The position numbers were made by a program, and so were the translations under genes. DNA of 64,000 nucleotides, from the NCBI GenBank assembly GCA_020381345.1, contig GCA_020381345.1_3636.1, one strand, 5' to 3'. The stretch is from a phage. The notes under the pieces were generated by a model that worked only from the letters and a program-made list of their open reading frames with translations, searched no databases and was not told the origin of the DNA. This document shows positions 1 through 64,000 of this stretch, in pieces (the stretch's first letter is position 1; every line of letters starts with the position of its first letter).

Positions 1-109
1 AAAAAAAAAAATTTCTTCCGTGGTGTTGCAATCCGGTCCGGAATGTGGATAATAACAATCAACGGGGAGCTAATCCCCACCACCACAAAAACCAGAAAGG
101 AGAAACAAA

Positions 110-310
110 ATGAGCAACAATATCCGCGTTATTAACTTCAAAAAAGAAGAAAAAATTGCCGTGCTGATTGACGGTCAAGAAATCTTCAAGGGCGACTATG
201 AAGATCATCAAACGGCGATTAGTATCACTCGCGTGATTGGTTACCATAATTTTTACCCCCAAGGCGCTGAGGCAGCGGTTAAACGAATCAAAGAGATTGT
301 AGGCCTGTAA
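110..310 (+). CDS. hypothetical early protein (66 aa)
   Basis: ORF with RBS AAAGGAGA upstream of ATG; first of a same-strand array of small ORFs. Confidence 0.55.
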   Translation: MSNNIRVINFKKEEKIAVLIDGQEIFKGDYEDHQTAISITRVIGYHNFYPQGAEAAVKRIKEIVGL

Positions 311-403
311 AATTTATTTTTAGATGGCCTTGACTCCAGGGCCATCAATAAAGTAAATTTAAACCCTGTTAAAATACCACGCAGTTAACAAGGAGTGATA
401 GAC

Positions 404-703
404 ATGTTTATCCAGGCTAATAATCTTTATTTCTTTGATGGTCAGATCGTAGATGGTGTGGAAGTGGAGATCACCGGGTGCCCTGGCGGTCAGGCTATGA
501 CTTTTCGGAATAATGCCTTTGATGATTCTCATATCGTTATGAGAATGGAAGTTACGAAGCTGGATGACAAGAAAACACTTATTGACTATTCTGTGAAAGA
601 TCATCCAGACTACCACATGATCCATGGTGATTTGTGCACTGTTGACCGTGACAAGGTGGGCGGCATCGTGATCGCTATTGTGAACGATGTTTTCTCAAAC
701 TAA
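404..703 (+). CDS. hypothetical protein (99 aa)
   Basis: Track ORF 395..703 begins at GTG overlapping the RBS AGGAG (391-395); ATG at 404 is the likelier start. Confidence 0.55.
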   Translation: MFIQANNLYFFDGQIVDGVEVEITGCPGGQAMTFRNNAFDDSHIVMRMEVTKLDDKKTLIDYSVKDHPDYHMIHGDLCTVDRDKVGGIVIAIVNDVFSN

Positions 704-720
704 CTTCAGCAGGTGATTTT

Positions 721-1071
721 ATGAAAGTCAAACTATATTACCTTAATGAGCTTAACCCCCTTGCCCAGGTCCGCGCCCTAGCTAATACCTTGATTTGTGA
801 GAAATCTGTATATTGTGTTGAGCTTAACGCCATGCGTGAACGTCTCAAAGGTGGTTACTTTAACATCCATGCCGCCATCAACGGCCTGAATATGGAATTT
901 ATCCGTTTACGTAACAGCCGCCGGAATCTGGCAAGAATGGAACAAGATCCGGCCCACCTTCGTAAGCTGGTTATTGAAAATCATCTGATGTTTAATGCCG
1001 ATGGTGATTATTACCATTTTCACCGCAGACGCTGGTACCGTGGCGGCAATACAGACAAGAATGCAAAATAA
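721..1071 (+). CDS. hypothetical protein (116 aa)
   Basis: ORF followed by a strong hairpin terminator at 1110-1140. Confidence 0.55.
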   Translation: MKVKLYYLNELNPLAQVRALANTLICEKSVYCVELNAMRERLKGGYFNIHAAINGLNMEFIRLRNSRRNLARMEQDPAHLRKLVIENHLMFNADGDYYHFHRRRWYRGGNTDKNAK

Positions 1072-1109
1072 GGCCCCTAGCAGGGCCTGCAGCAATATAA
1101 TTACATAAA

Positions 1110-1140
1110 GGCCATGCGGTTGCATGGCCTTTATTATTTT
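1110..1140 (+). terminator. rho-independent terminator
   Basis: GGCCATGC-GGTT-GCATGGCC stem-loop followed by TTTATTATTTT. Confidence 0.7.
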
Positions 1141-1188
1141 GGCGTTACAACGGCATACGAGGCGCTTAAAAAATTTTTAAAGAAGTAC

Positions 1189-1216
1189 TTGCATCATTCC
1201 CGACAATATGGATAAT
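1189..1216 (+). promoter_or_regulatory. sigma70-like promoter
   Basis: TTGCAT, 16-nt spacer, GATAAT; upstream of ORF 1274. Confidence 0.45.
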
Positions 1217-1273
1217 AAGAGTTGTCGAGGGGGAGGCCCCCAATCATTGACCAGATAGATAGGAGTTAAAATC

Positions 1274-1558
1274 ATGGCTATTGTTACCGCTGGCGATGTA
1301 GTAGAAATGGAAGCAAAATACTTAAAAGCGGGTATGCATATCCTACGGAATGATCAAGAGTTATTATTAACGATGGTTGACTATAATCCCGGCCAGGATT
1401 ATCCAAGCATCGACTACTTTTTTGAGTATGTTGATGAAGAGTTAAAAGAGGATGAGGCCTATTGCGGTGAGTTCTGCAACTTCTTTTGTCCTGATGAGGT
1501 TGTAAAGGTTATTTATCAACCTGGCGTAGCTTTCCCGCTGCACGCTATCAATAAATAA
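1274..1558 (+). CDS. hypothetical protein (94 aa)
   Basis: ORF with RBS TAGGAG upstream. Confidence 0.55.
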   Translation: MAIVTAGDVVEMEAKYLKAGMHILRNDQELLLTMVDYNPGQDYPSIDYFFEYVDEELKEDEAYCGEFCNFFCPDEVVKVIYQPGVAFPLHAINK

Positions 1559-1613
1559 ACCTGGCGGGGCCGAAAAGGCCCCCAATTATGAAAATAAAGA
1601 GAGGTAAATCATC

Positions 1614-1847
1614 ATGATGGAACAAATTAAACGCGCTGAGGCTATTAATGGCAATGTGATCTATTTTGTCAGTAAAAACGAAAAAGGCGTACCATATGCG
1701 GCGGTAATAGTACAACCTGACGGCGATTATTGGTTTACTGTGTACGGCGCTTATTCTTTTGGGCGTCCAGTGCATGATAAAATTTTGAAAGTAGCGAACC
1801 CTACCGGGAAGAATATCACAGCAGAAAAATTTTTTGAAAATAGTTGA
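1614..1847 (+). CDS. hypothetical protein (77 aa)
   Basis: ORF with RBS AGAGAGGTAAA upstream; preceded by hairpin GGGGCCGAAAAGGCCCC. Confidence 0.55.
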   Translation: MMEQIKRAEAINGNVIYFVSKNEKGVPYAAVIVQPDGDYWFTVYGAYSFGRPVHDKILKVANPTGKNITAEKFFENS

Positions 1848-1871
1848 CATGACCGTATAAAACTGTAATAT
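1844..1871 (+). promoter_or_regulatory. sigma70-like promoter
   Basis: TTGACA, 16-nt spacer, TAATAT. Confidence 0.5.
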
Positions 1872-1922
1872 ATAAATCAAAGGGAGCAACAAGCCCCACC
1901 AACCACAAAGAGGATAAAAATC

Positions 1923-2102
1923 ATGGCTATTATTGCAAAGACCGAGATCGTAGGCTTAGATTCTATTCTCCTCGCATATGAGGAAGCTATAGAAATGTAT
2001 GTGGTTTCCTATGGTGAGTATATCCGTGAATATGAATCTATTGATCTAGCTTTTGAATGTTATATTCGCCAGGTTAATAAAGCGTACGATGATTATCGTT
2101 AA
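1923..2102 (+). CDS. hypothetical small protein (59 aa), not in ORF track
   Basis: Hand-translated ATG..TAA ORF just under the track length cutoff; RBS AAGAGGATAAAAATC-ATG with the same CA-rich leader as its neighbours. Confidence 0.45.
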   Translation: MAIIAKTEIVGLDSILLAYEEAIEMYVVSYGEYIREYESIDLAFECYIRQVNKAYDDYR

Positions 2103-2193
2103 AATAGTTTGACAACAAACAACCATCTAACAAAGCATAATACATAAGGTGGTAGAATGATCCGCCACCCGGAACAAAGAAGAGGTAAACACC

Positions 2194-2439
2194 ATGAAAA
2201 GCAATAAAGGTTATAACGGTTACAAAAACAAAACTCATTGGAATGTAAGCCTTTGGATTAATAACGATGAGTCATTGTACCGGTTGGCCCAAGGATTTAT
2301 TAACGCTAATGCTAATCGTAATGATGCGGCGCGGGATATGATGCTTTTTCTGGAGCTAACCGGACAAGATAAGACCCCGGACGGCTTCAAGTACAGCACT
2401 ACGGCGATCCGTGCCGCGATGGTTGGAATGAAACACTAA
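2194..2439 (+). CDS. hypothetical protein (81 aa)
   Basis: ORF with RBS AAGAGGTAAACACC-ATG. Confidence 0.55.
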   Translation: MKSNKGYNGYKNKTHWNVSLWINNDESLYRLAQGFINANANRNDAARDMMLFLELTGQDKTPDGFKYSTTAIRAAMVGMKH

Positions 2440-2516
2440 AAGCACATAGCCGCCTTACCCTGGGGCTGTGGTATCGGCCCCATGAATAAGGTTACTAACA
2501 GAAGAGAATAAACACT

Positions 2517-2621
2517 ATGAAACAGAAATTAATCGATGCAGTGATCTTGGTTATTGCCCTGGGTATTGGCCTGATTGCAACCATGTCTAATATGATCTTG
2601 TCTTCCAACGGTATCGGGTGA
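2517..2621 (+). CDS. small hydrophobic peptide (34 aa), not in ORF track
   Basis: Hand-translated MKQKLIDAVILVIALGIGLIATMSNMILSSNGIG; RBS AGAAGAGAATAAACACT-ATG; single predicted TM helix. Confidence 0.4.
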   Translation: MKQKLIDAVILVIALGIGLIATMSNMILSSNGIG

Positions 2622-2630
2622 GGTTGGCAA

Positions 2631-2846
2631 ATGATCACTAACAAAACAGGCAAAACAGAATTTTTACGCAACTTACAGATCGGCAAGCCTGAGATCTGGT
2701 ACTGCACTAAAACACCGCGTGACGAAATGAAAGACTTCACCGCCACGCTGCAACGGGTAAAGATATCTATCACGCAGAAAAAGGCCTTACTAGTGGTGGA
2801 AGGGGAGATCCCCCAAACCGTTGTTATAGTTGAGCGTACAGCATAG
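2631..2846 (+). CDS. hypothetical protein (71 aa)
   Basis: ORF with RBS GAGGT upstream. Confidence 0.5.
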   Translation: MITNKTGKTEFLRNLQIGKPEIWYCTKTPRDEMKDFTATLQRVKISITQKKALLVVEGEIPQTVVIVERTA

Positions 2847-2937
2847 TTTAATTTATACCGATACCCGAAAATTAACCAACAAAGCATAAACAGGCGGTTA
2901 CCGCCGCCTTAAACGTAGCAGAAAGAGGATAGACACA

Positions 2938-3228
2938 ATGAAAAAGATGATCGCAGTGGTTGCCCTGGTTGTTGGACTTAGTGCGCCTGCAATGGCTAAT
3001 GAGCTGGCAAAAGAGGTTAATCTAACGGATATTCATGCCGTCAATCGAATCGGGGTTACTTATCGCTTATGCCTTGCCACTAAAACTTTTAATGACGGTA
3101 CAACAGAGTACTACGGATTTGAGGGTATCCGGTGCGGTGAACTTGCTCGCGACCTTAAGGAAGATCCAGACCTGGAAGATTTGCCGATGACGGTAAACGG
3201 TAAAGCTTACGTAAACCGCCAACAATAA
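2938..3228 (+). CDS. hypothetical secreted protein (96 aa)
   Basis: N-terminal signal-peptide-like MKKMIAVVALVVGLSAPAMA; RBS AAAGAGGATAGACACA-ATG. Confidence 0.6.
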   Translation: MKKMIAVVALVVGLSAPAMANELAKEVNLTDIHAVNRIGVTYRLCLATKTFNDGTTEYYGFEGIRCGELARDLKEDPDLEDLPMTVNGKAYVNRQQ

Positions 3229-3244
3229 GTAAGGGAGATGTAAA

Positions 3245-3436
3245 ATGAATACTGAACAAGTTAGAAAGGTATTGGCGGTACTGCGTTATCATAATCATAG
3301 AAAGGTCATAGACGATCCTGATTATGTAGATTCAAGCCTGGAAGAAGACACGCTACAAGCTATCAGCCATATGCAAGAATTGCTTAAGCGCATGACAGAG
3401 AAAAACCGACCGGACTACATAGGGGGTAAAATATGA
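3245..3436 (+). CDS. hypothetical protein (63 aa)
   Basis: ORF with RBS AAGGGAG upstream. Confidence 0.5.
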   Translation: MNTEQVRKVLAVLRYHNHRKVIDDPDYVDSSLEEDTLQAISHMQELLKRMTEKNRPDYIGGKI

Positions 3437-3744
3437 TCGCTATTACGCCAACCGTTTTAGATTGGTATCGGCAACGCATAGCTCCTCCGCTGGCTATCTT
3501 CAAAGATGCGGAAGCAAAACAACGCCGGATCTCAATACATGAGATCATCAACCTTAACGCTGGAGGCACACCATACCGCCCAGGGCCTGGCCGTGAGATG
3601 GACAATACGTTAGCGATCCTGAAGATACGCCGTAAACGGTCCTCCCTTACGCTGGACTCCTTACACACAATGCAGTCTCCGTTCCAGGTGACCGGGAAAC
3701 GGATCGCCAGGTCCTGGACAAAGGCCAATGATCGGACCGTATAA
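3433..3744 (+). CDS. hypothetical protein (103 aa)
   Basis: ATG overlaps upstream stop as ATGA (translational coupling); RBS GGGGGTAAAAT. Confidence 0.5.
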   Translation: MIAITPTVLDWYRQRIAPPLAIFKDAEAKQRRISIHEIINLNAGGTPYRPGPGREMDNTLAILKIRRKRSSLTLDSLHTMQSPFQVTGKRIARSWTKANDRTV

Positions 3745-3775
3745 ATAAAAAGTGTTTTGGTACTGATTTTGGGGG

Positions 3776-3804
3776 TTGACTTGTTCGGCCCCTTTTGCTA
3801 TTCT
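3776..3804 (+). promoter_or_regulatory. sigma70-like promoter
   Basis: TTGACT, 17-nt spacer, TATTCT. Confidence 0.4.
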
Positions 3805-3880
3805 TATTAAACGGGCGGCACTTGGGAACAGGGGGAGACAATCACCGGACCTGCCTGTCATATAGGAACTATAAAAACCG

Positions 3881-3909
3881 TTGACATCTGCCAGGGGGTG
3901 GGGTAACAT
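3881..3909 (+). promoter_or_regulatory. sigma70-like promoter
   Basis: TTGACA, 17-nt spacer, TAACAT; upstream of ORF 3963. Confidence 0.45.
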
Positions 3910-3962
3910 TATCTTGAAGGGGCAAAAGTGCCCACACAACAACCAGAAGAGAGGAAAACATC

Positions 3963-4235
3963 ATGTCAAGCTGGATTAATCAAGAAGTCGAATCACGTTT
4001 TAATGCTATTTGGGATCTCATCGAAAAAGAGGACGGAACATCAAGCCCTTACCTCAATAATCTTGAATTCCATTTTGTGGAAGCGATGAACGCAGAACAT
4101 GATCACGAAGGTGGCGCGGATGAGTTCGCTAAAGGTTATGGCTTTAATAATGCCAACGAAATGATCGAGGCGGTTGTACTCCAGGCTGAGGAAGATTATC
4201 AATTAAAAACGCTTGAATTCTGCCGCCGCAAGTAA
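3963..4235 (+). CDS. hypothetical acidic protein (90 aa)
   Basis: ORF with RBS AGAGAGGAAAACATC-ATG. Confidence 0.55.
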   Translation: MSSWINQEVESRFNAIWDLIEKEDGTSSPYLNNLEFHFVEAMNAEHDHEGGADEFAKGYGFNNANEMIEAVVLQAEEDYQLKTLEFCRRK

Positions 4236-4296
4236 TAAGATAATGACACGGGCCAAAAGGCCCACCAAACCAGAACCACACAAAGAGGTAAACATC

Positions 4297-4560
4297 ATGA
4301 AACGTCTTGATCAGCTTAAACTAGTTCAGTACATGGCCTACAAAGTTCTTGAAGTCCAAAAAGGTAGCAAAAAAGAGGTTTGCGAGAAAGCATATAAGAT
4401 CTTTACCCGTAAAAAAGATGATTGGATGTTACGCCAGACTAAAAAAGCCGATATCTTGGGGTACCTGGAAGAAGAGATCCGACTTGAAGAGCAAGAAGAG
4501 ATCCGTCGCAGTGAGGCAGATTATCAGGCAGCTTGGGAAAACTGGATGAGTAACAAATAA
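4297..4560 (+). CDS. hypothetical protein (87 aa)
   Basis: Track ORF 4213..4560 starts at an upstream alternative codon; ATG at 4297 follows RBS AAAGAGGTAAACATC. Confidence 0.55.
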   Translation: MKRLDQLKLVQYMAYKVLEVQKGSKKEVCEKAYKIFTRKKDDWMLRQTKKADILGYLEEEIRLEEQEEIRRSEADYQAAWENWMSNK

Positions 4561-4627
4561 TACAACAAGTTACATGGTCAGGGGGCAATAAAGCCCCTTG
4601 ATTGCATAAAAATTATGCCATCCTTGG

Positions 4628-4656
4628 TTGACATGGATCGGCAGTTTTGCTATATT
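4628..4656 (+). promoter_or_regulatory. sigma70-like promoter
   Basis: TTGACA, 17-nt spacer, TATATT; upstream of ORF 4706. Confidence 0.5.
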
Positions 4657-4705
4657 CTTTTTTGAAGGGAAGTTGTAAGAAAATTAACTAAGAGGTAAAA
4701 ACACC

Positions 4706-5125
4706 ATGAGCATTAAATCTAATAATCCGGCATATAGCTTTGATAACGCTTTTTGTCACGGTCCGGCGGCGAAAGGATTCGAAATCGATGGTAAACTAAT
4801 TATTGTCAATGTTGACGGGGAAGAGGTTGCAGTATATCCGGTGGCAGACGTAAAAAGCCGTTTACAATGCCGCATTGATGTTACCGCCTATCAGCTTGAT
4901 CCGGTCCGCATAGTTGCCCTGGTCCTGGAAGAAGAAATTAAAGCCATGCACCATAGCAACAGGTTTATTGGTGACGCACAGGATAATATGAAGGTATGCC
5001 GCCATAAAGTTAATGAAGTGCTTAAAGAATATGGCTTTAAAGATCTGATGATCAAACGTGAGGAAAAATTCCGCTACCGTAACGACCTGGCAAATCGAAT
5101 CTATGAAATATACGAATCATTATAA
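4706..5125 (+). CDS. hypothetical protein (139 aa)
   Basis: ORF with RBS AAGAGGTAAAAACACC-ATG; last plus-strand gene before the non-coding region. Confidence 0.55.
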   Translation: MSIKSNNPAYSFDNAFCHGPAAKGFEIDGKLIIVNVDGEEVAVYPVADVKSRLQCRIDVTAYQLDPVRIVALVLEEEIKAMHHSNRFIGDAQDNMKVCRHKVNEVLKEYGFKDLMIKREEKFRYRNDLANRIYEIYESL

Positions 5126-5143
5126 TTTCTTAACTAAACTATC

Positions 5144-5172
5144 AGGGGCTTTAAAAGGTCCCTTTCTTTTTG
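5144..5172 (+). terminator. putative rho-independent terminator
   Basis: Imperfect stem AGGGGC/GTCCCT followed by TTCTTTTTG. Confidence 0.45.
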
Positions 5173-5776
5173 TCTGTATTTCTCCTACCACAAACGGCCC
5201 CACCTGGCAAGTGGAATAATTGACTAGCCATCAATCCCACACACTGTACAAATATACATGTAAAATAGCTATTGCATAATCTTTCATTGTGTGGTAGCAG
5301 GGCCATTTTTACACGTTTTTCCTTCCAAAATTGCACGTAATGCAGCTATTGCACAAAATTTAACCTGATGCATATCTTCAGTGTCTTGTCAACAACTAAA
5401 AATCTTTATAAGTCATACACTTACACAACCACAAAAGCGTGTTCTACGTGAAAAATCGGGTATAACTATAGCCACTAAATTCCAGAATTCACGTAGCGTC
5501 ACCATTCTATAGTCTGCTAAGCATTTATTCCAACCATAGAATAACGGAATAGTCAATACCTGCATAAAATAATTATTCGTTTAAACTGCATAACATAAAT
5601 CAGCCAGGGTGTCAACATTTTTCGTAAACAGTCCGAAATTGTCACGGTAAGTTATCATAAACAGAGAAATCTTTAGTCGTCTAATGTTTACTGTACATTA
5701 CTATACTGACTGGAATCATTAGATGACTAAGAGAAAGATAAGAAACAATTAACAGTCTAATTATATTAACGATAAC

Positions 5777-6051
5777 AATAACAGCGGTTAAAGTCATGGC
5801 GCGACGGAGTCGCGACATAATAACACCGAGTAACCCTCACCCCCGTGAGCGTTGCGAATGTTATTATGCCATGACTAAATCATTTCAACACGTAACTATA
5901 GGCATAACAACATTCCCTCGGTGTTATTATGTCGCTAGTTATTATATAACTGTTAACAATAACGCCTCGGGAATAGTTCTGCCTGCACGATGTTTATAAC
6001 AGCAAGTTATGATCAACATTTCACAGATTATAATAACAGCGGTTAAAGTCA
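5777..6051. repeat. 20-bp direct repeat AATAACAGCGGTTAAAGTCA, two copies
   Basis: Identical 20-mers at 5777-5796 and 6032-6051. Confidence 0.7.
5812..5935. repeat. perfect 19-bp inverted repeat flanking an 86-bp loop
   Basis: GCGACATAATAACACCGAG (5812-5830) is the exact reverse complement of CTCGGTGTTATTATGTCGC (5917-5935). Confidence 0.7.
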
Positions 6052-6709
6052 GGCGTAGAAACAGTGGAAGTGTAAACAGTCAATCATGTAAATGATAAGT
6101 ATGTGAACAGTTATCCATGTAAACTATTAGACATGCAAACAATCAGGTGTGCAAAAGTGTCAAGGGTGTCACCAGTATGTCAGACAAGTTTTCCTCCTCT
6201 TTGTCAAGTGCTGCATGAAAAATTTACAAACTGGTATGGTAGCATTTTTGCGGCCCTGTTTACATTCAGTAATGTATGTATAATCCTTGTTGTGTGGGCG
6301 TTTAGACGTCTAGACGGTTGGAAGTCCACAGGTCAATATCTAATCTATCGGCTGCTAACTATATCCCACACAAATAGTAAGAAATATAATTGTTATGCGT
6401 GTAAACAGTAACTCATGTTATCAATCCCTGTATGGATCGCCAGTGGTGCGCATAATGGGTATTATGTTAAATTGCCAGTAATGATAACTATTCTCACAAT
6501 GATAGGTATTCTCATTCCCCCACACAAGATAGGTTGCAAATGTTGTGCCACTGTGTGAACGGCCTCACCTATTAATTTGCCTCACTGCCTCGATATTTGA
6601 GAATTATTATAAGAATGAGAAGTATTCCCATTTCGTCCGCCTGGCAGCACTCCTGTAGGTCAGGTCAAAATCGGGAGAGAACTGGACCTGTTCAGATATT
6701 TCTGGCTGG

Positions 6710-7894
6710 CTCTTCAGGTCTGTGTGGGAAAAGCCGACCCCTCCGGCGGCGGGGAGGTGGTCAATTAAAAAATTTACGGGGTATATGAAGCGCTCTTCAG
6801 GTAAGGCATGTATTATGGGATGAAACCCTCTTCAGGCAATGATATTTGTGGGTGTGATATTTGCTGGAAAGCCAGATATGACGGGACTCCCGGCGGGGCA
6901 GGGGTAGTACAGACAGGGAAAATATGGGGATGTAGTTGGGTGAATTGATCGGTCAGGTAGGGTATGGAATATGTTACAGGTATGTTAAATATGGAGGGTG
7001 AATATCTGTAGGATTTGTGTGTAAAATCAAAGACTTAAGTGGTGTTGTGGTATTTTCTATAAATAATTCAAGTTTAATAGGTAATATTTGTCCCTATCCA
7101 CTTTGTGTGGTAAACAAATTCAGATGAGATTGGTTTACAAGTGTATACATAATATACAAATTAAAGATACAAGAAACCCCCCTCCCCCTTCGGCTACCAT
7201 TCACCTTTTCCTCTGACTGGTACTTAAACACTTATTCAGACTCTTCAGGTTATCACCCATATATCATATGGCAGTGACTGGTGTCCTCCGGCCCCTCTTT
7301 CGTCACCCGTCCGCTTCGCCATGCTAATGCCATAGCCAAAGGTTCGGTTGTTCACCCTGTTCACTCAGGTGTATCTCCATACCCCTTCAAACCGAAGAGA
7401 ACAGAAAACCCGAATTACTCGGTAAAAGAAAAGAGAAGAACTTAATTTTATCAGGATAGGCAAGAATGTCAAGGCATGACTGCTCACTAAACAAGCAAAC
7501 AGTCATGTGTGGGAGGTAAGTGATTGTGGTTGTAGGAAATTTAGTTGAAAGATGTGTTATAGGTGCTTCCAGCACTTTAGCCGGGCAGCTAATTGTGTGT
7601 CAGTCCAGCGGTTCATCCTCTACTTCACTGAAATCAATGTTCATGGTCTCTTCCCAACCATCGATCTCAGCACAAGAGTGGAGTTCTTTAGGGTTTACTC
7701 CCAAAGCCTCAGCAACAGAGTCTATATTTAACACCTCTGGCAGGTATGATTCATCGAATTCAAGGTAAATCAGGCCACGAGTATTGTCAGCTCCACCAAA
7801 TAGTTCTATCTTCATGAAATCTCCTTCGGAAAATGAGTGTGAACAGGATTATACGTCCCAATGCGCAGGAATTATGCACGTTTGCCTCTTCAGG
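6710..7894 (+). repeat. five same-strand copies of CTCTTCAGG
   Basis: Exact 9-mer at 6710, 6793, 6828, 7241 and 7886; copies at 6710, 6828 and 7886 are followed by TGTGGG and the one at 6793 by TGGG; two are followed by CCGGCGG(C)GGG tracts. Confidence 0.6.
7600..7815 (-). CDS. hypothetical acidic protein (71 aa)
   Basis: ORF track; strongly acidic composition. Confidence 0.45.
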   Translation of the reverse strand: MKIELFGGADNTRGLIYLEFDESYLPEVLNIDSVAEALGVNPKELHSCAEIDGWEETMNIDFSEVEDEPLD

Positions 7895-7933
7895 CCATGC
7901 TTTAGCATGAGGAACCTGTGTGGGCTCGGTGCT

Positions 7934-8146
7934 TCATAGTCTACCACCCCTGAACTCTTCGTGCTCAGGCATAATAGAGAACCAGATATCTACGATGTCT
8001 TCCCACGTTAGGTCATTAGCCTCAGGATCTACCTGGAGCGAAGATGGAGAATCTTCAGAATCGAAGTTTTCCTCTTTCACTGGCTCAGCCAAGGGACATA
8101 TAGTCACTCCTTTTGATGTCTCTTCAGATGCATGTGTGTTGATCAT
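7934..8146 (-). CDS. hypothetical acidic protein (70 aa)
   Basis: C-terminal part of track ORF 7934..8347; ATG at 8144-8146 overlaps the upstream peptide stop as ATGA. Confidence 0.45.
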   Translation of the reverse strand: MINTHASEETSKGVTICPLAEPVKEENFDSEDSPSSLQVDPEANDLTWEDIVDIWFSIMPEHEEFRGGRL

Positions 8147-8244
8147 GTTCCACCCGTGAGTATTCCGGCAACAGCCGCTATGGACGTAATGATCATCAGG
8201 ATCACCACTAAAACTTCGGACAATGTTTTCATTGTGTATTCCAT
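8143..8244 (-). CDS. small hydrophobic peptide (33 aa), not in ORF track
   Basis: Hand-translated MEYTMKTLSEVLVVILMIITSIAAVAGILTGGT; RBS GGAG 4 nt upstream. Confidence 0.4.
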   Translation of the reverse strand: MEYTMKTLSEVLVVILMIITSIAAVAGILTGGT

Positions 8245-8506
8245 ATTCTCCAAATGATGTGTGGATATTATCACTGGAGCGGTAATGTGTCAACAGAAAC
8301 GCCGCGAGGGTTTGGTTAAAATCCGAGCGTATGGTGATTTGGGTCAAAACGGACGTGCGTTCTCGCTACGCTCGAAAGAGAGATTTGTTTGTAGGCCGTC
8401 CTTAAACGCTCTATAATGAGATTATCTGCCCAAGGTATGCAATCGTGCACCAGATAAAGAAAAGGACGCCACAGAGCGTCCTAGGTGTCTTAAATTTGAT
8501 ATTTTG

Positions 8507-8818
8507 CTATACCCACGAGGGCTTATCAAGATTGGAGTAGCTGAAAGGTGTCAAAAGGTGACTGTCAAAATCTCTCAAACTATCCAAATCTTTTTCCTCG
8601 TCCTGACACCATCTGTGCCTACATTTATTGTTGTAGTGCATGGAATGCATAGCGTTCTGCAACTTAACAGGTACAAGTGATTCAGGAGTAGATAGTATTG
8701 TAGGGTATGCCAGAACCACCTCAAACAGTGGAAACACATCGAAACTAAAGTCTACCTCTGCAGAGGTTGATGGCATATAGGAGTATTTAGCCGCCTTTGT
8801 AGACATAATCCACCTCAC
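8507..8818 (-). CDS. hypothetical protein (103 aa)
   Basis: ORF track. Confidence 0.5.
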   Translation of the reverse strand: MRWIMSTKAAKYSYMPSTSAEVDFSFDVFPLFEVVLAYPTILSTPESLVPVKLQNAMHSMHYNNKCRHRWCQDEEKDLDSLRDFDSHLLTPFSYSNLDKPSWV

Positions 8819-9141
8819 ACAGGTTTGATAATACCTTCACCTAATAACTCTTCATATCTAATCTTATCCGGATCCCACTCCTGGATAATTTCGAAGACAA
8901 TATCCAACCCAGGAATAATCACTTCTCCAGTGTCAAGTTTGGCAAGAACAAAACCAGAAGGCTGAATGGTTTCCCAGTTGCGACGATTGGAATAGAAGAC
9001 CTCGAAAATATCACCGACCTTGATCTGTTGATCAAGATGTTCAAGATTCTCTTTCATATAGACGCAGCGGATTTTTCGTGCAGGCCATAGACCACCTGCA
9101 TCACGTTCATTTAGCTCTTTCACAGTGATTGGCATTCTCAT
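8815..9141 (-). CDS. hypothetical protein (about 108 aa)
   Basis: Track ORF 8815..9192 would read through an intergenic hairpin; the internal ATG at 9141 has RBS AAGGA. Confidence 0.45.
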   Translation of the reverse strand: MRMPITVKELNERDAGGLWPARKIRCVYMKENLEHLDQQIKVGDIFEVFYSNRRNWETIQPSGFVLAKLDTGEVIIPGLDIVFEIIQEWDPDKIRYEELLGEGIIKPV

Positions 9142-9193
9142 AGCTGGTTCCTTTTGCAAATAGTGAAAGAGGGGCCGTAGCCCCTCTGCCATA

Positions 9194-9499
9194 TTATTCT
9201 ACAGAGCGTTTGAACAGAATGTCTGCCTCAGACATGTGCTCAACCTCTTCTTCAATCTTAGCGCGACGTTTTTCAGCTTCGTAGCGGATATCAAACTCTG
9301 TAGCCACCAAAGATTTGATGAATTTAGGAGAATACAGATGATCCTGCTTCTCAACAAGAATGATATCCTTGATGGCATCTTTCAAATCTTTAATCTGAAG
9401 CTGGAGTTCCACCAGTTCTTCAATTGTTTTGCGAAGGCGATCACGTTCTGCAGTGTCAGAAGGAAGAGAGGTGAACAGTTCAACTTTAGATTTAGCCAT
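9194..9499 (-). CDS. hypothetical coiled-coil protein (101 aa)
   Basis: ORF track; followed by hairpin GAGGGGCTACGGCCCCTC. Confidence 0.5.
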   Translation of the reverse strand: MAKSKVELFTSLPSDTAERDRLRKTIEELVELQLQIKDLKDAIKDIILVEKQDHLYSPKFIKSLVATEFDIRYEAEKRRAKIEEEVEHMSEADILFKRSVE

Positions 9500-9527
9500 A
9501 GTAAGAGTCTCCTTATGTTGTTTTAAA

Positions 9528-9779
9528 TTAACGTTCTACAAAAATACCGTTCAGTTCAATAACCAGGAATTTCTGGTCTTCACTATCGTCTCGTGCCAGC
9601 ACCTCACAGACGTATCGGTCATCCCCATCATCATCGCAGTCAAATACAAGACTGAGGACTTTATCATGATAAACCTTCGCCACTATCGCCTCGTAAGTAT
9701 TGCCGATTGTGAATCCAAGATAATCTCCAATGCATTTGACAACAACATGATCGCCAGCATTCAAGTCAATCTTCGTCAT
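9528..9779 (-). CDS. hypothetical protein (83 aa)
   Basis: Internal ATG at 9779 with RBS AAGGGG 8 nt upstream. Confidence 0.45.
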   Translation of the reverse strand: MTKIDLNAGDHVVVKCIGDYLGFTIGNTYEAIVAKVYHDKVLSLVFDCDDDGDDRYVCEVLARDDSEDQKFLVIELNGIFVER

Positions 9780-9934
9780 TACTGCGCCCCTTGGGTAATA
9801 ATACTGTATGTAAAACTTTAACCAGAGATGTGAATAACGCCCCAAAACACACCGATAGCGCTAAAACAGACAAGGCCATCATTAAAGCTTCAGTAAAATC
9901 AGTCACCCCTCACCTCTTGTTAGTCACTATACTG

Positions 9935-10198
9935 TCATTTATCCTTGCCGTCAAGAACTTTTTTAAATCTTTCAGGGATATCGCCTGTTCTTAGATAGCT
10001 CATGACCTCACAAGGTTCCCACTTAAATTTCTTACAAAGCAGGGCGGCTGAGATTGTTTCATTGCGAAAAGAAAGGATATTAATATCCCATTCTGAGAAC
10101 CCCAACTTCCGAAGGGTAGCTACAGAAATCCTCACCGCAACCCAGCAGCAAAAACATGCAACAAACGCCACTGCTATAACCCACATCAGGATGTTCAT
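9935..10198 (-). CDS. hypothetical membrane protein (87 aa)
   Basis: N-terminal hydrophobic helix MNILMWVIAVAFVACFCCWVAV. Confidence 0.5.
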   Translation of the reverse strand: MNILMWVIAVAFVACFCCWVAVRISVATLRKLGFSEWDINILSFRNETISAALLCKKFKWEPCEVMSYLRTGDIPERFKKVLDGKDK

Positions 10199-10207
10199 AC
10201 AAGCACC

Positions 10208-10291
10208 TCACTGAAATACAAGACACAGTGCTAAGGTTACAGACCAGCAAATAACTAACAGTGCCGTTGCAACCTTGGCAAGATTTATCAT
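10208..10291 (-). CDS. small hydrophobic peptide (27 aa), not in ORF track
   Basis: Hand-translated MINLAKVATALLVICWSVTLALCLVFQ; ATG overlaps upstream stop as ATGA; GAGG 7 nt upstream. Confidence 0.35.
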   Translation of the reverse strand: MINLAKVATALLVICWSVTLALCLVFQ

Positions 10292-10575
10292 AGTGCCTCT
10301 AAGATTTCATATCCTTCGGGTCGGAATACAAGCCACTCCGTGGCTCCGTTTGGTCGATACGCTTTATACAGAACAACCTGATCTCGGCACATGCACATAG
10401 CTACATAGTTTTCATCCACACCTGCAGCCTGCATTGCAGCTTCTTCTCCGGCAACTGCTTTGCTTACAACCTCCTTAGTAGGCAGGTGTGCGATCAGCTC
10501 GTCACCATCATTAATTCCAAAATGGCTGAGCTCCCCATTGGTATCTTTAATCTTAATTTTAACCAGATCTTTCAT
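10288..10575 (-). CDS. hypothetical protein (95 aa)
   Basis: ORF track; start adjoins upstream stop. Confidence 0.5.
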   Translation of the reverse strand: MKDLVKIKIKDTNGELSHFGINDGDELIAHLPTKEVVSKAVAGEEAAMQAAGVDENYVAMCMCRDQVVLYKAYRPNGATEWLVFRPEGYEILEAL

Positions 10576-10904
10576 TAGTCTTCCTCCAGGTTCAAAGGCC
10601 CTAAGATTTCATATGCCAGATTAGAAGTTACCAGAGGGTCTTCTGCATCTTTAGTATTATACCACCCGTGAATAACCAGAGTCCCACTCTGTTTCATATC
10701 CAACTGGAACTGTTCTGCAGTTTCCTCATCCATCTCTAAGATTTCCATAAGGTATTTGATGTTAGGAAGGTATGCAGCTGTTACAGTTCCCTCCACCAAA
10801 CCTTCGGGCCAACCTACATCTGGATGACAAGTAGGAACCAGGTTGGTCAGCTTAATGGTGTACGCTTTTTCTGCACGAGCCTTCAGTAACTGGTCAATCT
10901 TCAT
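10575..10904 (-). CDS. hypothetical acidic protein (109 aa)
   Basis: ORF track; member of tandem small-gene array. Confidence 0.5.
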   Translation of the reverse strand: MKIDQLLKARAEKAYTIKLTNLVPTCHPDVGWPEGLVEGTVTAAYLPNIKYLMEILEMDEETAEQFQLDMKQSGTLVIHGWYNTKDAEDPLVTSNLAYEILGPLNLEED

Positions 10905-11254
10905 TATTCGTCCTCCTCTTCGGTGCCTGCTTCCAGTAATAAGTTAAGAATATCTTCTGCACAAGGCTCATAGAACTCTTGGCCTTCATTATCGATGATT
11001 TTGTAGTCATCTCCGCGAATAATCAGAGGATCACTCTCAAAATTATCGAGACCTTTAACAACGACAACACGATCGATTGCCATCATTGTAAGAACTTTAT
11101 CGACATCTTCCTCTGCTACACCATACTGCAGCAGAATGTCTTTGGTAGGAGGAACAGCATCCACCACAACGCCGTTACCAAAACCTTCTGGAAGTTTAGC
11201 TAAAATATCTTCCGGAACCACATTCACATCAAAACCGGTAATTTCTACTTTCAT
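10904..11254 (-). CDS. hypothetical acidic protein (116 aa)
   Basis: ORF track; MKVEITG-type N-terminus shared with neighbours. Confidence 0.5.
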   Translation of the reverse strand: MKVEITGFDVNVVPEDILAKLPEGFGNGVVVDAVPPTKDILLQYGVAEEDVDKVLTMMAIDRVVVVKGLDNFESDPLIIRGDDYKIIDNEGQEFYEPCAEDILNLLLEAGTEEEDE

Positions 11255-11515
11255 TTACAGCACCTCTTCGTCAACTACTTCATAAAAATGGCCTGGGATT
11301 GCAATAGCGTTCTCACCTTCACCTACAAACACAGTTCCGTCAAGAATCAACATCATAAGAATGTCTGGAATATCCTCTTCCGGAACGTTGCCAAAACTTT
11401 TAATCAGTTTGTAGGTTGGAAGATTTACCTCTAAGATGTCACCATCTTTAGAACGGAAATCTACACCGTCCTGAATCTCTGCCGTTTCAAGGTTTTTCAA
11501 TTTAATCTTCATCAA
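11255..11515 (-). CDS. hypothetical protein (86 aa)
   Basis: ORF track; MMKIKL N-terminus. Confidence 0.5.
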   Translation of the reverse strand: MMKIKLKNLETAEIQDGVDFRSKDGDILEVNLPTYKLIKSFGNVPEEDIPDILMMLILDGTVFVGEGENAIAIPGHFYEVVDEEVL

Positions 11516-11591
11516 TCAGTCTCCTGTCTTGTTAAGATGAAGGTATTATTTCACACAGGGTTGGTGTTGTCAACACCTGTGTGCAAGAAAA

Positions 11592-11987
11592 TTACTGAAA
11601 CAGTGCGGATAAATTACCTTCTGGTGGGAACTTATCTGCCAAAAACGGTGTTAGCACAGTAGCCTTCTGAAGATCTGGGGTCCACTCGTTGTTCAGAACA
11701 TCCCAGTAGTACGCAATGTTACTGTGTGGGTGCCGCATTACGAACTTTTTCCCTTCGTAGTCATCTGAAACCTCTACAGAAGAAATAACAACAGAATCTT
11801 CAAGGGTTTCTTCATAGAAAGATCCGCCTTCAAATTTCCAACGAGATGCAAGAGCCCCTGCCTTGAACGCTGCAGATAACGGACTGTCGGCAAGAACATA
11901 CATTTCTTGCACTCTGTCGCTGCGATCCTTGCTTCTTACGTTGTACACAGTATCTGAGCTATACTCAACACGGTATAGGCTTACCAT
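11592..11987 (-). CDS. hypothetical protein (131 aa)
   Basis: Paralog of 13794..14192 (shared HP-S--YW---WTP block). Confidence 0.5.
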   Translation of the reverse strand: MVSLYRVEYSSDTVYNVRSKDRSDRVQEMYVLADSPLSAAFKAGALASRWKFEGGSFYEETLEDSVVISSVEVSDDYEGKKFVMRHPHSNIAYYWDVLNNEWTPDLQKATVLTPFLADKFPPEGNLSALFQ

Positions 11988-12346
11988 TACCGCACCTCCT
12001 CAATAACTTCCACATCTGAACCCACCACAAATGCAAAAGGACAGGTTTCATGAAAGACATCCGGATCGCCGCCAAGCTTGCTAACAATTTCTCCACCACT
12101 AATAAACACAAGCTCACCGATATTCATCAGATTGCTGAAATAGTATCCATAATGATTAAAGAATGCAGCAGGGTCAGGTAGACTAGTAGCCTCAAGTTCT
12201 ACATCGGTTGAGATTACTTTCTTATCATAACCTCTCGCCTTCTGAGATGCAAGATCTGCAGAATCTTCAGGCGACCGGAGATGCACAGGAATTGTTTCAC
12301 CAATAAAGCGTACTTTCATATTATCACCCAACAACCATAGCTTCAA
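11987..12346 (-). CDS. hypothetical protein (119 aa or shorter)
   Basis: ORF track; internal MKVRFIGE start possible. Confidence 0.45.
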   Translation of the reverse strand: MKLWLLGDNMKVRFIGETIPVHLRSPEDSADLASQKARGYDKKVISTDVELEATSLPDPAAFFNHYGYYFSNLMNIGELVFISGGEIVSKLGGDPDVFHETCPFAFVVGSDVEVIEEVR

Positions 12347-12587
12347 AAGGGGTCATGAACGAATAAACGGCATCATCATCTGCTTCAGGGAATGCTCCCA
12401 AAGACTTCATGTCTGAGCCTTTGACAAATACAAGGTTTTGATCAAAAGCTTCTTGGGGGTCAATCCGATACATATTTCGTAGAATATCACCTACCTCTTC
12501 ATCAAGAGGTGAGTATGCTGTGCACGTTTTTCCGATCAAGCTTTGAGAATCAGGGTATCCACCTGAAGTTTTAAAATAAACAATCAT
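12324..12587 (-). CDS. hypothetical protein (87 aa)
   Basis: Resembles the 14205/14449/18104 family (GYP and VxVKGxDxxSxGA motifs). Confidence 0.5.
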   Translation of the reverse strand: MIVYFKTSGGYPDSQSLIGKTCTAYSPLDEEVGDILRNMYRIDPQEAFDQNLVFVKGSDMKSLGAFPEADDDAVYSFMTPFEAMVVG

Positions 12588-12678
12588 ATAGTATCACCTC
12601 TGGTAAGAGATTGGGATTCCTTTCCCACAAATAATTACAAACCTTCCTTATAGAGGAAGCATGCTAATCCAAGCAGGA

Positions 12679-12948
12679 TTATTCCTCTACAATCTCATAC
12701 ACATCAGGAGTTACAATCAACTCTTCTCCGTTACCCGGTGCAACAAACACCACCATGCCTTCAGGTGTGTGCTTTTTAGCCATCTCGATAACATCTTCTC
12801 GCAGAGCTGGCTCCATCAGATCAAAACCTTCACCCAGGGCATCACGAACCACCTTCATATAGTCAACTGGTTGTGCTTCGACAATCATGCCTTCAACCAG
12901 TCCACAGTTTTTGTCTGCCAGCTCAGTTTTGAATAATTTAATTTTCAT
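12679..12948 (-). CDS. hypothetical acidic protein (89 aa)
   Basis: ORF track; MKIKLF N-terminus. Confidence 0.5.
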   Translation of the reverse strand: MKIKLFKTELADKNCGLVEGMIVEAQPVDYMKVVRDALGEGFDLMEPALREDVIEMAKKHTPEGMVVFVAPGNGEELIVTPDVYEIVEE

Positions 12949-13085
12949 TTAGAGGTCTCCTCAATTATTTGATATTAATAGCCGTAACCTAACACATTAA
13001 CTACAACTGCGATTGCAAACATAATTTCAAAGCATGCAATCTCTACATTTGGGACTAATTTCTTAATCATACCTATTGTAGCACC

Positions 13086-13403
13086 TCATTCTCCAAAGTC
13101 AATCTTTACTTTGCCTTTCCCCTTACCTTTCTTTCCACCGCATTTAGCCAGCTGACGTGCTGCAACATCTACCATACGGTCAGTTGCCTCGTAAGCATCA
13201 CTACCTTTAGCCTTGGCAATAACTTCTTTTCCAGAATTGTCAAAAATGAGCGCCATAACTTCCTGGTGATCATTTTCAACTTTTACACTTACACGTGCAT
13301 GATTTACAGAAGGATGTAGACGCTCCAGTTTTGACATTTTGTGGGAAATGAAAGACACCATACCTTCGGTGATTTCTACGTTGCCAGTGATCTCAATTTG
13401 CAT
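13086..13403 (-). CDS. ribosome hibernation promoting factor / RaiA-family homolog (105 aa)
   Basis: MQIEITGNVEITE N-terminus, VKVE block and ARQLAK C-terminal motif match the short HPF/YfiA family as recalled from E. coli; Lys/Gly-rich tail. Confidence 0.75.
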   Translation of the reverse strand: MQIEITGNVEITEGMVSFISHKMSKLERLHPSVNHARVSVKVENDHQEVMALIFDNSGKEVIAKAKGSDAYEATDRMVDVAARQLAKCGGKKGKGKGKVKIDFGE

Positions 13404-13485
13404 AACGTGTTCCTTTTAAAGAAGAGGGAATAACTCTCTCTTTGAAAACAATAATACTATAACTGAAGCGTTGTGTCAACAGTTT

Positions 13486-13776
13486 TTACAGCTTGTTGTC
13501 GATAGTTTTTAAAATATCCACAGCGAGATCTGCCATTTTTCGAACATACTCTGCAAACTCAACAGGATCCTTGATCAAAGAATTCACAGGGTCGTACCCT
13601 AGAGCGTTTAAAATGGCTGCAGCATCTACAACCTTCTCATCATTTGCGAAGATCTCTCCGTCAAACTTGTAGGTCCATTTTGAGTCAACCTTAGCAGAGC
13701 AGGGTTTGTCCATGCTTGTTACACCATCGTCTTTAAACTCTCCTGCGTTATCAATATTTAGAATTAAATCCATCAT
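13486..13776 (-). CDS. hypothetical protein (96 aa)
   Basis: ORF track. Confidence 0.5.
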   Translation of the reverse strand: MMDLILNIDNAGEFKDDGVTSMDKPCSAKVDSKWTYKFDGEIFANDEKVVDAAAILNALGYDPVNSLIKDPVEFAEYVRKMADLAVDILKTIDNKL

Positions 13777-13793
13777 GGTGACACCTCACTGTT

Positions 13794-14192
13794 TCAGTTT
13801 AGCTTTTCTTCAACAACCCCATAACTTGGGGCAGAGTCAAGAGCTTTCTGGTTTAAAAGTGGCGTAGCAGAATCTGCAAACGGTGTCCAAGTTTTTGTTC
13901 TGGCATTCCAGTAATGCTTAACTCTGGAATCTGGATGCACTATAACAAAAACTTTTTCACTTGTCAACACATTAATTTCTTCTACACCCTTGCTGATAAT
14001 TTCTCCGTCATAGCCCCCAGTCTGGTATCCTTCGTACCAGGTTCTTGCATAGGCATAGCCAGCCTGCCAGCATGCAGCCTCCTCCGAGGTGGAGACTACG
14101 TAGAAGTCTTTCTCAAATTCTGGAATACGCCCTTGCTTTACGCTCCAAGCCCCGCGAATTTTCATTGTAACTTTAAACAGTTTATTTTTCAC
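13794..14192 (-). CDS. hypothetical protein (132 aa)
   Basis: Paralog of 11592..11987. Confidence 0.5.
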   Translation of the reverse strand: MKNKLFKVTMKIRGAWSVKQGRIPEFEKDFYVVSTSEEAACWQAGYAYARTWYEGYQTGGYDGEIISKGVEEINVLTSEKVFVIVHPDSRVKHYWNARTKTWTPFADSATPLLNQKALDSAPSYGVVEEKLN

Positions 14193-14204
14193 AACGGTTA
14201 CCCA

Positions 14205-14459
14205 TCACAGCTCTACAATATCTGCATCTGACCCTACCCCAAAGGCATAGTAGGACTCTTCCCCGAAATAATATTCAGGTGCACCAGCGGTGATCAGGTC
14301 TGATCCTAAGATAAACACCACGTTGTGGCCTACATAACTGTGATGTTGCCGCACAGGATCATCCCACGGCAACCCTTCAAAGTATACCGCAGGGACGACC
14401 TTTCCTTTCAGGAAGGATTGCCCCAAGTAGACGTTAGAATCAAGAATTTTAACCTTCAT
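14205..14459 (-). CDS. hypothetical protein (84 aa), MKVK-LDS family
   Basis: Paralog of 14449..14676 and 18104..18337 (MKVKxLD, YxGQ, GxDLIxAGA). Confidence 0.5.
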   Translation of the reverse strand: MKVKILDSNVYLGQSFLKGKVVPAVYFEGLPWDDPVRQHHSYVGHNVVFILGSDLITAGAPEYYFGEESYYAFGVGSDADIVEL

Positions 14460-14676
14460 GATCGTCCTCCACTATCTCTACATCCTCACCTAGGGCAAAG
14501 TTGTAGGTCCACTGACTGTCAAAGCATTCCTGAGATGCACCAGCGGCAATAAGATCTGCCCCTTTTATTTTTAAAAGGTCAGGGTAATCTTCGTTAGGGA
14601 CAGCAGTAAACACTTTCCCCACTAAAGGCTCCTGACCAATATAGAAGCTTGAATCTAAAACTTTAACTTTCATCAA
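14449..14676 (-). CDS. hypothetical protein (75 aa), MKVK-LDS family
   Basis: Paralog of 14205..14459. Confidence 0.5.
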   Translation of the reverse strand: MMKVKVLDSSFYIGQEPLVGKVFTAVPNEDYPDLLKIKGADLIAAGASQECFDSQWTYNFALGEDVEIVEDDHEG

Positions 14677-14960
14677 CGGTCTCCATCAGGTGGTTGTGGG
14701 ACGTAAACACTGTTACGAATATCGTCCGCAGTATAGTAATAAGTGTCTCCAACCCTATCTCTGGCTGCAATGTACTCTGCTATACCAATAAGTGCCATTG
14801 ATTTGGTGGCGTATCTTCCCCACTCGTTAGCTCCCCAGTAGAATTTAGACCAATAGGGAATAAGACCGAACAAATATACCTTTTGACGAACTTCCCAGTA
14901 AGTGCCTTTCCCGACAAGTTTAAACTCAACTTCACCACTGTTAATCTTTTTCATTATCAA
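14673..14960 (-). CDS. hypothetical protein (95 aa)
   Basis: ORF track; 4-nt overlaps with neighbours. Confidence 0.5.
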   Translation of the reverse strand: MIMKKINSGEVEFKLVGKGTYWEVRQKVYLFGLIPYWSKFYWGANEWGRYATKSMALIGIAEYIAARDRVGDTYYYTADDIRNSVYVPQPPDGDR

Positions 14961-15253
14961 TCTCCCTCTACCGTGGTCGGATTGTCAGTAAGAAATTGAG
15001 CATTAGCTGGAGGCACACCTGACATTTTCCACACGACCATAAGTTTGTAACCAGGCACTCTATTAAGCGCAGATCGAGTAGAGTTTGTGCACGTATACTT
15101 TCGCTTTCCAAACCCGTTCTCCATCATAATCCAGTACCCAGTATCTTTGTCACCAGGTATTGGTAGACCACCTTCATCAACCCACTGAATGGACCACGGC
15201 ACGATGGCTACAGCTTTATATTTAAACTTTTTAAACCACTCAAAAAGTTTCAT
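14957..15253 (-). CDS. hypothetical protein (98 aa)
   Basis: ORF track. Confidence 0.5.
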   Translation of the reverse strand: MKLFEWFKKFKYKAVAIVPWSIQWVDEGGLPIPGDKDTGYWIMMENGFGKRKYTCTNSTRSALNRVPGYKLMVVWKMSGVPPANAQFLTDNPTTVEGD

Positions 15254-15256
15254 AAT

Positions 15257-15346
15257 TCAGCCTCGCATAGACATAATCACTATAAACAGGCAAACAATGA
15301 ATCCGAATGCCACGCCACCCATAAACGTTAATATTGATGCAATCAT
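15257..15346 (-). CDS. small hydrophobic peptide (29 aa), not in ORF track
   Basis: Hand-translated MIASILTFMGGVAFGFIVCLFIVIMSMRG; lies between two tightly spaced genes. Confidence 0.35.
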   Translation of the reverse strand: MIASILTFMGGVAFGFIVCLFIVIMSMRG

Positions 15347-15348
15347 AG

Positions 15349-15534
15349 TCAATCAGCCTCGCTTGGCAACTCTTCCACCTTAACATGCCGAAAAGTGTTA
15401 CCGTAATGGTTGATCCATGACATCAGCTCACTTTCTTGCTCTTCCTCTGGGATGAACTCTCGAATACTGACAAGTTTTAAGAAAACCCAATCACAATCTG
15501 CACCCATTCTACCAGACAGACAATAGTGCTTCAT
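15349..15534 (-). CDS. hypothetical protein (61 aa)
   Basis: ORF track. Confidence 0.45.
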   Translation of the reverse strand: MKHYCLSGRMGADCDWVFLKLVSIREFIPEEEQESELMSWINHYGNTFRHVKVEELPSEAD

Positions 15535-15553
15535 AAAAACCCTCCATCCTGGT

Positions 15554-15754
15554 TTAGAATACTGCCTCTTTTAATGATCCAAGGAGCAGCAGGTGTGAAA
15601 TCTGATCCACATCCATGGTAGATTCAATCTCCTCTTTTTTGAAAGGTTCTCGGCAAAACAGTACTACATTTGGGTTTTCGCTACGCACTATATAATACAG
15701 ATCGTTCAAATCATTCTCATAGTAGGTATTAAATTTAAGAATTTTGTCACTCAT
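15554..15754 (-). CDS. hypothetical protein (66 aa)
   Basis: ORF track. Confidence 0.45.
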   Translation of the reverse strand: MSDKILKFNTYYENDLNDLYYIVRSENPNVVLFCREPFKKEEIESTMDVDQISHLLLLGSLKEAVF

Positions 15755-16038
15755 TTTCTAATCCTCTTCTTAGATTTTTGTGCAGAAACGCTTTCTGCAA
15801 TACGAGACAGGCGTTCTTCTGAAGCTTTACCTACCCCAGGTTTCTTGAGCGGGTTATCTTTATGACCGCAATCCAATTGGATGCTAGATACCTCCCCAAC
15901 CTTGTAAGTCAATTCTAACAAAAGGTTGTCGTCCTTGTCAAATGTTTTTACGATAAATTTTTTATCGTCCTCCTGAACTTCATACCTAGTACCTGCAGTA
16001 TACAGCATGGTGCCATCAGTGTAGGATATCCAAATCAT
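15751..16038 (-). CDS. hypothetical protein (95 aa)
   Basis: ORF track; basic C-terminus. Confidence 0.5.
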   Translation of the reverse strand: MIWISYTDGTMLYTAGTRYEVQEDDKKFIVKTFDKDDNLLLELTYKVGEVSSIQLDCGHKDNPLKKPGVGKASEERLSRIAESVSAQKSKKRIRK

Positions 16039-16382
16039 TGCACCTCCTTCTGCTGCAACAGCATTAACTCTTTGTTGGAAATCTTTACTGCTGTCTTTAT
16101 TGTTCCATCTTCACGGAACCACGACCAGAATTCTACAGTGTCACCACTATCAAGCAAGGCATGACCATGGTAAAAATCCTTGTCCTTAGACAGTTTCTCA
16201 TCTATATCTGCATCGACACATTCGTGATCCATAGCATTTTGCCTGAATGCATCGGTTATGCCAATGCATGCCTTGCTCTCAAGACTGGTATATCCGATAT
16301 CTTTTAATTCAGTTTCCCAAGTCCAGTATCCTACAAAAGCCACAACAGCTACCCACATTAATATCGATTTAATCTTTGACAT
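16035..16382 (-). CDS. hypothetical membrane/secreted protein (115 aa)
   Basis: N-terminal hydrophobic segment ILMWVAVVAFVGYW. Confidence 0.5.
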   Translation of the reverse strand: MSKIKSILMWVAVVAFVGYWTWETELKDIGYTSLESKACIGITDAFRQNAMDHECVDADIDEKLSKDKDFYHGHALLDSGDTVEFWSWFREDGTIKTAVKISNKELMLLQQKEVQ

Positions 16383-16442
16383 TCTCTCTACCTCTTTCTT
16401 AATTTGTTTAATTATGGCACATCCTTTGTGCCTTGTTGCACA

Positions 16443-16904
16443 CTACTTAAACAACAGTTCAAAATAGTGCAAAATTAACAGAAGTTGAATTACGCCTAGC
16501 ACAACAGCAAGTATGTTAATCTTAGAATCAAAAAACTTCTTAACTTTTACCCTAAAAGGTTCCTTAATGTCCTTTACGATCCTATCTATAGATGACCTCA
16601 TATCCCTGATTACCATCCTGAACATTAAAGACGGATGATCCCTCTCTGTAACGGAATCGAAAACATACTCTCTTTGATCACAAGGGCCGCCAGCTCTGCG
16701 TATTAACCTCTCCACAGAGACCTCGTACGACACACCTGTAACGTAATCATCTATGACAAGGAGTGACGGGTCTTTATCGTCCAAGGGTATCAAAGTTATC
16801 TTTCCAGATTTTGTTAAAATTTCTCCTTTTTCAAGTAAGGTGTACCAATGCTCTCTGCCAAGACTGTTGAGGCACGTTTTTACATATTTAACAAACATCG
16901 TCAC
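16443..16904 (-). CDS. hypothetical protein with C-terminal TM helix (153 aa)
   Basis: ORF track; C-terminal ILAVVLGVIQLLLIL. Confidence 0.5.
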   Translation of the reverse strand: MTMFVKYVKTCLNSLGREHWYTLLEKGEILTKSGKITLIPLDDKDPSLLVIDDYVTGVSYEVSVERLIRRAGGPCDQREYVFDSVTERDHPSLMFRMVIRDMRSSIDRIVKDIKEPFRVKVKKFFDSKINILAVVLGVIQLLLILHYFELLFK

Positions 16905-17104
16905 CCCTCATCGCACGTCTGATATAACCACTCTATAAAATCTTGATACCATTCGCCCTCTGAGCGCTCCGTAGGCCAATAATCTTCACCCTCTCGTGCA
17001 TTAAAATCTGAGTATTCAACTTTCCACTCCTTTACCAGCTCGTGGAGAAGGTTTTCAGCCTGCTCTAAAGATTTATTTTTTGCCATTGCTGTCTCCTTTT
17101 TCAA
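16901..17104 (-). CDS. hypothetical acidic protein (67 aa)
   Basis: ORF track. Confidence 0.45.
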   Translation of the reverse strand: MKKETAMAKNKSLEQAENLLHELVKEWKVEYSDFNAREGEDYWPTERSEGEWYQDFIEWLYQTCDEG

Positions 17105-17305
17105 GATAGTTATACATCAGAACTGCACCACCTAAGATGGCTACCAGTAACAATACCCCAGATAGCATCTCAATAAACATGGCTTGAAACACTGGAAGGT
17201 CTCCCTAAATTAACGCACCATTTTAAATACATGCTCTTTTCCCATAAAGGTGCCTGGCTAAGATCTGCGTAGAACGCAATCTCTTTAAGAACAGTATAAA
17301 CAGTT

Positions 17306-17542
17306 TTAGGTGCGGTCTCCATCCCTACTCTCCTTTTTCTCCTTACGGATATTCTTGTAGTAATCAACTAGGCACATTATTACAATGAAGATAACAATAG
17401 GCCAAAAAGGTGCAGCAGTGATGATGGTGATAAAATCATCAAACTCCACCTTTCGTCTAGCTAAGATGCATACACCTGTCAAGAATACCGCTGTTATAAC
17501 GGCTATTACCAGGTAACCTATTAGCACAGCATTTATACTCAT
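17306..17542 (-). CDS. small two-TM membrane protein (78 aa); holin candidate
   Basis: Two hydrophobic helices and a charged C-terminus (KNIRKEKKESRDGDRT). Confidence 0.45.
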   Translation of the reverse strand: MSINAVLIGYLVIAVITAVFLTGVCILARRKVEFDDFITIITAAPFWPIVIFIVIMCLVDYYKNIRKEKKESRDGDRT

Positions 17543-17573
17543 TAGTCCTCCCTTTTGTAGGTTAAATTATATA

Positions 17574-18107
17574 CTACAGATGGTTGCTTATGGTGTCAAG
17601 AAAATTATCTCGTTCTTTCTCGGAGTTTTCACGGGTGTAGCTGAAAAACATATCTAGAATAACCTTATTGATATATTCCAGCTCCTCTGTGTTCAGGTAC
17701 TTAGCAGGATCTACAATGACATCCCAAATATCATACAGACCACACTCATGATATCCATAACGCCACTCAATTGTCAAGCTGAGCGGCAAATCTTTACCGT
17801 CACAAACAACCTTCCATCTACATATGTTGGTATCTGGGCGTATCTGTGCACGGTATACCTGTACAAAATCCAATTTGAATTTGAGGTATTCGTCATGCAA
17901 TTTAAGCACAAAGTTCTCGATTTGTGGAGACACTTTTGCAGCAAACTGTGCGTATTTGTATTTGCACTGGATGATCTTTCTGCGTTTTGCAGTTAAATTT
18001 TTTGCCGCCAGTTGTTCTTCAGTGTATCTCCACCTACGATCAACAAACGCAACAGGGTCTTTGTCCCCATAGAGGTCTTCCCAGTTAATCAGAAGCATAC
18101 CTGTCAC
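17574..18107 (-). CDS. hypothetical protein (177 aa)
   Basis: ORF track. Confidence 0.55.
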   Translation of the reverse strand: MTGMLLINWEDLYGDKDPVAFVDRRWRYTEEQLAAKNLTAKRRKIIQCKYKYAQFAAKVSPQIENFVLKLHDEYLKFKLDFVQVYRAQIRPDTNICRWKVVCDGKDLPLSLTIEWRYGYHECGLYDIWDVIVDPAKYLNTEELEYINKVILDMFFSYTRENSEKERDNFLDTISNHL

Positions 18108-18337
18108 TCCTCCACAACTTCAAGGCCTTTACCGCCTCGCTCTGGCAGATTACTTAAAGATAGGTAATACATATAATCAGGAGAGATCCTGCCAGACTCT
18201 GCACCTGCAGATAGTAAATCTTTTCCCTTAACCATGACAACATTATCGTTTGCAGATAGTCGTTTTGCTTCCACAATTTTACCAACGCAGTCAACCAAGG
18301 AAGGGTACCCTAAATCTGTAAGAAATTTAACTTTCAT
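18104..18337 (-). CDS. hypothetical protein (77 aa), MKVK-LDS family
   Basis: Paralog of 14205..14459. Confidence 0.5.
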   Translation of the reverse strand: MKVKFLTDLGYPSLVDCVGKIVEAKRLSANDNVVMVKGKDLLSAGAESGRISPDYMYYLSLSNLPERGGKGLEVVEE

Positions 18338-18376
18338 GCTACCTCCTACTTCTACCGTCCCTGGTAAGATAAATTA

Positions 18377-18775
18377 TTACTGAACAAAGCGCGGAGCTGG
18401 GAAGGATAACTCTTCTAAAGAGAAGATTTCATTCCCCACAATCCATGTTGCAGGATCATCTGGGTTGACTGGATAGATAATCATCACCTCGTCAGTGTTA
18501 CATACCCGCTTTTTACCTGTGGAGTCATCAGCAACCAGCATGCGCGGTTCTTCAGAAATGCACAGGTAGCCTCCTCGGCCCACTGTTCCTTCCACAGGGT
18601 CTTGCCCTTTGATCACGATGATTATCTTCTCTCCTGAGGCGATATTACCTTGCACACTCACCGTTTGACCAACCTTGGATGTGCCAATCTTAGTGACTTC
18701 GAACATTACATCCCGAATTACTGTTGCATAATCGCCAGACACTTTCTTACCTTCTTTAGTGATCTCAATCTTCAT
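18377..18775 (-). CDS. hypothetical protein (132 aa)
   Basis: ORF track; MKIEITK N-terminus. Confidence 0.5.
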   Translation of the reverse strand: MKIEITKEGKKVSGDYATVIRDVMFEVTKIGTSKVGQTVSVQGNIASGEKIIIVIKGQDPVEGTVGRGGYLCISEEPRMLVADDSTGKKRVCNTDEVMIIYPVNPDDPATWIVGNEIFSLEELSFPAPRFVQ

Positions 18776-19044
18776 ACACTGGGCTCCTTAAATGAATCTA
18801 TGTAATCAATTAAATCCCAAGCATCCCTATGACCTGTCAGAGGGTATACTTCTCCAAGAGGGATCATAGCAATAAGTCTATCAAAAACCCAATCTGGACG
18901 CAACATTTTATGGTGATACTCCCACTCACCTTCTACAGACTTTTTCTGAGTGATCAGGATCTCTGTGTAGTGTTTCGCCTGTCTTGAGTAGATTGAGAAT
19001 GACTTGTACATAAATGGCCCCCTCTTGTTGAAAACAAAATACAC
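18772..19044 (-). CDS. hypothetical protein (90 aa)
   Basis: ORF track. Confidence 0.45.
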   Translation of the reverse strand: MYFVFNKRGPFMYKSFSIYSRQAKHYTEILITQKKSVEGEWEYHHKMLRPDWVFDRLIAMIPLGEVYPLTGHRDAWDLIDYIDSFKEPSV

Positions 19045-19046
19045 TA

Positions 19047-19361
19047 CTACCAGGTCACTGTCAAGTAGGCAACTGTGTTATTTTTCTCCGGAGAGATGCC
19101 AACAACATCCACCTGCAGACCTCCTGCCCTCAAATCCCCAACAATGTGTGGGAAGTAGTCTGAGAGATGCGAGGGTAGATTTATCGAAAATCCGCATCCC
19201 AGAAAGCCTGCTAACGCTTTATTTTGTATCTCCCCTACAATCGCATCATAAATGGAGTTAAGCTCGTCAGGGAGCGTTACAGGACGTTTTAGCGCTAACT
19301 GGTGTAATTTGTCCTTAGCACTCATTTTCATTTCAGGTCTACCTCTGGTGGTGCCAACCAC
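19047..19361 (-). CDS. hypothetical protein (104 aa)
   Basis: ORF track. Confidence 0.5.
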   Translation of the reverse strand: MVGTTRGRPEMKMSAKDKLHQLALKRPVTLPDELNSIYDAIVGEIQNKALAGFLGCGFSINLPSHLSDYFPHIVGDLRAGGLQVDVVGISPEKNNTVAYLTVTW

Positions 19362-19861
19362 ATAAATGGCGGCAAGCCTAAACGGTTTTTCTTATCCCAC
19401 ACAAAATATGCATATGCTTGCCCGTCAGTTCTGCCATTTGATTGAAATGACGGACGCTTAGATATTGTGATCACAGTGGTAGGTGCATTATCAAGCCACC
19501 ATTCAAATCTGGCTTTGCTTTCCAGAAAATTAAGACGTAAAAGCATAATAACTACGTCAGCATCTTTCAACGCCTTGTCTACAAACTCACGAGCTAAGCT
19601 GTATGGTGGGTTGGTGATAATACAGTCAACATGGTTGTATTCTGTATTCAGATAGTCAACACCTTCTTGGATTTCTCCCCATGCAGATCCTAACGGCATA
19701 CGGGAGTAGAACACACCTGAGGCACTATTCCTGCAAGGCTCTAAGTAGGTCCAGTCTTCTGGGAACGGAATAAGGTCATACAGCCCTTCTGCACACCACT
19801 CCGGTGTCACATACTCATCGTAGGCGTTACGTTGTTCATCAGGTTTTCTAGCACAAGTCAT
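19328..19861 (-). CDS. DNA methyltransferase (N6-adenine or N4-cytosine type, 177 aa)
   Basis: Catalytic motif IV CIITNPPYS in translation; no adjacent restriction gene. Confidence 0.65.
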   Translation of the reverse strand: MTCARKPDEQRNAYDEYVTPEWCAEGLYDLIPFPEDWTYLEPCRNSASGVFYSRMPLGSAWGEIQEGVDYLNTEYNHVDCIITNPPYSLAREFVDKALKDADVVIMLLRLNFLESKARFEWWLDNAPTTVITISKRPSFQSNGRTDGQAYAYFVWDKKNRLGLPPFMWLAPPEVDLK

Positions 19862-19912
19862 GCAAATCTCCAGATCATAAAAGCCCTCCGAAGAGGGCTT
19901 TAGAATTAATGT

Positions 19913-20962
19913 TTAAACTTCTTCGACAATTCCTGCACCCAGGATTTTTTCATTGAGCTCTTTTGCTGTTTTAATAATATTATCTACCAGACGCTTGCGA
20001 GTCTTATCTTTCACCTTAACCTCTTCACCGCCGTTCAGAGTAGTCTTCAATTGAGACAGAATATCCTGAAGTTCAACGACAGAGAATCTCTGCAGATCTT
20101 CTGAAGTAATCTCACCCAGGGCAATTCGGACGGTCTCGCCACTTTCCATCTGCAGATTCAGGAACACAGTGTGAACATCACCTTTCGAACCACCCGCTTT
20201 TGCAGATTCAACAGCATGAACTAACTCATCTAAAGATGTGCACTGGTGAATCTCCGGAAGACCTGCTTCACCTAACACGCCTTCTTCATCACCTTTTGCC
20301 AGAAGCTTTTTCGGTTTTTGTCCGTTCTGGATGCGTTGTATGTTGCCTTCATCCAGAATAATAGCTCCAGTGCGTGCTGCCAGCTCTTCTCCGTCCAACC
20401 ACACTTCGCCGCCAGCTGTGATGGATGCGATCTCATCTTCTGTCAGCACCCCACCGTAGTATTTTTCGATTAAGCGTTCGAAACGTTTTTTCCAGTAGCT
20501 GACCTGAGTATTCATGTTCACACCGTTACCATAAGTGCCACCTTGGTAGTAGTGGAACATAAACTCTGTGTCCGGAGCCACAGTGCGTTCTTTGCAACCC
20601 AGCCATAAGATTGTTCCCGCAGAGCAGCACATCCCTTCAGCATGTGCAACAACGCTTGCCTGAGACTCGCGGAATGCCTGCAGATAAGCCATTGCAATGT
20701 GCACGCAACCCCCAGGACTATTGATGATCACCCGAATGCTTTCTTCCGGCTGAGCCATACGGATCGTCTGCAGACGAGACATATGATCTTGTAAGTCTTC
20801 CAAATCGTCGATATAAAGAACGTGGTCAACAACTGGTGTTGGGTAGCTGTATGTTTCCATAATACCACCCGGCATACCGAACATTTTATTACTCATAGGT
20901 TCGAAACCGTTCTGTTTTTCTTTCATGCCGTGTACCATGGTGCTACGAGGTGTTAAATTCAT
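19913..20962 (-). CDS. ClpP-family serine peptidase with C-terminal extension (349 aa)
   Basis: INSPGG motif and MCCSAG serine region typical of ClpP/S14-S49 peptidases; followed by hairpin AAAGCCCTC-TTCG-GAGGGCTTT. Confidence 0.65.
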   Translation of the reverse strand: MNLTPRSTMVHGMKEKQNGFEPMSNKMFGMPGGIMETYSYPTPVVDHVLYIDDLEDLQDHMSRLQTIRMAQPEESIRVIINSPGGCVHIAMAYLQAFRESQASVVAHAEGMCCSAGTILWLGCKERTVAPDTEFMFHYYQGGTYGNGVNMNTQVSYWKKRFERLIEKYYGGVLTEDEIASITAGGEVWLDGEELAARTGAIILDEGNIQRIQNGQKPKKLLAKGDEEGVLGEAGLPEIHQCTSLDELVHAVESAKAGGSKGDVHTVFLNLQMESGETVRIALGEITSEDLQRFSVVELQDILSQLKTTLNGGEEVKVKDKTRKRLVDNIIKTAKELNEKILGAGIVEEV

Positions 20963-21022
20963 GAGAAATCCTTAATATTGGAAGTTGAAAGCTATTTATT
21001 TAAACCTGATTCACATTTACCT

Positions 21023-21334
21023 TTATTTAGCAATCACTATAGAGTACTTACGATTGTCAGAAGCATCGCAGCTCAATGATTGCCAGTCTACCACATACCA
21101 CGTATCATTGTCAACAATCACTTTATCGCCTGTTCTGTAGCAGGTGCTGCTTTCAATAATCCGAGACTCGATAAAGAATCTGTGTCGGCGCTCACGTAGC
21201 AACGCTAAGTTGATTATATTGCCACCACTGTCCTTGATCCATACATTCTTGGATCCTTTATATGCCAGAATTGTCTCGCCGTTATAGACAAACAGGCAGT
21301 ATATTTTATTTAGTTTCTCTTGTATTGTGGCCAT
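21023..21334 (-). CDS. hypothetical protein (103 aa)
   Basis: ORF track. Confidence 0.5.
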   Translation of the reverse strand: MATIQEKLNKIYCLFVYNGETILAYKGSKNVWIKDSGGNIINLALLRERRHRFFIESRIIESSTCYRTGDKVIVDNDTWYVVDWQSLSCDASDNRKYSIVIAK

Positions 21335-21437
21335 ACTATCTCCTTCTCCTTGTCTTGTCCGATAATAATATCTAAAGCTTACCTGTTTGTCAACAACTGT
21401 TTTAGATATTTAAGGGTGGAATAACCACCCTTCTGTA

Positions 21438-22226
21438 TTACTCGGAAACAGGGGTCCAAATATGATTTGCACGATCCTCTATAAGATTGAGAGCAATCTG
21501 ACGACCCAACCCGGAACGAACGACATCGTCTGGACTATCAAAGCTGATCATTCCAACCTCGGGATCTGGATGACGAGTAAAGAAATCCGTCACCCATGCA
21601 AGGCCAGATTTACCAGGGATGTCACGTTGACTATTATCGCCCATAATTACAAGGGTGGCCTGATCAGAGATCCTTGTAATAATTGACAACATTTCTTCAG
21701 GGTTAGTTTGCTGTGCCTCGTCAATCAGGACAAAGCATCGCTCATCGAAACTACGACCACGAATGCTTTCAACTTCACAAATCTCGATACGGCTGTTCTG
21801 ACCATCTCCCAGCATTGCGGCAAAAGCACCTTTGCCAACACGACGACAAATAGTGTCCATCATGCTTCGAAGATAGGGCCACAGTTTTTGCATTGCATTC
21901 CCTGGTTTAAATCCTGAAGTCTTTCCTGTCTGAACGTAAGGACGTGCAACAATGATCTTATCAATCTCGTTCTTACGCAGAAGATCACCTGCATATGCAG
22001 ATGCCATGAATGTCTTACCGGATCCAAACACACCGTTTACAATAATAATCTTACGTGACCCTAGATAATCAAGATACTTTTGCTGCTTCTTATTCATTGG
22101 TCGGAGAGCTGGAGCAGTGTGCTCTCTTTCGTCAGCAAATTTCTCAGCAGCCTTACGCAGGCGATCAGATTTGCGAGCCTCTCTAGCTTCATCACGCATG
22201 CGTTTTGTTTCTTTAGCTCGACCCAT
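21438..22226 (-). CDS. phoH: PhoH-like ATPase (262 aa)
   Basis: Walker A GVFGSGKTF plus LIDEAQ Walker-B-like box. Confidence 0.8.
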   Translation of the reverse strand: MGRAKETKRMRDEAREARKSDRLRKAAEKFADEREHTAPALRPMNKKQQKYLDYLGSRKIIIVNGVFGSGKTFMASAYAGDLLRKNEIDKIIVARPYVQTGKTSGFKPGNAMQKLWPYLRSMMDTICRRVGKGAFAAMLGDGQNSRIEICEVESIRGRSFDERCFVLIDEAQQTNPEEMLSIITRISDQATLVIMGDNSQRDIPGKSGLAWVTDFFTRHPDPEVGMISFDSPDDVVRSGLGRQIALNLIEDRANHIWTPVSE

Positions 22227-22264
22227 GTTGGGACTCCTTTCAGATTGAGATGTGCCAAGTACTT

Positions 22265-22615
22265 TTACTGCAACAGTTTTTCAATAGCCGCTTCCATGCT
22301 GCTTGCAACAGCCTGAACTCGGATATTCATCTCTTCTTGGTGGATCAGCTCCTTAAGCTCTTTAACGGTAAATTCTTTAGAGAAACCTTCCACCATGATC
22401 TTGTGCAAGGCTTCTTGCGTGTCCACTTGCAAGAACTTTTCCAGTTTGTTGGCAGAGGCTTCTAAATCAGCCCGAATACGAGGGTCATCTGTGCGATTCA
22501 GCATTAGACGTAAGCCATCAAGATTAGTAGAAATAGCATCTGCATGTTGAGTAACTAACCGTGGCAAAATGAGATCTACAAACTTATTAGCCAAATCGAT
22601 ACGTTCTTGTGTCAC
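22265..22615 (-). CDS. hypothetical protein (116 aa)
   Basis: ORF track; GTG start overlapping upstream small ORF stop. Confidence 0.5.
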   Translation of the reverse strand: MTQERIDLANKFVDLILPRLVTQHADAISTNLDGLRLMLNRTDDPRIRADLEASANKLEKFLQVDTQEALHKIMVEGFSKEFTVKELKELIHQEEMNIRVQAVASSMEAAIEKLLQ

Positions 22616-22725
22616 TGTTGCACCCCCTCTTCATCCTCATGATATTTCTTTTCACGCTTGTGTTTTTTCTTAAGCTCAAGCGCAATCTCTTTTTTGTACG
22701 CCTTCTTCAAGGCTTTTTTAGCCAT
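22612..22725 (-). CDS. small lysine-rich protein (37 aa), not in ORF track
   Basis: Hand-translated MAKKALKKAYKKEIALELKKKHKREKKYHEDEEGVQQ; RBS GGAGG 6 nt upstream. Confidence 0.45.
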   Translation of the reverse strand: MAKKALKKAYKKEIALELKKKHKREKKYHEDEEGVQQ

Positions 22726-22787
22726 TTGGCACCTCCTCTGCTTTCATTACGACAATTATAACCAACTTAACAAAGCTTTGTCAACGA

Positions 22788-23261
22788 TTAGTCAACCTGA
22801 ACCCAACCGCCTGCTACTTTTTTAAACATTCTTTGGTTATCGCTACCTCGGAACGGTTTCTTGGTTGGTAAATCTTTTACATACTTACCGTCAATGATGA
22901 TATCAGCCAGTTTAAGAACATCACTAGAGATATGGTCAAATGTGAACCCAGTATATACAAGAATAGTTTTCTTGTCACCAAATTTTTCCTTAATTTTCTC
23001 CATCAGGCTAATAATATCTGGCTCATTATAGTATGCTAAGGGTTCTCCACCCAGCAGAGAGATACCACCCACAGACGGGTTATCTAAATCTGACAAGATT
23101 TTTTGCAAGTCTTCTTCAGTGAACTCTCTTCCCTTATCTTTTGACCAAAATGCCTGATTAAAGCAACCAGGGCAAGCGTGTGGGCACCCAGATACCCACA
23201 AGGCAGTTCTAATACCTGGCCCTTCGGTGTAAGATATTTCTGTGTATCCGGCAATGTTCAT
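22788..23261 (-). CDS. nrdG: anaerobic ribonucleotide reductase activating protein NrdG (157 aa)
   Basis: Radical-SAM cysteine cluster CPHACPGC; lies next to nrdD. Confidence 0.8.
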   Translation of the reverse strand: MNIAGYTEISYTEGPGIRTALWVSGCPHACPGCFNQAFWSKDKGREFTEEDLQKILSDLDNPSVGGISLLGGEPLAYYNEPDIISLMEKIKEKFGDKKTILVYTGFTFDHISSDVLKLADIIIDGKYVKDLPTKKPFRGSDNQRMFKKVAGGWVQVD

Positions 23262-23426
23262 AGATACTCCGCATCACATTTAGGGCAATGCCAAATAAAA
23301 TCGTCCAGTGCCTTGCACCAACGAAGATTGCAACGACAACCACACTTGCAAATTTTATAAATACCTTTAGACATATTGTACCTCCTTAGTTTATAGCATG
23401 TTTAAGATATGTGTATCTTTCTACGA

Positions 23427-24446
23427 TCATTTACCACAGATCTCTTTGTATGCTGCTTCCACTATGCTAAACACTTCAGGTCTGTAGTGAAAGAATTCAG
23501 TGCTTCCACTAAATGCTTTAGAGAAGTTTATTTTATACTTATTGAAGGCTTCATGCACAGATTTTTCTACACTCAGTATGTTTTCAGTCGATCCGCCCCA
23601 TGTTTTTACTATGTGGAGATCATAAATACCTGCACCAGCCTTCTTGGATGCTCTTAATATCCTTCCCTTCCTCGCTTCTACATTGACGCTCACACCGATC
23701 TTCATAAGTGTTGGCGCTTCTAAGTTATCAACCATGAGGTAAAGCTTCCCATAGTTGTGAGATAAGAAACCGTTTTTGGCACATTTAGGGCATCCACGAC
23801 CAGACAGGTGGCAAGAAGGTGTCTGGGTGAAGTGATTTCCACAAGTGTTGCAGATTATCTCTACCTTATCTTCGCAAGTCATATAATCTATAAAAGAGTA
23901 GTCATATTTATCGCCATGGATTTCTTTGGCTCTTTCTATGAATTCAGGGCCTTTATTCCTTTTTGCTGCGCTAATGAGTTTACTACACTCAGGGCACCCT
24001 TGGCCTTTCAAATGGTTAGATGGGGATTGCAAGAACACTCCGTGCTCAGGGCATACAATTTTTACAGGAGTTTTATAGTTAACATATCCAACCTTAGAAT
24101 AATCATAGGTGTCACCGTGGATTTTTACAAATTTTTTGATAATATCACTAGAATCGTTTCTAAGCTTATTGCCTACTGGCACTCTACCACACTTAGGACA
24201 CCCACTACCGTCAAGGGTATGATGTCCAGCGATCTGCGTAAACTCACCATGAACAGGGCATACAATTACAACCTTACTTTTAGCAGTTTTATATACGGTT
24301 TTTGAATAGTCATATTTATCGCCATGTACTTCTCTAGCTCTTTTTGTAAATTCTTCAGTCGTAAGTTGTTTTCCTCTAGGCATCTTTGATCCCTCTTGGT
24401 TCTCATAGATTAGCCAAGTATGCCACATCCTTGTGGCTTCTGTCAA
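23427..24446 (-). CDS. free-standing endonuclease-like protein with three zinc-ribbon repeats and GIY-YIG-like C-terminal domain
   Basis: Three ~50-aa repeats HGDKYDYS..CPxHGxF..GxGCPKC; C-terminal GKLYLMVDN..MKIGVSVNVEARKGR; inserted between nrdD and nrdG; likely start at internal MPRGK. Confidence 0.55.
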   Translation of the reverse strand: MTEATRMWHTWLIYENQEGSKMPRGKQLTTEEFTKRAREVHGDKYDYSKTVYKTAKSKVVIVCPVHGEFTQIAGHHTLDGSGCPKCGRVPVGNKLRNDSSDIIKKFVKIHGDTYDYSKVGYVNYKTPVKIVCPEHGVFLQSPSNHLKGQGCPECSKLISAAKRNKGPEFIERAKEIHGDKYDYSFIDYMTCEDKVEIICNTCGNHFTQTPSCHLSGRGCPKCAKNGFLSHNYGKLYLMVDNLEAPTLMKIGVSVNVEARKGRILRASKKAGAGIYDLHIVKTWGGSTENILSVEKSVHEAFNKYKINFSKAFSGSTEFFHYRPEVFSIVEAAYKEICGK

Positions 24447-24449
24447 GTA

Positions 24450-25412
24450 TCAGCAACTACAACTTCCATAGTGCTTAACCCGTTCTATAACTTCCGCTTG
24501 CTTACCTTTATTGTAAGGACGGGAGTTAGGACTGGAAAGGTATCCAGACACACGTCGAATTACACTGATCGTTCCCTCTTCATGGTTTCCACACTCTGGA
24601 CATACAAAGCCTCTAGCTGTTGCACTGAACTCACCAGAGAAACCACACTTGAGACATTTATCCACAGGCTGGTTGATACCAAAATACATAATGTGTTTAT
24701 ATCCGAAATCAACAAGAGCTTCCAAAGCATCTAAGTTGTTTTTCAGATTTGGTGTCTCTACGTATCCGATGTTGCCACCAGAGGAGATCATAGCAAAACC
24801 TTCCTCATACTCCCACTTATCAAAAGGAGAGCTATTGATCCATACTGGCTGATGGAAACTGTTGGTGAGATATTCATGCTCGTGCTTCAACACTTCAGGA
24901 TATTCACGATCCAGACAGGTTGCAGCTTTATAGCATAGACTCTCAGAAGGGGTGCCGTACAAGCTAAACGCTAGTCTACTTTCCTTCTTGTATCTCTCAC
25001 AAGCATCTCTCATGTGCTGAAGTATTCCAAGAGCTAAAGCCTTGTCACCCTCCCTGCCCAAAATCTGACAGGTTTCATACACACCAATATACCCAATACT
25101 GATGGAAGCGTACCCGTCATAGAAGAGTTTATCAATACTCTCTTCAGGGTCCAGGCGAGCAAGAGCGCCTTCACACCACATGATAGGGTTCTGCCCTGCC
25201 TTTGTCCCTTTTAGACGATTAACCCTTACAAGGTGAGCCTCGTATGCAAGATCCAGGTATTCGTCAAGAACTGCAAAGAAATCAACACCTTCCGTCTTAG
25301 CTTTTGCCGCAATCATTGGCAAGTTAAGGCTAACAACACCCAAGTTGAATCTGCCAAGGTATTTCTCCTCGCCTGTTACAGGGTCGCTATATTTCGATAA
25401 GAAACTTCTACA
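24450..25412 (-). CDS. nrdD: anaerobic ribonucleoside-triphosphate reductase NrdD, exon 3 of 3
   Basis: Starts CRSFLSKY and ends with glycyl-radical motif RRVSGYL; the track prefix MDLRTTLNIM is intron read-through. Confidence 0.8.
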   Translation of the reverse strand, partial: CRSFLSKYSDPVTGEEKYLGRFNLGVVSLNLPMIAAKAKTEGVDFFAVLDEYLDLAYEAHLVRVNRLKGTKAGQNPIMWCEGALARLDPEESIDKLFYDGYASISIGYIGVYETCQILGREGDKALALGILQHMRDACERYKKESRLAFSLYGTPSESLCYKAATCLDREYPEVLKHEHEYLTNSFHQPVWINSSPFDKWEYEEGFAMISSGGNIGYVETPNLKNNLDALEALVDFGYKHIMYFGINQPVDKCLKCGFSGEFSATARGFVCPECGNHEEGTISVIRRVSGYLSSPNSRPYNKGKQAEVIERVKHYGSCSC

Positions 25413-26174
25413 CATTATGTTCAGGGTGGTTCGCAAGTCCACCCCCGCACCTTTACGTGCTGCTGCATGTTCCCATGCAGATCAGACTATATCTTCACAC
25501 TTAGTGTGTCTACCATTTCGAGTGTCATCGGCTTACACCCTACACCGCTACATTCATCACGGTTAGTCGTTAGGCATTTCGTAACAGAACTCGTAATCAT
25601 AGTTATTAGGCGCACCACGTTTCAGGATAGCAGATATTCTTTTTCTATCCACTCCTAAAACATCAGCACAACATCTCAGACTTTTAAAGTGGAAAACCTC
25701 ACCAGTTAATTTGTTGGTGGCTTTCACACCGTGGCATCTTGTGTAAAAAGCATAACAGTTGTTGTTGTATCCTTCTTGCGTATTGTCTGGGCAAGCTCCC
25801 CACTCAAGGTTGTATACACTGTTATCTTTCCTGTTGTCCCCTTTGTGCTTAACATAGGGTAAATTGTCTGGATTTGGTAAGAACGCTTCAGCAACAAGTC
25901 TGTGAACCCTTAGGCAAACAGTCTTTTTGTTCTTGCGTATCCTAACAAGACGGTAACCTGTGTTTATCTCTTCCCACGAATGAATAATTCTTTCATTTTC
26001 GTAGCGGGTGCAATAAACATTGCCCATCTCGTCAATTTCATAACCTTCAAAATCACGAATTTGTTTTCTCATTTCAGGACTCCTCTTGGTCAGGAGTTCT
26101 GTTACGTTTAGCACGGGATTGTCCGTTCTGGAGTTTCCCCGTTTAGATAGATTTTACATGAGCAGTTATAGTTT
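25413..26174 (-). mobile_element. group I intron (nrdD intron 2) carrying an HNH homing endonuclease ORF
   Basis: 762-bp insertion between in-frame exons; exon ends in U and intron ends in G; contains CTAAACGGGG and ACAATCCCGTGCTAAA elements and a 3' block GATATAGTCTGATCTGCATGGGAACATGCAGC. Confidence 0.7.
25563..26072 (-). CDS. HNH homing endonuclease (intron-encoded, about 169 aa)
   Basis: HNH region RVHRLVAEAF..KHKGDNRKDNSVYNLEWG; RBS AGGAG before internal ATG; frame differs from nrdD. Confidence 0.7.
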   Translation of the reverse strand: MRKQIRDFEGYEIDEMGNVYCTRYENERIIHSWEEINTGYRLVRIRKNKKTVCLRVHRLVAEAFLPNPDNLPYVKHKGDNRKDNSVYNLEWGACPDNTQEGYNNNCYAFYTRCHGVKATNKLTGEVFHFKSLRCCADVLGVDRKRISAILKRGAPNNYDYEFCYEMPND

Positions 26175-26474
26175 ACCCATGCTCGTTACTTTACCATCTG
26201 TCGAGCCTGTCACTTTACGATTTAGTGGAACAGAGACAAAGTCAGGATAAATCCGCTCTGCAGAGCATTCCAGAGCTAATAGTTTCAAATCATAGTTAGG
26301 ATCTCCAGGGTTCATGTTGACACCCTCTTCTAGGAAGAACAGCACTTTAGGGAACACAGGTGTGATACGTTCTTCACCAAGACCCATTTTGTGGACTTTC
26401 AAGTAGTTTTTGGTAATCATTCTACCAAATACTGAGGTGTCCAGACCTAAACTTAATGTGATAAAAGGGGTTTG
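26175..26474 (-). CDS. nrdD: anaerobic ribonucleoside-triphosphate reductase NrdD, exon 2 of 3
   Basis: In-frame translation QTPFITLSLGLDTS..VFPKV..GDPNYDLKLLALECS..KVTGS..SMG matches the middle of E. coli NrdD. Confidence 0.75.
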
Positions 26475-26731
26475 CGGTCCCCACCCTTATGTTTCCACAA
26501 GGCCAGACTATCTCTTGCCTGAAATCACACCGTGTGATTCTTAATCAGACCTCTGCGTTTCGGAATCTTCCATAATCCCTACACCAAAAGGTTAGTCGTT
26601 ACAACCGCCTCACTCCTTGTGAAGCTAGTCACGGGATTGGCATAGCTTTCGCCTTAGCGTTCCCCGTTAGCCAGCGATCAGCTGACCCCTCATACTGAGG
26701 TTAGCAGAGTTTTAAAACGGCCAGTTTGTTA
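26475..26731 (-). ncRNA. group I intron (nrdD intron 1), ORF-less, about 257 nt
   Basis: Separates exon 1 (..NTLTSVNG) from exon 2 (QTPF..); the apparent exon 1 stop TAA is the intron start; GCCGTT near the intron 5' end can pair with exon end AACGGU; 3' end AGATAGTCTGG resembles the other introns. Confidence 0.6.
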
Positions 26732-27592
26732 ACCGTTGACAGAAGTTAACGTATTGATTTGATAGAGCAAAGTCTGCATGCTGTCAAACACGTCTTTATC
26801 TGTCATTTGCATTGCAACAGTCTCAGCATCTGGCAACCAATGTTCCTGGCAAAATTTAAGGTTCTTCTCATAGGTTGCTTCAGCATACTGTGCCAGATAA
26901 TGATCAATATGGCTCATAGTCTGACCACCATATTGAGCACTAGCTACCGCACTAGAGATTTGACTAAGGATTGTTGTTGCAACCCCTATTGACTTCGGCT
27001 TACTGACATGGGCGTTACCAATGTTGAATCCGTTTTCCAACATATCTGGATAATTTACCAAACAACAGTTTGTTAACGGACTGATCAAGTAGTCAAGATC
27101 ATGCACATGGATGAAGCCTCTATTGTGCTCTTCTGAGACACGGTCTGGCAGGATCTGTGTTGATGCAAGGTGTTTGCTAAGGATGCCTGCAAGCAGGTCA
27201 CGATGAGTGTGTACATGATTGGTAGGCTTATTTGCGTTTTCTTTTGTAAATTCATCACAAGTGCGATCCAAGAAGCCACTAATATCTGCAAGCAGTTTTC
27301 CACCTGCCTCTCTGTTATTATCTCTTGTCTGCCTATACTGGATGTATTCTCTGGCTGCACATTTTAAACCCATATCCATAAGAGCGTCTTCAACAAGGAT
27401 ATGGATATTTTTTACAGAGATCGTGCACTGGTCGGTTGGTAGATTGTTAGCAACAACTTCATTAACCGCGCAGGCGATCCGGTAAGCTTCTTCTTCAGTA
27501 TGTCCAGACTCAAGTAAGGCGGACTCTGCCGCCTTGATCACCTTAATTCCGTTATAGAACTCTTCTCTACCGTCCCGTTTTACAACTTTCAC
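26732..27592 (-). CDS. nrdD: anaerobic ribonucleoside-triphosphate reductase NrdD, exon 1 of 3
   Basis: N-terminal ATP-cone-like region MKVVKRDGREE and HRDLLAGI..HDLDY match class III RNR. Confidence 0.8.
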
Positions 27593-27867
27593 TTTTTCTC
27601 TCCAAAACCATTCTTAACAAAAGAGATGAAATCATCGGCACCGCCTATATGGGCACTTTCAAGATTACTTTCTAAGAAGATCTGCGGCAACGTTCTGGGT
27701 ACGATTGGACTGCACTTCTCAATAAGCTCTTCTTTTGTGTAACCCTCGCCAAGTGTCTTATATACAAAAGGCAGACCTTTACTGACTGCAAATTCTTTTG
27801 CTCTTACACAATGTGGGCAGTTATCTTTACCGTAAATAATAAAGAAAAAAGATTTTTCACAGCTCAT
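27589..27867 (-). CDS. glutaredoxin-like protein (92 aa)
   Basis: CPHC active-site motif after a beta-strand (IIYGKDNCPHC). Confidence 0.65.
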   Translation of the reverse strand: MSCEKSFFFIIYGKDNCPHCVRAKEFAVSKGLPFVYKTLGEGYTKEELIEKCSPIVPRTLPQIFLESNLESAHIGGADDFISFVKNGFGEKK

Positions 27868-27870
27868 GTA

Positions 27871-28959
27871 TTAAAACTCCCAAATTTCTTCTTCAGCGTC
27901 ATTAACAGTTGTGTTGACGCGGTAGTCAGTGTTCGACATTTCTTGGTTCGCCGTCTGTTGCAATGAAGGTTTCATCCACACCTGCATAAACGGTAGAGGG
28001 TCCTTTGTTGGCGGCACAAAGTCTTTGTCGATGCCGTAGTAATCATAAATCGGTGAGCAGTTATAGTCAACCCATTCTTTAAGCAACGGTGAGTTAAGAC
28101 CTATAATCGCTCTTCCTTCGCTGAAAATATAGTCACTCCAACCGTACTCTTTGGTTCGTACTTCATCAAGAATCTCTTTTAACTCCCCTTTTATCTCAAG
28201 GAAGCTTTTCTCCCATGCTGGATCATTAAGCAGGATATCAATGATGGCAAAATCACCTTTCGAGTGTAGCATTTCGTCAAGCATGATTTTTTGAACAAGC
28301 TGCGCCACCTGAACAAAAATACCCTGTTCAGCTACTGCGAAAGTGCATGCAAAACTTGCAATAAACTCAATACTTTCCAGAGCTAAAAGTGCAAAAAGCG
28401 CTCTAAGAATGCATTTCCGCACAATATCTTCTTCAACACTAGAAGGATCCAGTCGGTATTTTGCACCAATAACCTCAAGCTCTTGCATGTACTTGACAAT
28501 AACGCCAGATCTGCTCAGAACGTTTTGGTTTTCCTGAATCTCTTCTATAATCTCACGGGCATTGGGGAGGCATTGTCTAACAATCTCTGAGTAAGTTAGT
28601 GCGTGAAGAACTTCAATCTCTGACTGTTTCATCAATAGAGTGAAAAGCTCACTATTAGTGATGAATGGTGAAAAGAGGCAGATGATCGATCTTGCCGCAA
28701 CGCTATCAGCCTCCCATTGCCACATCAAGGTCTGCACCATTACATCATAAGTTGACTTGGAGCATGTTACAAAATCTGAAATAGATTGCGACAAATCCAC
28801 TTCATCCTCTGCCCAGTCTTGTTCTTTTTGTTTTTTGTACAGTTCGAACAGTTGTGGATATTTTTTGTTGATAGAGTCGTACATACCCATTTGCTGTCCC
28901 AGAAACAGCGGATAGTCACCAGTTTTATGAGCGGTGTTCTCAGCATTAAATACAGCCAT
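27871..28959 (-). CDS. nrdB: ribonucleotide reductase small subunit NrdB (about 362 aa)
   Basis: Position after nrdA and size; start placed at ATG 28959 (RBS GAGGTAG) rather than the track start, which overlaps nrdA. Confidence 0.75.
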   Translation of the reverse strand: MAVFNAENTAHKTGDYPLFLGQQMGMYDSINKKYPQLFELYKKQKEQDWAEDEVDLSQSISDFVTCSKSTYDVMVQTLMWQWEADSVAARSIICLFSPFITNSELFTLLMKQSEIEVLHALTYSEIVRQCLPNAREIIEEIQENQNVLSRSGVIVKYMQELEVIGAKYRLDPSSVEEDIVRKCILRALFALLALESIEFIASFACTFAVAEQGIFVQVAQLVQKIMLDEMLHSKGDFAIIDILLNDPAWEKSFLEIKGELKEILDEVRTKEYGWSDYIFSEGRAIIGLNSPLLKEWVDYNCSPIYDYYGIDKDFVPPTKDPLPFMQVWMKPSLQQTANQEMSNTDYRVNTTVNDAEEEIWEF

Positions 28960-28997
28960 TATTCTACCTCTAAAATGGGGCCGAAGCCCCTTTAAAA

Positions 28998-31313
28998 TTA
29001 TAGTGCACAGCTTTCGCAATACGGATCTTCAACTGAACTATCTGCAATCAAAGGATAGTTCTTTCTGGTTTCATCTTCAGCCTGTTTCTTGGCATGAAGT
29101 TCCTCTGCCAAGGAGTCACCCGCACCAACCCTGGAGTTTAAATAATACCATGTCTTCATTCCGAATTTAGTGGCACGGATAAGGTACCCTAGCTGCTCCT
29201 TCATTGAAATTTTACCATCTTTCAACTTGGTGTAGTCTATGTATAAATCCGCGCTGATTGCCTGACCTGTAAATTTTTGAATCACAGCATACATATCGAT
29301 CATGTCGTTAGTATCAACGTCCCAAGCCGAGGTGTAATACTCTTTCAACTCATCATAGTCAGGAACGATAAACAGCACCTGCCCTTGTGGCGACTTTTTA
29401 AAGATAATGTGCTCACGGACAGGATAAACCCCGTTAGTGGTGTTTGTTGCCAGCGAAGAGCTTTCATTAGGCATATATGCTTCAAGAACGCTATTACGTA
29501 GCCCACCATTTTCAATGATTTCTTTACGTAACCCTTCCCAATCCTGTTTAAGAGAAGGATCTTTCACCACGCTATCGACCTCTTTGTTATAGGTGTCGAT
29601 TGGTAACCAACCCTCCGGGTATTTTGTTTTATGCATCCACTCACAGACACCACGCTCTTTTGCCAATCGTAAACTTGCCTTATGCAAACTGTAGCTGTGA
29701 AGTTCTGCAAGATCGTGAACAAGCTGTTTACTTTCAGGAGATCCGTAAGTAACCTTGTGGCTGGCAATAAAATGTGCAACATTGGTAAGGCCAACTCCGA
29801 TGGATCTGCGTTTTTTAACAGTGCTCTCCATATTTTCATACGGATATGTCATGATTTCCATAACATTGTCAATCATAAGCACCGTGTAATATGCAACATC
29901 CTCATACTCCTCTGGGGTAACCCTTCCAGCTACAAGGGATGACAGGAAGCACAATGCAACTTCGCCATCATCAACATCGTGCTTGAAGATATTACGCATA
30001 TCTGAATAGCCTTTTGTCGGGAGGGCTATTTCTGCACACAGGTTACTTGAATAGATCACATCTTTAAAAGGTGTATGTCTATTCATCTCGTCTGTCCAGT
30101 ATACGAACAGCCTTCCAACCTCAGTACGCTGCGTGAGCAGTTCAACAGCAAGATCTCTAGCTCGGATCCATGTTTTAGGAATACTGTCATCTTTAGCGAT
30201 ACGATCAACCTCTGCATCAAACTCCTCCATAGACATGGTGAAGATACCCTCATGCAGTTGAGGCGCGTGCTTATAAGAAACAAGCATCCAATCTAAATTC
30301 TTAGCCACACGGTTGATAAACGACCTGTTAATACCTATAGAGTAGTCCATGGTGTTGATTCTTTTTGAAGCAACAGTCATAGGGTTTCTCAAACGGATTA
30401 GTTCATCAATCTGCGGATCCAGTGCAAGGAATGATACTGTTGCAGAACCGCCACGTGATTGTTGTCTGTTCTCCTTAACCCCAGCATCAATACCTCGATA
30501 ATATGGAATCTTACCCATATGTTTAATAGTGTTACCACGAACACCATCGCCTGCAGATCTTGAGGATAAGTAGTAGCCGATACCTGCCTGGTTAACCGTC
30601 ATTGTGTACGCAACTTCACGTGCCACACCAATAGATTTTGCTGTATCGTCAGCTTTTATTACACAACAAGATGCATACCCTGTCTTACCTGTGCGCAGCC
30701 CGTTTAAGTACGGTGTCGGGGCATTGATCTTTAAGTCGGACAGATAAGTGTATAATTTTACAACATCGTTGATACGACGTTCTTTCGGCATATTCTTCAT
30801 GACAGCCATTGCTATCCCCATAAACATCATCTGGGGAGATTCAAACAGGGTGTCTTTAAGAGTATCTTTGATCCCGTATTTGTCGCGAAACTGTTTAAGG
30901 ACTGCATAGCCGTAACCGAGATCTTTACTGTGGTCAATAACAGCGCCTAAAGTGTTTAGCTCGGTAAAGCTATAACCCATATCCTCCCAATACCCTTTCT
31001 CAACCATGTCGTTGTAAAATGATGGTAAGGAAGGGATCTTTGTAAACCCTCCAAAAGCCTCTTTATAAATCTGACCAATAAGAACACGACCAGCCATACG
31101 GGAATGTGCTTCGTCTTTACGGCTAACACAGGAGTCTATGATAGCTTGGTTAACTTCTTTGGTCGTACATCCATCATACAGTCGTTTGTATGCATCCAGT
31201 GCAATATGTGACCAATTTCCGTTACCGTCGTCACCGAAAATAGCTGCCTTATTTAAACGTTCTGGATCGAATGCCACTTCACATCCGTTGCTTTTAATTA
31301 CCTTGGTGATCAA
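28998..31313 (-). CDS. nrdA: ribonucleotide reductase large subunit NrdA (771 aa)
   Basis: Size, C-terminal CESCAL-type tail and adjacency to nrdB. Confidence 0.85.
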   Translation of the reverse strand: MITKVIKSNGCEVAFDPERLNKAAIFGDDGNGNWSHIALDAYKRLYDGCTTKEVNQAIIDSCVSRKDEAHSRMAGRVLIGQIYKEAFGGFTKIPSLPSFYNDMVEKGYWEDMGYSFTELNTLGAVIDHSKDLGYGYAVLKQFRDKYGIKDTLKDTLFESPQMMFMGIAMAVMKNMPKERRINDVVKLYTYLSDLKINAPTPYLNGLRTGKTGYASCCVIKADDTAKSIGVAREVAYTMTVNQAGIGYYLSSRSAGDGVRGNTIKHMGKIPYYRGIDAGVKENRQQSRGGSATVSFLALDPQIDELIRLRNPMTVASKRINTMDYSIGINRSFINRVAKNLDWMLVSYKHAPQLHEGIFTMSMEEFDAEVDRIAKDDSIPKTWIRARDLAVELLTQRTEVGRLFVYWTDEMNRHTPFKDVIYSSNLCAEIALPTKGYSDMRNIFKHDVDDGEVALCFLSSLVAGRVTPEEYEDVAYYTVLMIDNVMEIMTYPYENMESTVKKRRSIGVGLTNVAHFIASHKVTYGSPESKQLVHDLAELHSYSLHKASLRLAKERGVCEWMHKTKYPEGWLPIDTYNKEVDSVVKDPSLKQDWEGLRKEIIENGGLRNSVLEAYMPNESSSLATNTTNGVYPVREHIIFKKSPQGQVLFIVPDYDELKEYYTSAWDVDTNDMIDMYAVIQKFTGQAISADLYIDYTKLKDGKISMKEQLGYLIRATKFGMKTWYYLNSRVGAGDSLAEELHAKKQAEDETRKNYPLIADSSVEDPYCESCAL

Positions 31314-31618
31314 TTTGCTTCCTCCACTTCATTAACGTATTTATCAAGGCAGGTATCAGTATCTTGCTGGATAAAGGTATCCTCTTCTACAGAGATATTT
31401 ATAATTTTACCTGTATACTCGTCATAATAAACATCATCATACATTTTAATATCGTTTGTCAGGCCGTTGAACCAAAGCCAACCAACATATTCTGCCCGAC
31501 TTGCAAAACCAAGATCCTTCCACTTGGAGTTATGGCTCATCTTCACCACCTTAGCTTTCAATACCGAATAATTTTTCCAGGCGATGCAGATCTTCAAAAT
31601 TGAAAGGTTCATCAACAA
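31310..31618 (-). CDS. hypothetical protein (102 aa)
   Basis: ORF track; start overlaps next gene. Confidence 0.45.
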   Translation of the reverse strand: MLMNLSILKICIAWKNYSVLKAKVVKMSHNSKWKDLGFASRAEYVGWLWFNGLTNDIKMYDDVYYDEYTGKIINISVEEDTFIQQDTDTCLDKYVNEVEEAN

Positions 31619-32051
31619 TATGAATATCTTCAGCCTTTTCAGATTGTTTTGTATACTTTCTTACATTAACACGATCCTCTACTGGGATATCATACGGGAG
31701 ATCTTGAACAAGCATTGCCTCACCAGGTGCTTTATCCACATCTAAAATATCTACACCGTTATACATTTGCGGGTATCTAAAGTCTGCACGCATGACACCA
31801 GCAAATACATCTGCCTTTCGATAATGTGTTGGCTTATTTTTGCATCGAACGTTTTTTCCACGAAGAACATCAATACTTTTTAAATCAAACCCTACGGCAA
31901 AGAGTGCAGCTCGGAGACCGTTTCGTGTGCGAACGTTAAACCCGGGAACGGTAGATAGGAAATCCAAAGTAACTGAAATAAATGTCTTTTTAGGAATCAT
32001 AACATTACTCATATCTGTCTCCATTTCTGGCTCACTAACAAAGTGAGCCAT
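31551..32051 (-). CDS. hypothetical protein (166 aa or shorter)
   Basis: ORF track. Confidence 0.45.
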   Translation of the reverse strand: MAHFVSEPEMETDMSNVMIPKKTFISVTLDFLSTVPGFNVRTRNGLRAALFAVGFDLKSIDVLRGKNVRCKNKPTHYRKADVFAGVMRADFRYPQMYNGVDILDVDKAPGEAMLVQDLPYDIPVEDRVNVRKYTKQSEKAEDIHIVDEPFNFEDLHRLEKLFGIES

Positions 32052-32110
32052 TATTATAGATTATCTGATACTATTAGTCAACACAAAAGTTACCTATCGC
32101 TGTGATAGGA

Positions 32111-33094
32111 TTAACCTTTCACGAAGTGGTTATTAAGCAGTTGTCTGTGCTGAACCCACCCACAAAAGTTGGCAGACCAGAATTTACCATCACGGTCTTG
32201 ATGGGTTACACCTTCCTGCCAAGTACTGATGTCTTGTGTGATTTCACATGAAGACAGGTAGTAGTTTAAACGTTCCATTGCGTTATCGTGATCCATAGGT
32301 GTTGCCTGGTGCTCGTAAGGGCTTGCATGAATACGATCCCCACCAATCAATTTTTTAGCCACACTGTCTGCCTTTTCAAACGTGCTGTCAATATTTCGAT
32401 AAGATACTTGTGCACAGCAACTAGCACTGATAGACAGAGCTTCTTTAGTATCGAGAATGCAGAGCTTTCCTTCTGTGTCACGCACAGCGTAGTTAAACTC
32501 TCCGTCCAAATAAACGTGCTCTACATATGGGGTGTGCCATTGACCCGGTTTAAGGATTTCAGGAGTGCTATTCCCAAGAGCCTCCCACATACAATTAGCC
32601 AACATCTGAATCGTAGGATCCGCATCGTGCCAGCAACGGAGGTGGAAAAAATTATTCCATTCGGTGCTTGTTACAACTGTTTTCATTCGCTGAAAAGGCT
32701 CCACTAGGCGGTTACATACTTGCTTATGATAACCAGCAAGGGCGAACTTCTCTGCATGCCAAGCGGCGTTTTTTGCAGCTTCTTTCCAAAACTCTTCAGG
32801 AGTTAGCTCTATGTCAGTGTACTCTACACGGATCTTTTGATCGTGTTCCCCACCATCTTCCATTCCTCGCTTATTTACACCGAAGCGAACTGGCATTGCC
32901 GGATTCTCCAAAATCTGCTGCAGCATCTTGCCGAAAGGAACTGCACGGGAAGACATGGCGTTTCGGCTGAACACTCGGTGCGTCATAAGCTCTGAGTGAA
33001 TAATTCGAGGATACTCTAGCTCAAAAGTGGTGATACGCTTACCTTTCTCGGAAATGCTGTCAGCAATGATCTTTGCAGTGCACAGTTTTAGCAT
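32111..33094 (-). CDS. thyX: FAD-dependent thymidylate synthase ThyX-like (327 aa)
   Basis: ThyX-type motif HRVFSRNAMSSR; sits in the nucleotide metabolism cluster. Confidence 0.7.
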   Translation of the reverse strand: MLKLCTAKIIADSISEKGKRITTFELEYPRIIHSELMTHRVFSRNAMSSRAVPFGKMLQQILENPAMPVRFGVNKRGMEDGGEHDQKIRVEYTDIELTPEEFWKEAAKNAAWHAEKFALAGYHKQVCNRLVEPFQRMKTVVTSTEWNNFFHLRCWHDADPTIQMLANCMWEALGNSTPEILKPGQWHTPYVEHVYLDGEFNYAVRDTEGKLCILDTKEALSISASCCAQVSYRNIDSTFEKADSVAKKLIGGDRIHASPYEHQATPMDHDNAMERLNYYLSSCEITQDISTWQEGVTHQDRDGKFWSANFCGWVQHRQLLNNHFVKG

Positions 33095-33294
33095 TATTTA
33101 GCTCTCCTTGTTTTAATTTTGGAAATTTCGTCTGGGTTTATATTGGCCTTAAATGCAAGGTATCTGTTAAACATATCAGAGCACATATCTTGGGTGATCC
33201 TGGAGGCATACACTAGCTTACCCCCCAGATCATATACCTCCAGCCAGTCACCGTATCTGACTACAGGATCGCCACCTTTAGAACATCTGCCCAT
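33094..33294 (-). CDS. hypothetical protein (66 aa)
   Basis: ORF track. Confidence 0.45.
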   Translation of the reverse strand: MGRCSKGGDPVVRYGDWLEVYDLGGKLVYASRITQDMCSDMFNRYLAFKANINPDEISKIKTRRAK

Positions 33295-33295
33295 T

Positions 33296-33889
33296 TCAAA
33301 TACCTTCTAAAAACTTTCCTATTTTATACCAACTATTAGCGGTATAGTCAACACTGACCTTTAACTCCTCGAATTGCTCATAAGGCGTATCTTTTAGGAT
33401 TTTAATAACTTCAGGTCGTGAAGCGAATTGGTTAAGGTATTCATGCCTGTCGTCAATTATAACATCTACAGCCACATTTCCTTTGAAATGTGTGGCGTAG
33501 AAGCCGTGACCCTGGGTGTGATCGTCCAGATCCATAAAATCACTGGTCCAACGCTTTAAGAACCTTGATTTAGATGCAAGGTGACCTTTCTTGCATACCG
33601 AGATAAATGCAAGCTTGTGACCACGAGCCACCAAATCTTTCATAACCTCAATAGCCCCCTCTTCAGGCTTAAGAAAGTCGTAGAGGAATGGGTCACTCCA
33701 GAAATCAAAAGGCCCTATGATGTTTTCTTTGGGGCGATCAGGCCAATACTTTGACAGATCGTAATACATCAGTCCATTAGAAGGTTTAGCGACTGTCTTA
33801 CTGGCTGGACCATACAAACGCTCCAACCACTCCCACCATGCTGTTCCTGAATCTACCAGTGTCAAATCTACATCAATTCCGATTAACAT
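33296..33889 (-). CDS. HAD-superfamily phosphatase, possible 5'(3')-deoxyribonucleotidase (197 aa)
   Basis: HAD motif I GIDVDLTLVDS. Confidence 0.55.
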   Translation of the reverse strand: MLIGIDVDLTLVDSGTAWWEWLERLYGPASKTVAKPSNGLMYYDLSKYWPDRPKENIIGPFDFWSDPFLYDFLKPEEGAIEVMKDLVARGHKLAFISVCKKGHLASKSRFLKRWTSDFMDLDDHTQGHGFYATHFKGNVAVDVIIDDRHEYLNQFASRPEVIKILKDTPYEQFEELKVSVDYTANSWYKIGKFLEGI

Positions 33890-34500
33890 TCTTCTTGGGC
33901 CTCTTTAGCATCAATATACTTGCACACAATCTCCGATGCACACTCCCAAGGTGCACCTTCAGGGTTTACAACATCGAACTCAATCCCTTTTATTCCGTTC
34001 TTTTCCAGACTTAGATAGGTTCTGGAATCATTTCCCCAGTCATATCCGACACGGTGAATACGGAACAACAACAGATCTCCACCTGTGCTGTATGCGTACT
34101 CGCTAAGGCATGCCAGCTCCTCTTTGAAGCCACCATCGGAGTAAACAACAACCCCTTTACCTTTAGGGAAATCTTTCTTCAAAGATTCGACTGCGGATTT
34201 ACCGAAAGCATCTTCACCAAAAATAGGTTTAATCAGATTTTCACTACAATGGATCATCCATTCTCGCGGAGAAACATGCTTGCCGTCTATCATTAAGAAA
34301 GGGCAAGGCTCTTCTTTGTAGTGGCGGTCATAAAGTGCATTCCAGAGCTGAGGAGTTACACCAGCTGCCTTAATTACCACACTGAATAGCAGCTCCTTAA
34401 CCTCACGGTGGTGTGAGTTAGGAATAGCTTCCAACAAGAGATCTGCAATGTGATCCTTACCACTACTAGGTGGGGCGTTAAGAACAATAATATCCATCAA
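33883..34500 (-). CDS. P-loop nucleotide kinase-like protein, possible dNMP kinase (205 aa)
   Basis: Walker A-like NAPPSSGKD near the N-terminus. Confidence 0.4.
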   Translation of the reverse strand: MMDIIVLNAPPSSGKDHIADLLLEAIPNSHHREVKELLFSVVIKAAGVTPQLWNALYDRHYKEEPCPFLMIDGKHVSPREWMIHCSENLIKPIFGEDAFGKSAVESLKKDFPKGKGVVVYSDGGFKEELACLSEYAYSTGGDLLLFRIHRVGYDWGNDSRTYLSLEKNGIKGIEFDVVNPEGAPWECASEIVCKYIDAKEAQEEC

Positions 34501-34700
34501 AAACCTCCGTGGTATTCTTCAACTGCATCAATAATACTTTTACACTTATCTACCAGCTCGTTAGCCACTACAGCATCGTCTTCCCAAACAGCTTCCTCAA
34601 TCTGATCAAGCAATGATCGCATCTTGCCCATCATTTCTGGGATAAAGTTTTCTGAAAAGCTGTCTGGAATTGTTAACTTTAGTGTCATTGCGGTCTCCAA
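34497..34700 (-). CDS. hypothetical acidic protein (67 aa)
   Basis: ORF track. Confidence 0.45.
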   Translation of the reverse strand: METAMTLKLTIPDSFSENFIPEMMGKMRSLLDQIEEAVWEDDAVVANELVDKCKSIIDAVEEYHGGF

Positions 34701-34715
34701 CCATTCTATGCGTTA

Positions 34716-35174
34716 TTAGAAGTTTGTTTTTACACGTCCCTTTTCATCAACCTCGTTGTTAGCTAAAAGCGTTACAAAGTCTGTGAAACGGACATGAAGA
34801 ACTCTTTTCTTATCAAGGTATCCTAAAGCCACCCCTGAGAAATTTAGCATCAAAGGGGCTAAAGAAGCTCTGGCACTGAAATGCTGTTGTTCTACCCTTC
34901 CAACACCCTTAGTGTAGGATGGGTTAAGATTGTAAGTTCTGAATCCTAGTTTTGTTGGAGCTTTAGAATTAAAAACAACTTTATAGCGTTTCTTACTCAA
35001 CTTATGCTCCAAGATAAGCATTCCCTTATCACCCTTGATAAGTTGAAAATCTGTAAAGTGCTCTTTTAAGACGAAAGGTAGTGCCAGCCCCATCGCCTGC
35101 CCCCTTTGTACCGCTGTCTCACCAAAAGCTTTTGCATCAGTAAGTTCTTTGGTCAAGTCTATGCTTTTGATCAT
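34716..35174 (-). CDS. hypothetical protein (152 aa)
   Basis: ORF track. Confidence 0.5.
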   Translation of the reverse strand: MIKSIDLTKELTDAKAFGETAVQRGQAMGLALPFVLKEHFTDFQLIKGDKGMLILEHKLSKKRYKVVFNSKAPTKLGFRTYNLNPSYTKGVGRVEQQHFSARASLAPLMLNFSGVALGYLDKKRVLHVRFTDFVTLLANNEVDEKGRVKTNF

Positions 35175-35955
35175 ATCTGGTCTCCAAAATGTATTGTAGT
35201 TCTTTCTTGCCTATACTCTTCATTCCAGCAGTCTTACCTGCTTCTTCTTGAAAAGAAGAATAGCATTCAGCAAACACTCTGTCAACACCGTCAACTAAAG
35301 ATTTTATGAAATATGTAGATTCTTCAGATTTTGGATCATCATCGCCCAATACTTTTCCAGCGTTATACCCAACACGTCTTACACAGAAGTCGTAGTCATC
35401 CGGTGTGCTAAAAGAAAATAACTTATTCTCTCCAATCTCTACAGGATCCCTATTGCACGCCTTTTTCTCCCAAATTTGGAAAACACATGGCACGTCATAA
35501 GGTTTGCCATTAAGTAAAAACGAGTTCTTAGGGCACCTTTCGCTGTAGACAAGGTGCATAGACATGTCCAGTTTGTTTGCAAAAAATATTTTTTCAAATG
35601 TCCGTGGCAAGATGAAGGCTATAGCCCCGCCAAGCTCTAGCAATGATGCACAATGGTTAAAGAATTTGCAAGCTAAAGATGAATTCTTGCCAAATGGTGG
35701 GTTACCTATGAAGACATCTGCCTTGGGATGCACCTCCAAGAAGTTTGCCTGAATGCACTGTGTTGGCCCTTCAAATTCAGGATCTGGTACTAAATCGTAC
35801 GACAGTATCTCTGAAAATAGTTTTGAAAAAGAACCCCTTCCAGCAGAAGGCTCAACGTATGCACAATTCCCATACTTATCTTTTACTCTACCAACAAGAT
35901 ATTCTGCATACTCAGGGTTTGTGTAGTATTTGTCGTTAGACTCTTTCTTGCTCAA
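35137..35955 (-). CDS. N6-adenine DNA methyltransferase
   Basis: Motifs EPSAGRGSF and VFIGNPPFG; the track N-terminus reads through a terminator hairpin, so a TTG start at 35955 with RBS GGAGG is proposed. Confidence 0.65.
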   Translation of the reverse strand: MSKKESNDKYYTNPEYAEYLVGRVKDKYGNCAYVEPSAGRGSFSKLFSEILSYDLVPDPEFEGPTQCIQANFLEVHPKADVFIGNPPFGKNSSLACKFFNHCASLLELGGAIAFILPRTFEKIFFANKLDMSMHLVYSERCPKNSFLLNGKPYDVPCVFQIWEKKACNRDPVEIGENKLFSFSTPDDYDFCVRRVGYNAGKVLGDDDPKSEESTYFIKSLVDGVDRVFAECYSSFQEEAGKTAGMKSIGKKELQYILETRYDQKHRLDQRTY

Positions 35956-35961
35956 AGTGCC

Positions 35962-35992
35962 TCCAAAAGGAAAAGGGAGGCGCAAGCCTCCC
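35962..35992 (-). terminator. rho-independent terminator
   Basis: Minus-strand stem GGGAGGC/GCCTCCC followed by TTTTCCTTTT, just after the exonuclease gene. Confidence 0.6.
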
Positions 35993-36000
35993 TCTACTTG

Positions 36001-36984
36001 TTAGATTATCTGAATCAGGGTGTTTTTCATCTCTTCTCGGGTACGGATGTTGTTACGATCACGAACAACAGATCCACAACCTTCACAGCGGTATGTTTTA
36101 AATGCACTCAGCTGAGTATATGCCAAAGCTTCTTCCTCGTGAAGGTGTTCTCCACCACAGCGTGGGCAACGAACCTTTGGCTCCTCGTCCTGGTAGTACA
36201 ATGACATGTTTGGGTGCTGCTTAGCAAACGGGCGAGCCAGCAAATACAAGCCTTCCAGAGACAGGATATCACCAACATTATACTCCCGCATCTGTTTAAA
36301 TGCCTCAAGATCGCCATGGACACACTTGATCCACATTTCAAATGTGTGGTCAATCAGTTTCTGTCGGGCCAGTTGGAAGTATTTGCATGCATACTCTAAA
36401 GTGTTTGCATTCAAACGGAATGCCTTCTTGATCATTTTAAGGGTGTCAACCTCTTTGTAGGAGCTTGTTGGAGGCAACCCGTGAAATGCAAATCGTTGGT
36501 TGGCCCACCCACAGTCAAAACCTGAATTGTGGGCTACTGCGACATCGCATTTATCAAGATAATACCACAAGTCCTGAATCAATTCAAGATCATTGTGAAT
36601 ATCTTCGCCCCACATTTTATAATCAGGAAGAGCGCAGTCAACCACACTAGGACTGTCTAACCACTTACCTGCGAAAGTTAGCATATATGGCATAATTTCA
36701 ATACCGCAGGTTTGAATGTTGGTCTTATAGTGCCCAAAGAACCAGCCGTTTGTTGGAGATGTCTCTGTATCATACACCCAAACTTTAGCACCTTTGTGCT
36801 CTTCAAGGAAGCGCTCCGTTGCTTCTCCTACAATCTCTGACATATTCTCTTGTGCACGTTTAAGCTGCAGTCGGATCCAGCTCTCACGTGACTCACGGCC
36901 TAAAAATTCACGAGCAATTTGTCTATTAGTGTATCCCTGTTGCTTTAGTGTTAAAATTTGCTCAAGAGTTAACTTTGTCATCAT
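36001..36984 (-). CDS. DnaQ-like 3'-5' exonuclease with N-terminal HTH (327 aa)
   Basis: Exo motifs VWVYDTETS and AHNSGFD; N-terminal GYTNRQIAREF; C-terminal CPRCG..CEGCG zinc ribbon. Confidence 0.6.
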   Translation of the reverse strand: MMTKLTLEQILTLKQQGYTNRQIAREFLGRESRESWIRLQLKRAQENMSEIVGEATERFLEEHKGAKVWVYDTETSPTNGWFFGHYKTNIQTCGIEIMPYMLTFAGKWLDSPSVVDCALPDYKMWGEDIHNDLELIQDLWYYLDKCDVAVAHNSGFDCGWANQRFAFHGLPPTSSYKEVDTLKMIKKAFRLNANTLEYACKYFQLARQKLIDHTFEMWIKCVHGDLEAFKQMREYNVGDILSLEGLYLLARPFAKQHPNMSLYYQDEEPKVRCPRCGGEHLHEEEALAYTQLSAFKTYRCEGCGSVVRDRNNIRTREEMKNTLIQII

Positions 36985-36996
36985 CGTTAAGATTCC

Positions 36997-37218
36997 TTAG
37001 TAAAACTGAAGAATGTCTTTTAAAGCGAAGTCACGATATTCGCCCTTGTCTACATCGAAGGCACGCATCAACCACTGCTCTTCTTTATGATACTCTGTAG
37101 AGCCAAACCATAAATTAGGCTCAGTAACGCAGCGATCTGCAACAACACCTTTCCAGTTACGGTATTTCATCCTGATCAGGACTGAGTCGCAAGGATTGAA
37201 TACCTTTTTCATCCCCAT
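36997..37218 (-). CDS. hypothetical protein (73 aa)
   Basis: ORF track. Confidence 0.45.
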   Translation of the reverse strand: MGMKKVFNPCDSVLIRMKYRNWKGVVADRCVTEPNLWFGSTEYHKEEQWLMRAFDVDKGEYRDFALKDILQFY

Positions 37219-37762
37219 AGAAATCTCTCTCCTCAGTTTTCTTTATAAACTCTTGCATGTAGAACTCAATAGCCTCATGCTTGGTGCACTCCGGATCAAT
37301 GACAAGATTGAGATCTGATTCTGCTCGTGCAATAATCGTAGCTTTAGAGCATCTCCTCAAGAACTTTGTCATATCATCTCTGTAGTTTTTGTGGAGCGGG
37401 AAGTCGCTGTAGTCTTTCTCCAAATAGTCAGCCATCCGGCGCAACGCCTCTGATAAACTGCAATCTGTATACTCGTTACAGTATTTCATCCAGTATTTAA
37501 GCACATACCCCTCAAAGGTATTAGTGCATTGAGACAAAACACCCCTGCAACGACCAGTCAGATGATCATGATCTAAACAAGGCTTACGAAGTGGCTCGCA
37601 CAAGATCGGATCAAGACCATCCTGCTCCTCTGACAATTCTTTTCGAAAGTTGGCTATGTCCTTAGAATCTTTTAACCACCCGTTATGAACTGGGGCTTTG
37701 ACAGCTTTCTTTCTTATTTTACGCTTTGCGATAATCCCTCCAGATGAGCCCTGCCTATCCAA
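37157..37762 (-). CDS. endonuclease VII-like resolvase (HNH-type)
   Basis: Motif CEPLRKPCLDHDHLTGRCRGVLSQCTN resembles the T4 endonuclease VII signature; true start probably internal. Confidence 0.55.
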   Translation of the reverse strand: MDRQGSSGGIIAKRKIRKKAVKAPVHNGWLKDSKDIANFRKELSEEQDGLDPILCEPLRKPCLDHDHLTGRCRGVLSQCTNTFEGYVLKYWMKYCNEYTDCSLSEALRRMADYLEKDYSDFPLHKNYRDDMTKFLRRCSKATIIARAESDLNLVIDPECTKHEAIEFYMQEFIKKTEERDFYGDEKGIQSLRLSPDQDEIP

Positions 37763-38343
37763 TAAGCATCTGCGAGATCGGCCTTACCTTGTACCAAATT
37801 GATCCCGTCTAGGAACCCAGGTTCAGATACTTCGCAGGCCTTAACCATCAACTTTTTATCCATTGTAACAGGTTTCTTCACAGTATGCTCTTTACCTGTC
37901 TTTTTGTCAAGCTTTTTCTTCTCCTCAAAAGCAAGTTCTTCAGGAAGATGACTACGAGCAAACTTTTTGGCAGTTGTTGGTGTCACTGTGTGGACCTTAA
38001 ACAGGCCGTCATTTTCACAATCAGCTAAGGCATCCCAAAGCATAATTTCAAGACCGTAAAACAACCCAGCCAGTTCACGTGTGGCATCCCCGCGTGATCC
38101 AAAGGAAAGCCCTTCCATAACCACGGTGTCAACGTGATGCGTGTGGATATAATATCTGACCTGTTTGCAGATCCAGTCAATACGCTCAGCAGCTGTTGCA
38201 AAAGAAACCGTCCCTGGTTTCTTCTCTTTTGCAGATGAGCTTTGAGTTCGTAACACAACCTTATGAACAGGCTTTCCATCGTCCCATACAACGCAAGCTG
38301 TGTGTGTCAACGACTGGTCTATGGATAATAGACGCTCTCTCAT
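37714..38343 (-). CDS. RuvC-like Holliday junction resolvase (209 aa)
   Basis: N-terminal LSIDQSLTHTACVVWDDG and VVMEGLSFGSRG resemble RuvC-fold motifs. Confidence 0.55.
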   Translation of the reverse strand: MRERLLSIDQSLTHTACVVWDDGKPVHKVVLRTQSSSAKEKKPGTVSFATAAERIDWICKQVRYYIHTHHVDTVVMEGLSFGSRGDATRELAGLFYGLEIMLWDALADCENDGLFKVHTVTPTTAKKFARSHLPEELAFEEKKKLDKKTGKEHTVKKPVTMDKKLMVKACEVSEPGFLDGINLVQGKADLADAYWIGRAHLEGLSQSVK

Positions 38344-38675
38344 GCTTCCTCATCCTCCTCTCCTTCATCAGGAGCATAAGCCTTATCTTTGAACAAGACG
38401 AGAGAGCAAAGCTTAACATCTGTTTCCACACTGGTGAACATGCATAACCGCTCGCCCTCAATCAACTCACAATCCTCTTTTAAAACAGCAGACCATACAC
38501 GGTCATCTGCGTAATCATCTGTGTACAGGATGTATGAAATAGTGTCATCTTCATACAACCGCCACATACCTGTGGCAACAATAAATGTATTTTTTGTTTT
38601 AATGGTCCCTGTTGTATGATCATCCTCAAAAACAGCTTCCATAATTGCATTATCTACAGAATTTTTAGTCATCAA
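38340..38675 (-). CDS. hypothetical protein (111 aa)
   Basis: ORF track. Confidence 0.5.
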   Translation of the reverse strand: MMTKNSVDNAIMEAVFEDDHTTGTIKTKNTFIVATGMWRLYEDDTISYILYTDDYADDRVWSAVLKEDCELIEGERLCMFTSVETDVKLCSLVLFKDKAYAPDEGEEDEEA

Positions 38676-39811
38676 ATTGCTCCAACATTTCTAAGAACGT
38701 TAACAAGTTTTGTTTGATCATTGAATGTTCGCTTCATATACAAACAGTCAAAAATTATACTCATCCACTGACCTACGGAAATTCTACGATCAATACCATT
38801 GAAGTCAGTATACTTAACAACACCTTTCGGGAACCACTTCTTGTACTGATCAATAATAGCCGCCCACATCTCCTTTGGAGTGCTGCACTGAGACAGTAGG
38901 TAGAATGCTGAGGCATCCCCGAACTTACCTTTACCGATAAGTCCTTGATACGGCTTAATGTTGTCAGCAGAGTCACCACACAGCATTTGGTATCCGAAGA
39001 ACAGCATTCCGTAACCACCAACCTCTCCATTAGGCTTCATGAAGATGTTACCCATACCGTTATCGATCAGCATAGGGGTTTCCCTTACAAAATCTCCCTT
39101 ATCATTTCGCATGGGATCGAACACAAGCCCCGGTAGTGTTCTTTGGTCCTTATCAATAGAGATAATAAACTTGTTGAACTTACCTGTTTTTTGGTAGTGG
39201 TTCCAACCTTCAAATTGCTGGATAGCTAACCAGTCGTCAGCCTCGATACCGTTGATCACTTGAGCATTATACTGCTTTTGGAGATACTGTCTTGCATCTC
39301 CAAGCAGCAGTGGTCGAAGAGTATTGTTACGGTTGGCTTTATATCTTTCCGGCATTGGGAGATCTAGTCTGAAGTTACCTGTGCCTCCCAGCACCCCAAC
39401 GCACCGATCTTCCGGAATACCGAGATAATTAAGGACTGCATTAGCTTTACACTTAATTGTGTGCAAGCAGTTCTCTACAGGATCTGGGGTTTGGATATCC
39501 AAGACATCGAAATCTTCTCGTGTCCACGGAATAAACTCCTTGCCAGCCTTTTTACATGCAGCTTCACGGTTGGTATTCTCAGCTTTTAACCAACCACCAA
39601 CGGTGTTCTTCTGCCGCCCCCAGAACTCTGTTCGTGTTTTAAACATCTTCTTACGTCCGGAGGCTTTGTGTGTTACCTCAATTGTCCTTTTTTCACAACT
39701 TGCTGCAGCTTGATATGCAACCTGATCGAAGTCATAATAAACTATAGCGTCAGGTTCAAGAAGATCAGCCAGACAATCTATGGACTCAATAAGTGGATAT
39801 TCTCTACTCAA
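38672..39811 (-). CDS. 5'-3' exonuclease / flap endonuclease (379 aa)
   Basis: Motifs INGIEADDWLA and GDSADNI resemble FEN-family metal-binding and H3TH signatures. Confidence 0.6.
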   Translation of the reverse strand: MSREYPLIESIDCLADLLEPDAIVYYDFDQVAYQAAASCEKRTIEVTHKASGRKKMFKTRTEFWGRQKNTVGGWLKAENTNREAACKKAGKEFIPWTREDFDVLDIQTPDPVENCLHTIKCKANAVLNYLGIPEDRCVGVLGGTGNFRLDLPMPERYKANRNNTLRPLLLGDARQYLQKQYNAQVINGIEADDWLAIQQFEGWNHYQKTGKFNKFIISIDKDQRTLPGLVFDPMRNDKGDFVRETPMLIDNGMGNIFMKPNGEVGGYGMLFFGYQMLCGDSADNIKPYQGLIGKGKFGDASAFYLLSQCSTPKEMWAAIIDQYKKWFPKGVVKYTDFNGIDRRISVGQWMSIIFDCLYMKRTFNDQTKLVNVLRNVGAI

Positions 39812-40112
39812 AGACCCTCCTGTTAGTTATTCTGCAAGATGGTTGGATGCTGTAATGGAATGCATCATCACTCTCTGCAATAAGTGACTCAACATCCCAA
39901 TACTTTTCAAAAAGGAACGGATTAGACCCCCAGTGGTGGGTTATTTTCATCAAGGAGTCTGGTATCATATAACCACAGATCTTAATTACATCGCCAGGTT
40001 GAATTGTGTTTTCATGAAGGTTGCTTGCCTTCTTCAGAATCATACCTTTATGATTCTCGTTTGCATACAACTGGACAATATCTTTATCTTCAACAATAAA
40101 AATTTTAAGCAT
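39804..40112 (-). CDS. hypothetical protein (102 aa)
   Basis: ORF track. Confidence 0.5.
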   Translation of the reverse strand: MLKIFIVEDKDIVQLYANENHKGMILKKASNLHENTIQPGDVIKICGYMIPDSLMKITHHWGSNPFLFEKYWDVESLIAESDDAFHYSIQPSCRITNRRVFE

Positions 40113-40171
40113 GTCTAGTTCTCCTAGTTTATAAATATCTGACTGATAATATCAGATTAATAGCACTTTTG

Positions 40172-40465
40172 TCAAGACTTTTTAGTCTTTCTTGGAGAGC
40201 TTTTTGTTGATCTTTTCCTTTTGTGGTAGATTCCAAGTGCAGCGTTTTCTTGGGCGCACGTTTTAACAGTTCTCAGACAAGAACTTTCAGCTTTAGGCAG
40301 GTTTAACTCCCACCAACCAAGCCAGTAAAGTTCTGATTCAGACAACTGCTCAGATTCAGCCTTCCGATACAAGGCTTGCATACCTCTGATGATATCGTCC
40401 AGAGGTGTATCGAATACAAAAGCTGTCTTATCGAATTTCTCTTTTACAGGTCTCTTAGCCATCAA
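40172..40465 (-). CDS. hypothetical protein (97 aa)
   Basis: ORF track; basic C-terminus. Confidence 0.5.
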   Translation of the reverse strand: MMAKRPVKEKFDKTAFVFDTPLDDIIRGMQALYRKAESEQLSESELYWLGWWELNLPKAESSCLRTVKTCAQENAALGIYHKRKRSTKSSPRKTKKS

Positions 40466-40970
40466 GGTAACCCTCTATCCACGAAAAGTCAGTCTTCCAT
40501 TCTGGAACTTTACTAAGCTCACGCCACTCTGCAAAGCAGTCTCGGTAATACGCCTCTGCCATACCTTTGGTGATCTTATTCACCTTAGCCAACTGATTAA
40601 CTGCCTGAGCATACTTTCCACGGATATTTGCTAACCCAGGATGCACCGATGTGTGACAATCTGGGCACAACGCTATCAGTCCGACAAGCCGGATCACTCC
40701 CTCTTCGAAAGTGTAAAGTTCATGACACTCCACTGGGTGTTTGCTGCCTTTACCGCCGCACACCTCACAGGTGTAGTTGGCTTCTCTATAGCACTTCTTG
40801 CGGATCTTATCCCACTCACTCTTCTTCACAGCGTTTCGGAGGTTATTATACCAAGCTGTTTCTGGGATCAGTTGCACAATAAGCCTTCGTTCAGACTTCA
40901 TTAAACGTCCGTCTTCCACGTGTTCTCCCTCATTCAAAGAAATGGGTGCGAGGGCAGGAACCTGCCTCAC
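40455..40970 (-). CDS. zinc-binding HNH-like nuclease domain protein
   Basis: Cys/His arrangement CEVCGG..HPVECHELY..CPDCH; start may be the internal MKSERRL. Confidence 0.4.
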   Translation of the reverse strand: MRQVPALAPISLNEGEHVEDGRLMKSERRLIVQLIPETAWYNNLRNAVKKSEWDKIRKKCYREANYTCEVCGGKGSKHPVECHELYTFEEGVIRLVGLIALCPDCHTSVHPGLANIRGKYAQAVNQLAKVNKITKGMAEAYYRDCFAEWRELSKVPEWKTDFSWIEGYLDG

Positions 40971-41136
40971 CTTGTCTCACAAGCTCGTAGAGCTCACCTT
41001 GGCTTGTCTCATAAAGGCAAATACGTTTACCATTGTCCCGATATACATCGACAAGATACGCTGTTTCACCTGCAAACACGACACCACAGGCCAGACATGC
41101 CGCCATGAACAAAATTGCCAACAGAAAATCTTTCAT
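40930..41136 (-). CDS. putative secreted protein or lipoprotein (about 68 aa)
   Basis: Signal-peptide-like MKDFLLAILFMAACLACG; RBS GAGGGGGG; directly downstream of endolysin. Confidence 0.45.
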   Translation of the reverse strand: MKDFLLAILFMAACLACGVVFAGETAYLVDVYRDNGKRICLYETSQGELYELVRQGEAGSCPRTHFFE

Positions 41137-41201
41137 GGTTAAACCCCCCCTCAAACATTTTATGAGGTGACAATACCACTTCCGTGTGGTTATGTCAATG
41201 A

Positions 41202-41672
41202 TTAATCCAGGACAACACCGCCTGCCTTTTTAAACACCTCGATCAACTTCTCGATCTTCTGTTCATGCTGACCATATCCAGCACCAGGTAACGAAGCCCA
41301 GCGGGAACGGCATTTGCGGATAGCCTCGTGGATACGCCCTTCGTCAATGTCGGCGAGAGCCTTGCACTCACGGATCAGTTGCAACGCAATCTTGTCCTGA
41401 CTGGCAGGGCCAAAATCTGGTAATCCTAACTGTTTCATATAGTGTTTAGCGAACTTCTCCAAAACCTGGTAACGCCCAGCAGCGGAGGAGGTAAGTTTAG
41501 CATTTAGCTTAACGTAAACACCGGGATGCTTGCTGTAATCGCTGAACAGCTTGCCACCGACTATGACATCGTATCCCCGATCCTTGGTAGGTTGTCTACC
41601 GTTATCTGTGCCTTCCGAATATGCGATCATATCCAAGAAAGCTTTTCGTTGAATATTTTTATCAAGTTTCAT
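41202..41672 (-). CDS. endolysin, lambda R-like lytic transglycosylase (156 aa)
   Basis: Near colinear match to recalled lambda R (QRKAFLDM..SEGTDNGRQ..GYDVIVGG..GRYQ..WASLPGAGYGQ). Confidence 0.85.
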   Translation of the reverse strand: MKLDKNIQRKAFLDMIAYSEGTDNGRQPTKDRGYDVIVGGKLFSDYSKHPGVYVKLNAKLTSSAAGRYQVLEKFAKHYMKQLGLPDFGPASQDKIALQLIRECKALADIDEGRIHEAIRKCRSRWASLPGAGYGQHEQKIEKLIEVFKKAGGVVLD

Positions 41673-41800
41673 TTTTCATACTCTCCAGTTTACTCATAAC
41701 TAACCCGATCAACAACACTGCATAGTGTGGTTATGTAGGTGCCAATTGAAAAAAAAACCCTCATTCAATTGGCTACCGTTACCTACTAAACCTTCCTACA

Positions 41801-43084
41801 TCATTCCAGAACCTCCCAAGTGTATGGGTTAACATTTCGGACGCAGATACCGACAGGGAATTGGTAGTTGTTGTCTTCTGTCCTTGCTTGATATTTGAAG
41901 GTGACAAACTTGCCGATCATTTCCTGCATCCTGTCATAGCTACGCTCCTCGTGCGTGCCTTTCATCTTCATTTTAACAACAACACCTTCCTTGTCAACAC
42001 AGATAAGAACACCTTCATCATTCTTATCTTTCTCAACGTCAATAACTTTCACCTCTGCGTCGTTGAACTTTTTCCATTTCAATGCTTCAGATGTTCGCTG
42101 ACCATACTCATATTTACCACAGAAGTTACGCATAATGGTACCTTCATATCCCTCAGACATAAATATACCAACAGACTCTTCGCACCGATCAACTGTGTAT
42201 GCAAGCTCTGCATCAACAACCTTAATATGATCAAGCATCAAAGAAGCAATAGCACCATTTGCCTCCATAAGATCCTTACAGCGTCCAGACTCTGTTTCAG
42301 GATCCCACCACACCTTGTCGCTAGGAATATCAAAAATGTGATACTCCAGATCGTAGCTACAGTACCCACCGTAACGCAAATCATCACGAACAGGCTCAAC
42401 ATCGACAGGAATATCTACCTTGTTGAAGTTTTTGTATGTTGATAAGCCTGCCTTAATTGCGGCATGACGGCGTTTTTTATCTGCCTCATAGTCTTTATCG
42501 ATCTCGGCCTGAATCTCTTCCTGTGTGCGCCACCGTTTAGCAAGAGACACTATTTTCTGCAAAGGAAGACCATGAATGTAGAGTTCCCCATCAAGTTGTT
42601 TAATCCCAGTGGTAGAATGGAAAGAACGAAGTTGCTCTAAAAGATTTCCTTGAATAGGGTAGGACTTATTACCACGGGAAATAAATTTAGGCTCACCATT
42701 TTGGAAAACAACAAGCAGACGAAGGCCATCTAACTTACGCAAGATCCAGCAAGGTAGTTTAAGTGCCTTGCCACGCTTCAGGTAGTCATGCACCAGCATG
42801 GGTAAAAGGTCAACACCCTGCTCGCAATCTTCCATGTTTTCAACATACCCCAGACGGACTTGTTTTTCCCACTTGCTGATAGCCTCAAGCTCGGCCTGTT
42901 GCTCAGCTGTAGTCTCGTTGGCACGACCTACGTTCTTAGGTGTGCATACCGTCTCTTTGTACTGCAATTTACCGTCAAGCTTGCCAAACTCTACGATAAC
43001 CTTTTCGCCATCTGTAAATACTTTCCATTGCTGGTAACTTCCATCCTTATTCAGTGCATAAAGTGTTGTTTTGATTTGATGCAT
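41801..43084 (-). CDS. ATP-dependent DNA ligase (427 aa)
   Basis: Adenylation motif I KLDGLR. Confidence 0.7.
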   Translation of the reverse strand: MHQIKTTLYALNKDGSYQQWKVFTDGEKVIVEFGKLDGKLQYKETVCTPKNVGRANETTAEQQAELEAISKWEKQVRLGYVENMEDCEQGVDLLPMLVHDYLKRGKALKLPCWILRKLDGLRLLVVFQNGEPKFISRGNKSYPIQGNLLEQLRSFHSTTGIKQLDGELYIHGLPLQKIVSLAKRWRTQEEIQAEIDKDYEADKKRRHAAIKAGLSTYKNFNKVDIPVDVEPVRDDLRYGGYCSYDLEYHIFDIPSDKVWWDPETESGRCKDLMEANGAIASLMLDHIKVVDAELAYTVDRCEESVGIFMSEGYEGTIMRNFCGKYEYGQRTSEALKWKKFNDAEVKVIDVEKDKNDEGVLICVDKEGVVVKMKMKGTHEERSYDRMQEMIGKFVTFKYQARTEDNNYQFPVGICVRNVNPYTWEVLE

Positions 43085-43353
43085 TACTCTGCCTCTTCCT
43101 TAAAAATTTTAAACATCTCTTCTTTACTCATTACCAACCAGTCTCCCATAAAGTCAACTAACCAATCCCCCTGGTATAAGACCAGGTTACCAAACGGCTC
43201 AACAAGCTCACACATGCGACGAATATCTCTGGTCCGAACAGGTGACCATGTAAACACGCCTGTATCAATCCACCGTTGCAGATCAGATACTGATGAAGAG
43301 CTTCCGTCAAACTGGTGGGCTTCTACAGGTTTAGCAAGATTAAATAACGGCAT
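43084..43353 (-). CDS. hypothetical protein (89 aa)
   Basis: ORF track. Confidence 0.5.
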   Translation of the reverse strand: MPLFNLAKPVEAHQFDGSSSSVSDLQRWIDTGVFTWSPVRTRDIRRMCELVEPFGNLVLYQGDWLVDFMGDWLVMSKEEMFKIFKEEAE

Positions 43354-43678
43354 TGCAGTCCTCCTTCTGTAGTAGGTCTTTTATAGGATAAACAAGTAAG
43401 TGTGGATCGGAATAACGTATAGTCCTATTCTGCCACACTATGAACTTTATTACAACCAAATTTACAATATCTTTATCACCATGTAGCCCAACACACACAT
43501 TTGTCCATATTTTGTGGTTGAAGATCTTGCTATCGATGTAGATTTTAGTGTCAAACTTATCTTCCATTCTACCTATAAGTTTGATCAGCTCCTTCATCTG
43601 ATCCCCAAACACAGCATCGTTTTCAAGATCTCTAGAGTGCTTGTACATAACTATCTGCCTCACTTGCATACTTTCCAC
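43340..43678 (-). CDS. hypothetical protein (112 aa)
   Basis: ORF track. Confidence 0.5.
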   Translation of the reverse strand: MESMQVRQIVMYKHSRDLENDAVFGDQMKELIKLIGRMEDKFDTKIYIDSKIFNHKIWTNVCVGLHGDKDIVNLVVIKFIVWQNRTIRYSDPHLLVYPIKDLLQKEDCNAVI

Positions 43679-43711
43679 AACAAGTAAAGCCGGGTGATCC
43701 CGGCTATGTTG

Positions 43712-44425
43712 TTAAATATACTCTGTTACATCCTTGAAGCTTGAAGGCTTCATGATCTTACCTTTACTGTCAAGGAATATGATAACTTTATTACCGTTGT
43801 AGAATTCTTCCTTGGCAACAAAACCTTCATATCGACCATCAAAGCGTCGTTCAAGATCTTTAATCTCCAACTCGATTAGTTGTTCAGCAGGCATATCTGC
43901 ACTGGCACCGTGTGAATACCGTAGATGGTTGACCCGTGCAAACTTGCTGTCATTCGATTTGAGAACCTTACGCATCATCCCGCACACATCGCCGCGAAGC
44001 TGGAACAGCAAAGCTGTTGACAACTCTGCTAAGCGGTAAGCAGACGCTCTTTGCTTAGAGGTGTTTTTCGCAGCGATCAGTGTATCATAGAACTCGCCGA
44101 TCTTGAACTTAAGACCTCGCGGATTATCAAACAGGTTTGACCACTTTTCGTGATTGTCATTAACAAGATAAGCGGCATAACTTGTGACAACATGAAGATC
44201 GCAGGCCTCTTTTAGCAGGTGATCTCCACCATCACCTTTCTCCAGCTCTTCCAAAACCTCATTGAACTCTTCCTCAATGAAGCTAAGCTGTAATTCGAAT
44301 GGTGTGTATGATTTTTTCACTTTAGCTGCCACACGGTTCCAGTTTTCCACCCAATTGGCAGACCAAAGGTAGTTTTCAGGCTGAGACAGTTTTTCCAGGT
44401 TGTCGATCAGTTTAGTATTCAGCAT
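43712..44425 (-). CDS. hypothetical protein, possible MazG-like NTP pyrophosphohydrolase (237 aa)
   Basis: Acidic stretch FIEEEFNEVLEELEKGD..EACDLH resembles the MazG EExxE..D pattern; weak. Confidence 0.35.
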   Translation of the reverse strand: MLNTKLIDNLEKLSQPENYLWSANWVENWNRVAAKVKKSYTPFELQLSFIEEEFNEVLEELEKGDGGDHLLKEACDLHVVTSYAAYLVNDNHEKWSNLFDNPRGLKFKIGEFYDTLIAAKNTSKQRASAYRLAELSTALLFQLRGDVCGMMRKVLKSNDSKFARVNHLRYSHGASADMPAEQLIELEIKDLERRFDGRYEGFVAKEEFYNGNKVIIFLDSKGKIMKPSSFKDVTEYI

Positions 44426-44438
44426 TAAAGGTCTCCTT

Positions 44439-45200
44439 TTAAAGTTCCATAAAGTTTTCTACAGTTTCAATAAATGCTTTATCAGAGAAAGCGTCAACAG
44501 CACCGTTAAACCATACAGGGATCCCGCGATCCTCATATTGATAAAGGTCGCTACGTGAAATGCCACTTCCATCTGCACTCTGCGAATCATACTTGTTTAC
44601 AATCAGCAGTTTTGTTCCTTTACAAGTAGCAGGAAACAATTCCCAGTTAAAATTAATAACTGTGTTAGAACAACCCACTAGGATCACCATATCATTGCTG
44701 GTGAGAGATGTCAACAGGTCATACATGTCTGTATACTTAGGAGCAACCTCGCCGAAGAACACTACATTGGGCTTAACCCAGGTATACTTGCCTGTATCTA
44801 CCTCCGTGTATCCGATATTTTTAATTACATCATTACCTTCAGCATCTTCGTAGGTGATTTCAGGCAAATACCCGTGGACATGTAAAATATCTTCATGTTT
44901 TACACCAGCACGCTCCAGCAAATCATCTACATTGGTGGTAAGGTTGATCACACGACCAGACCAGCGGGAATACCACTCAGCGATCCGAAGATGTGCAAGG
45001 TTAGGATCAACACTGCCCAGAGCTACACGACGTGCATTGTAAAAGTCATGCACCTTATAGTAGTTCTTGGCAAAGGTGTGGATGTTGCACACCTCATCGA
45101 TGCTGAAATTCTCCCACATTGCAGTGCTACCAGATCGGAAGGTGGGAATACCAGATTCTGCGCTCAAACCAGCACCAGAAATAACAATAAGTCGTCGCAT
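44439..45200 (-). CDS. Sir2-family NAD-dependent deacylase / ADP-ribosyltransferase (253 aa)
   Basis: Sirtuin NAD-binding motif GAGLSAESGIPTFR at the N-terminus. Confidence 0.75.
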   Translation of the reverse strand: MRRLIVISGAGLSAESGIPTFRSGSTAMWENFSIDEVCNIHTFAKNYYKVHDFYNARRVALGSVDPNLAHLRIAEWYSRWSGRVINLTTNVDDLLERAGVKHEDILHVHGYLPEITYEDAEGNDVIKNIGYTEVDTGKYTWVKPNVVFFGEVAPKYTDMYDLLTSLTSNDMVILVGCSNTVINFNWELFPATCKGTKLLIVNKYDSQSADGSGISRSDLYQYEDRGIPVWFNGAVDAFSDKAFIETVENFMEL

Positions 45201-45208
45201 AAATGTCC

Positions 45209-45559
45209 TTAGTAGATGTTTTGTTTGATCTCTATTCCAAACTTCTTGAATGAGTCAGCAGCAAGCATAAATTTACGAGCTGCCGATGGATTAGAAGTAT
45301 GCACGAAAATAATCACGTTGTCAATAAGTGGTGGCTTTCCGAATACAAGTTTCTCCTCTAGCGCAGAGAAGCAGTCGTACCCTTCAAGAACTTCACCTAG
45401 ATCATTGTCAAAATACCATTCAGATACGCGTCTGTAGAGCTTTCTCTTATCATTAAGAAAATCCATAAATTCAGAAGAATTCTTTAGCCACAGAGCGTCT
45501 GGGAGTCCATAATCTGACGGATCTCTAAAATCATCAAGCCACACAATCCACTTCTTCAT
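45209..45559 (-). CDS. hypothetical protein (116 aa)
   Basis: Internal ATG overlaps the RNA ligase stop as ATGA. Confidence 0.45.
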   Translation of the reverse strand: MKKWIVWLDDFRDPSDYGLPDALWLKNSSEFMDFLNDKRKLYRRVSEWYFDNDLGEVLEGYDCFSALEEKLVFGKPPLIDNVIIFVHTSNPSAARKFMLAADSFKKFGIEIKQNIY

Positions 45560-46473
45560 TGCATATAGTCCTCGTTGTGGAAATAGCAGTCCAGTATCTC
45601 GCGACGCTCCTGCTCTAATAAGCAATTCCACACATCTTCTGTATAGTTGCTACGAATAAATTTTACCATACCGTAAAACTCCTCGTCAACACGTTTAAAA
45701 ATATCGTCATCCCAAATCTTCCATGCTTTACCTCTCATTACGGCCTTCCGTGCCAAATAGTATGGAGACTTGATCTTCAGCTGCAGGTCATAAGGGTAGT
45801 AAGGCTTACGGATCATATACCCTTCGCCCCTTGTTTCTGCAGCTAATTCTTTTGCATAGCTGAACGGGATTTCACGCACAGTGTGAGGACGTTTTGCACC
45901 AAGGTATTTGGCAATCCCATCTAAAGCTGCTTCTGGTAGCATTATTCCAGAATCATTATATCTGCAACCTATCAAATATGCGCCATGGTCTTCTTGAACA
46001 ATATGCGGATCTGAAGGGTGACAAATTTCAAACATGAATGTCATGTTTTCATTGCCCATAACCTTCTTGATAAGATCTAAATTACCACATTGCTCTTGGA
46101 TGGTTTCCTTTGCAAGGTTACAATATGGAGAATCAAGAGACCCGGTTGTTGAGAACAATAGTTCACCTTTATGAGATGATACCACACCGAGGAATCCGTT
46201 CTTTTTCTCTACCGCAGTAACAAGTTTACTGTCCGGTAGGTTGGTGGAGTTTTCTCCTAAGTTGAATACTTTTGTGAAAGGCCATGCCACAACATTCCCC
46301 TCATTGCCAACAACAATACCTCGGCACTCCAGTAAACGCGGAGACAAATGCCACAGATTGTTGTAGAATACTTTTCTGGCATATTTATAGATCTTTAATC
46401 CAAGATCTGGATAATACCGACTGGTTACAAGACCTTTGTCTACTAGGTCATCTGCATTAAAATACTTCATCAT
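45556..46473 (-). CDS. Rnl1-like RNA ligase
   Basis: Matches recalled T4 Rnl1 in LECRGI, KVFNLGEN and the nucleotidyl-transfer lysine region EKKNGFL; start placed at ATG with RBS GAGGA. Confidence 0.75.
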   Translation of the reverse strand: MMKYFNADDLVDKGLVTSRYYPDLGLKIYKYARKVFYNNLWHLSPRLLECRGIVVGNEGNVVAWPFTKVFNLGENSTNLPDSKLVTAVEKKNGFLGVVSSHKGELLFSTTGSLDSPYCNLAKETIQEQCGNLDLIKKVMGNENMTFMFEICHPSDPHIVQEDHGAYLIGCRYNDSGIMLPEAALDGIAKYLGAKRPHTVREIPFSYAKELAAETRGEGYMIRKPYYPYDLQLKIKSPYYLARKAVMRGKAWKIWDDDIFKRVDEEFYGMVKFIRSNYTEDVWNCLLEQERREILDCYFHNEDYMQ

Positions 46474-46534
46474 ACGTTCCTCATTTGTCATTTTGTCAGT
46501 CTATCCTGCCACACAAATAACCTAGTGTCAACAC

Positions 46535-46563
46535 TTGAAATTAACAAAACAGTTAGGTATACT
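46535..46563 (+). promoter_or_regulatory. sigma70-like promoter
   Basis: TTGAAA, 17-nt spacer, TATACT in the divergent region between RNA ligase and kinase. Confidence 0.5.
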
Positions 46564-46591
46564 ATCATTAAAATTAAAACGGAGGATTGCT

Positions 46592-47002
46592 ATGTCTAAA
46601 ATGCTATATATCGTGCGTGGTCTGCCAGGGTCTGGCAAATCAACACTGGCAAATGCGCTATCTTTAGAAGGTCTGTATCCACATTTTGAGAACGACATGT
46701 TCTGGTATGACGATGACGGCAATTACAACTGGGATGCAAGTAAAGTAACACTCGCAGCAAAATGGTGCAAAGATAACGTAGAAGATATGATGCGTATGGG
46801 ATACGACCGTATCGTGGTAAGTAATACGTTTACAAAAGAAAAACATGTGCAGGAATATGTTGACATGGCAATCAGTCATGGGTATAGTTATACCGTGATC
46901 GTGGTTGAAAACCGCCACGGTAATAAAAGCATTCATGATGTTCCAGACAAGGTTGTGGATCGTATGGAACGCCAGCTTAAAAACTGCATTAAACTTAAAT
47001 GA
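46592..47002 (+). CDS. P-loop kinase, polynucleotide 5'-kinase-like (136 aa)
   Basis: Walker A GLPGSGKST; RBS GGAGG 6 nt before ATG 46592. Confidence 0.6.
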   Translation: MSKMLYIVRGLPGSGKSTLANALSLEGLYPHFENDMFWYDDDGNYNWDASKVTLAAKWCKDNVEDMMRMGYDRIVVSNTFTKEKHVQEYVDMAISHGYSYTVIVVENRHGNKSIHDVPDKVVDRMERQLKNCIKLK

Positions 47003-47009
47003 GGAATGT

Positions 47010-47564
47010 ATGAAATACTTTGTAACAAGCGACACACACTTTCTCCACCAGCGGGTCATGGAGTTTGATTCATGTCAAAAACACAGATCTCAGTATGATC
47101 ACAATCTTGACAGTATGAATGCGGGAATCATCGCCGAGTGGAACTCTGTTGTGTCACCTGCAGACACTGTGTTCCACTTGGGAGATATTGCGTGCACTAA
47201 TGATAAGAATATCAACAAATTACTTCCAGATATTCTAAATATGTTGAACGGACATATTATTCTTGTTCGTGGCAACCATGACACAAGGACGACTGTCAGA
47301 ATTATGAAAGAGTTCGGTCATGAGGTTGTAGATTATTACGAGCTTCGCCACAACAAGAATTTGATCTGTATGAGCCATTACCAGTTTGCAAAGTGGAACA
47401 GAAAGCCTCACGGATCAGTCCAACTGTTCGGTCATGCTCACGGAACCACACAACAGTTGTTTGGCAGGCAGCTTGATGTCGGTTGGGATGTGTGGGGGAG
47501 ACTCTTACCATTAGAAGAGGCATACCGTACTGCAATGAGTTTTGATATTGACAGCAGGGAGTAA
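47010..47564 (+). CDS. calcineurin-like metallophosphoesterase (184 aa)
   Basis: Motifs SDTHF, GDIA and GNHD; track ORF 46905..47564 is an upstream-extended version of the same frame. Confidence 0.6.
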   Translation: MKYFVTSDTHFLHQRVMEFDSCQKHRSQYDHNLDSMNAGIIAEWNSVVSPADTVFHLGDIACTNDKNINKLLPDILNMLNGHIILVRGNHDTRTTVRIMKEFGHEVVDYYELRHNKNLICMSHYQFAKWNRKPHGSVQLFGHAHGTTQQLFGRQLDVGWDVWGRLLPLEEAYRTAMSFDIDSRE

Positions 47565-47611
47565 TCCCTGCTATTTTAAAGAAAATTGCCACACAAGGAG
47601 AATCAGGAGAT

Positions 47612-47962
47612 ATGAAAGATGGGGATAAGCTGCTATATCTTAAAGTCCCCCTTGAAATACTATCTATGTCAAAAGTTTTGAATGACACAACTGGGGAGGT
47701 TGTTGTTCTTGACTTGTATGACAAGATCGTATACTGCTACCTGCACAACTGGTATAAGCTTGGAGGAAATTCACGCTTCACACCAAGCACAAGGAAAATT
47801 GCAGCAGATGTTGGGATAAAGAAAACAAAAGCAGCAGCGTGCGTTAAAACTTTAGAATGTGCAGGAGTGGTTGAAACATCCACACAAGGGAGAGGTAAAA
47901 GATGCACATTTTCCAAAGTTTTGCCACCAGAAAAAGTTATTCGAATGTCAACAACTGGTTAG
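47612..47962 (+). CDS. putative DNA-binding protein (116 aa)
   Basis: HTH-like segment TRKIAADVGIKKTKAAACVKTLECAGVV; sits just upstream of the iteron array. Confidence 0.5.
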   Translation: MKDGDKLLYLKVPLEILSMSKVLNDTTGEVVVLDLYDKIVYCYLHNWYKLGGNSRFTPSTRKIAADVGIKKTKAAACVKTLECAGVVETSTQGRGKRCTFSKVLPPEKVIRMSTTG

Positions 47963-48035
47963 ACCAGTAAAAACTTAAATATCTGTACTATAAGGATTCG
48001 TATGTTTTATGTTCGCTCTGGAACAGAGGTTAGTA

Positions 48036-48121
48036 ACTGTCCGTGATACGGACACTACTGTCCGTCACGCGGACACATCTGCCCGTAATACGGACACTAA
48101 CTGTCCGTGATACGGACACAT
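48036..48121. repeat. four tandem ~21-22-bp iterons, each a GTCCGT-N4-ACGGAC palindrome
   Basis: Units start at 48036, 48057, 48079 and 48101; the third is degenerate (GCCCGT). Confidence 0.75.
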
Positions 48122-48250
48122 AAAGAATATAACTAAAATAACTAAATAATAAAAAATAAAAGATCTAGTACTTATGGTACTAAAGTACATATACTTAACT
48201 TATGTAGAATATACTAGATCCTAAGTACCATGTTTTAAATTTATTACTTA
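48122..48250. other. AT-rich tract with GTAC-containing palindromes (possible DNA unwinding element)
   Basis: About 130 bp of strongly AT-rich sequence right after the iterons, including AGTACTTATGGTACT. Confidence 0.4.
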
Positions 48251-48623
48251 CTATAGGTAGTGTCGGCCCTTCATTGGCACTCGCCTACGAGGGGCGAGAT
48301 GCCGGGCCTCCGTAGTGCACACAATAACAGAAGTGCATACATGCAGGTATGTTAACATGTGTGGTAGCGAAGCGATAGCGCAGGCCAAAGGCCGAGCACT
48401 AATGTGGGCCACCGACGAAAGCTTGCCAGCGCCGTAAGGAGTCGGTTAAGAGTCTCCCGCGCGAGTTTGGATAAAGTTTATGTGTGGAAACGGACAAGGA
48501 GGCCCCTAAATAGCCCCACAGCTATATAAACTATACCAGGTAAGGCAATCGCACCAGTTTGATAGAAAAGCTCGTTACAAAGCGATACAGTGAGTTTTTC
48601 TATAACTTGAAGAGGAGGCAGCT

Positions 48624-49202
48624 ATGAGTCAACGCAAAGATGACCGTGAAAAGATTGCAAAACGTTATCAGAATGAAGAACAGATGGAGAAAACTTTCAA
48701 GTGGAAGCCAGGTTTCCAGCGTAATCATTCTAACGCTCGTGATCGTAAGCATCCGGATAAGTGGTTAACACCGCCAAATGATGGCATTCAGGTTGGTGAT
48801 GAGAAGGAGCTGTCACCTGGAAAAGATGGCAACTACATTCGCACTAAGGAAGCAGGTCCAAAGGATGACAGCTATCTTGTAGATAAGGTTCTTGACGGTG
48901 TTGAGGTAGGTGTTGACACTGCACGAAACCTTTTTCTTGGTTGGTATCGCACAGGGTTTTTCGACATCAAGGCTATTCGTCGTGTTTGTGATATTAAAAA
49001 GTCTGCCTATGATGATGACTCCCTACATCGCACTCTGAGACAATACTCAGAGAGATACGGTCATCCAGTTATCACTCTTGACGATATTAACGAAGTGATG
49101 TATCATGCAGAGGTTGTTGCAGGTAGGTTCGGTGATGCATATCTCGGTATCCTTTCTGCAAAGGATGAGGTAATGTTAAATAAGATTTACTATGAACGCT
49201 GA
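48624..49202 (+). CDS. hypothetical protein (192 aa)
   Basis: ORF with RBS GAAGAGGAGG upstream. Confidence 0.55.
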   Translation: MSQRKDDREKIAKRYQNEEQMEKTFKWKPGFQRNHSNARDRKHPDKWLTPPNDGIQVGDEKELSPGKDGNYIRTKEAGPKDDSYLVDKVLDGVEVGVDTARNLFLGWYRTGFFDIKAIRRVCDIKKSAYDDDSLHRTLRQYSERYGHPVITLDDINEVMYHAEVVAGRFGDAYLGILSAKDEVMLNKIYYER

Positions 49203-49212
49203 GGGGCGATTA

Positions 49213-49401
49213 ATGAACAATCCGGTAGCAAAGAACTGTAATAAGTTCAACAAGTCTGCGATTCACACTGACAGGAAAAAGGGTTGGTTTCCTGACATTG
49301 ACGAGGAGCTTGAGAGTTACTTTGAAGATTTAGTCACCAATGCAGATGAGGTTGCGATTAAAGAATATGCAGACAGGAGGGATAAGGCCGGAATCTGTTG
49401 A
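49213..49401 (+). CDS. hypothetical protein (about 62 aa)
   Basis: Internal ATG at 49213 with RBS GAGGGG. Confidence 0.45.
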   Translation: MNNPVAKNCNKFNKSAIHTDRKKGWFPDIDEELESYFEDLVTNADEVAIKEYADRRDKAGIC

Positions 49402-49426
49402 CAAAAATAATGTTACCTGATAAGAT
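49398..49426 (+). promoter_or_regulatory. sigma70-like promoter
   Basis: TTGACA, 17-nt spacer, TAAGAT. Confidence 0.45.
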
Positions 49427-49477
49427 CTGCAATATGATGTGATACAATTTTAACTTACGAGGTCTACAGGTAATGCT

Positions 49478-49720
49478 ATGTTTAAGGTTAAGCTCGTTTT
49501 TCGTTCCATGAATGAGGATTATTTAGAAGATGAAGGTGAATTTCGTGCACTGGATGATGCAATAGATTTTGCCAACGACTTAGCTTGTATGAATACGGGT
49601 TATGGGTTATGTTGTTGGGATGGTGGTGTTCAGATCGGTGATAGCAAGATCTTCTACTTCTACCCTGAGCCCGATAACAAACAAATTAAGTATGTTTTAT
49701 TTATTTGTGCTTTACAATGA
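49478..49720 (+). CDS. hypothetical protein (80 aa)
   Basis: ORF track. Confidence 0.5.
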   Translation: MFKVKLVFRSMNEDYLEDEGEFRALDDAIDFANDLACMNTGYGLCCWDGGVQIGDSKIFYFYPEPDNKQIKYVLFICALQ

Positions 49721-50007
49721 GGTTGTTTTCGTGTATCATGATGAATATCCAATTTAAAGATGAATTTGATGGCTTTATCTCCGGATGCTTTGAAACAGGG
49801 TTCGGAGAAGACTGAGTTCCCCTTAGAGGGCTTGATAGTGCACCACACTTAAAATGGTAGGGGCAGCCAGCACATGACGATGTGACCCCAGCCAACCTGT
49901 AATAAGGTCGAGCCAAAGCGCGGTAATAGGCTCTGGTAACCCACTTGTTGGGTCTTGTTGGTCCAGGACGCTGGACAAGTCGCAGGGAATACCACCCTGC
50001 GGCGAGC

Positions 50008-50036
50008 TTGACAATCAGTGTTTGCTATGATAAAAT
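50008..50036 (+). promoter_or_regulatory. sigma70 promoter
   Basis: TTGACA, 17-nt spacer, TAAAAT; preceded by hairpin CGCAGGG..CCCTGCG. Confidence 0.55.
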
Positions 50037-50064
50037 CCACTTATCACGTGATAATGGAGGAAAC

Positions 50065-50403
50065 ATGGCGGATACAACTAAAAAGCGTCGCCGTAGAGGC
50101 AGACCTCTGAAAGAGGAGTCCAACGCCATTCAGCTAGAGAAGAACATCCTTGATATGAAGGAATCTTTTATAGCGATGGTTCCAGAAGCTCACAAAGTTT
50201 TAAGAGAGCTGATGTTGGACCCGAAAACCAAACAAAATATTCGTCAAAGCATTGCAGAGTATGTTCTTGACAAGGCAGACCGAATGCAGGAAGAATATGA
50301 TGAGATGTTTGGTGAAGAGGAAGAGGTGGTAGTAGAAGAGGCTGAAAAACCAGCACCTTTTATGCCGTTTACCACAGAAATACAGCCTGTTAGCAATAGC
50401 TAA
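50065..50403 (+). CDS. hypothetical protein with Arg-rich N-terminus and acidic C-terminus (112 aa)
   Basis: ATG 50065 with RBS GGAGG; N-terminal KKRRRRGRP. Confidence 0.55.
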   Translation: MADTTKKRRRRGRPLKEESNAIQLEKNILDMKESFIAMVPEAHKVLRELMLDPKTKQNIRQSIAEYVLDKADRMQEEYDEMFGEEEEVVVEEAEKPAPFMPFTTEIQPVSNS

Positions 50404-50412
50404 AATATTTTC

Positions 50413-50441
50413 TTGACAAACTTTGCTTAACAGTGTAATAT
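50413..50441 (+). promoter_or_regulatory. sigma70 promoter upstream of the tRNA cluster
   Basis: TTGACA, 17-nt spacer, TAATAT, about 60 nt before the first tRNA. Confidence 0.55.
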
Positions 50442-50499
50442 TGTAAACATGGTCTCCCACCTTTTCTGGCGGCTAAGGTGTAAAAGAAAGCCACCCAGT

Positions 50500-50574
50500 G
50501 CCCTGTTAGCTTAGTGGATAAAGCAGCGGCCTTCTAAGCCGTTGACACTGGTTCGAGTCCAGTACGGGGTGCCA
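50500..50574 (+). tRNA. tRNA-Arg (anticodon TCT)
   Basis: Hand-folded cloverleaf: acceptor GCCCTGT/ACGGGGT, anticodon loop CTTCTAA, T-loop TTCGAGT, encoded CCA. Confidence 0.7.
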
Positions 50575-50704
50575 AGTTCTTTTTAATGTAGCTTACTTTA
50601 GCAGAGTAAATCTTCGGCAAGTGGCGGTAACCACTTTACCGATACCTCATAGTTAGTGGTGAGAACACTAGCTATTTTAAAAAGAATTTAAATATTAGTA
50701 TTTA

Positions 50705-50792
50705 GGTGAGTTAATTCCGTAGGGGTAGCGGGGCAGACTGTAAATCTGTTATCATTGCGATTCGGGTGGTTCGACTCCATCACTCACCACCA
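50705..50792 (+). tRNA. tRNA-Tyr (anticodon GTA), long variable arm
   Basis: Acceptor GGTGAGT/ACTCACC, anticodon loop CTGTAAA, T-loop TTCGACT, CCA; 88 nt. Confidence 0.6.
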
Positions 50793-50906
50793 AATTTATA
50801 TTTTTAAATGCATAAATCATACAGATAATGGCATTGATATTTATCGTCGTTTATACTAGTCACTAACTGCTCGAAAATCAGTGTCATTATCAGTATTGTT
50901 TATAAA

Positions 50907-50997
50907 AGAGGGTAGGGAGCAATGGTGCTCAAGCGGTCTTGAAAACCGTCCCGTTGAGGATTACTCGATGATGGTTCGATTCCATTATCCTCTGCCA
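50907..50997 (+). tRNA. tRNA-Ser (anticodon TGA), type II
   Basis: Acceptor AGAGGGT/ATCCTCT, anticodon loop CTTGAAA, T-loop TTCGATT, CCA; 91 nt. Confidence 0.6.
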
Positions 50998-51095
50998 TAT
51001 TGTTGACCTTGTAATTAAGCGAAAGCCGGAAGCAGAACCGGATTATCAAATGTTACAGTCGTCATCGCCGACTAGCAACATGGTCAACATACTGA

Positions 51096-51192
51096 GCTAG
51101 GTAAGCCCTTTGGCAAGGGCGAGGATTTTTAATCCTGAAAATAGACGAGGTAGTCGTTGAATACATAGGTGGTTCGATTCCATCACCTAGCA
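51096..51192 (+). tRNA. atypical tRNA-like element (97 nt), anticodon uncertain
   Basis: Acceptor GCTAGGT/ACCTAGC, D-arm GCCC/GGGC, T-arm GGTGG-TTCGATT-CCATC, but non-canonical anticodon arm, 29-nt extra arm, A at position 8, no CCA. Confidence 0.35.
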
Positions 51193-51199
51193 CCTTTTT

Positions 51200-51275
51200 G
51201 CTGATGTAGCACAATTGGTAGTGCAATTGATTTGTAATCAATAGGTTGCAGGTTCAAGTCCTGCCATCAGCACCA
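51200..51275 (+). tRNA. tRNA-Thr (anticodon TGT)
   Basis: Acceptor GCTGATG/CATCAGC, anticodon loop TTTGTAA, T-loop TTCAAGT, CCA. Confidence 0.7.
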
Positions 51276-51276
51276 T

Positions 51277-51351
51277 GGCCCTGTAGCTGGAAGGTTCAAG
51301 CAAGCGACTCATAATCGCCAGACGGTGGTTCAATTCCACCCAGGGCCACCA
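51277..51351 (+). tRNA. tRNA-Met or Ile2 (anticodon CAT)
   Basis: Acceptor GGCCCTG/CAGGGCC, anticodon loop CTCATAA, T-arm GGTGG-TTCAATT-CCACC, CCA; D-stem weak. Confidence 0.55.
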
Positions 51352-51362
51352 AATAATGAATA

Positions 51363-51439
51363 CTCCGCGTAGCTCAGCTTGGTAGAGCGCCTGATTTGGG
51401 ATCAGGAGGTCGAGTGTTCGAATCACTCCGTGGAGACCA
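51363..51439 (+). tRNA. tRNA-Pro (anticodon TGG)
   Basis: Acceptor CTCCGCG/CGTGGAG, D-arm GCTC-AGCTTGGTA-GAGC, anticodon loop TTTGGGA, T-loop TTCGAAT, CCA. Confidence 0.7.
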
Positions 51440-51485
51440 CTTTCAGTTATACTTTAAACATATACAAACAAAAGGAACCTTTAAA

Positions 51486-51755
51486 ATGTATACACTTAAA
51501 ATTGTAGAGCGTGTAAATCCAACCCATACCGTAGATTTTCGTGACGATTTCAATCCTCTGGCTGTAAATCTTCGAGAGTCATATCATGAACTCAGCTGCG
51601 ATGCAGTGGTGGTCTTTTTTGAAGACAACTCTGAAGGGGCGGTAGCTTGTGTTGTTGATAGTGAGCAGAAGTTTTATATTTACAGAGATGTAGATGCATA
51701 CTTGATGAATGAAAATGCAGTTACTGTTAGAATCATCCACCGAGTGCCTCGATAA
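51486..51755 (+). CDS. hypothetical protein (89 aa)
   Basis: Track ORF 51396..51755 overlaps tRNA-Pro; internal ATG 51486 used. Confidence 0.45.
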   Translation: MYTLKIVERVNPTHTVDFRDDFNPLAVNLRESYHELSCDAVVVFFEDNSEGAVACVVDSEQKFYIYRDVDAYLMNENAVTVRIIHRVPR

Positions 51756-51810
51756 GTATTAGTCTCCTTTTAGTTAGTTTCGATCTATTTAGGTTACTCA
51801 ATTTTAACCC

Positions 51811-51846
51811 GCCCCGTTAGCTGTATAGCTGCGGGGTTTTTTCGTT
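51811..51846 (+). terminator. rho-independent terminator
   Basis: GC stem CCCCG..CGGGG followed by TTTTTTCGTTTC. Confidence 0.6.
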
Positions 51847-51860
51847 TCTGGAGCCTTAAA

Positions 51861-52259
51861 ATGATTTCAGTTTTAACATGGCTGAGCAGGTATAGAGGGA
51901 TCATAAAAGGTTTAGTTTTTGCAGCTGCGATAGGTACAGCTTATCTTGGGGCCGTGTATTGGTTTAACTCTAAGCTTAATGATGCCTACCAAGAAGGTGT
52001 GTCAGCAACAGAGTTAAAGTGGGAACGGATCCTTGATCAGCAACAAAAGCAGGCCGACAAAATTAAAATGGGCCACGCAGAGGAGGTTAAAAACCTTGAA
52101 AAATCCCTTTCTGATCTACAGGATAAATTAAATATGGCTGAGAAGGCAGGTAAAGAAAAGCAGATTATTTACCTCCAGTCACCTGAGGGTAAGAAGTCAA
52201 CACTCCCTGATCAGCTTATAGATATTTATAATGAGAGTATTAATCAGGAGGGTAGATGA
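51861..52259 (+). CDS. i-spanin (Rz-like, 132 aa)
   Basis: N-terminal TM helix then coiled-coil periplasmic domain; overlaps the next lipoprotein gene by 4 nt. Confidence 0.6.
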   Translation: MISVLTWLSRYRGIIKGLVFAAAIGTAYLGAVYWFNSKLNDAYQEGVSATELKWERILDQQQKQADKIKMGHAEEVKNLEKSLSDLQDKLNMAEKAGKEKQIIYLQSPEGKKSTLPDQLIDIYNESINQEGR

Positions 52260-52543
52260 GAGTTGCTACACTGTTTATTGTGTGCTTGTTATTATGTGGG
52301 TGTGCAACCAGCGTTGAGAGAGAATACAAGATTGACCCTCCGGATGTAGGAAGGTTGATTGTTAAACCCCCAGAAGGTGCCATGAAACCACCTGCTAAAG
52401 CTATGCCTTTGAAGAAAGGTGCGCCAGATGCAGTGAATTCTGGCATTATGAGGGATAATAATCTGTCTTGTAGCAATGATAGAGCTAAATTGATCATTTT
52501 GCAAGACTATATTAGAACACTGTTTCCAAAGGAGAGAGGTTAA
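52256..52543 (+). CDS. o-spanin (Rz1-like outer-membrane lipoprotein, 95 aa)
   Basis: Signal peptide with lipobox LLLCGC and proline-rich mature region. Confidence 0.6.
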   Translation: MRVATLFIVCLLLCGCATSVEREYKIDPPDVGRLIVKPPEGAMKPPAKAMPLKKGAPDAVNSGIMRDNNLSCSNDRAKLIILQDYIRTLFPKERG

Positions 52544-53285
52544 TGTCTAAGATTTACGGACCGTGTTCTGAAAAGCAGAAGATGATCCTAGAAAACGATG
52601 CAGATATTTTGGTAATCGGCGGTGCCGCAGGGTCTGGCAAGTCGTTCCTCTTGCAGTTGATGCCACTTAAAATTATTGATGACCCCCACAGCTCTGTGGT
52701 TATGTTCCGAAGAACAACCCCGCAGTTGGAAGGTGAGGGTGGACTATGGCCTAAAGCAGTAGCTATTTATAGTGATCTGCCTGAAAACATTAAGCCAAAG
52801 TTCAGAGAGAAGGATCATAAGTTCATTTTTCCACGGTTTGATCCGAACACTGGTAAGTGGGATAGAAGCAAAAAGGGAGCTGTTGTAAAATACTGCCACA
52901 TGGAGTATGTACAAGATAAGCTTAACCATCAGGGGCTTGAGTACACCATGGTTTGCTTCGATGAGGGCACGCAGTTCGAATGGGAGCAGATAGACTATCT
53001 GATGTCTCGTCTGCGATCTCAGTCAAAGTATCCATCAAGAATGGTTATCAGCTGTAACCCCGATTCAGAACACATGCTTGCCAAACTGGTTAGATGGTGG
53101 TTGGACGATGAAGGGTATCCAGATCCGGAGAAATGCGGTAAGAAAAGATATTTTATCCGACGCGACGGTGAATTTATATGGGGAGACTCTAAAGAAGAGT
53201 TGATAGAGAAATACACCACGGTTAACGGACTGGGTGTGGAGATCAAGCCAAGACCGTTGTCATTCTCGTTTATAGGCGCAACCAT
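52543..53285 (+). CDS. terL: terminase large subunit, exon 1 (ATPase domain); 3' boundary approximate
   Basis: Walker A ILVIGGAAGSGKSF and Walker-B-like MVCFDEGTQ; apparent stop at 53290 lies inside the intron. Confidence 0.7.
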
Positions 53286-54264
53286 TAAATGATAGTGGCT
53301 TCGTGCAGAAATGCACGTCGAATAACTTCGTTAATTGCTGGAAAATCCGATTGCTAAACGGACAATCAGCAGCTATAATTACCCTTCCGAACCTGTAGTA
53401 GGGAGATGTTTGAAATGAAAAATTTAGGCTTTTTAGGCTACAATCATTATTGTGCTACATACGATGGCAGAATTTACAGTCTGTATTCTAATAAATTCCT
53501 CCATCCTAATGTGCAGAAAAAGACTGGCTATGCTATGGTAACTTTGTGCGAGGACGGTAAAAAGTTCCAAGTGCTCGTTCACAGAGTGATTGCTATGACT
53601 TTTGTTGATAATGATAATCCCAGCGTGAAAACTCAAGTAAATCACCTTGATGGCAATAAGTTGAATAACGCCGCATGGAACCTTGAGTGGACAACACCTG
53701 AGGAAAACACACATCATGCTCATGAAATGGGACTTAAAAAGGACTATGTCAATAAATACAGGTCCCTAGATGATGCCACTGCTCTTGAAATATGTAGACT
53801 GTTAGAGCAAGGTGCAAGGGTAAAAGACATTTGTGAAATGTTTGGTGTCAATCAACCACTTGTAAGTGGTATAAAGAATGGCTCAGTATACCCAGATATT
53901 TCTAAAGAGTTTAACTTTAGAAAAGTGCCAACCTCTAATAGGATAAGTGAGCACAAGATAATAGGTATCTGCGAGGATCTTAGTGATAGGGTTTTGTGTG
54001 TAAATAAAATAGCTAAGAAGTGGGGCGTAAGTTTTAGTGTTGTTAAAGGAATAAAAGACCGTAAGACTTACACCTATATTTCAAACAATTACGATTGGTA
54101 ATGTAGTTCAACGACTATCCCGAGAGGGAGTAGGGCGCAAGCTTATGGCGCTCGAAAAGCGAAGCACCCTGAGATGGGTGGTGATATAGTCTACTCTGCA
54201 TGGTAACATGCAGCGGCACGTAATGGTGCGGAGGGTGGTGTTGCGACCACCTTTGAATATAAGG
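53286..54264 (+). mobile_element. group I intron in terL carrying an HNH homing endonuclease ORF; boundaries approximate
   Basis: About 980 bp between the ATPase and nuclease halves; contains CTAAACGGACAATC and a 3' block nearly identical to nrdD intron 2. Confidence 0.65.
53406..54101 (+). CDS. HNH homing endonuclease (intron-encoded, 231 aa)
   Basis: HNH motif VLVHRVIAMTF..VNHLDGNKLNNAAWNLEW; own RBS GGGAG. Confidence 0.7.
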   Translation: MFEMKNLGFLGYNHYCATYDGRIYSLYSNKFLHPNVQKKTGYAMVTLCEDGKKFQVLVHRVIAMTFVDNDNPSVKTQVNHLDGNKLNNAAWNLEWTTPEENTHHAHEMGLKKDYVNKYRSLDDATALEICRLLEQGARVKDICEMFGVNQPLVSGIKNGSVYPDISKEFNFRKVPTSNRISEHKIIGICEDLSDRVLCVNKIAKKWGVSFSVVKGIKDRKTYTYISNNYDW

Positions 54265-55069
54265 ATTCGATAATCCTGTCTGCTTGAGAGACAACCCAGA
54301 ATACCTTGCTTTTCTTGAAGGTCTGCCCGAGCTTGAAAAAGCCCAGCTTCTTCATGGCAACTGGTTTGCAAAGCCTGAGGGTGCAAACTATTTTCAAAGA
54401 TCTTTCCTTCGTGATGCCGATAGAGTACCCCTTGGATCAGTATCTTGCAGGGCATGGGATAAGGCAGGAACCGAGAGAACTTCCGGTAATAAATTTCCTG
54501 ACTTTACCGCCAGTGTTAAGGTAAGTAAAGATAGCGACGGCTTTTATTACCTGTCCGGTGATTATTGTCCTGAGAACGTGGATGACGGGAGGTATTCCAC
54601 AGGTCTGGAAGGCAAGTTCTGTAAAAAGGCTGGTGAACGAGATGTGATCATCAGGAAACAGGCGCAGTTTGATGGTGATGATTGTATAATCGTATTCTCT
54701 GTGGACCCCGGTCAGGCAGGTAAGAGTGAGTTCTTAACATCCTCCAGATCCTTGCTCGCCGAAGGGTTTAGGGTTGAAGAAGACCCAATGCCTTCCAACA
54801 AATCTAAACTGACAAGGTTCTCACCTTTTGCCAATCTTGCCCAACAAGGAATGGTTAGGATTGTAAAATCCAGTTTCCATCCTGATACTCTGGAAGCATT
54901 TCTGACTGAACTTGAAAAATTCAACGGGGAAAGATCAACATTTAACAGGAAAGACGACTGGGCCGACTGTGTAGCTTCTGCGATTAATTTCCTGGAGAAA
55001 GAGGAGGTAGCACTTCCTTGTGTGATTCCATCAATCTCATCACCTTCTATGTTCAAGCGTTTTATCTAA
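54265..55069 (+). CDS. terL: terminase large subunit, exon 2 (nuclease domain); 5' boundary approximate
   Basis: Open frame continuous from 54263 with no ATG; acidic residues consistent with a terminase nuclease domain (IIVFSVDPGQAG, DDWADC); track start is TTG. Confidence 0.65.
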
Positions 55070-55118
55070 GTGTTGCCAATCTTAATTAGATGTGGTAGAA
55101 TAGAGTAATCGGAGATAC

Positions 55119-55148
55119 TAGCCCTCTAACACGAGGGCTATTTTGTTA
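55119..55148 (+). terminator. rho-independent terminator
   Basis: TAGCCCTC-TAACAC-GAGGGCTA followed by TTTTGTT. Confidence 0.6.
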
Positions 55149-55171
55149 TACTGTTTTGAGGGGTAAAGCTT

Positions 55172-56728
55172 GTGTCCAAAAAGAACCGCAGGAAACACAA
55201 CGCCACAGCCAAAACTGTGAATAAATCTGGGAACGCAGGCGCACCAACTCATAATGTTCGTATGAGTGAGATCGGTTCTGGCGCACTTTCCCAAATTATG
55301 GCAGAGTCGCAATCTATGATGGTTGAGGAATTGCGTTGGCCTCAGCTGATTGCTACAGTGGAGACTATGAAATGTGATTCCACAGTTGCTACTGCCTTAG
55401 ATACAAAATATGTTTTCATCACGAAAGCATTTAATGATTTTAAGATCCTTTATAATGTTAAAAGTGAAGACTCTAAGAAAGCTGCCGAGCTTATAGAGTA
55501 TTCTTTGCGTAATTTGGCAAACCAACAAACTCTTCGAGATATTGCAAGAAGCGCAGCTACCTTTAACGAGTATGGTTTTTCACTGTTTGAGAAAGTATAC
55601 CGCAGAGAGAGAGAAGGTAAATATGCCGGGATGCTTCTTATTGATAAAATTGCATTCCGACCTCAGGCCAGCCTGTCCAGATCAGAGCCGTTTGTTTTTG
55701 ATAAGAATAGCAGAACACTGACAGGTATTTATCAGTCACCTAATGCATTTCTAAACACTCAGAATGCACGCTGGGCTGGACCTCTTGCTGCAATGCCTTC
55801 AAAAGGCTTTAATGAGCCTGAAATTTTCATCCCTGCTAAAAAGCTTATGCTCATGACCCTGTCAGGAACAGAATCTAACCCTGCAGGTGTGTCACCTATG
55901 ATAGGTTGCTACAGATCTTTCCGTGAGAAAGTTCTGATTGAAAACCTTGAGGTTGTTGGCTGTTCCAAAGACCTTGGTGGCGTGCTTGAGCTGAAAATTC
56001 CTTCCAATATTTTGAACAAGGCCAGCATTGACCCGAATTCAATGGAAGGGAGAATGGTTGCAGACCTTATGCTTGACGCAGCAAACGCCCATAGTGGTGA
56101 GCAAAGTTTCTTTATACTTCCGTCTGATAGAGATAAGTCTGGTAAAGAGCTTTACTCCATGACCCTGAAGGGGGTTGACGGTATGGGTAAGCAGTATTCC
56201 ACTAAAGATTTGATTGATGCCCGTAAGAAGGCGATTCTTGACCGTTTCGGTGCTGGCTTTATTAACCTCGGTAACGATAACGTTGGATCCTTCTCTCTGT
56301 CTGAGTCAAAACAGTCTATCCATGGTCATTTTGTTCAGCGTGATATAGATATTATCACTGAGGCCTTCAATAAAGATCTTATTCCACAGCTTCTGGCATT
56401 GAATGGTATCATCCTTGAAGATGATGATATGCCTAAACTGAAACCTGGTCTGATTGAAGAAGTGGACATGGAGAGCTTCTCCAAGTTTGTCCAGAGGATC
56501 GGTGCTGTAGGTTACTTGCCAAAAACTCCTGCAGTAATTAATAAGATTCTTGAAGTAGGCGGGTTTGATGAAAGATTTGACGAGGACATGGATCAGGAAG
56601 AGCTGATGAAGCTCTTGGGCCAGGACATCAGTAGAGCTGGTGATGGAATGGCTGCAGGATCCACTGGTAACGGCACTTCTAAGATGTCATCAACCAGAGA
56701 TAATTCCATATCCAACATGGAAAATTAA
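55172..56728 (+). CDS. putative portal protein (518 aa)
   Basis: Large ORF directly after terL, GTG start with RBS GAGGGG; call by position and size only. Confidence 0.55.
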   Translation: MSKKNRRKHNATAKTVNKSGNAGAPTHNVRMSEIGSGALSQIMAESQSMMVEELRWPQLIATVETMKCDSTVATALDTKYVFITKAFNDFKILYNVKSEDSKKAAELIEYSLRNLANQQTLRDIARSAATFNEYGFSLFEKVYRREREGKYAGMLLIDKIAFRPQASLSRSEPFVFDKNSRTLTGIYQSPNAFLNTQNARWAGPLAAMPSKGFNEPEIFIPAKKLMLMTLSGTESNPAGVSPMIGCYRSFREKVLIENLEVVGCSKDLGGVLELKIPSNILNKASIDPNSMEGRMVADLMLDAANAHSGEQSFFILPSDRDKSGKELYSMTLKGVDGMGKQYSTKDLIDARKKAILDRFGAGFINLGNDNVGSFSLSESKQSIHGHFVQRDIDIITEAFNKDLIPQLLALNGIILEDDDMPKLKPGLIEEVDMESFSKFVQRIGAVGYLPKTPAVINKILEVGGFDERFDEDMDQEELMKLLGQDISRAGDGMAAGSTGNGTSKMSSTRDNSISNMEN

Positions 56729-56783
56729 AAATTATCAACACAGGGGGTTGCAAAACCTCCTTTGGCGTGATAAAATAATCCAC

Positions 56784-57215
56784 ATGGGGAATAAGATGCC
56801 ACAGGAAGAAATGATTTCCTACGAAATCATCTACGAACCTGACACTAAAGATGCTCACGGTGAGTGGATGAGTAAAGACACCATCAAAAAGGCTAAAGAT
56901 AACTGGGACGCAGCATACGCCGCAGGCCTAGTTTCTGAGAACCTTTTCCACTTGACCTCTACAGATGCTTTCACCATTGAAAAGACGTGGATTCAAGAAG
57001 AGTTTGATGTTGTAGTGATTGGCACTGAGCAGGTCATCAAGGCTGGCTCTTGGGTTGCTAAAGTTAAATACAATAATCCTGAATTATGGGAAGCTAAGAA
57101 GGCTGGCATTGTTGGTGGCCTAAGCATTCAGGCAACAGGTAATGTTGATGAAGAAACTGGTGAAATTACCAACGTAAACTTCGGGATCAGTGTTGTAGAA
57201 GAGGGCAATGAATAA
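56784..57215 (+). CDS. hypothetical head morphogenesis protein (about 143 aa)
   Basis: Between portal and scaffold-like gene; track start overlaps portal, so internal ATG used. Confidence 0.4.
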   Translation: MGNKMPQEEMISYEIIYEPDTKDAHGEWMSKDTIKKAKDNWDAAYAAGLVSENLFHLTSTDAFTIEKTWIQEEFDVVVIGTEQVIKAGSWVAKVKYNNPELWEAKKAGIVGGLSIQATGNVDEETGEITNVNFGISVVEEGNE

Positions 57216-58192
57216 TGTCTGAAAAAACGATTACTATTAAAGAGAAGGGGATTGCCCTGTGCCATAAGGCGCAAGGCTATAGCGCTAACAACAGACCTGT
57301 ATCTCTTTTGATGAAGAGTGATCTTAAGCCTGAGCAGTTAACAGACGATATTGTTAAGGCACTTCGCCAAGTTACTGTGGAGCTTAGTTTTGAAGAATAC
57401 CTGCGTCGTTTCTTCGATATGTGGTATGATGATGCTAAAGCACTTGCACACATGCTTGGTTTTGAGATTGAAGAAGAGGCTTGGGCTAAAGAGCACCCCG
57501 ATTGGGAATGGGCGCAAGCTGACGCAGAGTCTTGTATTGCATGGCTGGAAGAGCGTTGTGATAACGTGACCATTCATAAGGCTGCAAAAGAAGGCAAGCA
57601 GCTTAGTGTGGTAGATCAGTACAGCCTGTTAAAAACACAACAGATTTTTGAACAAGTAACCGCTGATCTCTTCGATAAAGAAGGGAACCTGATCAAGGCG
57701 GTACAGGAACCTGCTGAGGTGGATAAAACTACCGAGGTGGATGATGTTGCAAAATCCGCAAATACCGAGGAGAATCCGGTGGACGTAACCAAAACTAAAG
57801 AGTATCTGGATCTGCTGAAGCAAGTAGAAGAGCTGAAAGCAACCCAGAGTAAAGCTGAAGAAATCATCAAGGCCCAGGTTGAAGTTGAAAAAGCTAAAAT
57901 GCTGACTAAGGCTCAAGCTTTAAGCTTTGTTGGTGAAGAAGATCACGCAACCCTGGTTGACTTCATGCTGGAAAAAGCTAACGAACCTATCGTAGCTATG
58001 CTGGAGAAAGCTCAAGCAAAAATTGAAGAGCTGGAAGCAGAGGTGCATAAAACTAAAGAAGAGTTTGCCACCACTGAACATGGTAATGATGGCGAACCTG
58101 TTGTGGATGATATTGCAAAATCCGCAGAAGAAATTCTTGCTGAAAACGTTGCAAAAGCACTTGCTCGTGCACGTGCAGAATCTAACAAATAA
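57215..58192 (+). CDS. putative scaffolding protein (325 aa)
   Basis: Acidic, coiled-coil-rich C-terminal half; sits before decoration and capsid genes. Confidence 0.5.
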   Translation: MSEKTITIKEKGIALCHKAQGYSANNRPVSLLMKSDLKPEQLTDDIVKALRQVTVELSFEEYLRRFFDMWYDDAKALAHMLGFEIEEEAWAKEHPDWEWAQADAESCIAWLEERCDNVTIHKAAKEGKQLSVVDQYSLLKTQQIFEQVTADLFDKEGNLIKAVQEPAEVDKTTEVDDVAKSANTEENPVDVTKTKEYLDLLKQVEELKATQSKAEEIIKAQVEVEKAKMLTKAQALSFVGEEDHATLVDFMLEKANEPIVAMLEKAQAKIEELEAEVHKTKEEFATTEHGNDGEPVVDDIAKSAEEILAENVAKALARARAESNK

Positions 58193-58212
58193 TACATTAA
58201 CGGGGGAAATAA

Positions 58213-58602
58213 ATGATTACCGCTCAATATTCTGATATCGTGCTCGGCAAAGTTGATTCTAGCGATGCTGGCTACAATTTTAAAGAGATGGAAATTACAC
58301 TGACAGAGCACCACCATGCTGGTACTGTTGTAACAAAAACTGGCACTATCGCTAACGATGATGGCTCAGACGTTTATGGTGTTCTTGTAGACCGAGCTTT
58401 GGTAAAAGATGCAGGAAAAGTTCATCTTGCTGAGCCTCTGCAAACAGGTCAGAAATATAAACTGGTTGTTGCAGTTCACGGTGTTACCTTTGCAAAAGAT
58501 AAGCTGCTGGGGTCTAACGGTGAAGCAGCTAAGCAGGCTGTTCTTGAAAAGCTGGAAGCTCTGGGTAACAAAGTTCACGTCCAGACTCTTGGTGAAGAGT
58601 AA
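58213..58602 (+). CDS. putative head decoration protein (129 aa)
   Basis: Small ORF directly before the capsid gene; call by position. Confidence 0.45.
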   Translation: MITAQYSDIVLGKVDSSDAGYNFKEMEITLTEHHHAGTVVTKTGTIANDDGSDVYGVLVDRALVKDAGKVHLAEPLQTGQKYKLVVAVHGVTFAKDKLLGSNGEAAKQAVLEKLEALGNKVHVQTLGEE

Positions 58603-58650
58603 GTCCTAAATTGTTCGGGAAAATATTTAAGTTTTACTTTGGAGAAATAA

Positions 58651-59661
58651 ATGATTACTCGTAAAGATGAATTTGGCATTGTTGATTTAGGTGCTACTCT
58701 GGACCTTGTTCCACGTCAATTCCGCCTGATTACTGGTATGGATCTGTTCGAAACCCGTCTCGGCACCTCAACAATTGCTCAGATTGAGCGTGTTGATGAA
58801 GTTGTAACCGACATTCCGGCACGCCGTCGTGGTGGTGAGCGTAACTACGTTGGTAGTGAACGTGCTCAGGTTAAAAACCTGAACATCCCGTTCTTCCCTC
58901 TGGACAAAGGCATCACCGCAGCAGATGTTCAGAACTTCCGTCGTTACTTCACCCCTGATGCTCCGAAAACTGTTCAGGACGTAGTAACCCGCGTTGTTCG
59001 CCGTATCCGTGTTTCTCATGAAGCACTGCGTGAGAAAGCGCTGTTCCAGGCTATTCTGGGCAAATCCTATGCACCTGGTGACACCACCTGTCAGTATGAC
59101 TACTACACTCTGTGGGGTGTGTCTCAGAAATCTGTTGAAATTGACCCTGCAAAAGCAGATCAGGATCCTATGGAGGTTCTGGAAGAAGCTCGTCTGCACA
59201 TCGCGCTGCAAGCTGGCGATAACGCAGCTGGCTACCGTATCGTGGCTCTGTGCTCTCCTGAGTTCTTCAGTGCAATCACTCACCACCCGCTGGTAGAACT
59301 GGCATACACCTACTACGGCTCTGCTCAGGAACCTCTGCGTCGCCGTCTGGGTGCTGGCGGTCAAGACAGCGTATACCGTGTGTTTGAGCATAAAGGTATC
59401 ACCTTTATCGAAGATATCTCTGGCAATATTCCTAAGAAAGAAGCTCGCATTCTGCCGATGGGTATTGATCAGATGTTCCAGCTGCACTTTGCTCCGGCAG
59501 ACGATGTTAACGAAGCAAACACTCCAGCACAGGAACTGTATATGTGGTATAAACACTCTGCATACCTGCGTGAAGAGAAGATTGAATCTGAAACTTCCAT
59601 GCTGGCAGTTAACACCCGTCCAGAGCTGGTTGTTAAAGCAACTCTGAAAGGTGGTGAATAA
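58651..59661 (+). CDS. putative major capsid protein (336 aa)
   Basis: Position in head module, RBS GGAG, and a very strong terminator immediately downstream. Confidence 0.6.
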   Translation: MITRKDEFGIVDLGATLDLVPRQFRLITGMDLFETRLGTSTIAQIERVDEVVTDIPARRRGGERNYVGSERAQVKNLNIPFFPLDKGITAADVQNFRRYFTPDAPKTVQDVVTRVVRRIRVSHEALREKALFQAILGKSYAPGDTTCQYDYYTLWGVSQKSVEIDPAKADQDPMEVLEEARLHIALQAGDNAAGYRIVALCSPEFFSAITHHPLVELAYTYYGSAQEPLRRRLGAGGQDSVYRVFEHKGITFIEDISGNIPKKEARILPMGIDQMFQLHFAPADDVNEANTPAQELYMWYKHSAYLREEKIESETSMLAVNTRPELVVKATLKGGE

Positions 59662-59685
59662 TCACTGAGGTGATTCATCCCATAT

Positions 59686-59720
59686 GGGGAGGGGGTTCTC
59701 CCCCTCCCCTTTTTATTTAT
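59686..59720 (+). terminator. strong rho-independent terminator
   Basis: GGGGAGGGGG-TTCT-CCCCCTCCCC followed by TTTTTATTTAT. Confidence 0.8.
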
Positions 59721-59742
59721 TAGGGTTTAACAGGAGTGTCCC

Positions 59743-60570
59743 GTGAAGCGAACCGTCTACCCAGTCGAGTATGATCCTCTATTAAGAGTTTTCAACAATC
59801 AGTTAAGTTTTTATCAATTTTTAGCACAATATAACCCAGAAATCAATGTTGGTTTATCAGCCCTGCTGCCACCAACAGAATTCGTTATTGGCAGTGTTCA
59901 CTATCCGTGCAGAACGATTGTAGACTTCTTCGAGAAGATTGCAAAACATACAGGCCTGCCAATTGATACTGGTATTTCAACTATCCGTATGGGTGTTATT
60001 CTTCTGTTCTTCACAGAGAACCTTGATGAAAGTACTTTAACACTGCAAAGCGGGGATGTCAATATCACACTCACTCCGTCAGTGTTTAAAGAGGTAGATG
60101 CTGCTTTCCAAGTTTCCGTGGCAGAGGGCCATTTATGGGACCCTGTAGGGATGCCTAAAAAAGTGACCATAAACGATGAGCAATGCAACATTGTTTATGA
60201 AGAAGATACCCAAACTTTCACCATTGAGTGGCCTAAGAAACGTTCTCAGGTTGTAAATCTTGGACTGGTCTCTACGATAGCTCCACCGCCTGAACCAGAG
60301 CCGGAGCCGCCTGTAGGTCCTACTGAACCTGGTGGTGACGGTGAAGTTACTGTAGCAGATCCGCAAGATGTGACTGTATCCTCTTCCTCATTTGTAGCCA
60401 TTGAGAATAAGGATGAAATCCTTAAACAGGCCGCAGCTCTTAACAACGAAGATGACAAAAGTGGTTCAAAAGATGCACTCCAAACCTTCGCTAAAGAGTA
60501 CGGTGTTACCTTAAGTAAGGCAAAAACTTTCCAAAATATGATGAAAGATTTTGAGGCTGCACTGGCATAA
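59743..60570 (+). CDS. hypothetical structural protein with Pro/Glu-rich linker (275 aa)
   Basis: GTG start with RBS AGGAG; internal PPPEPEPEPP linker. Confidence 0.5.
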   Translation: MKRTVYPVEYDPLLRVFNNQLSFYQFLAQYNPEINVGLSALLPPTEFVIGSVHYPCRTIVDFFEKIAKHTGLPIDTGISTIRMGVILLFFTENLDESTLTLQSGDVNITLTPSVFKEVDAAFQVSVAEGHLWDPVGMPKKVTINDEQCNIVYEEDTQTFTIEWPKKRSQVVNLGLVSTIAPPPEPEPEPPVGPTEPGGDGEVTVADPQDVTVSSSSFVAIENKDEILKQAAALNNEDDKSGSKDALQTFAKEYGVTLSKAKTFQNMMKDFEAALA

Positions 60571-60580
60571 TTTTGTTAAG

Positions 60581-60616
60581 GCCCCTTCCAAATCAGGAAT
60601 GGGGCTTTATTTTTAC
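60581..60616 (+). terminator. rho-independent terminator
   Basis: GCCCCTTCC..GGAATGGGGC stem followed by TTTATTTTT. Confidence 0.55.
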
Positions 60617-60629
60617 GAGGTATTTTCAA

Positions 60630-61250
60630 ATGGCATGGTATGAAGATGAAGAGATTATCCCGTCACCACCTAACCATGATGGTGTAGTCGATACCCCAGA
60701 AGAACCACCAAAAGAAGATCCTGTTCCTCCGGAACCTGATCCAGACCAACCTCTTATTGATATTATGAGGTTATTGCTTGGCAATGTTGATGAGGAAACA
60801 CTCCCTGATGAGGTAATTAAAACATTCCTTGACATGGAGAAGCTGAAACTAAATTATCCGGCAGATCCTGATAAGCTGCCCCTGCTTAAGTACAATGTGC
60901 TTGTGCAGCTTGTGCGGTGGCTGATGATGCAGGAAGTGTCCAGTGGTAATGCAAGTATAACTTCCCGTCTGGAAAAAATAGGTGATGAGACCATAGAGAT
61001 TCGTGGTGGATCTGCCTACGCCCAATGGAAGGATTTCCTTGATTGGCTGCTGGCACACCCAGACTATGTAGATTCTGAGCTAGATGCTTACAGCAGAATG
61101 ATTATCATTGGTGGTGTTCGTGTAGACGAAGGAATTCGGGTTAAATTTAATGAAAACAGCAACGGACCGTTCGATGTCCAGGGGATTACACCTATCAGTG
61201 GTCTAAATAACCAACCTCCTCGACACCCAAGACGCAAACGCAGTTTTTAA
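60630..61250 (+). CDS. hypothetical structural protein (206 aa)
   Basis: ATG 60630 chosen over the upstream alternative start, which overlaps the terminator. Confidence 0.45.
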   Translation: MAWYEDEEIIPSPPNHDGVVDTPEEPPKEDPVPPEPDPDQPLIDIMRLLLGNVDEETLPDEVIKTFLDMEKLKLNYPADPDKLPLLKYNVLVQLVRWLMMQEVSSGNASITSRLEKIGDETIEIRGGSAYAQWKDFLDWLLAHPDYVDSELDAYSRMIIIGGVRVDEGIRVKFNENSNGPFDVQGITPISGLNNQPPRHPRRKRSF

Positions 61251-61303
61251 AAATTGTTGCTTTTGATGTATCTTTGTGGTAAAATACATTAGTGAGGGAT
61301 ATA

Positions 61304-61762
61304 ATGCTAAAGGTTAAATGTCAAACAAGGTTCAACCTAAAGCGTTTAGATCGCTTCTACAAAGAACTTGTGAGACTTGAAAGTAAAACAATAACCTACG
61401 GCTTTTATGACGAACCTCACCCGTCAGGCTTAAATATGGCAACATTGGCAGCCATTCACAACTTCGGTTGGAACGGGCTGCCTGTTCGCAATTTCATGGA
61501 GACAGCCTTTGCATTTCATAGTACTCAACTACAGACCTTGACAGAAAAATTGTTGAGAGCTATGGCTAGAGGATCAAGTGCAGAGGCTATTCTTAAGCAG
61601 ATGGGGGACACAGGGGCCAAAGCTATCCAGTTTGTTATTGAGGCTGGGCAGTTTAGTAATCCTACTGTTAGTGAGCAGTGGGCACAAGAAAAAGGCTTCA
61701 ACGAGGCTATGCGGCATTACGATGTGCTGCTTGAATCTGCAACCTTTAAAATCGGACAGTAA
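61304..61762 (+). CDS. hypothetical structural protein (152 aa)
   Basis: ATG 61304 with RBS GAGGG; upstream TGTGGTAAAAT extended -10-like element. Confidence 0.45.
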   Translation: MLKVKCQTRFNLKRLDRFYKELVRLESKTITYGFYDEPHPSGLNMATLAAIHNFGWNGLPVRNFMETAFAFHSTQLQTLTEKLLRAMARGSSAEAILKQMGDTGAKAIQFVIEAGQFSNPTVSEQWAQEKGFNEAMRHYDVLLESATFKIGQ

Positions 61763-61776
61763 AATAAGGGGGTTGA

Positions 61777-62202
61777 GTGGCAGCAGGTTATAAGCTGATA
61801 GGAAAGAACAGACTAATACCTCGTAAAACATTCAAAGGTCGCCACAGAGTGTATAACAAAACAGTTGGTGGCCCTTTTGCCAACGAGGGGTTAGAACTTG
61901 AGTATGAAGAGTTTGATGTCTTAGAGTGTGTTGTGCAGCCGTTGACAGGAAGAGCAGCCAAAGATTACTCCTCTCAAATAAACCCTGAAGGTGACAGACA
62001 GTACGAGGCTTTTACAGTTTACTCCTCAACCAAGTTGTATAGTCCGGATGAAGGAACATATGCAATGGCTGATCAAATTCAACTTCCTGACATCCGTGGT
62101 GACTTGAAATGGTTTACCGTTTTAAAATGCGATGCATATGTTACCTCTGGTGGTGGGAGATATAGATTTTTTGTGGTAGAAGAGCCTGAAGGAGAAAACT
62201 GA
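61777..62202 (+). CDS. hypothetical structural protein (141 aa)
   Basis: ORF track. Confidence 0.45.
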   Translation: MAAGYKLIGKNRLIPRKTFKGRHRVYNKTVGGPFANEGLELEYEEFDVLECVVQPLTGRAAKDYSSQINPEGDRQYEAFTVYSSTKLYSPDEGTYAMADQIQLPDIRGDLKWFTVLKCDAYVTSGGGRYRFFVVEEPEGEN

Positions 62203-62753
62203 TGGAAGCTTTCGAAAAAGTTTTTTCTGATCTTGAAACAACCATTGCTAAGCTTGTCAAGGTTGCCACAGGAAGAACTGTAGTTCTGGCAGAAAGCTCT
62301 ACCATACCGAAGCCGGAAGGTGAGTTTGTACTCTTACAAACCTTGGCGATCAATCCCACCACTTGGGAAGATAATGAGTTTCAAGATGCGGAGGGTAATG
62401 CTTACGTCACCCACAGCTACACTGTTACCTATCTGCTAACAGCTTATCGTGGCAGAGCATATGCTGCACTTAGCAGAGTATTGCAAGCAATAAACCTTCC
62501 AATGTTTTATGACAAGTATTTCCCTCTGGGATCGTGCTTTGCCTACTCTAACAATTCAACAATCTCACCTCAAAGAGTGCCGTTGAATAAGCAGACGTAT
62601 GAAAATAGAGCCACTGTGATGCTGACATTTAACGTAAGGTTTGTTGAAACAGACATTGGGGCTTTTGAGGATCTTGAGGGAATTAAGGCTGAAATAACCA
62701 CACACTTCCCTTCGCCCAATTCTGGTAAAGCGGTTACAGACAGTGGTCAGTAA
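62202..62753 (+). CDS. hypothetical structural protein (183 aa)
   Basis: ATG overlaps upstream stop as ATGA. Confidence 0.45.
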   Translation: MEAFEKVFSDLETTIAKLVKVATGRTVVLAESSTIPKPEGEFVLLQTLAINPTTWEDNEFQDAEGNAYVTHSYTVTYLLTAYRGRAYAALSRVLQAINLPMFYDKYFPLGSCFAYSNNSTISPQRVPLNKQTYENRATVMLTFNVRFVETDIGAFEDLEGIKAEITTHFPSPNSGKAVTDSGQ

Positions 62754-62825
62754 TCGTTATAATTGTGTAGTGTAATGATTACACTGCGTGTTTGATATCC
62801 GTGCACAGATATTAAGAGGAAACAA

Positions 62826-64000
62826 ATGCCATATTTAGATAAAGTGGTAGATGTCACAGTTAACCTCGGAACCCAGCCTATTGACACTGTAGGTTTCGAA
62901 ACTCCCCTGTTCATCGCTATCCACAACAACTTTACTGAGCGAGCTCGCGTATATGCAGAGCTGGATCAGATGGTGGAAGATGGTTTCGCACAAGGCTCTG
63001 CAGCGTATGAGTTTGCAGCAAAAGCTTTTGGTGGTGTATTCCCTCCACAATACGTTATGATCGGCAGACAGGCCAAAGAAAATACAACTGTAGATTTTAA
63101 AGGTATTGCTGCCGCAGCTGATACCGATGTCGTAATGACTATTGCAAAAGGTAGCTACAATACTTCTTTGATAGTGCCTATCTCTGGTGGAACAGGTGCA
63201 ACTCAGATTGCAGAGTCAATGAAGACTAAAATTGAAGCAGATGATAGCTTGAACGATATCACTGTAGAGGCTTCTGAAGGTGTTCTCACCATCACTGGTG
63301 ACTGTACTGTTGGTTACCATACTGGTAACTATACAATCAAAAATATCGCCAATGCTGAAAAACCTTCTACAGTAGTTGATAAGATCAATGCTGAGCGTGA
63401 CAATTGGTACTTCCTGTGCCATGAAGACCACACCGACATTGAAGCATGTGCTAAGTGGGCTCAGGCTAACTACAAGCTGCATGTCTACTCTACTGCAGAA
63501 GATGTGACGGGTAAAGATAATAACATCGCCACCAAACTGAAAGCTGCACAATATGACAGTGTCGGCATGTACGATCCTCGTGCAGATAAGGACTTCCCGG
63601 AGGGTGGTATCATAGGTGCTATGGCATCCAACGATCCGTCTTACGGCGACAGCTTGCACTTAAAACAGATGCCAGGTGTGATTGCACCGTCTCTGACTTT
63701 AACTCAGCGTATGGCTATTTGGGAAAACCACGTTAACTTCTACAGAATGATTAACGGTGTTGGCGCTTTCTGGGAAGGTAAGTGTGCTTCAGGTCAGTAT
63801 GCAGACGCTATTCGTTTTGCACACTGGATCAAGTTCAGATCTGAAGAATCTATGTTTGGGTACATGCATCGTCGCTCCAACATGGGTTTAAGCATGAAGA
63901 TGTCTGATGATGATCTTCCGGTTATCAAGTCTGTCCTGATGAACAACCCAATCAACACTGGCATTAAGAATGGTGCGATCCTGACAGGTTTTGACGAAGA
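62826..64000 (+). CDS. putative tail sheath or major tail protein, 5' partial (runs past window end)
   Basis: Hand-translated frame from ATG 62826 (RBS AAGAGGA) is open for more than 390 codons to the window edge; absent from track because incomplete. Confidence 0.4.
   Translation, partial: MPYLDKVVDVTVNLGTQPIDTVGFETPLFIAIHNNFTERARVYAELDQMVEDGFAQGSAAYEFAAKAFGGVFPPQYVMIGRQAKENTTVDFKGIAAAADTDVVMTIAKGSYNTSLIVPISGGTGATQIAESMKTKIEADDSLNDITVEASEGVLTITGDCTVGYHTGNYTIKNIANAEKPSTVVDKINAERDNWYFLCHEDHTDIEACAKWAQANYKLHVYSTAEDVTGKDNNIATKLKAAQYDSVGMYDPRADKDFPEGGIIGAMASNDPSYGDSLHLKQMPGVIAPSLTLTQRMAIWENHVNFYRMINGVGAFWEGKCASGQYADAIRFAHWIKFRSEESMFGYMHRRSNMGLSMKMSDDDLPVIKSVLMNNPINTGIKNGAILTGFDE

Follow-up and report, generated by a model that had tools for sequence, protein, structure and literature searches.

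An atypical gene in a Vequintavirus tRNA cluster belongs to a conserved family of five-arm tRNA-like RNAs

Between positions 50500 and 51439 of the window (the whole 64,000-nucleotide stretch of phage DNA analysed here, contig GCA_020381345.1_3636.1), six ordinary tRNA genes are accompanied by a seventh, 97-nt element with a tRNA-like outline and an abnormal body (51096-51192). This raises the question of whether the element is a genuine gene and, if so, what such an RNA might do for the phage. The window derives from an rV5-like coliphage of the genus Vequintavirus, and all features described below lie on the + strand. The element belongs to a conserved and hitherto undescribed group of tRNA-like RNAs with five arms; the literature searched contained nothing specific that describes this family, and likewise nothing specific on expression, processing or charging of the element.

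The surrounding cluster is conventional in most respects. A sigma-70-like promoter match (TTGACA-17-TAATAT, 50413-50441) lies about 59 nt upstream of tRNA-Arg, where the initial annotation had placed a consensus promoter; it is a sequence match only, and the cluster transcript presumably starts at this putative site. The six tRNAs regarded there as plausible are borne out by ARAGORN (Arg, Ser, Thr, Met-cat and Pro) and by Rfam (Tyr), and all six encode CCA, as read from the sequence. They comprise tRNA-Arg(UCU) (50500-50574, Rfam 67.8 bits), the class II tRNA-Tyr(GUA) (50705-50792), the class II tRNA-Ser(UGA) (50907-50997), tRNA-Thr(UGU) with the anticodon stem AUUGA/UCAAU (51200-51275, Rfam 79.5 bits), a CAT-anticodon tRNA found by both programs (51277-51351) and tRNA-Pro(UGG) (51363-51439, Rfam 66.4 bits). 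The tRNA-Tyr is not called by ARAGORN, neither on the window nor on the sub-range; its Rfam tRNA match spans 50705-50789 and scores 39 bits against a gathering score of 29, and in an allele comparison it is identical to the tRNA-Tyr of Phapecoctavirus Schickermooser. The tRNA-Ser is called by ARAGORN only, Rfam returning a sub-threshold tRNA-Sec match of 39.8 bits; the tRNA-Ser of rV5 was likewise detected by ARAGORN alone (PMC3606486). The CAT-anticodon gene, initially left as Met or Ile, is probably a tRNA-Ile2 of the lysidine type rather than a tRNA-Met: its top matches in E. coli are annotated as tRNA-Ile, at a median of two places per genome, and it is not an initiator because G1-C72 is paired. 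A further structured element of 130 nt lies directly 5' of tRNA-Tyr (50575-50704, fold z = -3.4). It occurs in 177 phage records with a consensus fold that includes six compensatory pairs, is missing from rV5 and pangalan, and is separate from the atypical tRNA, of which it forms no part.

The Rfam tRNA model (RF00005) matches the atypical element, from G1 to discriminator A73, with exactly the boundaries first assigned to it and with a score of 35.5 bits (E = 0.00095 for the whole window; gathering threshold 29). The family covariance model built here, R1, gives 101.9 bits. ARAGORN, named in the initial annotation as a check, also calls the gene but sets its boundary differently (51096-51194) and labels it 'tRNA-??? 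(atcc)', an anticodon that arises from an alternative AUUUU/AAAAU stem which is energetically worse and not conserved, and which is rejected here. The minimum free energy fold is a five-helix cloverleaf of -34.2 kcal/mol (z = -4.09), and none of 200 shuffled sequences folds as well. With this stable fold and its conservation with covariation, the 97-nt element is real and more than a chance resemblance.

The acceptor stem consists of seven pairs (51096-51102, GCUAGGU, with 51185-51191, ACCUAGC), four of which show compensatory changes. Following A8 and A9, the D arm (GCCCUU-UGGC-AAGGGC, 51105-51120) has a 4-bp core, the invariant pairs U14-A21 and U15-A20, and a 4-nt loop. Three pairs of the D stem covary, and RNAalifold and the minimum free energy fold both predict its extension to 6 bp; U14-A21 and U15-A20 never vary, hence the 6-bp form rests on these predicted folds. 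The anticodon arm (AGGA-UUUUUAA-UCCU, 51122-51136 in the Rfam alignment) carries UUU at 51128-51130, with G51121 and G51137 unpaired beside the stem. Its description as non-canonical holds for the stem, which has only 4 bp, but not for the loop, which is a canonical 7 nt. The extra arm, first given as 29 nt, is in fact an expanded variable region of 31 nt between the anticodon and T stems (51137-51167), 15 nt of which form a hairpin (GACGA-GGUAG-UCGUU, 51144-51158) between a 5' flank, GAAAAUA, that is near-invariant in the family and a 3' flank, GAAUACAUA. The T arm (GGUGG-UUCGAUU-CCAUC, 51168-51184) is canonical, and its C56 (51175) covaries with G19 (51113) in the elbow, G:C being replaced by U:A in 9 variants. 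The 3' end (51192-51199) reads A73 (51192), CC (51193-51194) and five U residues (51195-51199), and tRNA-Thr begins at 51200; the reported lack of an encoded CCA is therefore correct, CC being present and the terminal A missing. Four features make the lower body of the molecule unusual, namely A8/U14, the long D stem, an anticodon stem that lacks one pair and the 31-nt variable region, and the U8/A14 rule of canonical tRNAs is broken by an A8 and a U14 that are invariant in the family. The whole folds as an L-shaped tRNA with an ordinary acceptor stem, an ordinary T arm and an ordinary G19:C56 elbow.

Searches recovered 50 copies of the family representing 28 distinct sequences, all within tRNA clusters of Vequintavirinae and related uncultivated phages, covering at least five genera, and never more than one copy per fetched locus. 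The 50 members score 89-123 bits with R1, against at most 31 bits for ordinary tRNAs and at most 27 bits for true class II tRNAs. As a check on the bias of discovery by a 3' motif, a degenerate pattern for the 5' half was also used; it returned 31 loci, one of them a new true member. The window copy carries the family signature: A8, a D loop of the form UUUG(G/U)(C/U)AA, G26 and, on the 5' side of the T arm, the flanks GAAAA.. and AAUACAUA. Homologues from other genera stay below the RF00005 gathering threshold. An origin in the host or in a prophage is rejected, with no match to the element among 5,426 E. coli genomes and no motif match for the family among 185,579 species genomes. Recent descent from a co-resident Tyr, Ser or Gly tRNA is similarly rejected, global alignments revealing only generic similarity.

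Sequence variation within the family bears on whether the fold is maintained. In an alignment of 27 variants, all 594 tested cells of the cloverleaf pair, compared with 34-50% in slid controls, and compensatory double changes occur in 10 pairs, among them the tertiary pair G19:C56. The anticodon stem itself covaries, as AGGA/UCCU, AGGUC/GACCU or GGGC/GCCC. The extra hairpin is present in nearly all variants, with sequence and length that differ and with compensatory changes. The most conserved part of the RNA is the pair of invariant unpaired flanks around this hairpin: AAUACAUA is identical in 27 of the 27 aligned variants, and only one copy in the family (L067) has divergent flanks. By eye, some Seunavirus and Mydovirus copies also display complementarity between UCCA in the anticodon loop and UGGA in the extra arm. 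A kissing interaction between the two is rejected, UGGAG being paired inside the extra hairpin and type-B arms having no such motif. Within Vequintavirus all 97 nt are invariant, while the bases just outside vary; even the length of the U-run 3' of the element differs among close relatives. These patterns indicate that selection maintains a stable, tRNA-shaped RNA encoded at 51096-51192. The element is dispensable in the laboratory, since a deletion has removed it together with Tyr and Ser from V18 and from O157 typing phage 4, both of them natural isolates.

The anticodon loop, the discriminator and the 3' end are more variable between genera. The combination of a UUUUUAA loop with A73 is found in all five Vequintavirus variants and in no other genus. 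Most genera have loops of UCA or NCC type, and every such copy has U73 and an encoded CCA. Most relatives have loops of 6 nt (or 8 nt), with A, C or U at position 33; UCA forms and most relatives carry A33, whereas the window copy has U33 in a 7-nt loop. No member has a Ser, Leu or Tyr anticodon. These relatives adjoin a canonical tRNA-Gly, and together with the odd loops and the variable position 33 this points to an ancestral role that probably lay outside ordinary decoding. The encoded CCA has been lost in the rV5/Av-05 lineage, and the tail drifts in sister lineages (CAU, ACA). Inside each clade the loop is unchanged although other sites vary. In Avunavirus the loop is UUUAUAA, one base from that of the window, and the discriminator is U or C. 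This combination of loop and discriminator is not known to fit any E. coli identity set; IleRS requires A73.

It is proposed here, tentatively and with a confidence that stops somewhat short of even, that the Vequintavirus element may take the place of tRNA-Lys, or act as a decoy for it, during an attack of host immunity on tRNAs. The anticodon UUU and A73 match the lysine identity set of E. coli (PMC9976931), and proteins that recognise tRNA-Lys(UUU) would therefore be expected to read the element. Transcription from the putative promoter near 50413 would yield the RNA together with its neighbours. Cuts by RNase P would free the 5' end at G1 and, at tRNA-Thr, leave a CCUUUUU tail, which would be trimmed before the CCA-adding enzyme of the host completes the end; rV5 has no homologue of the tRNA nucleotidyltransferase of CB7 (PMC7344957). 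Under attack by nucleases of the PrrC/RloC or PARIS type, the element would then replace the host tRNA-Lys, either as a lysine-charged substitute that the nuclease would cut poorly because of its odd body, or as an uncharged decoy, one of the possibilities raised in the initial annotation, that soaks up the nuclease. Indeed, PARIS is neutralised by the tRNA-Lys of phage T5 (PMC11464382), and phage tRNA-Thr variants that have lost the 27:43 pair remain able to decode and are resistant to P2-OLD (PMC12445682), which is a precedent among functional phage tRNAs for an anticodon stem of 4 bp. The PARIS nuclease AriB cuts within U36AAUC|A41, and cleavage is abolished by U39A and substantially inhibited by A41C (PMC12409363); positions 36-41 of the element read UAAUCC. 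Moreover, the cluster includes Thr(UGU) and Tyr(GUA), isoacceptors that have also been reported as nuclease targets.

Several observations weigh against the tRNA-Lys stand-in. The terminal A is unencoded although the six neighbours all encode CCA, the conserved unpaired flanks are not explained by a role based on the anticodon, and in Avunavirus the discriminator varies between U and C while the tails of sister lineages drift. The natural loss of the element in V18 and O157 typing phage 4, the probable non-decoding origin of the family and the fact that the switch to UUU with A73 happened only once count against it too. LysRS is a class II enzyme, and such enzymes approach the tRNA from the variable-loop side, so that the extra arm could clash with it. 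There is also no sign of a specific adaptation to PARIS, since the neighbouring phage tRNA-Thr keeps the host-like UAAUCA at the place where AriB cuts.

A different reading, possible but on the doubtful side, is that the anticodon plays no part and the element acts as a scaffold or tRNA mimic. Its function would lie in the conserved tRNA core and in the invariant flanks (GAAAAUA and AAUACAUA). Through these it might capture a protein, of the host or the phage, with an affinity for the tRNA shape, or it might be a regulatory RNA; the Lys-like loop would reflect incidental A/U drift. This accommodates a conservation of the flanks that exceeds that of any other part of the RNA and the differences between genera in loop, discriminator, 3' tail and extra hairpin, as well as the loss of the encoded CCA in the rV5/Av-05 lineage. 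Drift of the loop is conceivable because the switch to UUU with A73 is a single event and because the Avunavirus loop, one base away, lacks a matching discriminator and identity set. A precedent exists in the tRNA-Other of B. cereus, a pseudo-tRNA that stands outside translation and yet has a phenotype (PMC3399842). The constancy of the loop inside each clade, where other sites vary, speaks against this reading, and the partner protein or target of such a scaffold is so far only hypothetical. Bacterial glycine identity depends on U73, G1-C72, C2-G71, C35 and C36 (PMC9976931), and the agreement of loop and discriminator with a cognate identity set in both the NCC/U73 and the UUU/A73 classes also speaks against it.

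There is also a broader view of the family, which we regard as unlikely: all members could be tRNA mimics that are chargeable but do not decode, deployed by large enterobacterial phages as RNA decoys or shields against tRNA-directed immunity, with the identity set re-tuned in each genus. Triplet and discriminator would in that case fit whichever host tRNA is attacked, NCC/U73 being of glycine type and UUU/A73 of lysine type, with UCA/U73 as a third form. In that event, as far as the searched literature goes, no RNA-based tRNA mimic directed against host defences would have been known before.

That the element is an ordinary tRNA-Lys, supplying AAA/AAG codons and so boosting the translation of phage genes, is improbable. 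Several deposited genomes do label it tRNA-Lys, and the canonical 7-nt loop with U33, UUU and A37, plus A73, is what such a tRNA would have. However, E. coli itself encodes tRNA-Lys(UUU) many times over and uses only one Lys isoacceptor, which leaves no rare Lys codon to compensate, and the 4-bp anticodon stem, the 31-nt variable region, A8/U14 and the missing CCA set the body apart from that of a canonical tRNA-Lys. Homologues elsewhere, moreover, carry other or unusable loops.

About as improbable, or a shade more so, is the suggestion of the initial annotation that the gene is a pseudo-tRNA, in the sense of a degenerating relic without function. The unencoded CCA, the non-canonical anticodon arm, an Rfam score just over threshold (35.5 against 29) and the deletions in V18 and typing phage 4 could all be taken as signs of decay. 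Decay would not be expected to leave every helix with compensatory changes and no broken pair in 27 variants, to leave a tertiary pair with compensatory changes as well, to spare unpaired flanks and all 97 nt within a genus while adjacent bases vary, or to retain the gene in at least five genera. The covariation largely refutes this reading.

Much further down in probability stands a frameshift tRNA that decodes quadruplets through the anticodon AUCC in an 8-nt loop, a reading that takes up the ARAGORN output and the fact that an AUUUU/AAAAU stem can be drawn. The alternative fold is 3.5 kcal/mol worse (+0.9 against -2.6 kcal/mol for the isolated hairpin), and the AUUUU/AAAAU stem is impossible in Seunavirus, Mydovirus and Henunavirus copies, whereas the AGGA/UCCU helix covaries. 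Equally remote is an intron-containing tRNA, raised in the initial annotation and in keeping with the extra 31 nt, or a relative of tRNA-Sec or an opal suppressor, to which the long extra arm, the predicted D arm and the UCA loop of Henunavirus-type relatives (37.6 bits with the Rfam tRNA-Sec model) might point: the additional 31 nt are conserved, lie in the variable region outside the anticodon loop, fall well short of the size of any group I intron and match no Rfam intron family at E <= 5, while the tRNA-Sec model (RF01852) has no match on the window element, which reads UUU, and gives 23-37.6 bits for relatives, all under its gathering score of 47, so that tRNA-Sec membership is rejected on score as well as on 7/5 rather than 8/5 geometry and on A or U rather than G at position 73.

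The gene is present in more than 170 deposited phage genomes, BASEL reference phages and phage-therapy candidates among them. Many of these records have no annotation for it; elsewhere it appears as tRNA-Lys, tRNA-OTHER, tRNA-Pseudo, tRNA-TERM or tRNA-???, and in some genomes spurious 'hypothetical protein' coding sequences cover it. The covariance model now separates the family cleanly from ordinary tRNAs. For tRNA structure, the family provides a natural fold that tolerates a five-way junction, a short anticodon stem and an A8/U14 swap while keeping the elbow, which is of relevance to the principles of tRNA architecture and to the engineering of tRNA scaffolds. A Lys-type loop beside tRNA-Thr(UGU) and tRNA-Tyr(GUA) in one operon makes the element a concrete and easily deleted candidate for the questions of why phages carry tRNAs and how they counter anticodon nucleases, and natural deletion mutants exist as controls. 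Triplet and discriminator change together between genera; if this pattern holds, it would be a clean natural case of tRNA identity switching.

Comparison with known systems places the family close to several groups of RNAs. The class II tRNAs (Ser, Leu, Tyr) share with it a cloverleaf in which a further stem-loop separates the anticodon arm from the T arm, an acceptor arm and a T arm of canonical form and a G18G19/T-loop elbow, and two true class II tRNAs, Tyr and Ser, are encoded in the same operon. However, the anticodon of the element is UUU, not that of Ser, Leu or Tyr, and its hairpin is flanked by 7 and 9 conserved unpaired nt, whereas class II tRNAs have only a few unpaired nt beside the extra arm. 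A8/U14, the predicted 6-bp D stem and the 4-bp anticodon stem also set it apart from this class. The long extra arm, the D arm with its 4-nt loop and a stem predicted to reach 6 bp and, in Henunavirus-type relatives, UCA recall tRNA-Sec, which is the best-scoring Rfam family, though below threshold, for copies outside Vequintavirus; unlike tRNA-Sec, the family has a 7/5 acceptor/T geometry, U or A at position 73, and A33 in its UCA forms. The tRNA-Other of B. cereus is likewise a tRNA-like prediction of undetermined identity from gene finders, although it is chromosomal and bacterial, has a different architecture and shows no sequence relationship (PMC3399842). The T5 tRNA-Lys that counters PARIS and the phage tRNA-Thr that resists P2-OLD have otherwise canonical class I bodies with proven decoding and resistance, whereas the element has an extra arm, no encoded CCA and, in its 36-41 sequence (UAAUCC), the host-like U39; in common with them it would be a phage tRNA for an isoacceptor attacked by nucleases, and it has an altered anticodon stem, without the 27:43 pair (PMC11464382, PMC12409363, PMC12445682). 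[quoted passage not shown] Finally, T4 RNA C and RNA D are stable non-tRNA RNAs inside a phage tRNA cluster, and the pseudo-ToxI of phage phiTE, in which a related phage group uses RNA mimicry, is a decoy against abortive infection; these are conceptual parallels only, the former to a small co-processed RNA and the latter to an RNA decoy.

The atypical seventh member of the tRNA cluster, placed by the initial annotation at 51096-51192 (+), is confirmed by independent predictors. It scores 35.5 bits against the Rfam tRNA model (gathering score 29; E = 0.00095 over the whole window), is called 'tRNA-???' by ARAGORN, with a four-base anticodon 'atcc' (51096-51194), and has an unconstrained MFE fold of -34.2 kcal/mol (z = -4.09) that none of 200 shuffles equalled. 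No ORF of at least 60 aa lies over it. The Rfam alignment and the MFE fold concur on five helices. These include a GCUAGGU/ACCUAGC acceptor stem (51096-51102 with 51185-51191), followed by A8 and A9 (51103-51104), a GCCCUU-UGGC-AAGGGC D arm (51105-51120), G26 (51121) and an AGGA-UUUUUAA-UCCU anticodon arm (51122-51136) with the anticodon UUU at 51128-51130. The 31-nt variable region (51137-51167) consists of GAAAAUA, the hairpin GACGA-GGUAG-UCGUU and GAAUACAUA, and leads into a GGUGG-UUCGAUU-CCAUC T arm (51168-51184) and the discriminator A73 (51192). The 'atcc' anticodon can be set aside: it needs an alternative AUUUU/AAAAU stem, in a fold 3.5 kcal/mol worse, and this stem is unable to form in the homologues of other genera. 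As noted initially, no full CCA is encoded, the 3' end reading A-CC-UUUUU.

The surrounding region (50380-51500) shares 99.8% identity with Escherichia phage ECML-10 and 97-99% with many rV5-like phages in the database, and the window is therefore from a Vequintavirus. The six tRNAs proposed initially were borne out. ARAGORN called Arg-tct, Ser-tga, Thr-tgt, Met-cat and Pro-tgg at the coordinates proposed but made no tRNA-Tyr call on the window; Tyr(GUA) at 50705-50789 scores 39 bits with the Rfam tRNA model (gathering score 29). ARAGORN is the sole support for tRNA-Ser; the same holds in the paper on the rV5 genome, where six tRNAs are listed and the seventh element goes unmentioned (PMC3606486). 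CCA is encoded by each of the six ordinary tRNAs, and the consensus promoter proposed upstream is found as a TTGACA-17-TAATAT match at 50413-50441.

Blastn with the element retrieved nearly unchanged copies in 129 Vequintavirus and Avunavirus records, and a Seunavirus copy used as query reached 179 records with hosts in Escherichia, Salmonella, Klebsiella, Cronobacter, Erwinia, Enterobacter, Raoultella and Proteus. Motif scans revealed further copies on IMG/VR and metagenome contigs, many of 137-152 kb. The family motif had zero matches in 185,579 bacterial and archaeal species genomes, as did blastn of the element in 5,426 E. coli genomes. A covariance model (R1) built from 17 variants scores members at 88.9-123.3 bits (49 copies) and ordinary tRNAs at 31 or less; no fetched locus holds more than one copy. 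All first members had been found through a 3' motif, and the search was repeated with a degenerate 5'-half pattern. Since this second search returned 31 loci and a single new member (locus L067, 98 bits), the family really is narrow. No published description was found in the literature searched, and deposited labels are inconsistent (tRNA-Lys, tRNA-OTHER, tRNA-Pseudo, tRNA-TERM, tRNA-???(atcc) or none). In many phage genomes the annotation misses or mislabels this five-arm tRNA-like RNA family, which is kept by selection. In some deposited records small 'hypothetical protein' CDSs overlap the gene; calls across it in the fetched loci (L012:185-268, L017:1486-1687, L002:1579-1698 and L016:602-2029, one being a pseudo 'HNH endonuclease') are probably spurious. 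About 18 'Campylobacter phage' records (e.g. MG065635, MG065653-MG065690) share 98-100% identity with rV5-like coliphages across the tRNA cluster, and mislabelling or contamination seems likely.

The element is a conserved tRNA-shaped gene under selection. The structure tested comprised the acceptor stem, D stem, three anticodon-stem pairs, T stem and tertiary 19:56 pair. Across 27 distinct aligned variants, 594 of 594 cells hold standard pairs, compared with 34-50% pairing in a control with partners slid by 1-3 columns; both sides have changed in 10 of the 22 pairs, and the observed covariation score was reached in 0 of 500 shuffles. Compensation occurs in the acceptor stem (GCUAGGU/ACCUAGC, GCUGGGU/GCCCAGC, GCCUGGU/ACCAGGC, GCAGGGU/ACCCUGC, ACCGGAU/AUCCGGU), the D stem (GCCC/GGGC, GACC/GGUC, GCGG/CCGC) and the anticodon stem (AGGA/UCCU, AGGUC/GACCU, GGGC/GCCC). 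D-loop G19 and T-loop C56 have become U and A jointly in nine variants, probably through one event in one clade; this is the change that an L-shaped elbow predicts. RNAalifold lengthens the D stem by U14-A21 and U15-A20 to 6 bp with a 4-nt loop, both pairs being invariant and so giving no covariation signal. Vequintavirus copies do not differ at any of the 97 nt, in contrast to the positions immediately 5' of G1 and the length of the 3' U-run, both of which vary. The interpretation in the initial annotation is partly borne out, in that the tRNA-like gene is real and atypical: the complete pairing and compensatory changes exclude a decaying pseudogene, and the Rfam alignment and search of the element exclude an intron-containing tRNA.

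Nearly every variant has a hairpin in its extra arm, usually of 5-10 bp, with variable sequence and length; a few type-B arms have a weaker one. Conservation within the molecule is highest in the unpaired strands flanking this arm, with the consensus GAAAA(A)UA 5' of it and (G/U)AAUACAUA 3' of it. One widespread arm type has a conserved 12-nt loop, GAACUAACAGUA (GAAUUAACAGUA in L039 and L048), and occurs at loci L014, L018, L019, L023, L033, L037, L039, L048 and L067, on stems that covary (GCCA/UGGC, GUC-G/CGAC, AGCG/CGCU, UUCC/GGAA). The conservation of this loop, which is found in the most divergent members and absent from the short hairpin of the window, suggests a specific contact.

The anticodon-like loop, discriminator and 3' tail change together among groups. 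Copies of the Henunavirus type and the most divergent ones (L014, L023, L039, L045, L048, L067) have a 4-bp stem with a 7-nt loop, N-A-UCA-A-N, followed by U73 and CCA. Seunavirus and Mydovirus copies also have U73 and CCA; their AGGUC/GACCU stem closes a CAUCCA, CUUCCA, CCUCCA or CAGCCA loop in which 'CCA' is invariant and the preceding two bases vary, and G1-C72 and C2-G71 are invariant. The four Avunavirus variants have a UUUAUAA loop, U or C as discriminator and an ACA tail, a combination that matches no identity set known to us. UUUUUAA, A73 and a CCU or CAU tail characterise the five Vequintavirus variants, including that of the window. A published review gives the identity rules, bacterial glycine identity involving U73, G1-C72, C2-G71, C35 and C36 (PMC9976931); judged by these rules, the set of the Seunavirus and Mydovirus copies is of the glycine type and that of the window copy is the lysine set. 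Because the type-B arm and UCA loop are present in the most divergent members, they are likely ancestral and the window form derived.

The element sits among same-strand tRNAs downstream of a promoter-like site, and in other genera the gene starts 1-2 nt after the CCA of the preceding tRNA in nearly all copies. By established tRNA processing, RNase P would cleave at G1, the 3' trailer would be trimmed and the CCA-adding enzyme would complete the end. RNase T stalls at 3' CC, which would leave ...ACC awaiting its terminal A; some CCA-less T4 tRNAs are matured in this general way.

The window copy presents UUU and A73 on a body unlike that of host tRNA-Lys. The PARIS immunity system is neutralised by the tRNA-Lys of T5 itself (PMC11464382). 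Its nuclease AriB cuts between U36AAUC and A41, and cleavage is abolished by U39A and substantially inhibited by A41C (PMC12409363); the corresponding sequence of the element is UAAUCC. Variants of phage tRNA-Thr without the 27:43 pair retain ACA decoding and resist P2-OLD (PMC12445682), so that a four-pair anticodon stem is compatible with function and even with nuclease resistance. Thr(UGU) and Tyr(GUA), both reported nuclease targets, share the operon. On the basis of UUU and A73, of these precedents and of the nuclease-target tRNAs in the operon, the role tentatively favoured is that of a substitute or decoy for tRNA-Lys when tRNAs come under attack from immunity systems. The main alternative, that the real function of the family resides in the conserved core and flanks and that the loop is incidental, appears somewhat less likely, and several features speak for it: the loops of most members have 6 nt with a variable position 33, a canonical tRNA-Gly adjoins the glycine-type copies, tail and discriminator drift in the rV5/Av-05 lineage, and the element is dispensable in two phages. 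These phages, V18 (L004:1177-1243) and O157 typing phage 4 (L005:~1130-1232), are natural deletion derivatives in which the 5' portion of tRNA-Tyr runs into the 3' portion of the element. Neither retains Tyr, Ser or the element, the chimeric acceptor strands no longer pair, and the V18 chimera scores 33.5 bits on R1. Both phages constitute existing knockout controls.

Other features of the cluster were observed. The CAT-anticodon tRNA (51277-51351) is Met according to ARAGORN and the majority of deposited records. In E. coli the genes that match it best are annotated tRNA-Ile (76-82% identity over the full length; a median of two places per genome, consistent with the ileX/ileY type). Its G1 and C72 form a pair, and it is probably a tRNA-Ile2 that depends on lysidine and reads AUA. 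As read from the sequence, the anticodon stem of tRNA-Thr(UGU) (51200-51275), AUUGA/UCAAU, has on neither strand the C-N-G motif reported as the cleavage determinant of P2-OLD (PMC12445682), and this tRNA retains the host-like U36AAUCA41 around the AriB cut site (PMC12409363). The tRNA-Tyr gene (50705-50792), missed by ARAGORN, has one extra base in its D arm.

Between tRNA-Arg and tRNA-Tyr lies a 130-nt element (50575-50704) that is missing in rV5 and pangalan, where the spacer is 5 nt. In its conserved fold (z = -3.4) a closing helix of ~18 bp encloses three hairpins, and six pairs show compensatory changes among seven sequences. The element is present in 177 phage records at identities down to ~74% (Phapecoctavirus, Justusliebigvirus, Tequintavirus and phages deposited as infecting Pseudomonas and Acinetobacter). 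It adjoins tRNA genes in all six inspected loci, directly 5' of tRNA-Tyr wherever Tyr is annotated, and has no Rfam match; it is a candidate for a second, as yet undescribed, family of RNAs in phage tRNA clusters. Since Phapecoctavirus Schickermooser has the identical tRNA-Tyr allele, and rV5 and pangalan a different one, the 130-nt element and tRNA-Tyr look like a horizontally exchanged module. The Tyr-Ser spacer (50790-50906) forms a long near-perfect hairpin with a ~15-bp core (z = -4.6, equalled by none of 200 shuffles), found in 114 records, all of them Vequintavirus genomes. Within the spacer just upstream of the tRNA-like gene (50998-51095), ~68 nt (~51012-51080) match unrelated temperate phages at 87-90% identity: lambda-like E26-Berryhill (between Q and S) and D6 (on the other strand, 24 nt from a tRNA-Ser(UGA) gene). 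A further match is to Salmonella phage vB_SenS_ST1UNAM. This segment may be a remnant or a spacer travelling with tRNA-Ser(UGA). HNH homing-endonuclease genes in or beside the cluster of phages 241Ecol014PP (OR062943.1 44006-45472) and SSE121 (L012:516-1010) fit the notion of tRNA clusters as mobile-element hotspots.

Comparison with the tRNAs of these clusters showed that none of them is a recent paralogue of the element. The nearest Rfam family of the non-Vequintavirus copies is tRNA-Sec (23-37.6 bits; gathering score 47), owing to the D arm and UCA loop, and membership is ruled out by the 7/5 geometry and the discriminator. An extra hairpin is shared with class II tRNAs, although the anticodon and long conserved linkers misfit that class. 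The identity set is that of tRNA-Lys, but the element has neither a class I body nor an encoded CCA. Without U8/A14, a 5-bp anticodon stem or a variable loop of normal size, the element nevertheless scores above the Rfam threshold and has the cloverleaf and elbow of a canonical tRNA.

Follow-up and report, generated by a model that had tools for sequence, protein, structure and literature searches.

The terminase large-subunit gene (terL) of an rV5-like E. coli phage is almost certainly interrupted by a 979-nt group I intron, which carries a homing-endonuclease gene and which, on the comparative evidence given below, would be spliced out of the message. In this study, the window (the whole stretch of 64,000 nt that was analysed) was found to derive from a Vequintavirus (rV5-like coliphage), and it was approximately 98-99% identical to ECML-10, PDX and rV5 over the region. 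The complete terL of the window corresponds to the join 52543..53285,54265..55069, and the features of the region are collected in Table 1.

Table 1. Features of terL and its predicted intron in the window.
Feature	Position	Strand	Remark
terL exon 1	52543..53285	+	aa 1-247 and two bases of codon 248; ATPase domain
Walker A GGAAGSGKS	52618-52644	+	exon 1
Walker B MVCFDEG	52948-52968	+	exon 1
Empty second intron site	52968..52969	+	after Walker B codons GAT GAG GGC | ACG
ISCNP motif	53047-53061	+	exon 1
Group I intron (predicted)	53286..54264	+	979 nt, IA-type; with P7.1/P7.2, P9.1/P9.2
P1	53282..53298	+	exon CCAU and intron UA pair with UAGUGG
TGA in exon 1 frame	53290..53292	+	5 nt inside intron; apparent stop of N-terminal ORF
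P2 hairpin GUGCA-GAAA-UGCAC (GNRA loop)	53303..53316	+	
P3 5' strand	53326-53331	+	
P4	53336-53341 with 53366-53371	+	
P5	53346-53349 with 53359-53362	+	
Sigma-70-like TTGCTA-17-TATAAT	53351..53379	+	upstream of HNH ORF; lead only
P6/P6a 5' strand	53372..53383	+	pairs with 54097-54107; HNH ORF in loop between
HNH homing endonuclease ORF, I-HmuI-like, 228 aa	53415..54101	+	P6 loop
P6a/P6 3' strand	54097..54107	+	
P7	54113-54117 with 54187-54191	+	catalytic core 3' half (54113..54191, including J8/7)
P7.1	54118-54129	+	
P7.2	54133-54153	+	
P3 3' strand	54159-54164	+	
P8	54165-54180	+	
P9, GUAA loop	54196-54213	+	
P9.1	54216-54229	+	
P9.2	54233-54252	+	
Terminal intron guanosine (omega G)	54264	+	3' splice site directly after
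terL exon 2	54265..55069	+	last base of codon 248 to stop; ATPase end (FDNP...) and RNaseH-like nuclease
Terminator-like hairpin and T-run	55119..55150	+	3' of terL stop

An earlier note on this DNA had described an ATPase half with Walker A and B motifs and a nuclease half open without an ATG start, and both descriptions held. The N-terminal ORF (52543-53292, 249 aa) contained the motifs and matched Pfam Terminase_6N with 62.3 bits (cut-off 22). The frame of the C-terminal ORF, which matched Pfam Terminase_6C, opens at 54263 directly after a TAA and ends at 55069; its first in-frame ATG is at 54788, and the sole early start-like codon is a TTG at 54284. Between the two halves, as had also been noted, the HNH ORF (53406-54101) occupies the third reading frame (coordinate modulo 3 of 1 for the N-terminal ORF, 0 for the HNH ORF and 2 for the C-terminal ORF), and the apparent stop of the N-terminal ORF was indeed found to be internal to the intron. 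The predicted spliced TerL comprises 515 aa, all 515 of which are identical to the uninterrupted TerL of phiWec189, and the exons share 99.4% nucleotide identity with terL of that phage. On the phrog_979 TerL profile, exon 1 covered positions 147-373 and exon 2 positions 374-621, and the halves abut at 373|374, an arrangement that, like the Rfam E-values of the ribozyme core, is not expected by chance. Moreover, the Terminase_6N match of the spliced TerL (residues 25-294, 72.2 bits) crossed the exon junction, and Terminase_6C was matched by residues 394-489 (27.9 bits). The spliced TerL unites the Walker A/B ATPase and the RNaseH-like nuclease domain, the combination that identifies a large terminase. 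When the predicted spliced TerL was compared with the sequences in the PDB, no match at E <= 0.01 was obtained. The position in rV5 equivalent to the hairpin downstream of terL is annotated as a Rho-independent terminator.

Alignment to the intronless terL of phiWec189 revealed one single 979-nt insertion, which group I splice-site rules placed at 53286-54264. Exon 1 ends with U53285, directly before the 5' splice site; in P1 this base is paired with G53295 as a U.G wobble, and the last base of the intron is G54264. A register one base later breaks both the U.G and the terminal-G rules, and the splice sites were therefore assigned to 53285/54265, exactly where the earlier note had proposed them. 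The predicted ligated message reads ...ACC AU|A UUC GAU..., with FIGATI|FDNP as the protein junction, and the predicted spliced terL junction sequence is GGCGCAACCAU|AUUCGAUAAUCC. A canonical P10, in which the first bases of exon 2 would pair with the P1 loop, was sought, and none that was convincing was found; during this search, a 7-nt complementarity to J2/3 (53318-53324) was seen, which may be due to chance. Two other candidates for the insert were considered and rejected: an intein, because the frame of exon 1 stops 5 nt into the insert and the ORF of the insert is out of frame with both exons, and a free-standing endonuclease splitting terL, because a ribozyme core is present.

The Rfam model used for this core was Intron_gpI (RF00028), which has a gathering score of 50 bits. 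A scan of the whole window at the gathering threshold returned tRNAs only, with the intron below this score. A permissive scan gave two sub-threshold intron matches, one per half (34.8 bits, E 8.8e-7; and 24.4 bits, E 1.2e-3), because the ORF-containing insert of approximately 700 nt in the P6 loop cannot be spanned by the model. The ORF-less allele at the same site scored 95.6 bits in RudolfGeigy (E 2.9e-24) and 92.7 bits in VB-EcoM-WM against RF00028, and its core was identical to that of the window at 243 of 246 positions (88/88 and 155/158). All 14 proposed helices (P1-P9.2, including P7.1/P7.2) were canonical in the window, unconstrained MFE folding of a 993-nt segment recovered 70 of the 71 non-pseudoknot pairs, and the fold z-score of the ORF-less allele was -4.49.

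Covariation was assessed by counting structure pairs in a MAFFT alignment of eight phage introns delimited by Rfam; Av-05, the closest divergent intron copy (84% identity), was left out, as the origin of its record cuts the region and its terL pieces are annotated on both strands. In this set, 87.1% of the cells were paired, versus 34-43% in slid controls, and both sides changed in 30 of the 65 pairs, versus 9-14 in the controls; none of the 500 shuffles reached the observed values. P7 was invariant across the eight introns, and P7.1 and P7.2 each showed double changes. The pairing score of P1 was low (59.5%), since the pairing partner of every intron is its own exon and P1 is not aligned structurally by MAFFT. 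In the Michel-Westhof scheme, P7.1/P7.2 are the mark of subgroup IA, and the presence of these two extra helices between the 5' strand of P7 and the 3' strand of P3 places the window intron in this subgroup (IA2-like). Furthermore, DNA similarity of the core extended to T4-type td, T4 nrdB, Staphylococcus phage introns and T7-like DNA polymerase introns, among many.

These data bear on the alternative that the insert is never spliced and that the ATPase and nuclease halves are made separately and associate after translation. Gene-splitting HNH insertions that do not splice exist, namely CB7_245 and Aeh1 mobE (PMC7344957); NrdA of Aeromonas phage Aeh1, which is split by mobE, is reported to be made as separate polypeptides in this way. 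In addition, the two halves of terL are annotated as separate CDSs in many GenBank records of relatives. However, exon 2 has no ATG until 54788, and the 20 nt before the TTG at 54284 contain no purine-rich stretch that resembles a Shine-Dalgarno sequence. A complete group I core supported by covariation is present in the insert, together with the correct U.G 5' site and the terminal G, and an ORF-less insert of 268 nt still interrupts the gene in 18 records, an arrangement that is sensible only if the insert is removed at the RNA level. Separately translated halves are very unlikely, and a spliced group I intron is the preferred reading.

In the endonuclease ORF of this intron, the ATG at 53415 is preceded at a distance of 9 nt by GGGAG (53401-53405); a start at the other ATG, 53406, would give 231 aa, and the TAA stop (54099-54101) lies within the P6a 3' strand. 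The protein matched Pfam HNH_3 (28.0; cut-off 24.8) with HTH domains alongside, I-HmuI (PDB 1U3E) at E 3.6e-11 over residues 8-151, and phrog_59 at E 1.8e-50. By homology, the window protein is a putative intron-encoded HNH homing endonuclease of the I-HmuI type. In its C-terminal half, two similar HTH-like segments were seen by eye, and Pfam matched the first alone (119-154). The ORF lies between the P6a strands and the ORF-less allele differs in the P6 loop alone, which shows the ORF to be peripheral and optional. The TATAAT of the candidate HNH promoter is absent from the ORF-less allele; eight promoter-like sites were found in the region against 7.5 expected by chance, and the candidate did not stand above this expectation.

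The earlier note had raised the possibility that the HNH enzyme assists packaging. In that case the protein would be an accessory nuclease working with the terminase, of the HK97 gp74 type, and its position in terL would reflect function and not selfish mobility. HNH endonucleases whose genes adjoin terminase genes and cos sites form a recognized class (PMC3592412), and the paper on CB7 contains a similar speculation (PMC7344957). However, the cos-associated HNH class is described in PMC3592412 as carrying zinc-binding CxxC pairs ([CxxC]2), whereas the 228-aa sequence does not have any CxxC motif, and its architecture matches the I-HmuI/HNH_3 and HTH arrangement of intron homing nickases. Moreover, the gene is present at 95% identity or more in 15 phage records alone, versus approximately 95 close relatives with an uninterrupted terL and 18 records with the intron but without the ORF, and it is not conserved in the packaging module. 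This rarity among close relatives indicates that the HNH gene is dispensable for packaging in this genus; a packaging function is highly improbable, and this part of the earlier note was not upheld.

The distribution of the window-site intron was patchy. The phage collection held approximately 95 close relatives with an uninterrupted junction at this terL site, beside the 18 phage records in which the ORF-less form interrupts terL; the ORF-containing intron was found in 14-15 phage records, and the HNH gene occurred at 95% identity or more in 15. The intron is absent from the phiWec189 and JES2013 alleles. Furthermore, the same terL arrangement, at least 98% identical, was found in at least 14 independently sequenced and propagated lytic phages. 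TerL is essential for tailed phages, which was counted against the possibility that terL is a pseudogene here, whether through a degenerate or inactivating insert or through an error of assembly. Nothing specific favours this possibility, beyond automated annotation that often calls the halves 'hypothetical protein', and the exons are identical in all 515 aa to the intronless allele. A pseudogene or artefact is exceedingly improbable, and the recurrence of the arrangement in at least 14 viable phage isolates has effectively refuted it.

The synonymous flank codons were found to follow the intron state, with ACC AT|A where the intron is present and ACA ATC where it is absent. The intronless terL site (phiWec189 or FFH2) reads ...GCAACAATCTTCGAT..., and the intron-containing or spliced-type flank sequence reads ...ACCATATTCGAT.... 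C53283 is required for P1; the synonymous changes in the exon flanks that accompany the intron preserve the P1 pairing, and they may protect against cleavage. The patchy presence of the intron among relatives at least 95% identical, together with the exon flank bases linked to it, constitutes indirect evidence that the window intron may be subject to homing.

A further insertion site, at the Walker B codons of terL, is empty in the window, ECML-10 and PDX. This site holds a 319-nt intron in rV5 and RudolfGeigy, and an 883-nt intron with an endonuclease VII ORF in JES2013 and HdK5. The endonuclease of the first site (Walker B) appears to be endonuclease VII-like and that of the second site (FIGATI|FDNP) I-HmuI-like. 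It is tentatively suggested that the terL genes of sequenced vequintaviruses could together document every stage in the life cycle of introns and homing endonucleases, with two sites that are each empty, ORF-less or equipped with an endonuclease ORF. No survey of such terL intron states across this genus was found in the literature searched.

On the basis of these observations, the following mechanism is proposed. The terL gene would be transcribed as a single pre-mRNA from 52543 to 55069, in which the insert 53286-54264 would fold as a group I ribozyme with the P7 pseudoknot. The extra hairpins P7.1/P7.2 are typical of phage IA introns. As known for this family, exogenous guanosine would attack the phosphodiester after U53285, and the free 3'-OH of exon 1 would then attack after G54264, so that the ligated message would encode the 515-aa TerL with its Terminase_6N ATPase and RNaseH-like nuclease. 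On unspliced RNA, ribosomes would halt at the TGA 5 nt into the intron. The HNH gene would be read in its own frame from ATG 53415, with GGGAG 9 nt before it and possibly a sigma-70-like promoter immediately upstream of that. In a mixed infection, the HNH enzyme would presumably nick or cut the intronless terL of related phages, and recombinational repair would copy the intron and the flanking exon bases into the cut alleles, namely homing. If the HNH enzyme cuts the intronless terL of co-infecting relatives, it would be a weapon of competition (marker exclusion) directed against an essential packaging gene.

The earlier note's central claim, that a group I intron with an HNH gene interrupts terL, was substantiated by colinearity with intronless alleles, core structure, covariation and homology to I-HmuI, and it is evident that group I splice sites can be placed correctly from sequence alone by a first-pass reader. 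The feature is a classical example of a mobile group I intron that bears a homing-endonuclease gene and resides in an essential, conserved phage gene. The annotation has practical value, since in the records of the close relatives ECML-10, PDX, HdK5 and VB-EcoM-WM terL is left in fragments or labelled 'hypothetical proteins'. The modestly new element is that, among near-identical phages, two terL sites each occur in three states; this polymorphism could offer a natural setting in which to study how introns are gained and how ORFs and introns are lost.

The intron in RudolfGeigy (MZ501102) and VB-EcoM-WM (PQ014731) shares the insertion site of the window and a near-identical core, and it is ORF-less; its distal P6 is a short hairpin (CCUGA-AUAU-UCAGG), whereas the window has a cassette of approximately 700 nt with the HNH gene and TATAAT. 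Among more distant systems, phage IA2 introns such as T4 td have, like the window, P7.1/P7.2 between P7 and P3' and an endonuclease ORF in a peripheral helix; the td ORF is located in P6. The td intron of T4-type phage and the T4 nrdB intron also resemble the window intron in the core at the DNA level. T4 td differs in its host gene and in its endonuclease, I-TevI being a GIY-YIG enzyme and that of the window an HNH enzyme (I-HmuI-like). The introns of T4 td (I-TevI), T4 nrdB and the Pf-WMP3 DNA polymerase gene (I-PfoP3I, PMC3428280), like that of the window, interrupt a protein-coding phage gene at a conserved motif. I-HmuI, from the DNA polymerase intron of Bacillus phage SPO1, is homologous to the window protein in its HNH catalytic and N-terminal DNA-binding regions and is likewise intron-encoded, but it has 174 aa versus 228 aa.

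The terL intron of the window is already known, as it is annotated in the type phage rV5 and was described in print for that phage (Kropinski et al. 2013, section 'Introns in terminase'; PMC3606486), and the window feature is therefore ordinary. In the rV5 RefSeq record (NC_011041), terL is a three-piece join, 'ORF64ABC', beside HNH ORF65. rV5 has the same gene, insertion site and HNH-containing intron as the window, with approximately 98% DNA identity, and it differs in the extra 319-nt ORF-less intron directly after the Walker B codons. A terL group I intron was also reported in Lactobacillus phage LL-H (Mikkonen and Alatossava 1995, as cited in PMC3606486 and PMC8785237), which, unlike the window phage, is an unrelated siphovirus. 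Pectobacterium phage CB7 (Certrevirus, same subfamily) likewise has a group I intron in the large terminase gene, at the Walker B site (FDEG|TQF) and not at FIGATI|FDNP, where CB7 is uninterrupted, and the HNH intron in terL of CB7 was demonstrated to be spliced by RT-PCR and Sanger sequencing (PMC7344957).

The terL gene, which encodes the large terminase subunit, occurred in two halves separated by a third reading frame. The ORF at 52543-53292, the ATPase half, contained Walker A at 52618-52644 and Walker B at 52948-52968 and matched Pfam Terminase_6N, and the frame open from 54263 to 55069, with its first ATG only at 54788, matched Terminase_6C. Between them and out of frame with both, an ORF at 53406-54101 (231 aa) carried HNH_3 and HTH domains, and the arrangement described in the earlier note was thus recovered at its coordinates. 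Alignment with the uninterrupted 1,548-nt terL of the intronless relative phiWec189 revealed a single 979-nt insertion in the window. The alignment by itself was ambiguous by one base, and the register was fixed by the group I splice-site rules, as a single register provided both the exon-final U in a P1 U.G wobble (U53285-G53295) and the intron-final G (G54264). The exon boundaries so obtained were exactly those that the earlier note had proposed, and the TGA closing the N-terminal ORF was intron-internal, also as predicted there, at a distance of 5 nt into the intron. The comparison with a full-length TerL suggested in that note gave the same outcome: the joined exons encoded 515 aa, 100% identical to phiWec189 TerL (exon DNA, 99.4% identity). 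Moreover, the two halves adjoined on the phrog_979 TerL profile (147-373 and 374-621), and the Terminase_6N match in the spliced protein (residues 25-294) crossed the exon junction. These sequence comparisons confirmed the original observation and supported, down to the splice sites, the interruption of terL by a group I intron with an HNH gene.

Coordinates of terL and nrdD features, predicted intron helices and terL intron states
Feature	Position	Details
i-spanin gene	51861-52259	directly upstream of terL
o-spanin gene	52256-52543	lipobox-like LLLCGC; directly upstream of terL
terL exon 1	52543-53285	
Group I intron	53286-54264	979 nt
terL exon 2	54265-55069	
P1	53282-53298	
P2	53303-53316	
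P3	53326-53331 with 54159-54164	
P4	53336-53341 with 53366-53371	
P5	53346-53349 with 53359-53362	
P6/P6a	53372-53383 with 54097-54107	
P7	54113-54117 with 54187-54191	
P7.1	54118-54129	
P7.2	54133-54153	
P8	54165-54180	
P9	54196-54213	
P9.1	54216-54229	
P9.2	54233-54252	
Site 1, empty	52968/52969, directly after Walker B codons	window, ECML-10, phiWec189, VB-EcoM-WM
Site 1, ORF-less intron	same	319 nt; rV5, RudolfGeigy; Rfam 84 bits
Site 1, intron with endonuclease VII ORF	same	883 nt; JES2013, HdK5
Site 2, empty	FIGATI/FDNP, window's intron site	phiWec189, JES2013
Site 2, ORF-less intron	same	268 nt, RudolfGeigy; 266 nt, VB-EcoM-WM
Site 2, intron with HNH ORF	same	979 nt; window, rV5, ECML-10, HdK5
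nrdD pieces	27592-26729, 26420-26166, 25442-24450	minus
nrdD group I intron match	26741-26485	minus; 29.2 bits, Rfam sub-threshold; apparently ORF-less
nrdD group I intron match	25568-25463	minus; 35.3 bits, Rfam sub-threshold

At the Rfam gathering threshold, the window yielded tRNAs only and no intron match, because the match is interrupted by an ORF-containing insert of about 700 nt in the P6 loop. With permissive settings, the intron halves were recovered at 53276-53637 (24.4 bits) and 53975-54213 (34.8 bits). The ORF-less alleles at the same site in RudolfGeigy (MZ501102) and VB-EcoM-WM (PQ014731) scored 95.6 and 92.7 bits (threshold 50), and their core was identical to that of the window at 88/88 and 155/158 positions. 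All pairs of the assigned helices were canonical in the window. An unconstrained minimum free energy fold of the full 993-nt segment recovered 70 of the 71 nested pairs, the five pairs of P7 being a pseudoknot beyond the reach of such folding, and the ORF-less allele folded with a z-score of -4.49. Hundreds of phage introns resembled the core at the DNA level, their host genes being td, nrdB, nrdD and those for DNA and RNA polymerases. Eight introns were aligned for covariation: four related phage introns (from nrdE of Bacillus phage TimeGriffin, the RNA polymerase beta genes of AR9 and 201phi2-1, and the DNA polymerase gene of Ralstonia phage BOESR1; Rfam 87-102 bits), the RudolfGeigy site-1 intron, both ORF-less alleles of site 2, and the core of the window, in which 53384-54096 was replaced by an artificial GAAA loop. 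In this alignment, the proposed structure paired 87.1% of cells versus 34-43% in slid controls, both sides had changed in 30 of 65 pairs versus 9-14, and none of 500 shuffles reached the observed values. P7 was invariant, as expected of the guanosine-binding helix. The extra P7.1 and P7.2 hairpins presumably place the intron among the phage IA (IA2-like) introns of the Michel-Westhof scheme. Judged from its sequence and predicted fold, the site-2 insert is a group I intron. In addition, J2/3 (GUCGAAU, 53318-53324) was the complement of AUUCGAU, the 7 nt with which exon 2 begins (54265-54271), and this pairing appeared in the minimum free energy fold of the ORF-less allele; it is not at the usual P10 position and could be due to chance.

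The HNH ORF sits in the P6 loop, with its stop codon in the 3' strand of P6a. The ORF was homologous to I-HmuI (PDB 1U3E, E 3.6e-11), the homing nickase of HNH type from the DNA polymerase intron of SPO1, and matched phrog_59 'HNH endonuclease'. Its start is annotated differently from record to record; ATG 53415 (228 aa) would be preferred over 53406 because of GGGAG at 53401-53405. The region's best sigma-70-like site (TTGCTA-17-TATAAT, 53351-53379; 10/12 matches) lay within the intron, immediately before the ORF, and its TATAAT belonged to the ORF cassette and was missing from the ORF-less allele. Since such sites were no more frequent in the region than expected by chance, this site is a lead only. 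The suggestion that the HNH enzyme assists packaging was not supported, because most close relatives lack the gene and package their DNA without difficulty, and the gene product is of the I-HmuI/HNH_3 type with no CxxC motif in its sequence. The HNH proteins encoded beside the terminase genes of cos phages, in contrast, are zinc-binding (PMC3592412). At most, the HNH protein of the intron could play a non-essential stimulatory part in packaging.

Vequintavirus terL genes had two intron sites, each in three states (Table). At site 2, about 95 records were uninterrupted, 18 had the ORF-less intron and 14-15 the HNH form, and the FIGATI/FDNP motif was kept in the TerL of Certrevirus CB7 (60% identical). 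The flanks differed synonymously with intron state: ACC AT/A with and ACA ATC without the intron at site 2, where C53283 is required for P1, and GGT/ACA with and GGC ACG or GGA ACG without it at site 1. None of the uninterrupted alleles compared was identical to the spliced junction. The only one within one mismatch was the intronless terL of Escherichia phage APECc02 (NC_041869, positions 61-150). Its hybrid flank ACA ATA TTC joined a 5' base of the intronless type to a 3' base as in intron-bearing alleles, and such an allele could have been left behind by intron loss or partial co-conversion. Presence or absence with linked flanks is what a mobile intron is expected to leave when flanking markers are co-converted with it.

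The 2.5-kb terL region showed about 98-99% DNA identity with the Escherichia phages ECML-10, PDX and rV5, as it did with many other members of Vequintavirus. The gene order agreed with the rV5 map, running from a tRNA cluster through i-spanin, o-spanin and terL to a terminator-like hairpin, after which comes the portal gene. The stop and start codons of i-spanin, o-spanin and terL overlapped, with the spanins outside any lysis cassette; the same placement has been described for rV5, CB7 and PVP-SE1. In the tRNA cluster (50500-51439), ARAGORN called Arg(tct), Ser(tga), Thr, Met and Pro, together with an unusual 'tRNA-???' of 99 nt (51096-51194; Rfam tRNA, 35.5 bits), whose anticodon has 4 bases; a further tRNA by Rfam (50705-50789, 39 bits) was uncalled by ARAGORN. 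The records MG065635-MG065690 ('Campylobacter phage' A142, C7, A135 and others), labelled as Campylobacter jejuni phages, matched rV5-like coliphages at 96-98% identity in both terL and nrdD, and their host label looks doubtful. The anaerobic ribonucleotide reductase gene nrdD (24450-27592, minus strand) was also in three pieces. The intron match at 25568-25463 seems to represent the 3' half of a further intron in which the HNH ORF 26114-25563 lies. Relatives were polymorphic at nrdD, often annotated nrdD_1/_2/_3.

The terL intron of LL-H is the classical precedent. The intron in terL of rV5-like phages is already described: terL in the RefSeq record of rV5 is a join of three pieces ('ORF64ABC') that surround HNH ORF65, Kropinski et al. 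2013 (PMC3606486) reported 'Introns in terminase' and thanked D. Shub for help in locating the intron, and the RudolfGeigy record (BASEL collection) likewise has a three-piece join. No report of experimental splicing of the vequintavirus site-2 terL intron was found in the literature. The remaining value lies in the correct terL join for annotation and in the two-site, three-state polymorphism, a small comparative-genomics observation. In CB7, of the same subfamily, splicing of the terL HNH intron was shown by RT-PCR and sequencing (PMC7344957); the CB7 intron occupies site 1, whereas that of the window occupies site 2.

Follow-up and report, generated by a model that had tools for sequence, protein, structure and literature searches.

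Predicted self-splicing T4 td-like group I introns in the terL and nrdD genes of an rV5-like coliphage

The 64,000-nucleotide stretch of phage DNA analysed here (the window) very probably contains three group I introns that self-splice and are of the T4 td/nrdB/sunY (IA2) type. One interrupts the terminase gene terL on the plus strand, and the other two interrupt nrdD, the gene of the anaerobic ribonucleotide reductase, on the minus strand. The likeness of their 3' regions is best read as membership of a shared phage intron family rather than as a sign of recent copy-and-paste. Vequintavirus genomes match the window at 98-100%, and we assign it to an rV5-like coliphage of this genus. The terL and nrdD introns are a well-known kind of selfish element and have already been annotated in sister phages. 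Hundreds of phage records, together with the T4 td, nrdB and sunY introns, are directly homologous to the window introns (with blastn hits to the T4 td, nrdB and nrdD records). Motif searches and a whole-window Rfam scan by E-value gave no further members of the family in the 64 kb beyond these three.

The terL gene and its intron

The terL gene comprises exon 1 (52543..53285) and exon 2 (54265..55069), separated by a 979-nt IA2/td-like group I intron (53286..54264), all on the plus strand. Exon 1, as delimited in the ORF list, ends in ...GCAACCAU, the final U of which forms the U.G pair of P1, and the intron ends in the omega-G at 54264. The helices of the 5' core (53286..53383) were checked base by base. 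They comprise the 3' strand of P1, which carries the IGS UAGUGG (53293-53298), P2 with its GNRA loop (53300-53322), the 5' strand of P3 (53326-53330), P4-P5-P4' (53335-53372) and the 5' strands of P6 and P6a (53373-53383). An ORF for a putative I-HmuI-like HNH homing endonuclease of 231 aa with an HTH domain (53406..54101, plus strand) lies in the loop of P6a, and its last codons (UGG UAA) are part of the P6a 3' strand. The 3' core (54097..54264), which encloses the segment 54102-54264 flagged in the initial annotation, contains the 3' strands of P6a and P6, P7 (54113-54117 with 54187-54191), P7.1 (54119-54128), P7.2 (54133-54153), P3' (54160-54164), P8, P9 (54196-54213), P9.1 (54214-54231) and P9.2 (5' strand from about 54233, the helix extending to 54252).

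Splicing terL in silico gives an uninterrupted TerL of 515 aa, identical to the protein of the intron-less phiWec189 allele. In two intron-less alleles (L001 and L004) the intron is missing at the predicted junction with a gap of 0. An intron of the same 979 nt is present in rV5 and HdK5, and RudolfGeigy and C7 carry a 268-nt ORF-less form, which is identical to the window cores at 88/88 and 156/159 positions. The MFE fold of this ORF-less homologue recovers the helices of the 5' core. Between intron-containing and intron-less terL alleles there are nine exon differences, two of them at -3 and +1 of the insertion site. Variant exon sequences are seen at the insertion sites of both genes, CAAT|CTTC for terL and TGCCGGAGTTTT... 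for nrdD.

The location of the HNH ORF within terL could suggest that its product is a partner of the terminase, a packaging accessory in the style of HK97, rather than a selfish endonuclease, and in some phages the packaging machinery does include HNH proteins (Kala et al. 2014, cited in PMC7344957). It would seem extremely unlikely that this is the case here. Among close relatives with an identical TerL, RudolfGeigy and C7 are without the ORF and phiWec189 and FFH2 are without the intron altogether, so the ORF is dispensable, and the combination of an I-HmuI-like region with an HTH DNA-binding tail is the architecture of an intron-encoded nickase.

The nrdD gene and its two introns

On the minus strand nrdD is divided into exon 1 (26732..27592), exon 2 (26175..26474) and exon 3 (24450..25412). 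Exon 1 ends in ...AACGGU and is followed by intron 1 (26475..26731), an ORF-less group I intron of 257 nt for which an intron-less allele is available, the intron being missing with a gap of 0 in phiWec191 (L007). Its anatomy includes P1, P3, a td-type P4, P6, the P7 motifs, P7.1 (ACC/GGU), P7.2 (GGGAUU/GAUUCC), a long P8 and P9. P9.1 and P9.2 are absent, and two extra, non-canonical hairpins lie between P3 and P4. The MFE fold of intron 1 has a z of -5.25. A version of this intron bearing a HEG is found in FFH2.

Exon 2 ends in ...AGCAUGGGU and exon 3 starts with UGU AGA AGU UUC, corresponding to CRSFL. Between them is intron 2 (25413..26174), a td/sunY-like group I intron of 762 nt that has no P2, has GCUCAUG as its IGS and ends in ...ACAUAAUG. 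Its limits were taken from an exact length match, since the nrdD of RudolfGeigy is exactly 762 nt shorter and colinear with that of the window once the intron is removed; a 762-nt gap is also seen here in L007 and L010. P7.1 is at 25563-25544 and P7.2 at 25540-25520. The intron contains a predicted HNH homing-endonuclease ORF of 169 aa from its ATG (25563..26072, minus strand), with a Shine-Dalgarno sequence, GAGGAG, that is within the hairpin ACUCCU/AGGAGU (26097-26079). As in terL, coding sequence and ribozyme overlap: the 3' end of the ORF encodes the 3' strand of P6 (GAGUUCUGUUAC, 25592-25581) and its stop codon is inside the 5' strand of P7, ACGACUAA. In silico splicing gives a NrdD of 707 aa with no stops, and in the annotation of RudolfGeigy the NrdD CDS is joined.

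Assignment to the group I class

We assign the three intervening sequences to the group I introns of the T4 td/nrdB/sunY (IA2) type, predicted to be self-splicing, because of the Rfam scores of ORF-less homologues, the intron-less alleles and the direct homology to the T4 introns. At the Rfam gathering threshold, which for the group I intron model RF00028 is 50 bits, the whole window returned tRNAs only. The intron copies in the window score 24-35 bits because the ORFs split their cores, with partial matches at 53276-53637 (24.4 bits) and 53975-54213 (34.8 bits) for the terL intron and of 35.3 bits for nrdD intron 2; nrdD intron 1 reaches 29.2 bits (E 8e-5), below the threshold despite carrying no ORF. 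The scores were resolved by searching in E-value mode and by scoring ORF-less natural homologues, which are 98-100% identical to the window cores for terL and about 87-91% for nrdD intron 2. The ORF-less terL introns of RudolfGeigy and C7 score 95.6 and 87.5 bits and the ORF-deleted copy of nrdD intron 2 that AMO3598 carries at this site reaches 70.4 bits, so that at least 50 bits is reached by proxy for these two introns but not for nrdD intron 1. The initial annotation had pointed to a resemblance to the T4 td-type group IA core, and these scores, along with the pairing of the IA2 helices, bear this out.

All three introns have the U.G wobble of P1 at the 5' splice site, where the U of the 5' exon pairs with a guide G (exon/guide CCAU|UA / UAGUGG for terL, AACGGU / GCCGUU for nrdD intron 1 and CAUGGGU / GCUCAUG for nrdD intron 2). 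All three also end in the terminal G, and excision restores the frame of the host gene. Comparison with intron-less alleles, proposed in the initial annotation as a check, showed that for terL and nrdD intron 1 these are joined at the predicted nucleotides, with a gap of 0 in each case. Subgroup IA2 was reportedly defined by Michel and Westhof in 1990 by P7.1 and P7.2, two additional helices that lie between P7 and P3'. Both helices are found in each of the three introns, and the 3' extension of P9.1/P9.2 with the tail GAAYAUAAKG is found in the terL intron and nrdD intron 2 and not in nrdD intron 1. By base-by-base inspection, P1 to P9.2, including P7.1 and P7.2, can all pair as in T4 td in the terL intron and nrdD intron 2. 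Unconstrained MFE folds recover every helix but P7 (z -4 to -5), P7 being missed because its pseudoknot with P3 is beyond MFE folding.

Comparison of the terL intron with nrdD intron 2 reveals compensatory changes in P7.1 (UCCC/GGGA versus ACCG/CGGU), P7.2 (GGGCGC/GCGCUC versus GGGUGU/ACACUC) and P8 (CACCC/GGGUG versus CACAC/GUGUG). The same architecture is seen in 11 members of the family. A MAFFT alignment of the eleven 3' halves was structurally inconsistent in P7.1, P8 and P9.2, and the helices were instead verified sequence by sequence with constrained folds.

The alternative that there is no splicing, with terL and nrdD made as separate polypeptides that assemble after translation and the HNH genes as free-standing insertions, has a precedent in Aeromonas phage Aeh1, where NrdA is split by mobE and assembles from separate polypeptides (PMC7344957). 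The pieces are annotated as separate CDSs in many GenBank records, and one HNH-associated insertion of phage CB7 failed to splice (PMC7344957). The group I cores are nevertheless complete, including the U.G pair of P1 and the terminal G, and the ORF-less homologues are well over the Rfam threshold, which makes this reading very improbable. Furthermore, splicing in silico exactly restores the codons and conserved motifs that the introns interrupt (ATI|FDNP and TSMG|CRSFL), and joined CDSs have been annotated by the rV5 and BASEL curators.

Similarity between the terL intron and nrdD intron 2

The initial annotation had described 54183-54238 on the plus strand as nearly identical to the reverse complement of 25439-25493, and 50 of the 56 positions do agree, with one 1-nt indel. 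Pairwise alignment shows that the significant similarity is confined to the 3' part of the two introns and is wider than first noted. By blastn within the window, 54127-54262 (plus strand) matches 25546-25415 (minus strand) at 76.6% over 137 nt (E 1.8e-20), and this is the sole significant non-self match in the window. In nrdD intron 2 the similar block (25415..25546) runs from the 3' side of P7.1 through P9.2. The Smith-Waterman score of the 3' parts is 65, against 9.2 +/- 1.6 in 300 dinucleotide shuffles (z = 34.7), and the 3' halves are 69% identical. A single intron family thus does occupy two genes on opposite strands, terL and nrdD intron 2 having a sub-family-specific 3' region in common. 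A related element had also been noted in nrdD intron 1, and the same core motifs are indeed present there: GAKATAGTCT occurs exactly three times in the 64 kb, once per intron (0.34 expected), and AACGACTAWCC has exact matches at three places, again one per intron. Beyond such motifs nrdD intron 1 shows no significant likeness to the other two introns (z <= 2.7).

Much of the 56-nt block is common property of the family. Its first 32 nt correspond to J8/7-P7'-P9, and here the terL sequence is identical at 30/32 positions to T4 td, 29/32 to T4 nrdB and 29/32 to nrdD intron 2. Within the block the only pair-specific part is P9.1/P9.2. Of the shared elements proposed upstream of the HNH ORFs, ACGGACAATC is homologous in both introns, forming the 3' strand of P5, J5/4 and the 3' strand of P4. 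The other, CTAAACGG, is a coincidence of position and was rejected as a common core element; it is in the P5 loop of the terL intron and in J3/4-P4 of nrdD intron 2.

It was also suggested that the likeness points to intron mobility within the genome. On such a reading one intron (nrdD intron 2, for example) would have moved into terL in the Vequintavirus lineage, by IGS-guided reverse splicing or by illegitimate endonuclease-driven insertion, and then diverged. The sole significant match in the window is what such a move could leave behind, and P9.1 and P9.2 are far more alike in this pair than either is to T4 td or nrdB. With the same-gene introns of terL set aside, nrdD intron 2 shares first place among the matches from the phage collection to the 3' core of the terL intron (H79, E 2e-19, versus PD114, 5e-20), and outside same-gene relatives the two window introns are about as close to one another as either is to any intron of that collection (E 2e-19). 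Related introns at different sites also keep their guide together with P1-compatible exon ends, as described below for terL/polA and for nrdD intron 2/sunY.

The rest of the evidence does not support such a move. The 5' halves of the two introns have no significant similarity (z 2.2): that of terL has a P2 and a P4 of the UUGCUGG/UCAGCAG type, whereas in nrdD intron 2 the P2 is missing and P4 is of the td type, CGGGG/UCCCG. The HNH proteins are only 28% identical over 105 aa. For each intron a same-gene counterpart that is 85-87% identical is found in another genus, namely the terL intron of the Avunavirus 19-1-2, at the same insertion site (from reading the junction), and that in nrdD of the Justusliebigvirus VEcB. 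Moreover, the nrdA intron of phiTE is closer to the terL intron in its 3' half (73%) and has the same type of P4. The pair therefore lacks the combination expected of a recent intragenomic duplicate, namely mutual closest relationship along the whole core and closely related endonucleases. We consider transposition between the two genes unlikely. Gene conversion between the window introns was likewise unsupported, as by eye their P9.1-P9.2 tails differ from each other about as much as from the same-gene introns of other genera. The 3' likeness would instead come from one widespread phage intron family with a strongly conserved core of P7, J8/7 and P9, within which the terL intron and nrdD intron 2 would also share a P9.1/P9.2 sub-type.

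The two HNH endonucleases

From their homologies, we identify both ORFs as I-HmuI-like HNH homing endonucleases looped out of P6. The terL ORF matches Pfam HNH_3 with 28.0 bits (cut-off 24.8), and the ORF of nrdD intron 2 gives 19.7 bits, short of that cut-off. Both match PDB 1U3E, the terL ORF over residues 11-154 (E 3.1e-11) and the nrdD ORF over residues 3-166 (E 1.8e-7). The label of this match is just 'HNH homing endonuclease', and we take the structure to be that of I-HmuI. Both ORFs also fall in phrog_59 (E 6e-51 for terL and 2.8e-32 for nrdD intron 2), and the ORF in the terL intron of rV5 is annotated 'HNH homing endonuclease'. I-HmuI is from the DNA-polymerase intron of Bacillus phage SPO1. 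Like it, the window enzymes are intron-encoded HNH proteins and they align with it over most of their length. Their identity to it is low and the genes they target are different ones, and the terL enzyme is extended at its C-terminus by an HTH-type region.

Comparison with known systems

Mutual homology of the T4 td, nrdB and nrdD (sunY) introns was reportedly established by Shub and colleagues in 1988. The window introns resemble these in having P1 and P3-P9 with P7.1 and P7.2, P9.1 and P9.2 also being found in td and nrdB, and in the core strings AACGACUA, GAUAUAGUCU, CUGCAUGG..CAUGCAG and GAACAUAAUG. As in T4, several homologous introns occur in nucleotide-metabolism genes of a single genome, and the endonuclease ORF loops out before P7, which is also the case in td; the ORF of sunY sits just after P9. 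The 5' half of nrdD intron 2 is 82-85% identical to T4 td and sunY, and the 3' halves of the terL intron and nrdD intron 2 are each 60% identical to td. T4 has I-TevI, II and III as its intron endonucleases. The annotation of the ORF in the td intron reads 'GIY-YIG nuclease family protein', whereas the window ORFs encode I-HmuI-like HNH proteins. T4 also differs in that its nrdD intron is inserted 10 codons upstream of the site of window nrdD intron 1, it has nothing at the TSMG|CRSFL site, it has no terL intron and its P9.1 sequence is different.

Another close system is rV5 (GenBank DQ832317, ORF64ABC plus ORF65). Its terL intron shares with that of the window the length of 979 nt, the insertion site and the HNH ORF, and the two are about 98% identical. 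The terL of rV5 is in three segments, with a homing endonuclease in one of the intervening sequences (Kropinski et al. 2013, PMC3606486). The second, ORF-less terL intron, located upstream in rV5, is missing from the window. No comparison of terL and nrdD introns is made in the rV5 paper (PMC3606486).

In the Certrevirus CB7, HNH-carrying introns in terL, polA, nrdA and nrdB splice in vivo, as determined by RT-PCR (PMC7344957). CB7 and phiTE belong to the same subfamily as the window phage (Vequintavirinae) and have introns in similar host genes, although they are of another genus. We rejected the RT-PCR results as direct evidence for the terL intron of the window, since the link is at the level of the family only and the phiTE match to the terL 5' module is in polA.

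Homing and modular exchange

On established group I chemistry and the anatomy described above, each intron would fold into a P1-P9 ribozyme. An external guanosine would attack the 5' splice site after the U.G pair of P1, and the freed exon would then attack after the terminal G, rejoining the exons with the TerL or NrdD frame intact. The HNH enzymes would be expected to nick intron-less alleles of co-infecting phages, and repair would copy the intron and some flanking exon into the recipient. Such homing would account for the patchy distribution among sister phages, in which an intron can be present, absent or without its ORF; in about 150-300 related records intron plus HEG, ORF-less and intron-less states are all found at the same sites. 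The exon downstream of nrdD intron 2 has 15 differences in 35 nt relative to the intron-less allele, and this dense co-conversion-like tract points to homing from a diverged donor phage, an import that also argues against a local origin from another intron of the genome.

Judged by their modules, the introns are mosaics. The P1-P2 module of the terL intron is polA-like, with ~87% identity to the intron that sister phages have in polA, and the exon pentamer ACCAU precedes both. The 5' half of nrdD intron 2 is td/sunY-like, and its guide GCUCAUG is that of T4 sunY, which is at another nrdD site; the exons, CAUGGGU and UAUGAGU, are wobble-compatible. The P9.1 hairpin GCACGUAAUGGUGC, a normally variable element, is common to introns at three gene sites, and the PD114 intron at the same terL site has a P9.1 of the T4 nrdB type. 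Tentatively, the introns of rV5-like phages may form a recombining pool of modules that colonises new genes by keeping the guide and landing at a matching exon, a speculative reading to which we would give rather less than even weight.

Implications

For annotation, terL and nrdD should each be treated as a single intron-interrupted gene, neither as fragments nor as pseudogenes, and the embedded HNH genes as predicted selfish homing endonucleases. The T4 pattern of several homologous td-type introns per genome is repeated here in a different phage family. The window and its relatives add a well-resolved natural allele series of intron plus HEG, ORF-less and intron-less forms with co-conversion footprints. 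Only one angle is mildly new: guide-sequence/P2 and P9.1 modules are shared in mosaic fashion by introns of different genes, and this is a possible handle on how phage introns switch sites. If the idea of a recombining module pool is true, it would provide natural evidence for guide-directed site switching, by reverse splicing or by selection after ectopic insertion, and for recombination between phage introns.

Intron limits and host genes

The window matches rV5-like coliphages (genus Vequintavirus) at 96-100% identity, and the sister genomes served as natural deletion controls for the intron limits. The terL (terminase) intron occupies 53286-54264 (+, 979 nt) and its flanks are joined with a gap of 0 in phiWec189 and JES2013. 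In nrdD (anaerobic ribonucleotide reductase), intron 1 lies at 26731-26475 (-, 257 nt), with flanks joined with a gap of 0 in phiWec191, and intron 2 at 26174-25413 (-, 762 nt), RudolfGeigy-type alleles being colinear and exactly 762 nt shorter. Intron-less alleles in related phages thus fix the limits of the terL intron and nrdD intron 1. Spliced in silico, TerL is uninterrupted (515 aa) and identical to the protein of the intron-less phiWec189 allele, and NrdD is likewise uninterrupted (707 aa). The exon junctions fall at ATI/FDNP (terL), SVNG/QTPF (nrdD intron 1) and TSMG/CRSFL (nrdD intron 2); each intron ends in G and follows a 5' exon ending in U.

A 2013 paper describes the rV5 terL gene as broken into three pieces, with a homing endonuclease in one of the intervening sequences (PMC3606486), and GenBank DQ832317 (rV5) has a joined terL CDS and an annotated HNH gene. 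Records of BASEL phages have joined CDSs for terL, nrdD and polA (PMC8594841), and in vivo splicing has been reported for HNH-carrying introns of a relative, Certrevirus CB7 (PMC7344957).

Group I identity and fold

At the gathering threshold Rfam reported no group I intron in the window. The window copies score 24-35 bits on the group I model (RF00028, threshold 50 bits), those of the two large introns being low because their ORFs split them; in E-value mode, Rfam scanning of all 64 kb gave no group I signal beyond the three introns. For the terL intron and nrdD intron 2, group I membership is well supported by natural ORF-less versions. RudolfGeigy and C7 have a 268-nt terL intron that matches the two window core segments at 88/88 and 156/159 positions and scores 95.6 and 87.5 bits; phage AMO3598 has, at the nrdD intron 2 site, a copy with the ORF deleted, for which the model gives 70.4 bits. 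A group I core could be drawn, with P1 including its U.G pair, P3, P4, P5, P6/P6a, P7, P7.1, P7.2, P8, P9, P9.1 and P9.2 verified base by base and P2 found in the terL intron only. Folding the ORF-less forms and nrdD intron 1 by unconstrained MFE (z -4 to -5) recovered the helices except P7, which is missing because it forms a pseudoknot with P3. Compensatory changes between the terL intron and nrdD intron 2 are seen in P7.1 (UCCC/GGGA and ACCG/CGGU, respectively), P7.2 (GGGCGC/GCGCUC and GGGUGU/ACACUC) and P8 (CACCC/GGGUG and CACAC/GUGUG), and in the folds 11 family members have the same 3' architecture with differing helix sequences.

The helices are laid out as in T4 td. Compared directly, the introns have the strings AACGACUA, GAUAUAGUCU, CUGCAUGG..CAUGCAG and GAACAUAAUG in common with T4 td, nrdB and sunY, bearing out the likeness to T4 td-type cores that the initial annotation had pointed out. 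The 3' cores match 497 and 883 phage records from many genera, T4 td, nrdB and nrdD included. Between the P3 5' strand and P4, nrdD intron 1 (26731-26475, -) has two extra hairpins, CCUCA-GUA-UGAGG and GUCAGC-UGAUC-GCUGGC, in ~33 nt between CUCUGC and UAACGGGG with UAA repeats on the flanks, a position that is non-canonical for peripheral helices. Both are kept, with compensatory changes, in the endonuclease-bearing nrdD intron 1 of FFH2 and phita32, and they probably explain the low Rfam score (29 bits) of the window copy.

Endonuclease ORFs

The ORFs of the terL intron and nrdD intron 2 are predicted I-HmuI-like HNH endonucleases, matching PDB 1U3E (E 3e-11 and 2e-7, respectively) and phrog_59 (E 6e-51 and 3e-32); only the terL ORF passed the Pfam HNH_3 cut-off. 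Both are looped out of P6. The last codons of the terL ORF (UGG UAA) form part of P6a, while the nrdD intron 2 ORF is enclosed by a perfect 12-bp P6, GUAACAGAACUC/GAGUUCUGUUAC, whose 3' strand is made of its C-terminal codons, the stop codon lying inside the P7 strand ACGACUAA. Exactly this C-terminal coding remnant is kept in the ORF-deleted AMO3598 copy. In nrdD intron 2, the ORF has its Shine-Dalgarno sequence inside a 6-bp hairpin, ACUCCU/AGGAGU, which may resemble the Shine-Dalgarno sequestration described for I-TevI.

Relationship between the terL intron and nrdD intron 2

The initial annotation had proposed one intron family moving within the genome, from strings that direct reading places where it quoted them. 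Its near-identical block, 54183-54238 (+) against the reverse complement of 25439-25493, aligns at 50/56 with one 1-nt indel. The similarity extends further: by blastn within the window, 54127-54262 and 25546-25415 are 76.6% identical over 137 nt (E 1.8e-20), neither element having another significant non-self match there, and the Smith-Waterman score is 65 vs 9.2 +/- 1.6 for dinucleotide shuffles (z = 34.7). GAKATAGTCT has exactly 3 copies in 64 kb (0.34 expected), one per intron, and each of these introns also has an exact match to AACGACTAWCC. The 8-mer CTAAACGG was rejected as a homologous element since its structural position differs, being the P5 loop in the terL intron and J3/4-P4 in nrdD intron 2.

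The comparison supports placing the introns in one family, but gives no support to intragenomic mobility as the initial annotation put it. The first 32 nt of the 56-nt block (J8/7-P7'-P9) in the terL intron match T4 td at 30/32, and T4 nrdB and nrdD intron 2 each at 29/32, and only P9.1/P9.2 is specific to the pair. Over the whole 3' half the two introns are 69% identical, while the window introns are 60% identical to td, 72-73% to the phiTE nrdA intron and 85-87% to same-gene introns in other genera (Avunavirus 19-1-2 terL, at the same insertion site from its junction, and Justusliebigvirus VEcB nrdD). The 5' halves have no significant similarity in the shuffle test (z 2.2), that of the terL intron having P2 with a GNRA loop and P4 of UUGCUGG/UCAGCAG, and that of nrdD intron 2 a td-type P4 (CGGGG/UCCCG) without P2. 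The two HNH proteins align over 105 aa at 28% identity. These closer same-gene relatives and divergent 5' halves and proteins argue against recent copying within the genome.

Modules common to introns in different genes

The P1-P2 region of the terL intron (guide sequence and P2; 53282-53322, +) shares ~87% identity with the polA intron found in other Vequintaviruses and in phiTE (polA loci of EmilHeitz, L019 1489-1535, and phiTE, L020). The exon pentamer ACCAU precedes both introns, the polA junction being confirmed through ORF continuity at the HD/E motif. The P9.1 hairpin GCACGUAAUGGUGC is common to the terL, nrdD intron 2 and polA introns, identical in the last with a different P9; the PD114 intron at the same terL site has a P9.1 of T4 nrdB type. 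T4 sunY (locus L014, 1205-1222), at another nrdD site, has the guide GCUCAUG and adjoining UAAAAUCU in common with nrdD intron 2 (26163-26157, -), and the exon ends CAUGGGU (nrdD intron 2) and UAUGAGU (sunY) both pair with GCUCAUG through wobbles. Short as these segments are, they would fit module exchange and site switching constrained by the guide sequence.

Neighbouring features

The ORF at 23430-24383 (-), which directly follows the intron-rich nrdD, combines T5orf172/MUG113 domains of GIY-YIG-like type with repeated zinc ribbons (DUF723/DUF4379) and probably encodes a homing endonuclease of the free-standing kind. Farther upstream in terL, RudolfGeigy, rV5, HdK5 and JES2013 have another group I intron (84 bits on RF00028 in RudolfGeigy, L005 617-895), which is not present in the window terL. 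It is ORF-less in RudolfGeigy and rV5 (L002); in HdK5 (L003) and JES2013 (L004) its ORF is annotated 'recombination endonuclease', the RefSeq copy 'endonuclease VII'. A tRNA cluster (Arg, Ser, Thr, Met, Pro) occupies 50500-51439 (+), with a 99-nt tRNA-like gene at 51096-51194 that has a 4-base anticodon (ARAGORN) and a long extra arm; 50705-50789 matches the Rfam tRNA model at 39 bits with no ARAGORN call.

Probable mobility among phages

Among related records the same sites occur in three states, with intron and endonuclease gene, with ORF-less intron, and empty; the full 979-nt terL element is in 14 of the 154 terL-matching records. At its start (25412-25378, -, 35 nt), nrdD exon 3 differs from intron-less RudolfGeigy at 15 positions, all synonymous on direct reading of both sequences, a patch like a co-conversion tract. 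The 100-nt bins of nrdD at the intron 2 junction have 12 and 19 differences, elsewhere mostly 0-6 per 100 nt; a second patch, near the 3' end (~24650-24550, -), has 28 per 100 nt. Against phiWec189, terL has nine differences, two of them at -3, a base belonging to P1, and +1 of the insertion site. Allele states and exon-flank differences together support horizontal homing between phages, in which donor exon sequence would be imported. Several homologous td-type introns in one genome are the classic T4 situation, and these elements, correctly read in the initial annotation, are ordinary selfish elements that are annotated already.
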